Source: Chromatiales bacterium (GTDB lineage Bacteria; Pseudomonadota; Gammaproteobacteria; Chromatiales; Chromatiaceae). Taken from it: DNA of 37,009 bases. The notes below the pieces were generated by a model that saw nothing but the letters and a program-made list of their open reading frames with translations, was not told where the DNA came from and ran no database searches. Position 1 is the first letter of the stretch. The number at the start of each line of letters is the position of its first letter. The stretch lies in contig JANQEV010000099.1 of NCBI GenBank assembly GCA_028278145.1, positions 1 to 37,009 on the forward strand. Direction: 5' to 3'. The position numbers and the translations under genes were made by a program. Of the stretch, positions 1-37,009 are shown in pieces.

Positions 1-92
1 TTTCGGGACCCCTTTTTTGTTTGGGGCGGAGAGCGAGGATTTAGATTCGAACCCTTAGTTCGAAAGCCAACGAAGTGTGTTGGCGCAGACGC
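1..92. repeat. direct repeat copy 1 (~86 bp); begins inside an intrinsic-terminator hairpin cut by the window edge
   Basis: Positions 1-87 match 301-387 with about 6 substitutions. The substitutions inside the hairpin gccaacGAAGTGTgttggc (copy 1) versus gccaacGCAATGCgttggc (copy 2) preserve or extend the stem. The hairpin cgaacccttagttcg is also conserved. Confidence 0.7.
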
Positions 93-155
93 CGAAGGCG
101 CCCCGAAGGGGTGAGGAGCAAAGCGACGAATCAATCCCGAGCGGATTGTAGATAA

Positions 156-178
156 CCCGCCTTGTGGCGGGTTTTTTG
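156..178 (+). terminator. rho-independent terminator (cccgcc-ttgt-ggcggg + T-run)
   Basis: A 6-bp GC stem with a 4-nt loop is followed by TTTTTT, seen directly in the sequence. Confidence 0.6.
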
Positions 179-217
179 GTTTTTGAGCGAGGGGTTCAAA
201 CCAGAGATAATCAAAAT

Positions 218-318
218 AGGTGATTCGACCGCGAAGCGCGTTAGCGCGTAGCAACAGCGACCGTAGGGAGCTAATCCCGAGCGGCATATAAAGGGGTCCC
301 TTTCGGGACCCCTTTTTT
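218..318 (+). ncRNA. candidate small RNA (unit 2 of a tandem array), bounded by a sigma-70-like promoter and an intrinsic terminator
   Basis: Promoter candidate: -35 TTGAGC (183-188), 17-bp spacer, -10 GATAAT (206-211). The transcript would end at the perfect hairpin ggggtccc-tttc-gggacccc plus TTTTTT (293-318). There is no ORF or SD. The motif aatcccgagcgg is shared with unit 1 (131-142 and 274-285). Confidence 0.25.
293..318 (+). terminator. rho-independent terminator (8-bp perfect GC-rich stem + T6)
   Basis: ggggtccc tttc gggacccc tttttt. The same 3' arm plus T-run is at positions 1-18. Confidence 0.7.
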
Positions 319-392
319 GTTTGGGGCGGAGAGCGAGGATTTAGATTCGAACCCTTCGTTCGAAAGCCAACGCAATGCGTTGGCAGCATAGA
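301..392. repeat. direct repeat copy 2 (~86 bp)
   Basis: See copy 1. It diverges after about 387 into the promoter region of the 498 gene. Confidence 0.7.
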
Positions 393-497
393 ATCGAGGT
401 ATGGTAACCTGACGTCATCACACTAATATGGTTCCATGTTACAACTGGTACTAACCTGAATGCGTTACATAAACAATCTAACCAGCGGAGTGAGGCC

Positions 498-1703
498 ATG
501 AAGTTTGGCATTGATCGCCTGCTTCAAGAGTCTGCGCTGCGCCAGACTCTTAAGGGATGTCGTGTTGCTCTATTGGCCCATCCAGCCTCTGTTACAGACG
601 ATCTTACTCATTCTCTAGATGCCCTTGCGGGTTTGCCTGATATCCAACTCACTGCTGCCTTTGGCCCTCAACATGGTTTGCGCGGTGACAAGCAGGACAA
701 CATGATAGAGTCGTCAGATTTCACTGATCCTGAGCATGGCATCCCTGTATTCAGTCTGTACGGTGAGGTACGTCAACCTACGCCTGCCATGATGGACAGC
801 TTCGATGTGCTGCTAATAGATCTGCAAGATTTAGGCTGTCGCATTTACACCTTCATTACCACTTTGCGTTATGTTCTGGAAACGGCGGCGCAGTTCGACA
901 AGCGGGTAGTAGTACTGGATCGCCCCAACCCGGTTGGACGCCCGGTTGAGGGGCTAACACTGCGTCCTGGCTGGGAGAGCTTCGTGGGCGCTGGTCCTTT
1001 GCCCATGCGTCATGGTCTTACTATGGGCGAGCTGGCCATATGGTTTGTGCGTACCTTGAGCCTGGACGTGGAGTGCGAGGTGGTGACCATGGAGGGTTGG
1101 GCACCTATGACTGGGCCGGGCTATGGTTGGCCTTTGGGCGAGCGCACTTGGGTTAATCCCAGTCCCAACGCCCCCAATCTATGGATGTCTCGCTGCTATC
1201 CAGGAACTGTCATGCTGGAGGGCGCAACACTGTCTGAGGGGCGTGGCACTACCAGGCCCTTGGAGCTGTTCGGGGCGCCAGACCTAGAACCTAGGAAGCT
1301 CTTGGCGGAGATGCATAAACTCGCTCCCGAATGGTTGCAGGGATGCCGGCTGCGAGAGTGCTGGTTTGAGCCAACATTTCACAAGCACGCTGGGAAGCTG
1401 TGCGCCGGTGTACAGATTCATGTGGAGGATGGGGTATATAACCATGCTGCATTCAGACCCTGGCGGCTGATGGCCCTGGCTTTCAAGGCACTGCGCCGGC
1501 AGCGGCCGGAGTATGAGCTTTGGCGAGACTTTCCTTACGAGTACGAAGTGGATCGCCTTGCCATAGATCTGATCAATGGCAGTGAACTGCTACGCGAGTG
1601 GGTGGACGACCAGGAGGCCATGCCGGGTGACCTGGAAGCAGTTGCTGGGAAGGATGAGTCAGCATGGATACTAGAGCAGGAAGAGGTGATGTTGTATCGG
1701 TAA
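498..1703 (+). CDS. DUF1343 family protein (NamZ-like exo-beta-N-acetylmuramidase family)
   Basis: 401 aa. The N-terminus MKFGIDRLL...LKGCRVALLAHPASV fits the DUF1343/YbbC pattern (GIDxL...LKGKRVGLxTN). SD ggagtgagg lies 5 nt upstream of the ATG. Confidence 0.7.
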   Translation: MKFGIDRLLQESALRQTLKGCRVALLAHPASVTDDLTHSLDALAGLPDIQLTAAFGPQHGLRGDKQDNMIESSDFTDPEHGIPVFSLYGEVRQPTPAMMDSFDVLLIDLQDLGCRIYTFITTLRYVLETAAQFDKRVVVLDRPNPVGRPVEGLTLRPGWESFVGAGPLPMRHGLTMGELAIWFVRTLSLDVECEVVTMEGWAPMTGPGYGWPLGERTWVNPSPNAPNLWMSRCYPGTVMLEGATLSEGRGTTRPLELFGAPDLEPRKLLAEMHKLAPEWLQGCRLRECWFEPTFHKHAGKLCAGVQIHVEDGVYNHAAFRPWRLMALAFKALRRQRPEYELWRDFPYEYEVDRLAIDLINGSELLREWVDDQEAMPGDLEAVAGKDESAWILEQEEVMLYR

Positions 1704-1735
1704 GCTTCCTGGGGCTGATCTTGAGGAACATGATT

Positions 1736-2329
1736 CTAATCCGCCTCTATACACCTGGCCATCCGAAGTAACAGGCCTCTATTGGATTCACTCAGATTCG
1801 AGTAAAGCGTCATCAACTCCTGCATATCAACTGGAAAAGAGCTGCAGAGAGGGTCATTTTCAACATGCTGTTCATCCATCCATCCTCTTGGTTTTGTTAG
1901 ATAAGTTTCGCACTTGCGCATCATGCGCTCAGTGAGATCCAGAAATGGATTGGTGAGATGTGTATCCAGCTTCTTACGTGAAATTCCCAGTGCCTTTAAC
2001 AAAGGCGTCAGTTTTCTCCTGGATTTGGCTTCGTCAACGATTGCAACCAGATTCTGATGCCGAATGGCCTGCTCATCACGTCCAGTAGCCCGAATTGGCC
2101 CGGCACCAAACATGATCCAACATGGTGAAGCCCCGGTAGCGGTTGAGATCAGCTTGATATCGTCGGGAGAGGGCATGGAGATACCGGCCTCATAATTACC
2201 CAGCCGAGAGCGTTTCCATTCAGGTATGTTTACCAATAGTGAATCGGCGGTATCCATACCAGCCATTTTTCTTGCCTGTTTAATACGTTGTCCGATCAGG
2301 ACGGCCGTGGGATTTTTACCTTCGCTCAT
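1736..2329 (-). CDS. XRE-family helix-turn-helix transcriptional regulator (CI-like N-terminus, uncharacterised C-terminal domain)
   Basis: 197 aa. The N-terminus LIGQRIKQARKMAGMDTADSL is a typical HTH_XRE. It is transcribed divergently from a strong promoter. Confidence 0.65.
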   Translation of the reverse strand: MSEGKNPTAVLIGQRIKQARKMAGMDTADSLLVNIPEWKRSRLGNYEAGISMPSPDDIKLISTATGASPCWIMFGAGPIRATGRDEQAIRHQNLVAIVDEAKSRRKLTPLLKALGISRKKLDTHLTNPFLDLTERMMRKCETYLTKPRGWMDEQHVENDPLCSSFPVDMQELMTLYSNLSESNRGLLLRMARCIEAD

Positions 2330-2390
2330 ATTGCTAGAACCTTGTTTTATTGATCTGCGACAAATAATACAAGAAACTTGTAAATAATGC

Positions 2391-2419
2391 TTGCATACTT
2401 GTAATTAGGTTCTATAATG
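2391..2419 (+). promoter_or_regulatory. near-consensus sigma-70 promoter (-35 TTGCAT, 17-bp spacer, -10 TATAAT)
   Basis: TTGCAT at 2391-2396 and TATAAT at 2414-2419 with exactly 17 bp between them. The surrounding region is AT-rich, and the promoter is divergent from the XRE regulator gene. Confidence 0.55.
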
Positions 2420-2458
2420 CCGCCAACTTAAATTATTCGTTTGGAGACCATAGTTTTA

Positions 2459-2611
2459 ATGAACGCAACTAAATACATATCCACTCAACCCGCCTCACTG
2501 GCGCAGGGGCTATTACGCCTCGCGACCGGCAGACCGGTGATGGGTGTGTGCGCATTTAGTGGCAATACGACTCATGGTCCAGAACAAGATTATCGGCTTG
2601 ATATGACCTGA
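2459..2611 (+). CDS. possible 50-aa small ORF (MNATKYISTQPASLAQGLLRLATGRPVMGVCAFSGNTTHGPEQDYRLDMT) in a short promoter-to-terminator transcript; may instead be non-coding
   Basis: ATG at 2459 lies 11 nt after GGAGA (2443-2447). It falls below the 60-aa cutoff of the supplied ORF track. It sits between the consensus promoter and the terminator at 2680-2718. Confidence 0.25.
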   Translation: MNATKYISTQPASLAQGLLRLATGRPVMGVCAFSGNTTHGPEQDYRLDMT

Positions 2612-2679
2612 TCTTCCGCATGACAACTCTGTGGAGGGTCTTTACAAGATGCCTTCCACGGAAGAACCATAGACTGGGA

Positions 2680-2718
2680 AACCCCGTTGGGCATCGTATG
2701 TGCAACGGGGTTTTTTAT
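2680..2718 (+). terminator. rho-independent terminator (ccccgttg ... caacgggg + TTTTTTATT)
   Basis: An 8-bp stem with a 13-nt loop is followed by a T-run. The supplied ORF 2620-2835 runs across it and is rejected. Confidence 0.65.
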
Positions 2719-3153
2719 TGCCTACATGGACGTAGGTACTTAGCGCAAGCAGGAGCGGAAGCTGTGCCCCAAAGAGGCTGTTTGGTAGTTCGCTGCGAGC
2801 TGTGGCAGCAGCTGGTTGTGTCCCGGGCCTGTTAGCGCGCTAATCGTCTCTGCCTGGCGCGGTGAGGGTAAGAAAAGCGGGACTGAGGTTTAACTTGGGT
2901 GCCGGGTGGGGAATCCGGTCGGAGTGAACCACCAAACAGGTTTTATGCGCAGGTGGCGGAATAGGTATACGCACCTGGTTCAGACCCAGGGCCCATCAGG
3001 GCACGTCCGTTTGACCAAATTGCCGGGAGCAATTTGGAACAACCGAAGGTTGACCCAACGGGCGGAGCACAGGGATGTGCGGAGTACCCGGACCCTGCGT
3101 ACCAATTGGCAGTTATGAGTTTAGAGGTAACTAGAAGAGAAAGGAGAACAGAT

Positions 3154-3720
3154 ATGCAGCGGTTGATTCTACGTGTTGCCGTCAGCGGCCAGCCCATCGG
3201 CTGGGTCCCCTGGCAGGAGGCGGCTGTGCTATATGCGAAGGAACAGATTGTCTGGACCCTGGGTGATGCACCCATGCGTATCTATGGCGGTGTCAATCGT
3301 AAGAGTGGTATGCGTTCCTATATCGATGTGCACCCGGTTATTGCTGCCAAGGGTTCGAGCTATGTAAAGGCCCAAAGGGCTATACCACCTTTGACCAATC
3401 GGGAGCTGTTTCGGCGTGATGGACACACCTGTATGTACTGTCTGAAAGAGCTGCCAGATCGTTGTTTGACCAGGGTTCACGTAGTTCCCAGCTCTCGCGG
3501 TGGTGCAGATGTCTGGACCAATGTGGTGACTGCATGTATGGCCTGCAACCAACGCAAGGGAGCACGTACCCCGGAGGAGGCCAACATGCGGCTGTATGCG
3601 GTGCCCTATACGCCTGGATATGCCGAATGGCTGATCCTGCGTAACCGCACCATCTTGACTGATCAGATGGAGTTCCTGCGGGCCCAGTGCCCAAAGGACT
3701 CACTGATGAGAATGATATGA
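3154..3720 (+). CDS. HNH endonuclease (189 aa)
   Basis: HNH zinc-finger signature HTCMYC...(24 aa)...ACMACNQRKG. The true start is the ATG at 3154, preceded by AAGGAG at 3141-3146. The track ORF 3034-3720 starts too early. Confidence 0.8.
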   Translation: MQRLILRVAVSGQPIGWVPWQEAAVLYAKEQIVWTLGDAPMRIYGGVNRKSGMRSYIDVHPVIAAKGSSYVKAQRAIPPLTNRELFRRDGHTCMYCLKELPDRCLTRVHVVPSSRGGADVWTNVVTACMACNQRKGARTPEEANMRLYAVPYTPGYAEWLILRNRTILTDQMEFLRAQCPKDSLMRMI

Positions 3721-3880
3721 AGCCATATCTTTCTCCATTGGGCAAAGAAGGTCAGGGACAACCATGCCAGGGATGGCACAGGTGGTAAGTACAAACCAGA
3801 TTAAAGGAGACGGCAATGAGTGTAACAACCATGAGTGTTCGAGTAGTGATGATGATTAACCAACTTATAGAGCAAAGAAA

Positions 3881-4837
3881 ATGGACAAGAAACTACTGGA
3901 TGAAATCATTGCCTGTCTGCCCAAGGACAGGACACTGTTTCGCTATGCGAGAAACGATTATGCGTTGATGCTGCTGTCACGCTTCGTAGGCAAGGGCAAG
4001 AAGGTTGCGGAGATTAAACGCTCTCCTTTTGGACGACTGCTGGATAAGCCAGCGATCCGTGAGCTGCTGGCAGAGATAGGTGGCGGCCATATAAGTGGAG
4101 ATCTGTTTGATTATGTCTATGTAAAAGACAGACAAGACTTTCTACTGACCATAGGACGCTGGAATGAGGAGCGATCCCGTTACAACCAGACCACACGTAA
4201 CAGTGCCAATCTGGTGCTGCAGTTGAACTTCAACTGTGGACATGATCAGGCATTCGAGAAGTGCGTAGCAGAAGATGACCGCTGGCAGTTTGAGCCCTGG
4301 GGTCACCCAATATTCCAGCGTGGTGCCAGAAGCTACTTTCGCCACACCCTGGCCTGGGTACGCTTGGATATAGATTTTGATCTTGATGAGGTATTGATAG
4401 AGGAGGTACAGACCGATTGGCTACGTGATGCAAAGCAATATCTTTCCTGTCTGGAAGGAAGGGCTGAGCAAGTAGGAAAACAGGATAAGGAAGAGGTAAG
4501 GCGTGCCAGTAAGGCGCATGAGTATGTTGGTAACACCCTGGCGGCTTATTTCACCATGTGGGATGAGGCAGCCCTTGCAGCAGCGATTGAGTTTATTGCT
4601 GATGAACTGGGTATTGGTACCGTGTACTACCACTCCTTTGACACCGGGAATGTACTAAAAGGTCTGCGCTACGGTAAGCCGCCAAGGTCGCTGTATACAG
4701 ATCTTCCACGTAAGTTCTGCTTTGAGCTTACTGACGAAGCACCAAGGATGTTTCGTAACTCGACACCAGCCAAGCGAAAGCTGCGCAGGGCGTCTGATCC
4801 TAAATGGTATCGGTTACCACTGGAGATAAGAGCATGA
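3881..4837 (+). CDS. hypothetical protein (318 aa, no recognisable motif), translationally coupled to arfB
   Basis: A long ORF with coding-like composition. Its stop TGA at 4835-4837 overlaps the arfB start ATG at 4834-4836 (ATGA). Confidence 0.6.
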   Translation: MDKKLLDEIIACLPKDRTLFRYARNDYALMLLSRFVGKGKKVAEIKRSPFGRLLDKPAIRELLAEIGGGHISGDLFDYVYVKDRQDFLLTIGRWNEERSRYNQTTRNSANLVLQLNFNCGHDQAFEKCVAEDDRWQFEPWGHPIFQRGARSYFRHTLAWVRLDIDFDLDEVLIEEVQTDWLRDAKQYLSCLEGRAEQVGKQDKEEVRRASKAHEYVGNTLAAYFTMWDEAALAAAIEFIADELGIGTVYYHSFDTGNVLKGLRYGKPPRSLYTDLPRKFCFELTDEAPRMFRNSTPAKRKLRRASDPKWYRLPLEIRA

Positions 4838-5256
4838 TCAGGATAACCGAAACCATTGAGATTGATGAAGAGAGCCTGGAGTTCAAATCCATCTATGCCT
4901 CAGGGCCAGGTGGTCAGCATGTGAACAAGAACCGTACTGCAATGCAGTTGCGTTTCGATATCACCCAGGAACATGGCCTGAGCCATGGGGTGCAACAGCG
5001 CTTGATTAGACTGGCCGGAAACCGGGTAAGCAGTGATTACAAGCTGATCATTACCGCGCGCCGTTACCGTAGTCAGGAACGTAATCGCAAGGATGCCAGA
5101 GAGCGGCTGTTTGAACTGATACGCAAAGCGGCTGAACCACCTAAGCCCCGGCTAAAGCGCAGACGTTCCCGTGCAGCCAATCAGGATCGACTGGATGAGA
5201 AGCGCAAGCGCAGTGAAGCAAAGGCATCCCGCCGTAAGGTGATGCTTAATTATTGA
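4834..5256 (+). CDS. arfB: alternative ribosome-rescue factor ArfB (peptidyl-tRNA hydrolase, YaeJ family)
   Basis: 140 aa from the ATG at 4834. GGQ motif (SGPGGQHVNK). The basic C-terminal tail KRRRSRAANQDRLDEKRKRSEAKASRRK is typical of ArfB. Length matches E. coli ArfB. Confidence 0.85.
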   Translation: MIRITETIEIDEESLEFKSIYASGPGGQHVNKNRTAMQLRFDITQEHGLSHGVQQRLIRLAGNRVSSDYKLIITARRYRSQERNRKDARERLFELIRKAAEPPKPRLKRRRSRAANQDRLDEKRKRSEAKASRRKVMLNY

Positions 5257-5455
5257 AGGAGAAATAGCGTGAACAGTATGTATATGACAATGAATTGCGA
5301 TGGAGGAGTATAAAAAACTCCTACCATCCAGATGTTGAAAGAGGCAACACAGCGTTCAGCGGTTCAGGTTCTGTATGCCTGTCCTGCGCACCCAAGCTTA
5401 TCCCTAGTGGAGATTGCCCGGTGTGTACAGAACGTCGGTGGGCTATTCAACACCA

Positions 5456-5534
5456 GCGAAGATAGCTCAGTCTGGTTAGAGCAGCTGACTAAACCTCAGC
5501 GGGTCGCGGGTTCGACTCCCGCTCTTTTGCACCA
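5456..5534 (+). pseudogene. tRNA-like element, probably degenerate (anticodon loop CTAAACC gives anticodon AAA with C37)
   Basis: Clear D-arm (gctc agtctggtta gagc), a 5-bp anticodon stem gctga/tcagc, T-arm gcggg-ttcgact-cccgc and a 3' GCACCA. The acceptor has 6/7 pairs only if one extra T is allowed at the T-stem/acceptor junction. C at position 37 and anticodon AAA are atypical. A second T-arm-like fragment (gtggttcaaatccac) is at about 5568-5585. Confidence 0.35.
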
Positions 5535-5623
5535 GCCTATTACGCTGGCTTGGTAAAGGCGAAAGCCTGTGGTTCAAATCCACCCTTTGGATGTAGGTAA
5601 CATCACACCCGGGCGGTGCCCCC

Positions 5624-5863
5624 GTGGCTGAAGAGGCGGAAATGCAGTTGGTTACTAAATCTTCAGACTACAGCGCGCCAGTCGCCTTGTATGGCGATGC
5701 TCTGATCAGACCGGTGTATCTGGATAGCAATGACGGAGACAGCAAATTCGATTTGCGGTTCGGCACATGGATGTATGCTCTGGCATTGCCCTCCAATACC
5801 ACCCGTCTGGTTATGACTTGTCATCCGCGGCTGGAGCGTGGGGCATACGTCCACACATATTAA
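5624..5863 (+). CDS. hypothetical small protein (79 aa; alternative start at 5642 gives 73 aa)
   Basis: The ORF sits in an otherwise gene-free gap. There is a weak SD (gaggcgga) before the ATG at 5642. Nothing more. Confidence 0.3.
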   Translation: MAEEAEMQLVTKSSDYSAPVALYGDALIRPVYLDSNDGDSKFDLRFGTWMYALALPSNTTRLVMTCHPRLERGAYVHTY

Positions 5864-5977
5864 TGAAGCGAGGTGAATAGAGATGAGGAAAACATAGCTG
5901 GTCGGAGTGGCTACCTGGCATATGAGTGACCGGGTCCCGAGTTCGAAAATGCCACGCAATTGATAGGAATAAACAAT

Positions 5978-6250
5978 GGAGCCTCTGATTGATTCCATGA
6001 TGACTGAGACGCTGACTTTGCGTCTTGAGATGCAAGGCGGCTTGTGAAGTTAATGGCCTTAGTCCTTAGCAAGCAAGCCAACACAGCAGCTCTGGCGCAA
6101 AGACGCGTCCCGAAGGGTTTGCATCAAATGGTGTGCATACGGTGTTTTGGTGCTTGCTGTATAGCTATGGAATGCGGTCTTGGACCACTTTTTGCGATCA
6201 TCACTATTTGGATGCAAACTCGGTTTATCAGGGAATTGATCAGAGGCTCC
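5978..6250 (+). mobile_element. MITE-like repeat element, copy A (~273 bp, terminal inverted repeats GGAGCCTCTGAT.../...ATCAGAGGCTCC)
   Basis: The left 240 bp are homologous to 29452-29725 (copy B) and the whole to 36909-end (copy C). The termini are reverse complements of each other. Internal hairpin agacgc-loop-gcgtct with a variable loop. The internal ORFs (6044-6307) are not supported. Confidence 0.6.
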
Positions 6251-6269
6251 ACAAATAAGGAGAATAGCG

Positions 6270-7412
6270 ATGTTCGGTCTAAAGCGAATCGTCATTGCAC
6301 AGAATGAGCGTGGTCTGTACCTGAAGGATCGTAGCATAGAGAAGATTCTGGAGCCTGGTGTGTACTGGGTGACCGATCCTCTGGGCCACGTTTCTGTTGA
6401 GATCTACAACCTGACTGAGCCTGAGTTCAAGCACACCTATGAGGATGTGCTGCTCAAGGAGCAGATAGAGTTGTGCAAGCAGTACTTTCAGGTCATTGAG
6501 CTTGGTGAGTACCAGGTCGGACTGGTGTACAAGAATGGCAAGTTGAGTGGTGTACTGCCACCTTCCAGCCGTCAGCTGTACTGGAAGGGCCCGGTTGATG
6601 TGAAGGTAGAGGTGCAGGATATCCAGGAGGATTTCACCCTGCCGCGTGACAAGGTGGGCCTGATCGCCTATGCCCGTATGGGCTCCAAGCCTTCAGAGCT
6701 GATCAACTCAGTCTACTTGGCCGAGGTAAAGGACAACCACGTGGGCCTGCTGCTGGTGGATGGCGAGCTGGTTACCCAGCTCAAGCCTGGCCTGCACGCC
6801 TACTGGAAGTTCAACCGGCATGTAGCCATCGAGCAGATCGATCTGCGCCTGCAGGCCATGGAGGTCTCCGGTCAGGAGATCCTGACCAAGGACAAGGTGA
6901 CCCTGCGTGTCAACATGTCGGCCCAGTACCGAGTGCTGGATCTGGTAAAGGCACGTGTTGAGCTGACCAACTTCAGCGACTACCTGTACCGTGAGCTGCA
7001 GTTCGCCCTGCGTCAGGCCATCGGTCTGCGCACCCTGGACGTGCTCCTGGGTGACAAGGGTGAGCTGGATCGTGTGGTATATGATGTAGTTAGTGAGAAG
7101 GTGTCCGAGTTCGGGATCGAGGTCCGTAGTGTAGGTGTCAAGGACGTGATCCTGCCTGGTGACATGAAGGATATCCTTAACCAGGTGGTTGAGACGGAGA
7201 AGGCGGCACAGGCTAACGTCATCAAGCGTCGTGAGGAGACGGCTGCGACCCGTTCGCTGCTGAACACTGCACGGCTGATGGAAGAGAACCCGACGCTGCT
7301 GCGTCTCAAGGAGCTTGAGGTGCTGGAGAAGGTAACCGAGAAGGTAGATAAGCTGACCGTATTCGGTGGCCTGGACGGCGTGCTCAAGGACACCGTGAAG
7401 ATAAACGTATAG
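6270..7412 (+). CDS. SPFH/band-7 (slipin-like) domain protein with an uncharacterised N-terminal half, no TM segment
   Basis: 380 aa. The C-terminal half (ILTKDKVTLRVNMSAQYRVLDLVKA...) resembles the stomatin/SPFH core. Start MFGLKR is preceded by ataaggag. Confidence 0.65.
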   Translation: MFGLKRIVIAQNERGLYLKDRSIEKILEPGVYWVTDPLGHVSVEIYNLTEPEFKHTYEDVLLKEQIELCKQYFQVIELGEYQVGLVYKNGKLSGVLPPSSRQLYWKGPVDVKVEVQDIQEDFTLPRDKVGLIAYARMGSKPSELINSVYLAEVKDNHVGLLLVDGELVTQLKPGLHAYWKFNRHVAIEQIDLRLQAMEVSGQEILTKDKVTLRVNMSAQYRVLDLVKARVELTNFSDYLYRELQFALRQAIGLRTLDVLLGDKGELDRVVYDVVSEKVSEFGIEVRSVGVKDVILPGDMKDILNQVVETEKAAQANVIKRREETAATRSLLNTARLMEENPTLLRLKELEVLEKVTEKVDKLTVFGGLDGVLKDTVKINV

Positions 7413-7461
7413 GAGGCATATAAGGCCCGGTCAATGAGACCGGGCCGCATATGAAGGAACA

Positions 7462-8661
7462 ATGCCAATCAAGAGAGTAATAACCAAAGGACGGGTACCG
7501 GTAAAGATATATACCGATGACGTGGAGCATGAGGCACTGAATCAGCTGGCCAACATTGCCCATCTGCCCATAATCCACAGCCACGTGGCAGCCATGCCAG
7601 ACGTGCACATGGGTATAGGTGCCACCGTGGGATCTGTCATCCCTACCAAGGGGGCCATAATTCCTGCAGCAGTGGGTGTGGATATCGGCTGCGGTATGAA
7701 CGCCGTGCGCCTGTCCCTCAAGGCAGAGCAACTGCCGGACAGCATGTTACGTATTCGCTCTGCTATCGAGGCAGCCATACCAGTAGGCTTTAACCAGCAC
7801 AAGAAGGATCCGGTGAAACGCTCCACCATCACTGCATTGAATGTAGAGCTGGAGCAGATCATGGATAAACACCCGGCCATCCTCAAGATGCAGGGCAAGA
7901 AGCCCTACCTAACCTGGGTGCGACAGATAGGAACCCTGGGGGGTGGTAACCACTTCATCGAGATCTGTCTGGATGAAAGCCAGGATGTCTGGATCATGCT
8001 GCACTCCGGCAGCCGTGGTATCGGCAACATAATCGGCCGCTACTTCATCAACCTGGCCAAGAAAGATATGGGCAACATGCTGGGACGCCTGCCGCACAAG
8101 GACCTGGCCTATTTCACCGAAGGGGCACAGTACTTCGATGACTATGTAAAGGCCGTGCACTGGGCCCAGGACTACGCCATGTACAACCGCAAGGAGATGA
8201 TGCGCCGGGTGGTAGATGCCCTGCAGGCAGTGCTGCCACCATTCCAGGCCACCAAGGAGGCCATCAACTGCCACCACAACTATGTGGCCAGAGAGCACCA
8301 CTTCGATGCGGATGTATATGTAACCCGCAAGGGTGCCATCAGGGCAGGTGAGGGTGAGCTGGGTATCATCCCTGGAAGCATGGGGGCAAAGTCCTTTATC
8401 GTCCGCGGTAAGGGTAACCCGACCTCATTCTGTTCCTGCTCCCACGGAGCCGGCAGACGTATGAGCCGTACCCAGGCCAAGCGCCAGTACAACAGCCGGG
8501 ACCTGGAAGACCAGACCCAGGGTGTAGAGTGTCGTAAGGATCGGGGGGTGGTGGATGAAATACCTGCCGCCTACAAGGACATAGACCAGGTTATGGAGAA
8601 CCAGAGTGATCTGGTGGAGGTAGTGCATACCCTGAAACAGATTGTTTGTGTGAAAGGGTAA
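7462..8661 (+). CDS. rtcB: RNA ligase RtcB (3'-phosphate/5'-hydroxyl RNA ligase)
   Basis: 399 aa. RtcB-type motifs GGGNHFIE, HSGSRGIGN and CSCSHGAGRRMSR. Length close to E. coli RtcB. Confidence 0.85.
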   Translation: MPIKRVITKGRVPVKIYTDDVEHEALNQLANIAHLPIIHSHVAAMPDVHMGIGATVGSVIPTKGAIIPAAVGVDIGCGMNAVRLSLKAEQLPDSMLRIRSAIEAAIPVGFNQHKKDPVKRSTITALNVELEQIMDKHPAILKMQGKKPYLTWVRQIGTLGGGNHFIEICLDESQDVWIMLHSGSRGIGNIIGRYFINLAKKDMGNMLGRLPHKDLAYFTEGAQYFDDYVKAVHWAQDYAMYNRKEMMRRVVDALQAVLPPFQATKEAINCHHNYVAREHHFDADVYVTRKGAIRAGEGELGIIPGSMGAKSFIVRGKGNPTSFCSCSHGAGRRMSRTQAKRQYNSRDLEDQTQGVECRKDRGVVDEIPAAYKDIDQVMENQSDLVEVVHTLKQIVCVKG

Positions 8662-8717
8662 GTAAATATATATCTACTTTTTCTGTATATTCTGGAGTGT
8701 CTTGGTACAGGTGCCAT

Positions 8718-8750
8718 ATGGCCAGATGAATAATCTGGCCCATTCTTTTA
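8718..8750. terminator. hairpin between convergent genes (ggccagat-loop-atctggcc, then TTCTTTTAT)
   Basis: An 8-bp inverted repeat between the rtcB stop and the stop of the minus-strand 264-aa gene. Confidence 0.45.
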
Positions 8751-8756
8751 TGTTTG

Positions 8757-9551
8757 TTAGTTATCAGCAACTATTGTTAGACGCTCTTGAGCCAAGTCAT
8801 ATTTCTCCATGTATTTTGCAATTGTCGTAAACGTTGCAGTGGTAATTTGACCGTCATGATCAGAGACAGCAATATCTGGTTTAAACAAGGAGCCAAATAA
8901 CAGTGTAACAGGTCCGACTCTTACTTTTTGCGGCTTAAAATAGGCTTTGCTGTACGCCTTGATTTTATCGACTTTATTTGTTTTATATATTGCCGCATTA
9001 ATTACATCCAAGACAAACTCTGTGCAGTTCTGAAACTTACTGTTAAACGGGTTAGCCAGTGCTGAATATCTTGGGTTGTGTAACTTGTTGTAGGTATCAG
9101 AGTTAATTAGTTTAAATAACTTTTCCTGTAGTTCTGGCTCTGGAATTATTATTCCTGTTTCCAACGCATGTGCGCCAATGAAAAAGTCCGCAGGGAAATC
9201 TACTACAAGGTCACTGACATTTGGCTGCCCGTCACGTTGATATGAGTTATATATTGCATAACCTGGTGACTTCTTCCCATTTTTTGCGGTTATTTGAGAA
9301 TAAACAGCAATGCCTGTGTGGGTGTAGTTGATCCCCTTTGGAAGTTTACTCCTGGGTCTTCCAATCCTGCTGATTAGGAATACTCGTGCTCCACGTTTAG
9401 CCAACGTTCTTTCCACTTTTTTTGCAAATGCGGAAACTTTTGCTCTGGAGTGATAAGACTGGACCCCAGCAGCACTACTGTTGGCACTTGCGTCTGTAGT
9501 AACTGCTAAGACAAAGCAGATAGCGATGACTTTTAATCTACTTGCCTTCAT
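8757..9551 (-). CDS. secreted hypothetical protein (264 aa, N-terminal signal peptide) in an AT-rich islet
   Basis: Signal-peptide-like N-terminus MKASRLKVIAICFVLAVTTDASA. Strong SD (ggaaggag) upstream on the minus strand. Its start overlaps the stop of the upstream 113-aa gene (9548-9551). Confidence 0.65.
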   Translation of the reverse strand: MKASRLKVIAICFVLAVTTDASANSSAAGVQSYHSRAKVSAFAKKVERTLAKRGARVFLISRIGRPRSKLPKGINYTHTGIAVYSQITAKNGKKSPGYAIYNSYQRDGQPNVSDLVVDFPADFFIGAHALETGIIIPEPELQEKLFKLINSDTYNKLHNPRYSALANPFNSKFQNCTEFVLDVINAAIYKTNKVDKIKAYSKAYFKPQKVRVGPVTLLFGSLFKPDIAVSDHDGQITTATFTTIAKYMEKYDLAQERLTIVADN

Positions 9552-9889
9552 CGTCTTTTTCTCCTTCCAAATAATGCGTCCTTAGGTGATTGACCAGTGG
9601 TAAATGTTTCCTTTGCAATTGGGAGAGGTGTACCAGCTGGCTGATTCGCAATTTCCCAAAGATCATTAGATGCTTTTCCACTTATTGTTCCAACTGTGCC
9701 AACAACTGCCAATGGTATTGCGATACTTCCTGCAACTGCCTTTCCGCTCATTGCAGCAGAATGACCAACGGCTTGTACTGAGTGGTTTGTAGCTTTACTA
9801 AAATGGGTCGCGCTACCACCAGCCATGGCTGGTGAAATGGATACTGTTGAAATCAAGGCTGCTGTTAATAGCGGTTTCATGCCGTTCAT
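9548..9889 (-). CDS. small secreted Gly/Ala-rich protein (113 aa; glycine-zipper-like segment AVAGSIAIPLAVVGTVGTISG)
   Basis: Signal peptide, then a Gly-zipper-like hydrophobic stretch. SD aaggagg on the minus strand 7 nt before the ATG. AT-rich codon usage unlike the core genes. Confidence 0.6.
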   Translation of the reverse strand: MNGMKPLLTAALISTVSISPAMAGGSATHFSKATNHSVQAVGHSAAMSGKAVAGSIAIPLAVVGTVGTISGKASNDLWEIANQPAGTPLPIAKETFTTGQSPKDALFGRRKRR

Positions 9890-10076
9890 TTGTATTCCTC
9901 CTTGTTATGCTTTAATTTCGTCGCATACTGTTACTGAACGTCATACAGATAGCTACTGTTACCTGATAAGTCGCAGAATTTGAGACTATTAGTTACATTA
10001 TTCGTACCTTTTTGAGCGTATTATGGGGCAGGCCAGATTTTGTTATCCGGAGAGTTAAATTTAACTGAGGAGATGC

Positions 10077-10586
10077 TTGGTGAACCTGCGGTCATTAATT
10101 AATAATTTTTTCCATTCTGGTCCTTATCTGGATAATCAAAACAGGCTGCCTGATATATTGGCAGCTATTCAGGTACTGGGAACATATGAATTTGCGTCAA
10201 GAGATATTGAAAAATGGGTGACTCGGCTAGGCAGAGAGCCAAAAAGTGCAGAAACATGGAGTGATGTTTTTGAACAGCACCCGGAATTTTTTACTACGGA
10301 TAATAACGACAAGATTGCGCTGGTCTGGCGCCGTAGCTTTACCCGTGACTACGATACAGAGACAAAAGCAACCGTTGATACGGAAGAACGTGAAAAACTA
10401 GAGGCAGAAGAGAAAGAGCCTGGTGGTTGCCCTAGATTATCTAGAAAGCCATTAAACCAAAATCAGATTGAGCATCTGTGTAATTTAGCTATTAATCTGC
10501 ATGAGCGGGAGATCCACCATCAACAAGAGAAGAGGTGGTGGATTGCTGCACTTGTTGCAGTGATAGTGGCTGGGATGTCGATTTAA
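10077..10586 (+). CDS. hypothetical tail-anchored protein (169 aa, TTG start, C-terminal TM WWIAALVAVIVAGMSI)
   Basis: An ORF in the AT-rich islet. SD gaggag at 10066-10071. The charged Glu/Lys-rich middle section is followed by one C-terminal hydrophobic helix. Confidence 0.45.
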   Translation: MVNLRSLINNFFHSGPYLDNQNRLPDILAAIQVLGTYEFASRDIEKWVTRLGREPKSAETWSDVFEQHPEFFTTDNNDKIALVWRRSFTRDYDTETKATVDTEEREKLEAEEKEPGGCPRLSRKPLNQNQIEHLCNLAINLHEREIHHQQEKRWWIAALVAVIVAGMSI

Positions 10587-10717
10587 GTAGTGTAATTATA
10601 AAATGTAGGTTAAATATCAGTCTCCATGCAATTTTGGAACATGATAATAAGCCTGCAGTTAATCACCGTTACATATATTACTAATGGTTATTCACTTTCA
10701 TACACTGGTGAGCATCT

Positions 10718-11134
10718 ATGAAGCGACGTGAAGTCGTAACTGCTTTTCTGCGTAACCAAGGGGAAATTCTGCTGGTGCAGCGCAGTGATAAGGTTGGTAG
10801 TTACCAGGGGTACTGGTCTGCCATCAGCGGTTATCTGGAAGATCCAACAGCACTTGAACAGGCGCAGCGTGAGATACGCGAAGAGACCAGTCTTTCTGAT
10901 GTAGAGGTACACCTGGTACGAACAGGAGCTTCTATCGAGGCTGTAGATACCAAAATGGATGTCTGCTGGGTGGTGCACCCATTTTTGTTTGAGATCGATA
11001 ACCGGGAAGCAGTGCGTCTGGATTGGGAGAACACAGAACTGCGTTGGGTGAAGCCAGAAGAGATAGAACAGTTTCCCACTGTACCCAAATTGATGGAGGC
11101 GCTGCATAACTGCTTGGGAGAAGCCGATGGATGA
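10718..11134 (+). CDS. NUDIX hydrolase (138 aa)
   Basis: Nudix box GYLEDPTALEQAQREIREETSL (GX5EX7REUXEEXGU). Its stop overlaps the next gene's start (ATGGATGA at 11127-11134). Confidence 0.8.
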   Translation: MKRREVVTAFLRNQGEILLVQRSDKVGSYQGYWSAISGYLEDPTALEQAQREIREETSLSDVEVHLVRTGASIEAVDTKMDVCWVVHPFLFEIDNREAVRLDWENTELRWVKPEEIEQFPTVPKLMEALHNCLGEADG

Positions 11135-11990
11135 TGCTGTTTTCAATACAGCCGTTGAAGTCTTCAAGGTAGACCGGGAGCAGGGTGCCAGCGAATTGGC
11201 ACGCCAGGCGTTAAAGATTATGGGTGAGTGTGCTGTGACATGTTCTGCAGTTACTACTGCTGAGTTGATCGCAACACTTGAGCAGAGAGTGCAGACCCTC
11301 AAAGATGCCCGCCCCAGCATGGCTCCAGTTTTCAATCTACTGAAGCGTTGGAAGGCAAGACTATCTACCTATGCTGATAAAGAACTAAAACAGGCTCGAG
11401 TTGCACTGGCTGAGGATGCAATTGAGCTGATCAAGCTTTCGGAAGATGCAGTCACAGCGGTGGCAAAGAATGCTGCTGGCTTTCTGGGGAGTGGTAAGAC
11501 CCTGTTCACCCATAGCCTCAGTTCTACCGTTATGGCACTGTTCAGGGAGCTACAGGGGCGAAATGTGCAAGCCATCATTACTGAATCACGTCCCTTGAAT
11601 GAAGGCCATACCCTGGCCAGGGAACTGGCAAAGCTTTCCATACCCACAACCCTGATAACCGAGGCCCAGATTGGTCTGTTTATCGATCAGGCTGATGCCG
11701 TGGTGATAGGGGCTGATAGCCTGTTACCGGATGGCAGTATGATCAATAAGGCCGGAAGTTACCTGGTGGCATTGGCGGCACGGGAGGAGGGCGTACCATT
11801 CTATGTGTGCTGTGAGAGCTTCAAACAGCGTGCCGAGGAGATGGGAGAGCCGGTCCTGGAATCCATGGATGCTTCTGAATTGTCGGCACCGGTTATTGAT
11901 GGAGTAATGACCAAGAATTGCTACTTCGATATAACCCCTGCTCATCTTATAAAAGGCTGGATCGATGAGATAGGAGTGCGCCTCTCCTGA
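11127..11990 (+). CDS. eIF-2B alpha/beta/delta-like (IF-2B family) protein, related to MtnA / ribose-1,5-bisphosphate isomerase; short form (287 aa)
   Basis: Family motifs: ...TESRP...GHTLARELAKLSIPTTLITEAQ...VVIGADSLLPDGSMINKAGSYLVALAAREEGVPFYVCCESFK. Translationally coupled to both neighbours (TGATG overlap at 11990). Confidence 0.7.
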   Translation: MDDAVFNTAVEVFKVDREQGASELARQALKIMGECAVTCSAVTTAELIATLEQRVQTLKDARPSMAPVFNLLKRWKARLSTYADKELKQARVALAEDAIELIKLSEDAVTAVAKNAAGFLGSGKTLFTHSLSSTVMALFRELQGRNVQAIITESRPLNEGHTLARELAKLSIPTTLITEAQIGLFIDQADAVVIGADSLLPDGSMINKAGSYLVALAAREEGVPFYVCCESFKQRAEEMGEPVLESMDASELSAPVIDGVMTKNCYFDITPAHLIKGWIDEIGVRLS

Positions 11991-12802
11991 TGCATAGACT
12001 CATTCTTACAATTGTTTTGCTGCTTTTAAATGGACTGGCTGTAGCATTTGACCACAACCATAGCATTTGGGATGGTCTGCTCAAACGGCATGTGGTGCTT
12101 ATTGATAAGGGAGTATCTTCCCAGGTAGATTATGCCGGGCTGCAGAAACAGCGCAGGGTACTGGGTAGATATCTGAAAGAGTTATCCAGCGTTACCAAGC
12201 AGGGGTATGGGCGCTGGTCAAAGGCTGAGCAGTTGGCCTTTCTAATCAACGCCTACAATGCATTTACCGTTGAGCTGATCCTTTCAAGATATCCAGATAT
12301 TAAATCTATAAAAGATCTTGGGTCTCTCTTTGAATCGCCATGGAAAAAGAGATTCTTTACCTTACTAGGAAAGAAGAGACACCTGGATGCGGTAGAGCAC
12401 CAGATGATTAGGCGTAAAGGGGTGTTTGATGATCCGCGAATCCACTTTGCAGTTAATTGTGCATCTATAGGCTGCCCCATGTTGCGAAAAAAGGCATACA
12501 GGGCCAAGTCTTTGGATAGACAGTTGGAAGATGCTACACGCCGTTTCCTTTCCGATAGATCCAGAAACCGCTTTGATGCCAAGAGAGGCAAGTTGTCTGT
12601 CTCCAAGATATTCAAATGGTATAGAGAGGATTTTGAGTCAGGTTTTAAAGGGTTCGGCTCTCTACACGCCTTCTTTAAGAAATATGCAGTTCAGGTATCA
12701 GGTGGTTCACGAGAGGCGAAAAAAAGAGTTGCGGCGGGCGATTATAAGATTAGATATCTCGATTACGATTGGCGCTTGAATGATCTTAAGCGAAATAGAT
12801 AG
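11990..12802 (+). CDS. DUF547-like protein with N-terminal signal peptide (270 aa)
   Basis: Signal peptide MHRLILTIVLLLLNGLAVA. Motifs INAYNAF and RIHFAVNCASIGCP recall DUF547. The assignment is from memory of the family, not a search. Confidence 0.55.
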   Translation: MHRLILTIVLLLLNGLAVAFDHNHSIWDGLLKRHVVLIDKGVSSQVDYAGLQKQRRVLGRYLKELSSVTKQGYGRWSKAEQLAFLINAYNAFTVELILSRYPDIKSIKDLGSLFESPWKKRFFTLLGKKRHLDAVEHQMIRRKGVFDDPRIHFAVNCASIGCPMLRKKAYRAKSLDRQLEDATRRFLSDRSRNRFDAKRGKLSVSKIFKWYREDFESGFKGFGSLHAFFKKYAVQVSGGSREAKKRVAAGDYKIRYLDYDWRLNDLKRNR

Positions 12803-12875
12803 TGCAACTTCCTCTTAAATCCAATGGTTTTCTGCATACAGATAGCAACTTGAAAATGGCTCCATAATAGGCAAG

Positions 12876-12901
12876 GCTGTAACTAATCATCTTTGTAGGA
12901 T
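12876..12901. promoter_or_regulatory. perfect 8-bp inverted repeat AACTAATC-N10-GATTAGTT overlapping the SD region of the MoxR gene; candidate operator
   Basis: Seen directly in the sequence. It ends 6 bp before the ATG at 12908. Confidence 0.3.
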
Positions 12902-12907
12902 TAGTTT

Positions 12908-13720
12908 ATGGAAGCCCATGTAGTAAAGCCCGAAGAACACCTGGTTACAGAAGAACCTTATTACGAGTCGGTTGGGGATGAGGTGGCCATGTTTGAAGCC
13001 GCTTATCGCAACGGTCTGCCGCTGTTGCTGAAAGGCCCAACCGGTTGTGGCAAGACCAGGTTCATGGAGCACATGGCCTGGCGTCTCAAGCGGCCCCTGA
13101 TTACCGTCTCCTGTCATGATGATCTCACCGCTGCCGACCTGGTAGGGCGCTACCTGGTGGTGGGAGGTGAGACGGTGTGGGTGGATGGTCCTTTGGCGCG
13201 CGCTGTGCGCTGTGGTGGCATCTGTTATCTGGATGAGATCGTAGAGGCGCGCAAGGACACTACTGTAGTAATACATCCCCTGGGTGATGACCGTCGCGTG
13301 CTGCCCATGGAGAAGAAGGGGGAACTGCTGGAGGCCTCGGATGAGTTCTGTCTCGCCATCTCCTACAACCCTGGTTACCAGAGCGTGCTAAAGGATTTGA
13401 AGCAGAGTACCCGCCAGCGCTTCGTGGCCCTGGAGTTCAACTATCCGGATTCGGAGTTGGAGAAGAAGATCATCATCAAAGAGTCAGGGGTGGATGCGGA
13501 GCTTGCTACCCGTCTGGTCAAGTTCGCCGGTATGACCCGTAACCTGAAGGGGCAGGGCCTGGAGGAGGGTGCCAGTACCCGCCTGCTGGTGCATGCGGGA
13601 AAACTGGTGGCTGCCGGTATCGACCCGGTAAGTGCATGTAGATCTGCCATTGCCGAATCCATTACCGATGATCCAGAGATGCTGCTGGCAGTGCATGAGC
13701 TCAGTGCCTCTCTGTTCTAA
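12908..13720 (+). CDS. MoxR-class AAA+ ATPase of the CbbQ/NorQ/NirQ type (270 aa)
   Basis: [45 protein letters not shown] closely follows the CbbQ/NorQ N-terminal pattern. Walker A GPTGCGKT and Walker [11 protein letters not shown]. Length typical of CbbQ (about 267 aa). Confidence 0.85.
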
Positions 13721-13747
13721 GGTGCTATTCAATAGCAGTTCAATGTT

Positions 13748-15874
13748 ATGACATTGACCCCACTAACCACCCATGAACTGGAGGAGCGGTTGGCCGAGAT
13801 ACTTTGGTCAAAGTTGTCTTCCATGAGTGAGGTAGCCAAGACCTTTGCTGGTTTGAAACGGGAACAGCAGGATTTTGCCCTGCACTGGGTGGAAGCCCTG
13901 GAGGGTTCTAATACCGCCTGTGCCTTTCACTTTGCCAGCCATGCGGCACGTGCGCTGCAAGCCCTGAGGCGAAAAGATGTGGAGGCCTGGATTGTGCACG
14001 CAATGGATGTGTATGACAGTTCCGGTCTGTATGCCGCGGTTGAGGTGTTCCGGGATGTGGATGGTTTCCAGGAACGCCAGCGTATTCGACAGGTAGGGGT
14101 GGAGTTTAAGGAAGTCTCTCTGGTGCTGGAACGCTTTATTACCGGTCTCTCCGGGCGGCGTCTGAAACTGGAGGTGGCAGATGAATGCTATACAGATACC
14201 GAAACCCTGTATCTGCCGGAGATAACCAGCCTGTTTCAGAGCCAGGAGGATAACTTCCGGCTGCTGAAGTCTACGGCGGTTTATCTCTGGGCCCAGACCC
14301 GCTTTGGCACCTGGCGCCAGGGTGTGATTGATCTGCTGGCTAACTATCCCCAGCCGGACCTGGCCATGCACCTGTTTCGAGCCCTGGAGCTGCTGCGCCT
14401 GGATGCGGTTATAGCCCGCGAATTGCCGGGTACCCACCGTGATATGTCGGAGTTGAATCTGGACCGGGGTCAGTCCATCTGTCCGCCAGATTGGGAGGGT
14501 TGGCAGCAACGCCTGCAGCAGAAGAGTGCCTCGGTGTGTGACAGCCTGATAATCCTGGATGATATCTATGGTACTGACCTGGTTCTACCGCCGCCCATCT
14601 GCTATCAGGGTGAGTGTTTCCCAGAGCGGGTTGAGCTGGTGTTGCAGGAGCGTATCGTCGATGAACAGACTGGTCTGCGCAGTCTGTTGGTGCGGTTCCA
14701 GAAGGACCTGGAGGCGGATAATCCGGAGCTGATGACCATAGAGCAGCAACCCTTCTCCCTGCATAAACATCCCAATGCAGAGAGTCCGGAACGGTTTGAT
14801 CTGGAGCTTATGTTCAATGGTCAGCCGGTTGTGCCGCCGGAGGATATCCAGACTCTGTTGCAATCCATATTACTGGACCTGGGAGAGATACCGGATGAGT
14901 ATCTGTCACCGGCCGGTGATGGCAAATATGTACTGCGGGACCAGCGTGATCAGGATGAGGATCTGAGTGCCGATGTCTGGTCCGGTACCTACCATGAGAT
15001 CGGGGCCCATATATACGATGAGTGGGACTTTAACCGCCAGCACTACCGCAAGGGCTGGTGTGTGCTGCGGGAACTGGATATTGAGCCCATGGATGATGGT
15101 TTTGTGAACCAGACCATGGAGAAGTACTCCAGCCACCTGGGCAGTCTGCGTAAGACCTTTGAAGCCTTGCGTGGTGAGGACAAGCGGTTGAAGAAAGAGG
15201 CCTATGGAGATGAGGTGGATATCGATGCCCTGGTGGAGGCCCACGCCGATGCTGCAACCGGTGTCGAGATGACTGATCGCCTGTTTACCCGCCTGCATAA
15301 GGTGGAACGCAACCTGGCGGTGATGTTTATGATCGACATGAGCGGCTCCACCCGGGGCTGGATCAATAAGGCGGAGCGGGAGTCCCTGGTGCTGCTGTGC
15401 GAGGCCCTGGAGACCCTGGGTGATCGCTATGCCATATATGGCTTCTCCGGTATGACCCGCAAACGTTGTGAGATCTACCGGGTGAAGAGATTCTCAGATC
15501 AATATGATGAGGAAGTCCGTAACCGTATTGCTGGGATAGAGGCCAAGGATTACACCCGCATGGGTGTGGCCATACGTCATCTAACTGCATTGCTGAATCA
15601 GGTGGAGGCCAAGACCAGGGTGTTAATTACCCTCTCGGATGGGAAGCCGGATGATTACCATGATGGGTATCAGGGGGCCTATGGTATTGAGGATACCCGG
15701 CGTGCCCTGATCGAAGCCAAACGTACTGGTATACATCCCTTCTGCATAACCATAGATCGTGAAGGACAGGACTATCTGCCCCATATGTACGGTCCAGTTA
15801 ACTACACCATTGTGGATGCGGTGGAGAAGTTGCCGTACAAGGTGTCTGATATATATCGAAGACTGACTACTTGA
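13748..15874 (+). CDS. CbbO/NorD-like partner protein with C-terminal von Willebrand factor A domain (708 aa)
   Basis: C-terminal VWA with MIDAS DMSGST (DxSxS) and LSDGKPDD. Sits immediately after the CbbQ-like ATPase with a 27-bp gap, the canonical Q-O / Q-D arrangement. Confidence 0.75.
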   Translation: MTLTPLTTHELEERLAEILWSKLSSMSEVAKTFAGLKREQQDFALHWVEALEGSNTACAFHFASHAARALQALRRKDVEAWIVHAMDVYDSSGLYAAVEVFRDVDGFQERQRIRQVGVEFKEVSLVLERFITGLSGRRLKLEVADECYTDTETLYLPEITSLFQSQEDNFRLLKSTAVYLWAQTRFGTWRQGVIDLLANYPQPDLAMHLFRALELLRLDAVIARELPGTHRDMSELNLDRGQSICPPDWEGWQQRLQQKSASVCDSLIILDDIYGTDLVLPPPICYQGECFPERVELVLQERIVDEQTGLRSLLVRFQKDLEADNPELMTIEQQPFSLHKHPNAESPERFDLELMFNGQPVVPPEDIQTLLQSILLDLGEIPDEYLSPAGDGKYVLRDQRDQDEDLSADVWSGTYHEIGAHIYDEWDFNRQHYRKGWCVLRELDIEPMDDGFVNQTMEKYSSHLGSLRKTFEALRGEDKRLKKEAYGDEVDIDALVEAHADAATGVEMTDRLFTRLHKVERNLAVMFMIDMSGSTRGWINKAERESLVLLCEALETLGDRYAIYGFSGMTRKRCEIYRVKRFSDQYDEEVRNRIAGIEAKDYTRMGVAIRHLTALLNQVEAKTRVLITLSDGKPDDYHDGYQGAYGIEDTRRALIEAKRTGIHPFCITIDREGQDYLPHMYGPVNYTIVDAVEKLPYKVSDIYRRLTT

Positions 15875-15892
15875 ACAGAAAAGGAAAGCGCA

Positions 15893-16630
15893 ATGATTGA
15901 AATCCCGAGTCTTAGGCCTGAGTCACGCTATGGAATACCAACGGCTGATCTGTTTCTGTTTAACCGCTTGTACATTGTTGGCTACTCCTATCTGTTTCGC
16001 CAACCCAGGTGGGCGATGCAGGTTATAGATGATGAAACCATGATGCAGGCGGATGAGGACTTTGATCGCCTGGATAACTTCCGTGAGGATATGCGCGTTC
16101 CAGAGAATTTCCGCTCCACTCTGGATGACTACCGAGGGTCTGGGTTTGATCGTGGCCATCTGATAAATAGTGCCGACCGCAAGGGCTCCAGGATTGTTAA
16201 CAGTGAGACATTTCTGCTGAGCAATATGAGTCCCCAGAAGCCTGGCTTTAACCGCGCCATCTGGTTGGAGCTTGAAGAAGCAGTGCGCAAGCTGGCCAAG
16301 AAAAAAGAGATTGCCGAGGTCTATACCATATGTGGTCCGCTATTCAAGATTGGAGATAAGATTGAGGTTATTGGCGATAACCATGTGGTGGTGCCAGATG
16401 CGTATTTTAAATCTATCCTGGCAGAGAAAATAAAACCCAAGTCTACGAATCAGCTTGCAATGTGGTCATTCGAAATCCCCAATAAGAGGACAAACAAATC
16501 ACTGCGTGAGTTTCTGGTGCCAACAGAGCAGATTGAGTGCCGGGCCGGGCTGCAGATATGGGACAAGTTGCGGGGTGAAAAAAGCGACAGGTTAAAAACA
16601 AGAAAGGGTAGGATGTGGTCAGTCAAGTAA
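15893..16630 (+). CDS. DNA/RNA non-specific endonuclease (EndoG/NucA/Serratia nuclease family, beta-beta-alpha-Me), no signal peptide (245 aa)
   Basis: Active-site motif FDRGHLINSADR (DRGH) and the metal-binding asparagine motif LSNMSPQ. The N-terminus is not hydrophobic. An 18-bp gap after the VWA gene, with SD aaaggaaag. Confidence 0.8.
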   Translation: MIEIPSLRPESRYGIPTADLFLFNRLYIVGYSYLFRQPRWAMQVIDDETMMQADEDFDRLDNFREDMRVPENFRSTLDDYRGSGFDRGHLINSADRKGSRIVNSETFLLSNMSPQKPGFNRAIWLELEEAVRKLAKKKEIAEVYTICGPLFKIGDKIEVIGDNHVVVPDAYFKSILAEKIKPKSTNQLAMWSFEIPNKRTNKSLREFLVPTEQIECRAGLQIWDKLRGEKSDRLKTRKGRMWSVK

Positions 16631-16662
16631 ACTGCACTATCAAACATGGTAAATTGATATTT

Positions 16663-16688
16663 TCCCGCCAGAATTACGGGGTTTTTGA
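16663..16688 (+). terminator. weak intrinsic terminator candidate (tcccg-loop-cgggg + TTTTT)
   Basis: A short GC stem followed by a T-run about 35 bp after the nuclease stop. Confidence 0.35.
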
Positions 16689-16784
16689 TGCATTTCTTGC
16701 ATTGTATCTGTTGTAACCTACAGTTCAAGATACTGGGTTTTTTGCCGATAATATATAGAGTTATAGTCGGCCCTATGATTAAAT

Positions 16785-17600
16785 ATGTTTAATATCAACA
16801 AGCTGCGCGCAATTTTTATACTATCCGCCTTATGGTTGTTGTTGGCCATGCCGATCTGGGCCGCAGAACCTTTAATTGTTGGTGGCTCTGGTGCAGATCT
16901 AGAGACCTTCAGAATACTCGCAAGAGAATTTTCCAAACTAAACCCCAAATGTAATATTAAAGTCATTCCAAGTATCGGCAGTAGTGGTGCGGTACGAGGT
17001 GTAGCTACGGGCCGGGTTGATCTGGGTCTCTTGTCTCGCCCTCTAAAGGAGAAGGAGAGGAAGCATGGATTGACTGTGATTCCTTATGCAGATACAGCTT
17101 TGGTCTACGTGGTGGCAAAAGGGCACCATGTAAAACAGGTTGATACGGATACGTTGAGAAGAATATATACTGGTGGCGACAATACCCATGGACTCAGGCC
17201 AGTACTACGCCCAAGACTTGATTCAGACACATTAGTGTTGCAAGAGAAGCTACCTGCAATAAGAGATGCTTTGGATCAGGCTTATAGTAGAAAAGGGGTG
17301 CCCATTGGTACTTCAGACCAGGCAGCAGTAAATATATTGCTAAAATCCGAGGATATTATTACAACCTCTACCCTGTCGCTGGTGATGAGCGAAAAACCTG
17401 CAGTACAGGTACTGAGTCTCAACGGTGTTACCCCAAATGCTTCAACCATCTCTAATGGAACCTACCCACTAGTAAAGCAGTTATTCATGTTGCATGATGA
17501 CAACATGAGGGGGCTTGAAAGCAGATTCATTGAATTCGTTCTATCTGAAAAGGGAGCAGATATACTCGCGCGGACAGGGCATGTCACAATGAAACCCTGA
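16785..17600 (+). CDS. periplasmic solute-binding protein (PBP superfamily, PstS/phosphate-binding-like fold) with signal peptide
   Basis: 271 aa. Signal peptide LRAIFILSALWLLLAMPIWAA. Gly/Ser-rich binding loops (IPSIGSSGAVRGVATGRVD). Its stop abuts the start of the GGDEF-EAL gene (17600/17603). Confidence 0.6.
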   Translation: MFNINKLRAIFILSALWLLLAMPIWAAEPLIVGGSGADLETFRILAREFSKLNPKCNIKVIPSIGSSGAVRGVATGRVDLGLLSRPLKEKERKHGLTVIPYADTALVYVVAKGHHVKQVDTDTLRRIYTGGDNTHGLRPVLRPRLDSDTLVLQEKLPAIRDALDQAYSRKGVPIGTSDQAAVNILLKSEDIITTSTLSLVMSEKPAVQVLSLNGVTPNASTISNGTYPLVKQLFMLHDDNMRGLESRFIEFVLSEKGADILARTGHVTMKP

Positions 17601-17602
17601 TC

Positions 17603-19861
17603 ATGCGCTATGGAAATACAGTGCAGAGCCTGTTAAGGATCCCAGGTGTTCTGTGGAAGCTTAGTACCGTTCTGGCAATCATAATAGCTGTGGCTCCCGC
17701 ACTGGGTTACTGGATAATCTCTTATCATTATCAATCCAATAACATTAAGAATGTTGCAGAGCAGATAGCCCATACAGTTTCCGAATATGCTTACTTGAAT
17801 CCAACCGGTTGGGATCTGGAGGTATATCGACTTGATCATATATTGACACAGCATGATCACTTTGGAACTGAGGTAAACATTCAAGTATTAGATAGCTTTG
17901 GTGAGTCGCTTATACCAGGTACAAAACAGCAAGTTACTATGCCAATTAGTAGGCAGGCACCTGTGGTTAATGGTAATAGTGTTGTTGGGGCCGTAGTTAT
18001 AGAGGCGAGTCTTTCTTATATCGCGACTATAACGGGTACTATTGCCCTGTTTAGTTTTGTCTTGGCTCTGGGAATTATTGGTGTTATTAACCGTTACTAC
18101 ATACTTGGGATTAAAAGCGCCACGCTGAAAATTGACCATGCACACAGGGAACTGCAGCAGCAGAGGAGCTATCTGGACAGTATCCTTACTTCATCAAAGA
18201 ACGTAGGTATCATCGCTACGGATAGCGCTTGGGCTATACAATATTGCAACCAGGCGGCAAAACAGATATTTGGATGTGATGAAGATAATGCATTGTCTAT
18301 GCCATTGCATAAGATTCATGATGAACTGCGCAACCAGATAGATAAGTTCAATAATGCTTTGCGTGGAGATGGTGATAATCTGGAACAATCATTCATGATT
18401 CAGGATGATCATGAATCAGGGAAGCGATTTATAGATGCACGGCTGTCGTCTATTCATGATGCGCAGTATGGTAAGTCCGGCTATACCTTGATTTGCAGTG
18501 ATGTTACGGATCAGCAAAAGGCGGCTGAGCTTATCCAGTATCAGGCTACATATGACAGCCTGACAAACCTGCCGAACCGGCGCATGTTTCATGATCTGCT
18601 GAGCAAGGCCATTGCACGAGCAAAGCGGCATGGGCATATCGGAGGTGTGCTGTTTCTGGATCTGGATAATTTCAAACATGTGAATGATTCGCTGGGTCAT
18701 GGGGTTGGAGATCAGCTGTTACAGCAAACCGCTAACCGTATGGAAGCCTGTCTGCGGCAAGAGGATACCGTGGCCCGTTTGGGTGGTGATGAATTTGTAG
18801 TGGTAGTACCTGAGATGTCAGATGACTATGACACTACGGTTAACGGTCTTCAGGAACTCGCATATAAGGTACAGTCTACACTGTCAAAACCATATAACAT
18901 TCCACCGCATACTTTACATGTGACTACCAGTATCGGGATATCGGTGTTCCCCAATGGTGATGAAAATGGCGCAGATGATGTAATGCGACAGGCCGATACC
19001 GCAATGTATCGTGCCAAGGCCGATGGCCGCAATACCATAAAATTCTTCCTGCCCAGGATGCAGCATGTGGCAGAGGAGAGGCTGAAAATCCTGGAGGATC
19101 TGCGCCTGGGGATAAATCGATCTGAATTTGAAGCGTATTTCCAACCGCAGTTTGATGTGGTGGGGAAGGTAATTGGTGCTGAGGCCCTGATACGCTGGCA
19201 ACATCCAGAGCGGGGAATAGTAATGCCGGATAAATTCATCTCAGTAGCGGAGGAGAGTACCGTTATCCTGGAACTGGGTGACTTTATGCTGGAGACGGCC
19301 TTGGAAAAGGTGCGTGGATGGCTGGAGAATGGAGTGATTCCAAACTCGTTTCGCATCTCAGTGAATATTAGTCCGCAACAGTTCAGGCAGGCAGATTTTG
19401 TACGCAAGACAGAACGTGCCATCGCAAGATCTGGTGTGAGACCGCATAATCTGACCCTGGAACTGACTGAAAACGTCCTTCTGAAGGATGTGGATACAGC
19501 AGCAGAAAAGATTAGTGCCCTGAAGAGTATTGGGGTGCGATTCTCTCTGGATGATTTTGGTACCGGTTATTCATCACTGGCCTATCTGAAACGACTGGCG
19601 GTAGATGAGGTAAAAGTTGACCGGTCATTTGTCCGGGATATTTTTGTGGATGACAGTGATGCGGCCCTGGTAGAGGCCATAGTCAGTCTATCATCCCGTC
19701 TGAATCTCCATACAGTAGCTGAAGGTGTGGAGACTGAGGAGCAGCTTCAATCTCTCAAGCATCTGGGTTGTCTGGCATATCAAGGTTATCTGTACAGCAA
19801 GCCTTTGTCTGCGCAAGACTTCGACTCATTTCTGGAGTCAAAGAAAATTATAGTTGTCTGA
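17603..19861 (+). CDS. membrane sensor PAS-GGDEF-EAL protein (c-di-GMP cyclase/phosphodiesterase)
   Basis: 752 aa. Two TM segments flank a periplasmic domain. A PAS region. Intact GGDEF (RLGGDEFVV) and EAL (EALIRW ... DDFGTGYSSL) motifs. Confidence 0.85.
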   Translation: MRYGNTVQSLLRIPGVLWKLSTVLAIIIAVAPALGYWIISYHYQSNNIKNVAEQIAHTVSEYAYLNPTGWDLEVYRLDHILTQHDHFGTEVNIQVLDSFGESLIPGTKQQVTMPISRQAPVVNGNSVVGAVVIEASLSYIATITGTIALFSFVLALGIIGVINRYYILGIKSATLKIDHAHRELQQQRSYLDSILTSSKNVGIIATDSAWAIQYCNQAAKQIFGCDEDNALSMPLHKIHDELRNQIDKFNNALRGDGDNLEQSFMIQDDHESGKRFIDARLSSIHDAQYGKSGYTLICSDVTDQQKAAELIQYQATYDSLTNLPNRRMFHDLLSKAIARAKRHGHIGGVLFLDLDNFKHVNDSLGHGVGDQLLQQTANRMEACLRQEDTVARLGGDEFVVVVPEMSDDYDTTVNGLQELAYKVQSTLSKPYNIPPHTLHVTTSIGISVFPNGDENGADDVMRQADTAMYRAKADGRNTIKFFLPRMQHVAEERLKILEDLRLGINRSEFEAYFQPQFDVVGKVIGAEALIRWQHPERGIVMPDKFISVAEESTVILELGDFMLETALEKVRGWLENGVIPNSFRISVNISPQQFRQADFVRKTERAIARSGVRPHNLTLELTENVLLKDVDTAAEKISALKSIGVRFSLDDFGTGYSSLAYLKRLAVDEVKVDRSFVRDIFVDDSDAALVEAIVSLSSRLNLHTVAEGVETEEQLQSLKHLGCLAYQGYLYSKPLSAQDFDSFLESKKIIVV

Positions 19862-19867
19862 TGTCTA

Positions 19868-20101
19868 TTACAGTATGTTCTGCCACAACAGATAACAGCC
19901 GCCTGTGATTACAGCCAGTTGGATGATCATTGAGAAGATGACAGCAGCAACCTCCACCAATGTGACAACAGGCGCCTGCGTAGACCATCTCTGGTGAGTA
20001 TTTTGACGAAATTCTGAGATGGTCAGATAACGCCATACCATTGAGTGGTCAGCCCGGGGTGAGTGGTGAAACATACTAGCACTTAAATCACGACCAAACA
20101 T
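19868..20101 (-). CDS. possible small membrane protein (77 aa, one C-terminal TM helix)
   Basis: A good SD on the minus strand (aggagggtaaaaacATG). Hydrophobic stretch VVTLVEVAAVIFSMIIQLAVITGGCYLLW. No homology recognised. Confidence 0.35.
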   Translation of the reverse strand: MFGRDLSASMFHHSPRADHSMVWRYLTISEFRQNTHQRWSTQAPVVTLVEVAAVIFSMIIQLAVITGGCYLLWQNIL

Positions 20102-20329
20102 GTTTTTACCCTCCTAATTCCACCGCATAGTATCCACAAACTCTGTTACATGATGATGTGGCTTTTATTACAGTTTTTTGTCAGCCGACCAGCGGCACAT
20201 AGATATCTGTAATATCCGGTTTTTAAAGGGGATATTGTGGTTATGACTGTCATCATTACTTAGTGATGCCGTAATAAAAGCATCATACGGTTAGGGTACA
20301 AATACGCCCATGATTTGCTATGGGAGTAG

Positions 20330-21148
20330 ATGCTCATGACCAGGCTGGATTATCAGGCCATCTGGATCTCCGATACTCATCTGGGTCTGAAAGAGGCCCG
20401 TTCCGAGTCCCTGTTGGATTTTCTCCGCCATACCCAGTGCCGCAAACTCTACTTAGTGGGAGACATCATAGATGTCTGGAAGATGCGCTCCGGTCTGTAT
20501 TGGCCAGCTATCAACAACGAGATCGTCCGCACCATAATGCGCATGGCACGTGAAGGCACTGAGGTGATCTATGTGCCAGGCAATCATGATGAAGTGTTCC
20601 GGGATTATCTGGGGCTGTTTTTTGGTGGTATCAGGATCGAGAGTGAGGTTGAACATCAGGCGGCTGATGGGAAACGTTACCTGATACTGCACGGAGATGA
20701 ATTTGACTGTGTAGTGATGCATAACAAATGGTTGGCTCATATTGGCAGTAGCGCCTATGACATGCTGCTTTGGTGCAACCGCTGGTTCAACTTGGTTCGG
20801 CGCAGATTGGGAATGTCTTACTGGTCTTTGTCAGCCTATCTGAAGAACAAGGTGAAAGAGGCAGTCAAGTACATAGGTAATTATGAACAGGCAGTTGTAC
20901 GTGCCGCCAGAGAACGGAATATGGACGGTGTGATCTGCGGACATATTCATCAGGCGGCACTTACCCAGTTTGAGGAGATAACCTACGCCAACTGTGGCGA
21001 CTGGGTTGAGAGTTGTACTGCCCTGGCAGAAGAGGCAGATGGAACTATACGCCTGATCCACTGGGCTCATGAGAGCGTACTATTACTCGACGAGGTAAAC
21101 AGATATGCGGATTGCACTGATAACGGACGCGTGGTCACCACAGGTTAA
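20330..21148 (+). CDS. metallophosphoesterase of the LpxH-like / PlcP (phosphate-starvation phospholipase C) type
   Basis: Calcineurin-like motifs ISDTHLG, LYLVGDIIDVW, VPGNHDE and ICGHIHQ. Followed by, and overlapping 44 nt with, a GT4 glycosyltransferase, as in the plcP-agt lipid-remodelling pairs. Confidence 0.65.
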   Translation: MLMTRLDYQAIWISDTHLGLKEARSESLLDFLRHTQCRKLYLVGDIIDVWKMRSGLYWPAINNEIVRTIMRMAREGTEVIYVPGNHDEVFRDYLGLFFGGIRIESEVEHQAADGKRYLILHGDEFDCVVMHNKWLAHIGSSAYDMLLWCNRWFNLVRRRLGMSYWSLSAYLKNKVKEAVKYIGNYEQAVVRAARERNMDGVICGHIHQAALTQFEEITYANCGDWVESCTALAEEADGTIRLIHWAHESVLLLDEVNRYADCTDNGRVVTTG

Positions 21149-22163
21149 TGGAGTTGTTCGAACCCTCAAACGCACAGTCCAGGAACTGGAAGGGTTGGGA
21201 CATGAAATTCTTTTGATTACGCCGGAACTTTTCAGAACCATTCCCATGCCAAGCTATCCAGAGATTCCCATATCTATAATGCCAGGGCGTAAAGTGGCTC
21301 GGATGCTGGATAGTTTTGACCCAGAGGCAGTACATATAGCCACCGAGGGTTCTATAGGGTGGTCGGCACGGCGTTACTGTCTGAAGCGGAAACGTCCTTA
21401 CACCAGTGCCTATCACACCCGTTTTCCAGAATATGTCCGCTTACGTGCACCGATCCCGCTCTCCTGGTCTTACGCTATTATGCGCCGTTTCCACGACTCT
21501 GCTGTACAGACCATGGTGGCAACTGCCTCGCTGCAGGCAGAACTGGAGGATAAAGGGTTCAATAATCTGGTTCGATGGTCACGTGGCGTTGATACCGAGC
21601 GCTTTCATATGCAATCAAGCGATGCACTGGTCGGCATAAAGCCGGCCTTTCTTTATCTGGGTCGGGTAGCGGTGGAAAAGAATATAGAGGCATTTCTTTC
21701 TTTGGATCTGCCGGGACAAAAATATGTGATTGGTGATGGGCCTGCTATGGCAGATCTGCAACAGTGTTTTCCAGAGGTGCAGTTTCTTGGTTACCTGGAA
21801 AACGGCACTCTGGCCCGCACCCTGTCAGCTGCAGATGTGATGGTATTTCCCAGTCTGACAGATACCTTTGGACTGGTAATGCTAGAGGCCATGGCCTGTG
21901 GGGTACCAGTGGCAGCGCTTCCAGCCCCGGGACCTGTGGATGTAATAATTAACGGGGTGAATGGTTGGGTGGATGAAAATCTGCGCCAGGCATGTATAAA
22001 TGCTCTGCAGGTAAATCGGGACTCCTGTCGTAGGTTTGCTGAACAGAACTCTTGGGAGGCGTGTACTCAGCAGTTCTTGAGTAATCTTTGCCCCACACCA
22101 TCTATATCTAATTCAACTGCTGAACAATCCAGTGAGAGTAAAGTAGCTCCGGCAAAATCTTAG
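21105..22163 (+). CDS. glycosyltransferase family 4 (Agt-like glycosyl-diacylglycerol synthase candidate)
   Basis: 352 aa. The N-terminus MRIALITDAWSPQVNGVV is typical of GT4/GT-B enzymes. The C-terminal donor-binding region is FPSLTDTFGLVMLEAMACGVPV. Confidence 0.75.
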   Translation: MRIALITDAWSPQVNGVVRTLKRTVQELEGLGHEILLITPELFRTIPMPSYPEIPISIMPGRKVARMLDSFDPEAVHIATEGSIGWSARRYCLKRKRPYTSAYHTRFPEYVRLRAPIPLSWSYAIMRRFHDSAVQTMVATASLQAELEDKGFNNLVRWSRGVDTERFHMQSSDALVGIKPAFLYLGRVAVEKNIEAFLSLDLPGQKYVIGDGPAMADLQQCFPEVQFLGYLENGTLARTLSAADVMVFPSLTDTFGLVMLEAMACGVPVAALPAPGPVDVIINGVNGWVDENLRQACINALQVNRDSCRRFAEQNSWEACTQQFLSNLCPTPSISNSTAEQSSESKVAPAKS

Positions 22164-22329
22164 TACTAATAGCAGATAGCTATAGTGTAATTCCACTGCT
22201 GTCAGATACGCCTGCAATATAGCTGCAATAAAACTATCACTGGTCTTTCATGCAGTTATCATAAAACCGTTATCTGGTTTCCTTAACATAGTCGAAATGA
22301 TAGGTCTTTAATTCGATTAAGGGGAACCA

Positions 22330-24153
22330 ATGAATAATCAAGCAAGCAATCTTCCCTTCAAACTCAACGGTGCACTGGGGCTAAATCGTATTCCACTACT
22401 GGAGCCAATAGTAGAGCGCTCCCTGGCATTGCACCACCTGAACCGTTTATATAACGATCAGCCAAAGACCAGCAGCTGTATGGAATTTCTGGAGCAGACG
22501 CTCAAGGCCTTCAACGTAAGATATCTAACCTATTCTGGAGAACTGGATAATATTCCGCAACAAGGGCCTGCAATTATGGTTGCCAACCATCCGTATGGTG
22601 CCATTGAAGGGGTGGTTTTGACTTACCTACTGCTACAGATAAGACCGGATATTAAGATAATGGCCAATCAGTTTCTGTATCGGATACCCGAGTTGCGTGA
22701 GCTGTTTATTGGTGTGGATTCGTTTGGAAGCAACCAGGCATCCAAGAGCAATAGCGGGCCATTACGTGAGGCCATACGCTGGGTCAGGAAAGGTGGTTTG
22801 CTGCTGGTGTTTCCTGCGGGTGAAGTTTCCTATTATCGGTTGGACAAGGGGTGTGTGACGGATCCGGAATGGAGTAGTAGCATCGCCCGGCTTATACGCA
22901 TGAGCGGGGCTGCAGTTATCCCATCATACATACATGGCAATAATGGAGTGATGTTCCAGCTTGCTGGTCTGGTACACCCGCGACTACGCACTGCACTGCT
23001 ACCGCGCCAGTTAACCAACAAGTATGGCCATTTGATGCCAATCAGGATTGGTGAGGCTATATCCCCTCAGAAACTGTCTAGCCCTGGACTGACCAATGAG
23101 GAGTTGTCCAACCAACTACGGTTGCGATGTTACATGCTGGCGGAGAAACTGATCCCAACCGGGAGACGGTCAGGTTATATTGCATCTAACCGTACTATCC
23201 CAGTTGCGTCCCAGGTACATACAGATACTGTATTGCAGCAAGAGGTGACAAGATTATCTGCCGAACAGCGGCTTGTGGATGGTGATGAGATGCAGGTTTA
23301 TTATGCCCATGCAGATCAGATCCCAAATCTTATGCAGGAAATTGGGCGTCTACGTGAACTGACCTTTCGCGCTACCGGTGAGGGGACTGGCAGGGAGCGT
23401 GATATCGATTTGTACGATTCCTACTATCTACATCTGTTTATCTGGAACAAGAAAGAGTCTGAACTTGTAGGAGCCTATCGCCTGGGACTGGTAGACCAAA
23501 TTACCAGGAAATATGGAATCAAAGGACTCTACAGCTTCTCTCTGTTCAAATACCGTCGCTCCATGATAGATCGTATCAGTCCTGCCATCGAACTGGGTCG
23601 TTCCTTCATCCGTAAAGAGTACCAGCGCAGCTTTTCCCCACTATTGCTGTTGTGGAGGGGTATAGGAGCCTATGTTTGTCGTAACCCCAAGTACCGTATC
23701 CTGTTTGGACCGGTGAGCATCAGTAGTGAATACAAAAGCTTGTCACAGCAGATGATGGTGAGTTTCCTGATGTCAAATCGTAGTCATACTGGTCTGGCTC
23801 AGCAGATAAAACCGCGTCGTCCTTTTCAATCAGGTAAAGAGGCAAAGCTGCTTGATGGTATATCTGATTTCAAAGATCTTGATCTGGTTTCTGATCTGAT
23901 CTCCCAACTGGAGCCAGATGGGAAGGGTGTTCCTATTTTACTGAAGCAGTATCTGAAGATGGGAGGACACATACTCGGGTTTAATGTTGATAAAGAGTTC
24001 AATAACTCATTGGACGGTTTGGTAATGGTGGATCTTGAGCAAAGCCCACAAAAGCTGTTGCAGCGCTATATGGGCAAAGATGGTGCTGCACGGTTTCTCG
24101 ACTCCACTCCTCACACAAGGACTTCAATTCCCATAACCCAACTAACTGGTTGA
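22330..24153 (+). CDS. bifunctional acyltransferase, OlsF-like (N-terminal PlsC-type O-acyltransferase + C-terminal OlsB/GNAT-like N-acyltransferase); aminolipid (ornithine-lipid-type) synthase candidate
   Basis: 607 aa. The N-terminal half has an HX4-type acyltransferase region (VANHPYGAIEG, FPAGEVS). The C-terminal half resembles OlsB/hemolysin-like N-acyltransferases. The two-domain order matches OlsF. Confidence 0.65.
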   Translation: MNNQASNLPFKLNGALGLNRIPLLEPIVERSLALHHLNRLYNDQPKTSSCMEFLEQTLKAFNVRYLTYSGELDNIPQQGPAIMVANHPYGAIEGVVLTYLLLQIRPDIKIMANQFLYRIPELRELFIGVDSFGSNQASKSNSGPLREAIRWVRKGGLLLVFPAGEVSYYRLDKGCVTDPEWSSSIARLIRMSGAAVIPSYIHGNNGVMFQLAGLVHPRLRTALLPRQLTNKYGHLMPIRIGEAISPQKLSSPGLTNEELSNQLRLRCYMLAEKLIPTGRRSGYIASNRTIPVASQVHTDTVLQQEVTRLSAEQRLVDGDEMQVYYAHADQIPNLMQEIGRLRELTFRATGEGTGRERDIDLYDSYYLHLFIWNKKESELVGAYRLGLVDQITRKYGIKGLYSFSLFKYRRSMIDRISPAIELGRSFIRKEYQRSFSPLLLLWRGIGAYVCRNPKYRILFGPVSISSEYKSLSQQMMVSFLMSNRSHTGLAQQIKPRRPFQSGKEAKLLDGISDFKDLDLVSDLISQLEPDGKGVPILLKQYLKMGGHILGFNVDKEFNNSLDGLVMVDLEQSPQKLLQRYMGKDGAARFLDSTPHTRTSIPITQLTG

Positions 24154-24453
24154 TTAAGGCCTTATTATCTCTTGCAGTATGGAGGTGTTTGAGTAGCCAG
24201 GAAGGTTATTCCTATAGTGACTGTCTGATCTCTGTGGTGTAGATAATTCCAAAATAATGATCTGTATTATTGTCTAGTGCAGACAGATTTATGTGGCTTA
24301 TCTGATCTGCTAATCCCTTAAAATAAATAACCCTACCTGAGTTTAAGGAAATCTATTCTCTGTATTAAAGAATCACCGGTAATTGCCGATCTATACAGGT
24401 AGCAGCCAGTACCCAATAATCCCGCATAGATTGATGACTTATGTATGTGTTGA

Positions 24454-27453
24454 TTGCAGTGTAGGTATCTGTGCTCTATCCGTAACAAAGTTAGGCAATT
24501 AGATGGAGATGGTGATTTGCACTGGCTAAAAAGCCTGATCTGTAAAATTAAAATTCGTCGACTCCTGCTGATTGTGATGGGATTGCTCAGTGCAGTGGCG
24601 ATATCGGCGCTGATGTGGAATGGCTACAATGTCCTACAGCAGTATCGTACTGCTAGTCGCTTGGCCTTGAACAGTGAACTGGCGGACAAGTCTCTCCTGT
24701 TTACCACTGAATTGGCCATTGAGCGTGGTCTTACCTACACCCTGTTAGCATCTTCTGATGCCCCTCAACCAGAGGCTTTGTTGCATCTGGAGGAGCAGCG
24801 AAAACGAGTTGATAAACGGTTTCATGCATTCCTGCGAATTCTTAATACACACTATATGCCTGATACGACAGAAGCCCTGCCACAGGGTTTCCGTATTTTT
24901 CAGAGACATAATCTGCAACTGGATAGGCTGCGCAATGAGATAGATTCCGTCTTTGAAAAACAGGTCAAGAAAGACATCTCAATGCAGTGGTTTGGACTGG
25001 TTACCTGGATAATTGAGGACGTTTCGCGCTTGCAGCGTGAGATTATGACTTCAACCCATGAGGCAGGGTATGTTATTGCACAGGGTCAACAGTTACGCTC
25101 GCTATTTTTCAGAATGACTGAAACAGCTGGGCTTGAGCGGGCCCTCATTGCCCAAAAGATCGCGTTGAAAAGGCGGCTTAATGATGACGATCTGAATCAA
25201 ATTGCAGATTTTCAGGAAGTACATAATAACGGCCATTTACAGTTACTGGAATTGATCAAGGAGTACCCGGATACAGGTGAACTGGGCCTGGCCATGGCAA
25301 GCTACAAGGCAGTATTCCGTGACAGCTATAAACGTCTTCGTAGGACGGTAATAGATGCCTCAGCTAGAGGAGTAAGTTATCCTTTATCGGCACTGGACTG
25401 GTTTTCTGAGGCCACTAAGGCCATAGATACAATAATAAAACTTTCCGAAGCATTTACTCACCATCACCGGTCTGATGTGGCTGTGATACAACGGCAGGCA
25501 AATAATACGGTGTTTACCATGGCAGGTACTGTTGTATTGGTGTTGCTGCTATTTACTTTTGCTTATTTAATCACCTATCGCCGCATACTAATACCACTGC
25601 AGATTCTGGACCAAGCGGCCAAAACTATCCAGCAGGGAGATCTGGGTCGGGAAGTGTCTCTAAGAGCCAGTGATGAGTTTGGGCGTTTGGGACAAAGCTT
25701 TGAATCCATGCGCCAGAGCCTGCTGGCAGACCGTGAACAGCGTGACAAAGCAGAGCAGGAACTGCGCAAGCTGCACCAGGCTGTAGAACAGAGCATAAGC
25801 TCACTGGTAATAACCGATGCACAAGGGGTCACTGAATATGTAAATCATCGTTTCGAATTGACTACTGGATATTCACCTGAGGAGGTTATTGGTAAAAAGT
25901 ACAACATTGTTCGCTCCGGTCACACACCAACAAAGGTCTACCAGGACTTATGGGATACCATCACCTCAGGTGATGTCTGGGAGGGAGAACTGCTTAATCG
26001 GAAGAAGAGTGGTGAACTATTCTGGGAACTGGTCAGCATCTCTCCTGTAAGCAATAAACAGGATGAAATTACCCACTTCATTGGCATGCATTATGATATT
26101 ACGCAACGCAAACACATGGAGGAGAAGCTGAATTATCTGGCCTATCATGATGAGATGACCGGGCTTCCCAACCGCACCCTGCTGGCAGACAGATTTCAAC
26201 AACTCACCAGTCAGTCTAAACGCAGGTCAGTCCAATTTGCCTTGCTGATGTTAGACCTGAATCGTTTCAAACTTATCAATGATAGCCTGGGCCATGAAAC
26301 TGGTGATCAGGTATTGGTAGAGGTTGGTGATCGACTGTTGCAGCTGGCGCGTAGTGAAGACACCGTGGCACGCTATGGTGGCGATGAGTTTGTGCTACTG
26401 GTAACAGATATTGAATCTGCAACAGACATAACTGAAATTGCACATCGTATTAATCGCAAGGTCAGTGAGCCTCTCTATATTGAAGAGCGTACCTTGCACA
26501 TTGGTTGTTCTATTGGGGTTGCCATCTGGCCACAGGATGGTGAAACCCTGGATAATCTTCTAAGTAATGCCGATGCCGCCATGTATCAGGCCAAGACTCG
26601 TAGTGGAGACAAACTGCAATTCTTTACCGACGAGTTGAATGCTAAAGTGCAACAGCGTATGGAGATGGAAAACGATCTGCGTGAAGCACTCACCAGAAAT
26701 GAATTGGAGCTATATTATCAACCCCAGTTCAATTTACAGGATGAGTGTATTACCGGGATTGAGGCCTTGCTACGCTGGAATCACCTGGATGGTATGGTTA
26801 TGCCAGATCGGTTTATTCCTCTGGCTGAGGAGACAGGCCTTATACTCCCCATTGGTGAGTGGGTTCTTGATCAGGCTTGTCAGCAGGTAGTGCAGTTAGA
26901 ACAGCTGGGGTATCCGGATCTGTCGGTATCTATCAATGTATCTGTGCGGCAATTGGAGGGGCAGGATATAGTCTCGGTTTTTAAACAGCTTATTAAAAGA
27001 ACTGGTATATCTCCTTCATCACTGGAAATTGAGATCACTGAAAGTGTAATGATGGATGATCCTGAAACCATGATTGAATCTCTGGCCAAACTGAAAAGCC
27101 TGGGGGTAAAATTGGCCTTGGATGATTTTGGAACTGGACACTCATCTCTTTCTTACCTGCAGCGTTTCCCCTTTGACAGACTCAAGATCGATCGTGCCTT
27201 TGTACGTAACATCACCGCCAACTCAGACGATGCCGCCATTGCCATTACCATAGGAGCAATGGCAAAAAGCCTTAATCTGGAGGTTATTGCAGAAGGTGTG
27301 GAAGATGAGGATCAGATGGATTTCCTGTTGGAGTGTGGGTGTAATCACATCCAAGGCTACATTATCAGCAAGCCGGTTCCGGCGAGTGAGCTCGTTGCTG
27401 TTCTGAAAAAATTTAAATCTTGTGCAAAGGATAAGCACCATATCACCACTTGA
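24454..27453 (+). CDS. membrane sensor HAMP/PAS-GGDEF-EAL protein (start codon uncertain)
   Basis: 999 aa ORF. TM helices, a coiled-coil, PAS, intact GGDEF (RYGGDEFVLL) and EAL (EALLRW ... DDFGTGHSSL). Confidence 0.8.
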   Translation: MQCRYLCSIRNKVRQLDGDGDLHWLKSLICKIKIRRLLLIVMGLLSAVAISALMWNGYNVLQQYRTASRLALNSELADKSLLFTTELAIERGLTYTLLASSDAPQPEALLHLEEQRKRVDKRFHAFLRILNTHYMPDTTEALPQGFRIFQRHNLQLDRLRNEIDSVFEKQVKKDISMQWFGLVTWIIEDVSRLQREIMTSTHEAGYVIAQGQQLRSLFFRMTETAGLERALIAQKIALKRRLNDDDLNQIADFQEVHNNGHLQLLELIKEYPDTGELGLAMASYKAVFRDSYKRLRRTVIDASARGVSYPLSALDWFSEATKAIDTIIKLSEAFTHHHRSDVAVIQRQANNTVFTMAGTVVLVLLLFTFAYLITYRRILIPLQILDQAAKTIQQGDLGREVSLRASDEFGRLGQSFESMRQSLLADREQRDKAEQELRKLHQAVEQSISSLVITDAQGVTEYVNHRFELTTGYSPEEVIGKKYNIVRSGHTPTKVYQDLWDTITSGDVWEGELLNRKKSGELFWELVSISPVSNKQDEITHFIGMHYDITQRKHMEEKLNYLAYHDEMTGLPNRTLLADRFQQLTSQSKRRSVQFALLMLDLNRFKLINDSLGHETGDQVLVEVGDRLLQLARSEDTVARYGGDEFVLLVTDIESATDITEIAHRINRKVSEPLYIEERTLHIGCSIGVAIWPQDGETLDNLLSNADAAMYQAKTRSGDKLQFFTDELNAKVQQRMEMENDLREALTRNELELYYQPQFNLQDECITGIEALLRWNHLDGMVMPDRFIPLAEETGLILPIGEWVLDQACQQVVQLEQLGYPDLSVSINVSVRQLEGQDIVSVFKQLIKRTGISPSSLEIEITESVMMDDPETMIESLAKLKSLGVKLALDDFGTGHSSLSYLQRFPFDRLKIDRAFVRNITANSDDAAIAITIGAMAKSLNLEVIAEGVEDEDQMDFLLECGCNHIQGYIISKPVPASELVAVLKKFKSCAKDKHHITT

Positions 27454-27623
27454 TTAGTGGTAAGCTGCCTTGTAAACCAGTATTCACCCACATAACCTGG
27501 CCACTTATACCTAATCTTGCTCTGCAAGGTCAGGAATAGTGGTTGTAGACGATTGCAGAGGTTTGCTACTGCATGCTACAGTCGCCGCTTTCAGGTCAAG
27601 CTAAGTCCTGATCACCGTTTTAT

Positions 27624-27739
27624 GGTGGCCTGTGTCGGTCCCCTCGCAACGTGAAGCCGTGAACCCGGTCAGGCCCGGAAGGGAGCAGCCGCAGCGGTGG
27701 AATCGTGTGCCGGGGTGTGGCTGATGCGGGCCGCCACCC
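27624..27739 (+). ncRNA. ffs: signal recognition particle RNA (4.5S RNA)
   Basis: Contains the conserved domain-IV core GGUCAGGCCCGGAAGGGAGCAGCC. The 5' end GGUGGCC pairs with the 3' end GGCCGCCACC. About 116 nt. It sits immediately upstream of dnaX, as in many gammaproteobacteria. Confidence 0.8.
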
Positions 27740-27828
27740 TTTCTCCATATCCGGTCTGAAGGTACTAGGTTCTTGCTCCCAGTAGGGTTAGAATAGATAT
27801 TTTATTGGATTGGAATCGACAAGCCTTC

Positions 27829-29451
27829 ATGAGTTATCAGGTCCTGGCCCGTAAGTGGCGTCCTCGTCTGTTTGCAGAACTGGTTGGCCAGGAACATGTG
27901 GTCCAGGCACTCACCAATGCCTTGGATCATGATCGTCTGCACCACGCCTACCTGTTCACCGGAACCCGCGGGGTTGGTAAGACAACACTGGCACGTATCT
28001 TTGCCAAATCCCTGAATTGTGAGCAGGGGGTTACTTCGGTTCCATGTGGCCAGTGTAGTGTCTGCGTGGAGATTGATGAGGGTCGCTTTGTTGACCTGCT
28101 GGAGGTGGATGCAGCTTCCAGAACCAAGGTGGACCAGACCCGTGAACTGCTGGATAACGTCCCCTATGCCCCCGTACGTGGTCGCTACAAGGTGTACATC
28201 ATAGATGAGGTGCACATGTTCTCAGACAGCAGTTTCAACGCACTGCTGAAGACCTTGGAAGAACCGCCACCCCATGTCAAATTTCTCCTGGCCACGACCG
28301 ATCCCCAAAAAGTTCCGGTTACAGTCCTGTCGCGCTGTCTGCAGTTTAATCTGAAGCGTCTGCCACTGGATCAGATCCAGGAGCGCCTGGAGCAGATTCT
28401 GCAGCAGGAATCTGTAGAGCATGATGTTTCTGCCCTGATGCAGCTGGCACGCGCTGCTGATGGAAGTATGCGTGATGCCTTGAGCCTTATGGATCAGGCC
28501 ATTGCCTTCGGTGGTGGTGAAGTTAAGGATGCTGAGGTTCGTACCATGCTGGGCACCATAGCCACTGAACAGGTGTTCAAGCTGCTGGAAGCATTGGCGG
28601 ATATGGACCCGCAGCGGGTAGTGGATTGTGTAGCGGAGCTAGCGGAGCGAGTGCCAGATTTTGCCAGCGTGTTGCAGGAGTTACTCTCCATGTTACACCG
28701 CACCGCACTCTATCAGGCAGTGCCCAAGGCTGTGGATGTCACTGATGTTGACCATGATCAGATACAGCTGTTAGCACAGAAGATGGCGCCAGAGGATGTG
28801 CAGTTGTTCTACCAGATAGGATTGGTTGGCCAGCGTGACCTGCCTCTGGCACCGGATCCGAGAAGTGGTTTTGAGATGGTATTGCTTAGAATGCTCGCCT
28901 TCCGACCGGAACAGGGTGCTGCTCAGGAGAGGAGCAGTACTGGAAAAAAGCCTGAGCCGGCCACAGCAAAGCCGCAGCAGGTTGCAGCGGCACCTAAAGC
29001 TGTCACTAGACCTGAGCCTGTACCTGCGGCACGTGCAGCAGTGGAGACCAGTCAAACTGGTACTCCTGCAGATCTGAAGGATTGGAGCAGGGTTATATCT
29101 GGGCTGAAAGTAGGGGGGATCTCGCGCCAGCTGGCGGAAAACTGCCAGTATCGTGAGTGGGATGGCACAACTCTGACCCTGACCCTGGATCCGGCCCATG
29201 AACACATGCGGGTGGAGAGTTCTGAACACCGTCTGGTACTGGCCCTGCAGGAGTTTCTGGGGACAGATGTTAAGCTGAAGATACAGGTGGAGCAGCCAGA
29301 ATCAGAAACTCCGGCCCAGCAACAGGCAAGGGCCAAGGCTGAGCGGCAGTGTGAAGCAGAACGGACCATGTCGGAAGATCCGTTGGTGCGGGCTGCAGAA
29401 GAGCAGTTTGGGGCCAGATTGATAGCCGAGTCGATCAAGCCTATAGACTAA
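27829..29451 (+). CDS. dnaX: DNA polymerase III subunits tau/gamma
   Basis: Starts MSYQVLARKWRPRLFAELVGQEHV, as E. coli DnaX does. Walker A GTRGVGKTT, a zinc module and the clamp-loader boxes. Followed by ybaB-recR. Confidence 0.9.
   Translation: MSYQVLARKWRPRLFAELVGQEHVVQALTNALDHDRLHHAYLFTGTRGVGKTTLARIFAKSLNCEQGVTSVPCGQCSVCVEIDEGRFVDLLEVDAASRTKVDQTRELLDNVPYAPVRGRYKVYIIDEVHMFSDSSFNALLKTLEEPPPHVKFLLATTDPQKVPVTVLSRCLQFNLKRLPLDQIQERLEQILQQESVEHDVSALMQLARAADGSMRDALSLMDQAIAFGGGEVKDAEVRTMLGTIATEQVFKLLEALADMDPQRVVDCVAELAERVPDFASVLQELLSMLHRTALYQAVPKAVDVTDVDHDQIQLLAQKMAPEDVQLFYQIGLVGQRDLPLAPDPRSGFEMVLLRMLAFRPEQGAAQERSSTGKKPEPATAKPQQVAAAPKAVTRPEPVPAARAAVETSQTGTPADLKDWSRVISGLKVGGISRQLAENCQYREWDGTTLTLTLDPAHEHMRVESSEHRLVLALQEFLGTDVKLKIQVEQPESETPAQQQARAKAERQCEAERTMSEDPLVRAAEEQFGARLIAESIKPID
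28944..28955 (+). promoter_or_regulatory. dnaX: dnaX programmed -1 ribosomal frameshift site (slippery heptamer A AAA AAG followed by TGA in the -1 frame)
   Basis: The in-frame codons are GGA AAA AAG CCT GAG. After a -1 slip the ribosome reads AAG GCC TGA, so the gamma subunit would end at 28953-28955, mirroring the E. coli mechanism. A GC-rich imperfect hairpin (gccgcagc...gcagcggc) lies about 20 nt downstream. Confidence 0.7.
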
Positions 29452-29725
29452 GGAGCCTCTGATTAATTCCATGATGGCCGAGACGCTGCTTTTGCGTCTT
29501 GAGATGCAAGGCGGCTTGTGCAGCTAATGGCCTTAGTCCTTAGCAAGCAAGCCAACACAGCAGATCTGGCGCAAAGGCGCGTCCCGAAGGGTTTGCACCA
29601 AATGGCGCGCTCGCTGTGTTGTGGCGCTTGCCGTATAGCTTTGGCATGCGGCCTGCGCACCACGCCTTGCGATCATCGCCATTTGGATACAAACTCGGTT
29701 CATCAGCGAACTAATCAGAGGCTCC
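29452..29725 (+). mobile_element. MITE-like repeat element, copy B (274 bp), inserted directly after the dnaX stop codon
   Basis: Starts with GGAGCCTCTGATT one base after the TAA and ends with AATCAGAGGCTCC. Flanked on both sides by CTAA (possible target-site duplication). The internal ORF 29518-29733 is not supported. Confidence 0.6.
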
Positions 29726-29751
29726 CTAATTGAAATAGTGAGGTAAGTGTT

Positions 29752-30075
29752 ATGCGTGGTGGTTTAGGCAACATGATGAAGCAGGTCCAGAAGATGCAGG
29801 ATGATCTGGCCAAGGCCCAGGAGCAGCTGGCCCAGGAAGAGGTTGAAGCCGAATCAGGTGGTGGCCTGGTAAAGGTGGTGATGAATGGCAAGCATGAGGT
29901 GAAGCGGGTATCCATCGATGATAGCCTGATGGGCGACGACAAGGAGATGTTGGAGGATCTGGTAGCGGCTGCCATGAATGCTGCGGTACAGAAGGTGGCG
30001 GATAAGACCAAGGACAGTATGTCTGGTGTTACCAGTGGTATGGGACTACCACCTGGGTTTAAGCTTCCATTCTAA
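29752..30075 (+). CDS. ybaB: nucleoid-associated protein YbaB/EbfC
   Basis: 107 aa starting [16 protein letters not shown]..., with the family signature. Conserved position between dnaX and recR. Confidence 0.9.
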
Positions 30076-30080
30076 AACAG

Positions 30081-30677
30081 ATGCCAGACCAGCCACTGCT
30101 AAATAGATTGATGGAGGCCCTGCGCTGCCTGCCAGGGGTTGGTCCAAAATCTGCCCAGCGCATGGCATTTTACCTGTTGGAGCGGGATCGGGAAGGGGGG
30201 CGAAATCTCTCCCGGGTAATGGCAGAGGCCATGGAAAACATTGGTAACTGCAACCGCTGTCGTACCCTGAGTGAGCAGGAGACATGCTCTATCTGCGCCA
30301 ACCCCAATCGTGATGACAGCTTATTATGCGTGGTGGAAACACCAGCAGAGCTAATGGTTATAGAGCAGGCCATCGATTACCGGGGACGCTATTTTGTCCT
30401 GGGTGGACATCTGTCGCCACTAGATGGGATTGGTCCCAGAGAGATAGGCCTTGACAAGCTGGAACAGCGTTTGGATGAAGGCAGTGTCACTGAGCTTATC
30501 CTGGCTACCAATACCACGGTAGAGGGTGAGGCTACGGCCCACTACATCAGTGAGATGGCCCATGCCAGGAATGTCCGTACCACACGTATTGCCCACGGCG
30601 TCCCCTTGGGCGGAGAACTGGAGTATGTAGATGGCGGCACCATCTCCCACGCCTTCGCCGGGCGTCAGGAAATGTAG
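30081..30677 (+). CDS. recR: recombination protein RecR
   Basis: 198 aa. C4 zinc finger [16 protein letters not shown] and a Toprim domain. Confidence 0.9.
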
Positions 30678-30819
30678 ATCTGCCTCCATTGTATACGTGT
30701 TTAACCGCTAAGGATGCAAAGATAACTTAATCAATATATTAACTTAGCGCTCTTGGCGTTCTTCGCGGTTAATATGTGATGGTTGGGGTAGATGCTGAAA
30801 ATATACTTGGAGATATACC

Positions 30820-31164
30820 ATGACTGATTGTTTATTTTGTAAGATGGTCTCAGGTGAAATACAGCCTGATGTGGTATTGGAAAACGACGATGTCTTGGCC
30901 TTCCGTGATGTGAATCCCCAGGCCCCAACTCATATTCTCATTATTCCCAAAAAACATATCAGTACGATAAACGACATCGATGAATTAGATGCCATGCTAA
31001 TGGGGAAACTCTACCTGGCGGCCAAGCAGATAGCGGCTATGGAGGGCTTTTCCGAGTCTGGTTACCGTACTGTAATGAATTGCAATAAGGATGGTGGTCA
31101 GGCTGTATATCACATCCACCTGCACCTTCTTGGTGGCCGTGCCATGGGTTGGCCTCCGGGCTAA
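30820..31164 (+). CDS. HIT-family (histidine triad) nucleotide hydrolase
   Basis: 114 aa. Histidine triad HIHLHLLGG. SD ggaga before the ATG. Confidence 0.85.
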   Translation: MTDCLFCKMVSGEIQPDVVLENDDVLAFRDVNPQAPTHILIIPKKHISTINDIDELDAMLMGKLYLAAKQIAAMEGFSESGYRTVMNCNKDGGQAVYHIHLHLLGGRAMGWPPG

Positions 31165-31235
31165 CCATCTAATATACAAGGCTATTTCACATATAGCCTG
31201 TTTTTCAGCTATGCTATGGTGTACACCTTTCATAG

Positions 31236-31556
31236 ATGGCAGATGGTACCTTGACCACTATCGGTAGTGCTTTGATTCCACTGGTTAATGCGCAGCAACA
31301 GCGTGCGCAGACCTTCCCGCAGGAGATAAACCGTCTGCGGGAGGAGTCCCGTGTGGAGCGGGGCAGCATTGCATCCAGTCTAAGTGACGACGAGCGTGAC
31401 TCTCTAAGTGGTCGGGCAGACAGCCTGAGCCAGGATGATGATCTGGCTGGACTCACCACCAGGGCTCGGGCCGCAGTACAGGCCTATCAGGTGCAGGCGG
31501 TGGACGCCGAGCGGGAGCAGATAAGCCATCTAATGGGTGTAGACGTATTTGCCTAA
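31236..31556 (+). CDS. hypothetical acidic low-complexity protein (106 aa)
   Basis: An ORF filling the gap between the HIT gene and lysA. No SD and no motif found. Weak support. Confidence 0.3.
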   Translation: MADGTLTTIGSALIPLVNAQQQRAQTFPQEINRLREESRVERGSIASSLSDDERDSLSGRADSLSQDDDLAGLTTRARAAVQAYQVQAVDAEREQISHLMGVDVFA

Positions 31557-32810
31557 TCAGGCGCTTAGCACATTCTCTTCAAACTTCAGAGTCGCCAGGT
31601 GATCATCCAGGGTCTCGGCGCGACGAATCAGCTCCACAGAACCATCTTCACGCAGCAACAACTCCTGAGGCCGCAGACGGGCATTGTAGTTGAAGCCCAT
31701 GGCGTGACCGTGGGCTCCGGTGTCATGGATCACCAGCAGATCACCATCCTCTACCTTGGGGATGGAACGCTGGGTGGCAAACTTGTCGTTGTTTTCGCAC
31801 AGGGAACCGGCGACGTCCACTACCTCTTCGTTACCGCTCTTACCTGGTACGGTAATGTGGTGATAGGCGCCGTAGAGGCCAGGACGCATCAGGGATGACA
31901 TGCAGGCATCCACGCCCACATAGGTGCGGTAGATCTCCTTGCGGTTTATGGCGCGGGTGACCAGGGCACCATGGGGGCCGGTGATGTAGCGGCCGCTCTC
32001 CACAAACATCCTGGGTGCATAGCCATTGCGTTCTTTGAAGGCATCGAAATGGGCGGTGATCTCCCGGGCCATGGAATCAATATCCAGGGGATGATCTTCA
32101 GGACGGTAGGGGATACCCAGGCCGCCACCGATGTTGATGAACTCAAAGGTGATATCCAGCTCTTGTGAGATGTATTCCACCATCTCCAGCAGCATGTCCG
32201 AGGTCTCCACCATGTAGGTGTAGTTGAGCTCATTGGAGGCCAGCATGGTGTGCAGGCCAAAGCGTTTTACCCCCATATCCTTGGCCTGGCGATAGGCGTC
32301 CAGGATCTGGTCATAGGTTACGCCGTACTTAGCCTCCACCGGGTTGCCGATGATATGGTTTCCGGTCCGGCGTTCACCCGGGTTATAGCGGAAGCAGATC
32401 AGTTCCGGCAGCTCAGGGACTTTCTTCAGTAGTGAGATATCATCCAGGTTCAGGATGCAACCACCTTCAGCAGCAGCACAGATAAACTCCTCCTGGCTGG
32501 TGTTGTTGGAGGTGAACATGATGTCTTCGCCATGCCCGCCAGCCGCGCGGCTCAGAACCAGCTCAGCGATGGAGCTGCAGTCATAGCCAAAACCCAGGGA
32601 CTGCATGATGTTGAGAATTCCGGGGTTGGGCAGGGCCTTGACCGCGTAGTACTCACGAAATCCATCGATACCGGAGAACACTTCCTTCAGATGGTTGCCG
32701 GTCTGCTTGATACCTGCTTCATCGTAGATATGAAACGGTGTTCCAAAATGTGCGGCAATGTCATCCAGCCGTGGGTACAGCCGGTTTTCAAAACTTTTGG
32801 ACATGGGCAT
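31557..32810 (-). CDS. lysA: PLP-dependent decarboxylase of the Orn/DAP/Arg family, most likely diaminopimelate decarboxylase
   Basis: 417 aa. PLP-lysine motif YAVKALPNPGIL. Length and context (next to dapL) favour LysA. Carboxynorspermidine decarboxylase is not excluded. Confidence 0.6.
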   Translation of the reverse strand: MPMSKSFENRLYPRLDDIAAHFGTPFHIYDEAGIKQTGNHLKEVFSGIDGFREYYAVKALPNPGILNIMQSLGFGYDCSSIAELVLSRAAGGHGEDIMFTSNNTSQEEFICAAAEGGCILNLDDISLLKKVPELPELICFRYNPGERRTGNHIIGNPVEAKYGVTYDQILDAYRQAKDMGVKRFGLHTMLASNELNYTYMVETSDMLLEMVEYISQELDITFEFINIGGGLGIPYRPEDHPLDIDSMAREITAHFDAFKERNGYAPRMFVESGRYITGPHGALVTRAINRKEIYRTYVGVDACMSSLMRPGLYGAYHHITVPGKSGNEEVVDVAGSLCENNDKFATQRSIPKVEDGDLLVIHDTGAHGHAMGFNYNARLRPQELLLREDGSVELIRRAETLDDHLATLKFEENVLSA

Positions 32811-32864
32811 AGCTAGTTCACCTTCAAATACTGTTGATTACCCTGATTTATTGTCAGCAAATAC

Positions 32865-34085
32865 TTAGATGCTGTTGCTGATCCGGTCCATGGCCTCTTT
32901 CACGTTCTCGAAGCTGTTGAAGGCACTGATGCGGATGTAACCCTCACCGCACTTGCCGAAGCCAGCACCTGGAGTGCAGACCACTCCAGCCTTGTTCAGC
33001 AGCATGTCGAAGAACTCCCAGGAGTCCATCTTGCCATCGATCCAGATGTAAGGAGAGTTGTCACCACCGATGCAGTCATAACCCAGAGCGTTGATCTTCT
33101 CGCGGATGTAGGCGGCATTGTTCATATAGTAAGAGACCAGTTCCTTGATCTGGGCCTGTCCCTCGTCGCTATACACAGCTTCAGCTGCACGTTGCACCGG
33201 ATAGGAGACACTGTTGAATTTGGTAGTGTGGCGACGGTTCCACAGGGAGTGAACCGATACTGCCTCACCGGACTCGGTATAGGCCATGCACTCCTTGGGC
33301 ACCACGGTGTAGGCGCAGCGGGTACCGGTGAAACCGGCGTTCTTGGACAGGCTGCGGAACTCCACGGCCACCTCGCGCGCTCCTTCCACCTCATAGATGG
33401 AACGGGGGATATTCTCATCCTGGACGAAGGCCTCGTAGGCGGCGTCATACAGGATCAGGGCCTTGGTCTCCTTGGCAAAATCCACCCATTTCTTGAGCTG
33501 GTCTTTGGTTATGGTGGCACCGGTAGGGTTGTTGGGGAAGCAGAGGTATATCAGGTCTACCGGTTCACTGGGGATCTCAGGGATGAAGTTATTCTCCTTG
33601 GTGGCCTCCAGGTAGACCAGGCCTTTGTAGCGGCCATTCTCTGCCTCGCCGGTACGACCAGCCATCACGTTAGTATCTACGTACACCGGATAGACTGGAT
33701 CTGGGATGGCAATGGTGATGTCGCTGGAGAAGATCTCCTGAAAGTTTCCTGTATCGCACTTGGCCCCGTCGCTGACGAAGACCTCATCAGCATCAACATT
33801 GCAGCCCCGGGACTGGAAATCACCCTTGGCGATGGCCTCACGCAGGAAGTCATAACCCTGTTCCGGTCCATAACCACGAAAACTGCTGTCGCTGGCCATC
33901 TCATCCACTGCGGCATGGAATGCCTTGACGCAGGCGTCTGGCAGGGCACGGGTAACGTCACCGATGCCGAGCTTGATCACCTTCTGATCCGGATGCGCCT
34001 CCTGATGGGCGGCTACGCGCTTGGCGATGTCGGAGAAGAGATAGGAGGCCTGAAGCTTGTTAAAGTTCTCGTTGATTTTGATCAT
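32865..34085 (-). CDS. dapL: LL-diaminopimelate aminotransferase (DapL-type)
   Basis: 406 aa. N-terminus [24 protein letters not shown] and the motifs [17 protein letters not shown] and [10 protein letters not shown] match the DapL signature sequences. Confidence 0.8.
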
Positions 34086-34234
34086 TTGATACCTCGGTCG
34101 ATCCTTTGTGTCTTGTGGTTGGTGTTAGCCAGTCCGAATTTGGTAAAGCCGCGTAGTATATTCTATCGTCAACTGCCTGGACAGTATCAGATGGATTGAA
34201 TGGTTACAGATGCAGCGGCTGGATAATCTGCTGG

Positions 34235-36901
34235 TTAGATATTGATAGTATCTGAATCAGTATCATCACTCTCTAGCTGGCGCAGGATAGTGTCATGCAG
34301 ACACTGTAGCGTGTCAGGATCCTCAACCGGTCTGGAATCCTCATCAGTGATGAAAAAAGTGTCCTCTGCTTCGGCACCAATGGTGGCAATTTTAGCGGCC
34401 TTGAGATTGACTCTGCATTGAGAAAAGGCCTGGCCTACCTGGGCCAGAAGGCCGGGTTGATCAGCTGTGATCAGCTTGAGTATGGTTCTCTGGTTGGTCT
34501 GGTCCTGGATGAAGTCTATCTGGGTAGGGATCTTAAAGTGTTTCATCTGACGTGGTATGCGTCGGGTGACGTTCAGGCTCACCTGGTCAGGATTATTCAG
34601 ACCATTTCTGAGTACCTGGATAATCTTCTGTTCCCGATCCTCATCAGTGATGGCGCTACCATCATCTTCCAGTACCCGATAACTATCAAGGGAGTAGCCG
34701 TCACTGGTGGTCTCGATGCGGGCATCAACTACATTGAGACGCAGGCGGTCGAGCAGGGCAGTGGTAATGGCAAACAGGCCCGTGTGGTCATGGGAATAGA
34801 TCACCACTTCCGAACCACCGCGCCCTGTTTTACTGCGTAGTTTTATCTGTGGCCCATCCTGTCCTTTGTTGGAATTAATGAACTGGGTATGGGATATGAT
34901 CTCTTCCACTGAGGAGTAGAGGAAATACTCCATGCCCAGGGTTCTCCACAGATTGTTGATGGCATCGCTTCCAATACCTGATCGCCCCAGTTCTTCACTG
35001 GCATCTCGCTGTTTTTCCTGGATTAACTCGTTCAGGTCATGGGGGCGTTCCAGGCCGCGCAGCATGGTGCGGCGAGTGGCGATGTACAGGTCCTTGAGCA
35101 GTGAATCTTTCCAGGAGTTCCATTTCTTGGGATCGGTGGCGCGCATGTCGGCCACGGTAAGCAGATAGAGATGATCCAGCCGGGCAATGGTGCCCAGCTT
35201 CTTGGCGAAATTGTGAATTACCTCCGGATCACTGGTGTCCTGGCGCTGGGCCGTCATGGACATAAGCAGGTGGTTGCGCACCAGCCAGGAAACAAGTTTG
35301 CTGTCGTAATCGCTAAGGCCATGTTCTTTACAGAACACCCAGGCATCTTTGGCCCCGATTGTAGAGTGGTCACCTTCGCGTCCTTTTCCTATGTCATGGA
35401 ACAGACCTGCCAGATATAACAGCTCTGGTTTGGGCAGGCGGTGGATGATTTCACTACACAGTGGGAACTCGCGTGCCCGCCAACTCACGGCAAAGCGGCG
35501 CAGGTTGCGCACTACGAACAGGGTATGCTCATCCACTGTGTACACATGGAACAGGTCATACTGCATGCGGCCCACAATGTTACTGAATACCGGCAGGTAC
35601 GCAGGGAGTATGCCGTAACGGTTCATGCGTCTGAGTTCTGATGTTACACCGTTGGATTGGCGGATGATCTCCATGAACAGGCTCTTTGCACGCAAGTCAT
35701 CTCTGAATTTGTCATCAATTTGATGTCGATGGGAGCGGATTAGACGCACCGTGCTGGCGCGTACCCCCTTCAATTCTGGATATAGCTGGAGCAGTAGGAA
35801 GATCTCCAGCAGGGCAAATGGATAGCGCCGAAAGATGTTGTCATTGGTCACCTCGAGGAATCCGTTCCTGGCCTGAAACCTCTTGTTGATGCTGAGAATT
35901 TCCGCCGGCTGATTCTCCATCAGGATGGCCTCTTCAAACAGCTGCAGCAGTCGCTCATTCAGGCGCTCAATGCGGATGGCGGTGCGATAGTAGCGTTGCA
36001 TGAACTGCTCTACTGCCAGACTATGTTCCTGATCTACAAATCCGAACTCCTGGGCCAGGGCACGCTGGTAGTCGAACAGCAGCCGGTCCTCTCTCCGGCC
36101 GGTGTGCAGGTGCAGGGCAAAGCGTATCTTCCACAGTAGGGAGCGTGCCTCCATCAGGTATTCATACTCTACCTCAGTCAGGAAGTTATGCCCCACCAGG
36201 CCATGCATGGTTTCGCAGCCAAAGTAGCGCTTTGCTACCCAACCCACGGTCTGGATATCTCGTAGTCCCCCCGGTCCTTCTTTGAGATTGGGTTCCAGGT
36301 TGGTGGCGGTATCATCAAATTTTTCGTATCTCTCTTTCTGTTCCTCCCATTTACCCTTAAAAAACTGGTCACTGGGCCATATTTTGTCCGGTGAGGTGGC
36401 ATCGCGCATCTGTTGCAGGGTATCCGGGCTCCCGGCTAGCAGACGTGATTCCATTATGTTGGTGGTTACGGTGATATCCTGCTTTGCTTCCTCTACACAC
36501 TCATCTATAGAACGTACGCTGTGCCCCACTTCCAGGCCGATATCCCAGAAGAAAGTCAGTAACTGCTCAATATTTTCTGTGAGCTGGTCCCGTTCCTTGG
36601 GCTCCACCAGTATCATCAGATCGATATCAGAATGGGGATGCAGCTCGCCACGGCCATAGCCACCAACTGCCACCAGGGCAGCATCGGTCTGTTCAGGCAT
36701 ATTGAGTTGCCAGGCTCGCTGTAGCAGGGAGTCAATCAACTTTGCCCTCAGGGATACCAGGGTAGAGACCGGGACTTGGTCTTGAAAGCCCTGGGCCAGT
36801 GTCTCAGCGCCTTGGGCCAGGGTATTGCGGAACAGGACCAGGGGATTATCAGTCTCAGAAAGTGCCTGATCGAAGGCTGTGCCGTTAAATACTCGTTTCA
36901 T
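34235..36901 (-). CDS. glnD: [protein-PII] uridylyltransferase / uridylyl-removing enzyme
   Basis: 888 aa. Nucleotidyltransferase motif (GGYGRGELHPHSDIDL), an HD domain and two C-terminal ACT domains. Confidence 0.9.
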   Translation of the reverse strand: MKRVFNGTAFDQALSETDNPLVLFRNTLAQGAETLAQGFQDQVPVSTLVSLRAKLIDSLLQRAWQLNMPEQTDAALVAVGGYGRGELHPHSDIDLMILVEPKERDQLTENIEQLLTFFWDIGLEVGHSVRSIDECVEEAKQDITVTTNIMESRLLAGSPDTLQQMRDATSPDKIWPSDQFFKGKWEEQKERYEKFDDTATNLEPNLKEGPGGLRDIQTVGWVAKRYFGCETMHGLVGHNFLTEVEYEYLMEARSLLWKIRFALHLHTGRREDRLLFDYQRALAQEFGFVDQEHSLAVEQFMQRYYRTAIRIERLNERLLQLFEEAILMENQPAEILSINKRFQARNGFLEVTNDNIFRRYPFALLEIFLLLQLYPELKGVRASTVRLIRSHRHQIDDKFRDDLRAKSLFMEIIRQSNGVTSELRRMNRYGILPAYLPVFSNIVGRMQYDLFHVYTVDEHTLFVVRNLRRFAVSWRAREFPLCSEIIHRLPKPELLYLAGLFHDIGKGREGDHSTIGAKDAWVFCKEHGLSDYDSKLVSWLVRNHLLMSMTAQRQDTSDPEVIHNFAKKLGTIARLDHLYLLTVADMRATDPKKWNSWKDSLLKDLYIATRRTMLRGLERPHDLNELIQEKQRDASEELGRSGIGSDAINNLWRTLGMEYFLYSSVEEIISHTQFINSNKGQDGPQIKLRSKTGRGGSEVVIYSHDHTGLFAITTALLDRLRLNVVDARIETTSDGYSLDSYRVLEDDGSAITDEDREQKIIQVLRNGLNNPDQVSLNVTRRIPRQMKHFKIPTQIDFIQDQTNQRTILKLITADQPGLLAQVGQAFSQCRVNLKAAKIATIGAEAEDTFFITDEDSRPVEDPDTLQCLHDTILRQLESDDTDSDTINI

Positions 36902-36908
36902 TTACTAA

Positions 36909-37009
36909 GGAACCCCTGATTAATTCCATGATGGCCGAGACGCTGCCTTTGCGTCTTGAGATGCAAGGCGGCTTGTGCAGCTAATGGCCTTAGTCCTTAG
37001 CAAGCGAGC
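36909..37009 (+). mobile_element. MITE-like repeat element, copy C (truncated by the window end), 8 bp upstream of the glnD start codon
   Basis: About 95% identical to copy B over the 101 bp visible. The terminus is a variant (GGAACCCCTGATT) and is preceded by ACTAA. Confidence 0.55.

Follow-up and report, generated by a model that had tools for sequence, protein, structure and literature searches.

What are the three closely similar sequences of about 274 bp that lie between the genes of this DNA, and how did they come to be there? The window analyzed here, 37,009 bp long, is an entire contig of ordinary chromosomal DNA of an uncultured Sedimenticola-like gammaproteobacterium, and the closest named relatives of its YbaB protein belong to Sedimenticola and Sedimenticolaceae. 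The repeats are very probably a new family of MITEs, non-autonomous elements that sit between housekeeping genes. The first-pass annotation had offered a MITE as one of two possibilities, and the features that speak for it are terminal inverted repeats, a full length of 273 to 274 bp (under the bound of about 600 bp), no conserved coding sequence, several dispersed copies with unrelated flanks, a 4-bp target-site duplication at one insertion (site B), an internally deleted derivative, and presence/absence polymorphism, with five empty alleles at site A and four at site B.

Copy A (positions 5978 to 6250, plus strand, 273 bp) and copy B (29452 to 29725, plus strand, 274 bp) are full length, as defined by alignment and nhmmer. 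Copy C (36909 to 37009, plus strand) comprises the left 101 nt only, because the window is the whole contig and ends within the repeat. That the three copies occupy these positions in the same orientation, and that all are intergenic, had been proposed from the outset, and both points hold for every copy. A and B are 87% identical over 274 nt (E = 5e-94), and the 101 nt of C are 96% identical to B and 91% to A. The similarity among the three is bounded sharply at GGAGCC...GGCTCC, and the flanks beyond these bounds share no similarity. Segmental duplication including the flanking genes, the alternative against which the repeats were checked, is excluded by the unrelated flanks together with the sharp bounds at the inverted ends. 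The left half had also been described as the better conserved one; this is seen with copy A but is specific to it, as B and a copy found in another organism (L010, described below) are 89 to 90% identical in both halves. Special constraint on the left half was therefore rejected, the asymmetry being a peculiarity of copy A.

The family disturbs assembly. Besides the contig itself, which ends in copy C, two Logan unitigs from the same sample break within copies, one starting 68 nt before the right end of copy B and the other breaking off after the first 37 nt of copy C, as expected of an assembler that meets a multi-copy repeat. Since assemblies break within copies, the genome-wide family suggested by the density of the repeats is plausible for the source organism; the dispersed copies found are three in 37 kb and those of two other organisms. 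The start of the contig presents a different repeat, an 84-nt direct repeat with 95% identity at positions 1 to 84 and 301 to 384 (300-nt spacing), each unit of which opens in a hairpin resembling a terminator (GGGGTCCCtttcGGGACCCC and then a run of T), so that the contig both starts and ends within repeated sequence.

A metagenome-assembled contig with one copy at its very end could also lead one to regard the repeats as immobile, either as remnants of segmental duplication or recombination or as an assembly artefact. Against this, the flanks are unrelated, the copies differ by 4 to 13%, unlike assembly duplicates, they recur in independent assemblies and samples (a Logan unitig, a Sedimenticolaceae MAG, and a JGI metagenome), and relatives have precise empty sites. 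This explanation is exceedingly improbable.

The ends of the element read GGAGCCTCTGATT... and ...AATCAGAGGCTCC. In copy A, the left terminal inverted repeat (GGAGCCTCTGATTGATTCCATGATGACTGAG) spans 5978 to 6008 and pairs in the predicted fold with the right one (CTCGGTTTATCAGGGAATTGATCAGAGGCTCC) at 6219 to 6250, which was delimited by comparison of the ends and by the fold. In copy B, the left repeat at 29452 to 29482 and the right one at 29694 to 29725, placed by the fold and by alignment of left with right, match at 27 of 32 positions. The inverted repeat thus extends over about 31 bp and is imperfect, with the first 12 to 14 nt perfect. The perfect 13-bp terminal repeat claimed earlier is present in copy B, whereas copy A reaches 12 of 13 (right end GATCAGAGGCTCC); the left end of copy C is altered to GGAACCCCTGATT. 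As the best-conserved part of the element, the outer ~31 bp would be the ends bound by a transposase.

The symmetry is not confined to the ends. Over the whole length, the left half is similar to the right half in reverse complement (alignment score of 73, versus 13.6 ± 5.1 in shuffled sequences), so that the entire element reads as a degenerate palindrome, an inverted duplication of a unit of about 137 bp. The nhmmer profile of the element likewise matches its own copies on the minus strand (E = 6e-11). The predicted single-strand fold is a Y, with a closing stem formed by the ends and two long hairpins. Folded as RNA, copy A reaches −122.8 kcal/mol (z = −7.35) and copy B −142.5 kcal/mol (z = −9.08); with DNA parameters, copy B gives a z of −7.1. 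The hairpin reported earlier as retained with three different loops is there, with GAGACGC/GCGTCT enclosing TGACTTT, TGCTTTT, or TGCCTTT, and in the global fold the partner of GAGACGC is a distal GCGTC rather than that of the local hairpin.

Open reading frames of 66 to 92 amino acids overlap the copies on both strands, in fair agreement with the spurious frames of 70 to 90 amino acids first described; the expected misannotation does not appear, none of them being called as a gene in a collection of 5.8 billion protein clusters. The frames are not kept among copies: the minus-strand frame has a stop in copy A, and the plus-strand one has a 4-nt deletion in L010. Neither the plus-strand nor the minus-strand translation has a homologue in the same collection. 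With frames broken between copies and no protein homologues, the element is, as judged from its sequence, non-coding and its open reading frames spurious. Neither a transposase gene nor a RAYT gene is present in the 37,009-bp window.

The genomic setting of each copy was compared with that in related contigs, which were retrieved via the proteins neighboring the copies. Copy A has on one side a conserved non-coding region that follows a tRNA-like gene and on the other slipin (Band_7) and rtcB, lying 19 nt before the slipin ATG. Five related contigs (L007, L008, L009, L017, and L018) lack the element at site A, and their flanks align at about 82 to 95% identity up to the insertion point. The left flank of copy A, ACAAT (5973 to 5977), is an imperfect match to the right flank, ACAAAT (6251 to 6256), differing by one indel or substitution, and the empty alleles have a single RCAAAT to which both align. 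These flanks are possibly a decayed target-site duplication.

The surroundings of site A are variable in other respects. The tRNA gene (5456 to 5534, plus strand) is located between a gene with an RF-1 domain (4804 to 5256) and slipin-rtcB, downstream of an HNH endonuclease gene. ARAGORN assigns it the anticodon AAA (Phe, unusual for bacteria) and assigns CAT (Met) to its counterparts in three close relatives (L007, 9360 to 9437; L008, 1468 to 1545; L009, 6870 to 6947), while outside the anticodon the tRNA is nearly identical between the window and these relatives. This tRNA, whose anticodon loop varies and which neighbors the RNA ligase RtcB and a protein resembling release factors, may belong to a module for RNA damage/repair or for defence. 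The non-coding stretch of about 440 nt that follows the tRNA (5535 to 5977) is conserved at about 82 to 89% in five related contigs and has no match in Rfam. It contains an indel hotspot near 5856 to 5870, at which relatives carry insertions of about 100 bp (L007 and L008) or about 290 bp (L017); these contain the palindrome CTCCCTCTCCC..AGGGAGAGGGTTGGGGTGAGGG and are apparently another small repeat family.

Copy B separates dnaX from ybaB-recR. Four contigs (L011 to L014), with YbaB proteins 93 to 98% identical to that of the window, lack the element at site B, and their dnaX-ybaB spacer measures only about 20 to 27 nt. The empty allele reads ATAGACTAAatattt, with a single CTAA (L011 and L012), and the filled allele reads ATAGACTAA[element]CTAAttg, with CTAA on both sides. 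The left CTAA (29448 to 29451) contains the dnaX stop codon TAA, and the right CTAA (29726 to 29729) was identified by comparing the filled with the empty allele. By this comparison, site B carries a 4-bp target-site duplication, CTAA, that regenerates the dnaX stop codon. Duplications of TA (IS630-type), of TAA, and of 5 bp (Tn3-type) were considered for site B and rejected, because they need non-complementary extra end bases or an extra deletion, while CTAA is exact. As the empty B allele has CTAA, the tetranucleotide belongs to the target and not to the element.

Two further observations concern the region around dnaX. The bacterial small SRP RNA gene (ffs) is found at 27633 to 27729 (plus strand; 72.9 bits in Rfam), just upstream of dnaX, which is an ordinary arrangement. 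Between an Endonuclease_NS gene and dnaX, gene content differs between the window (16785 to 27453) and L011 (5343 to 8078), the contig with 98% YbaB identity. The ~11 kb before dnaX in the window hold a PBP-like gene, two GGDEF-EAL genes, and phosphoesterase, glycosyltransferase, and acyltransferase genes, and the corresponding region of L011 has LysR and catalase genes instead, which points to a local rearrangement or an island.

Copy C starts 7 nt upstream of the start codon of glnD, which is on the minus strand, so that the copy is antisense to it. The CTAA that abuts its left end (36905 to 36908) is presumably the target site or the left copy of a duplication. Taken together, the comparison of alleles shows that the element has been mobile: orthologous sites are empty in relatives, and CTAA is single in the empty and double in the filled B allele.

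Beyond the window, the family was found in two other organisms. An exact 20-mer scan of 185,579 species genomes returned five matches, one of them a true copy in a Sedimenticolaceae MAG (L003); the other four have no similarity past the seed of about 20 to 22 nt and were treated as chance. The L003 copy (5108 to 5244, minus strand) is a 137-bp derivative that has kept about 70 nt of each end and lost the interior. Its left flank is CTAA and its right flank CTGA. On one side its neighbor is a small open reading frame that follows two frames which, from their size and position, we take to be hflK and hflC, and on the other side is a frame read as a presumed hisZ. An exact 21-mer scan of JGI metagenomes also yielded one true copy, L010 (1558 to 1873, minus strand), which is full length and carries a nested insertion of 45 nt. 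This insertion (1812 to 1856, minus strand) is inside the left end of the element, is flanked by a TCCAT direct repeat, and looks like a nested micro-insertion or a slippage duplication. No recognizable target-site duplication borders the L010 copy (GCAG/TTGG). Size variants of these two kinds, by internal deletion in L003 and nested insertion in L010, are typical of MITEs.

Other searches were negative. Related genomes have no copy in about 75 kb, and the nhmmer profile of the element detected no further or diverged copies in 178 kb of collected sequence. Two internal patterns had no match in viral contigs; two viral-contig matches to the end pattern were discarded as chance, lying within a phage coding region and having no other similarity. 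A blastn search with copy B against plasmids and phages gave nothing significant. Literature searches turned up no paper connecting MITEs to Sedimenticola and no mention of the accessions. Since the genome and metagenome k-mer scans gave one extra copy each, the family is rare outside the source lineage and, as far as seen, belongs to a few Sedimenticolaceae lineages. That it is confined to one lineage, with close relatives empty at the same sites, indicates, on present comparisons, a lineage-specific and recent expansion.

With L003 and L010 included, five independent insertions are available for describing the target. CTAA stands at the left end in three of the five (B, C, and L003), far beyond chance for a tetranucleotide, and it does not in A and L010. 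The duplication is perfect at one insertion only (B), and both its length and its universality rest on few cases. The insertions fall in housekeeping operons (dnaX-ybaB-recR, glnD, and the putative hisZ), and copies appear to persist where little harm is done, in very short spacers, next to a stop codon or shortly before a start codon. Relative to the neighboring gene, A, B, and the L003 copy are in the sense orientation, and C and the L010 copy are antisense.

These features suggest how the element would move. A DDE transposase encoded elsewhere in the genome would bind both ends, acting in trans; it would excise or copy the element and insert it at short AT-rich targets, preferably CTAA, and staggered cuts followed by repair would duplicate 4 bp. 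The leading candidate for the trans partner is a transposase of the IS5 family, a tentative choice to which we give somewhat less than even chances. It is favored because the 4-bp CTAA duplication fits the target of IS5, whose 4-bp duplications have the motif YTAR, which includes CTAA (PMC5009759). By this motif, the target is of YTAR type at B (CTAA on both sides), at C (CTAA on the left), and in L003 (CTAA/CTGA), and not at A or in L010. The candidate is held no more firmly because a parent IS was not found, in a window free of transposase genes and by genome and metagenome scans that probed an internal 20- or 21-mer, and because two insertions are outside YTAR. The ends of the element also seem to bear no obvious resemblance to IS5 ends.

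Recurrence of CTAA on one side raises another possibility, that the element was moved by non-DDE means, either a site-specific recombinase or a single-strand transposase of the IS200/IS605 or RAYT type; in the single-strand version, the hairpins would be recognized and insertion would occur 3' of the fixed tetranucleotide CTAA. Such a mode would account for three of five copies having CTAA 5' to the left end and only one having a clean duplication, and the hairpins are strong in single-stranded DNA (z = −7.1). However, "peel and paste" elements make no duplication, whereas site B has CTAA on both sides and its empty allele has it once. The inverted ends of about 31 bp pair together, while IS200/IS605 derivatives are without long terminal inverted repeats, and A and L010 are not preceded by CTAA at all. 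Movement of this kind is very unlikely.

Two classes of palindromic repeat associated with such transposases were rejected as the identity of the family. REP, BIME, and REPIN sequences, mobilized by RAYT, are palindromic units of 20 to 40 nt without target duplication and with an associated RAYT gene; the present elements have 274 bp, inverted ends of 31 bp, and a 4-bp duplication, and the window has no RAYT or transposase gene. Derivatives of IS200/IS605 have neither terminal inverted repeats nor a duplication and insert 3' of a fixed tetra- or pentanucleotide; the present family has both inverted ends and a duplication, although CTAA does recur 5' of the left end.

Movement by a DDE transposase places the family among the MITEs, several groups of which it resembles. 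IS5-derived bacterial MITEs and the eukaryotic PIF/Harbinger-Tourist elements are likewise small and non-coding, with inverted repeats, a TAA-containing target, and a short duplication, and internal deletion derivatives and presence/absence polymorphism are further features in common. The target therefore resembles that of IS5-type or Tourist-type elements, with CTAA here corresponding to YTAR there; as differences, the present family has two of its five insertions outside YTAR, and no IS5-family element with its ends (GGAGCCTCTGATT...) came to light. Correia elements of Neisseria (CREE/NEMIS) are also intergenic MITEs with long inverted ends, often inside operons and with internally deleted variants; they are abundant and form a long hairpin in mRNA that can affect processing and expression. 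They measure about 100 to 155 bp, with 26-bp ends and a TA duplication, and have documented promoter elements as well as IHF and RNase III sites, whereas the present elements have 274 bp, a CTAA duplication, an unrelated sequence, and no promoter consensus.

ERIC/IRU sequences of enterobacteria and Vibrio are comparable in being imperfect palindromes over their whole length, in lying in transcribed intergenic regions, in having size variants due to indels, and in forming a stable RNA stem-loop. ERIC sequences are about 127 bp long and have no clear mobility or duplication; the family described here differs in its unrelated sequence, its demonstrable empty sites, and its duplication. The Tn3-derived TIMEs are similar in size (about 250 bp), in their long inverted ends, and in being non-coding. 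TIMEs have 38-bp ends starting with GGGG and 5-bp duplications, unlike the GGAGCC start and the 4-bp duplication at site B found here. The present family thus behaves like Correia, ERIC, and other palindromic bacterial MITEs, and by its sequence it is a member of none of them.

The folds also have to be considered as RNA, since roles as terminators, mRNA-stability elements, or sources of sRNA had been suggested for the family. These roles find little in their favor: there is no Rfam match, no terminator or sigma-70 promoter consensus, the orientation is mixed, and covariation is suggestive only. Rfam 15 searched over the copies gave no match at the gathering score, with the hits at E values up to 10 being snoRNA-type noise of 10 to 17 bits, and scans of the element for the sigma-70 promoter and intrinsic-terminator consensus found neither. 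In an alignment of five sequences, 95.8% of the cells of the predicted structure are paired. Seven pairs are compensatory, against 3.1 ± 1.4 in shuffled alignments (2 of 500 shuffles reach 7) and 0 to 2 in slid controls, a comparison that draws on these five sequences; six of the seven are in the right hairpin. The compensatory pair first pointed out, T-A in copy A and C-G in copy B, is real and is one of the seven (columns 201 to 273). Such changes, in this modeled structure, hint at constraint on structure and are weak as evidence for RNA function.

The two strands are not equivalent in the consensus. It folds better on the plus strand (−107.3 kcal/mol) than on the minus strand (−96.8 kcal/mol), and plus-strand paired positions include 22 with G-U against 6 with A-C, a count to be read with the structure having itself been predicted on the plus strand. 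Folded copy by copy, L010 is equal on both strands and L003 is better on the minus strand. The changes private to copy A number 13 C>T versus 3 G>A on the plus strand, concentrated in the right half, and turn G-C into G-U pairs; this bias could be due to selection for RNA pairing or to deamination of the non-template strand. The G-U excess is weak as evidence for an RNA role because it comes largely from copy A and strand-biased deamination explains it equally well.

From these data one could argue for a primary role as structured RNA, in which the element would be a module acting on mRNA in cis or encoding an sRNA, would spread as a repeat, and would be mobile only secondarily; its Y fold might, for example, be selected as an RNase III/RNase E processing site or a stabilizing site inside operons. 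The very stable folds (z of −7.4 and −9.1), the seven compensatory pairs, mostly in the right hairpin, and the G-U count with the better plus-strand consensus fold agree with this, as does the sense orientation of A, B, and L003 inside operons, where they would hence be transcribed through. It is at odds with Rfam being empty even at an E value of 10, with C and L010 being antisense to the neighboring gene, with the absent promoter and terminator consensus, and with the short L003 copy, which lacks both hairpins and has retained the ends. The strand asymmetry is inconsistent among copies (L010 and L003), the G-U excess is largely the C>T bias of copy A, for which deamination is an equally good explanation, prediction of the structure on the plus strand biases the G-U count, and palindromic DNA folds well regardless of function. 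An element that is principally an RNA module is, accordingly rated, quite unlikely. Plain selfish DNA, for its part, requires neither the compensatory pairs nor the plus-strand folding advantage.

The MITE reading leaves room for effects on host transcripts. Copy B splits the dnaX-ybaB junction, which is tight in relatives, and is therefore probably transcribed through; a transcript crossing a copy would contain a very stable Y structure of about 274 nt. The ends, read outward, present AGAGG or AGGGG 10 to 11 nt before the ATG of the putative hisZ in L003 and of glnD at copy C, and from its position this terminal motif may be a replacement ribosome-binding site for the adjacent gene. An extension of these observations is that the element is a mobile cassette combining an RNA structure with a portable ribosome-binding site, tolerated or used by the host within operons and kept foldable by selection. 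This is a long shot. If true, it would account for the compensatory changes seen in the right hairpin and for the tolerance of G-U pairs among sense-strand changes, as well as for the element's ability to insert between the native Shine-Dalgarno sequence of a gene and the start codon without abolishing expression, with glnD and the L003 hisZ as examples.

As a MITE family, the element is a common kind of selfish DNA and opens no new class of system. For annotation, the open reading frames of 66 to 92 amino acids within the family must not become gene calls, and the family should be masked as a repeat. The repeat breaks assemblies of the source Sedimenticolaceae lineage, as seen from the contig and the Logan unitigs that end within copies, and the family is usable as a strain marker. 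With both filled and empty sites at hand, it is a clean natural example of a MITE and a convenient system for how such insertions are tolerated.
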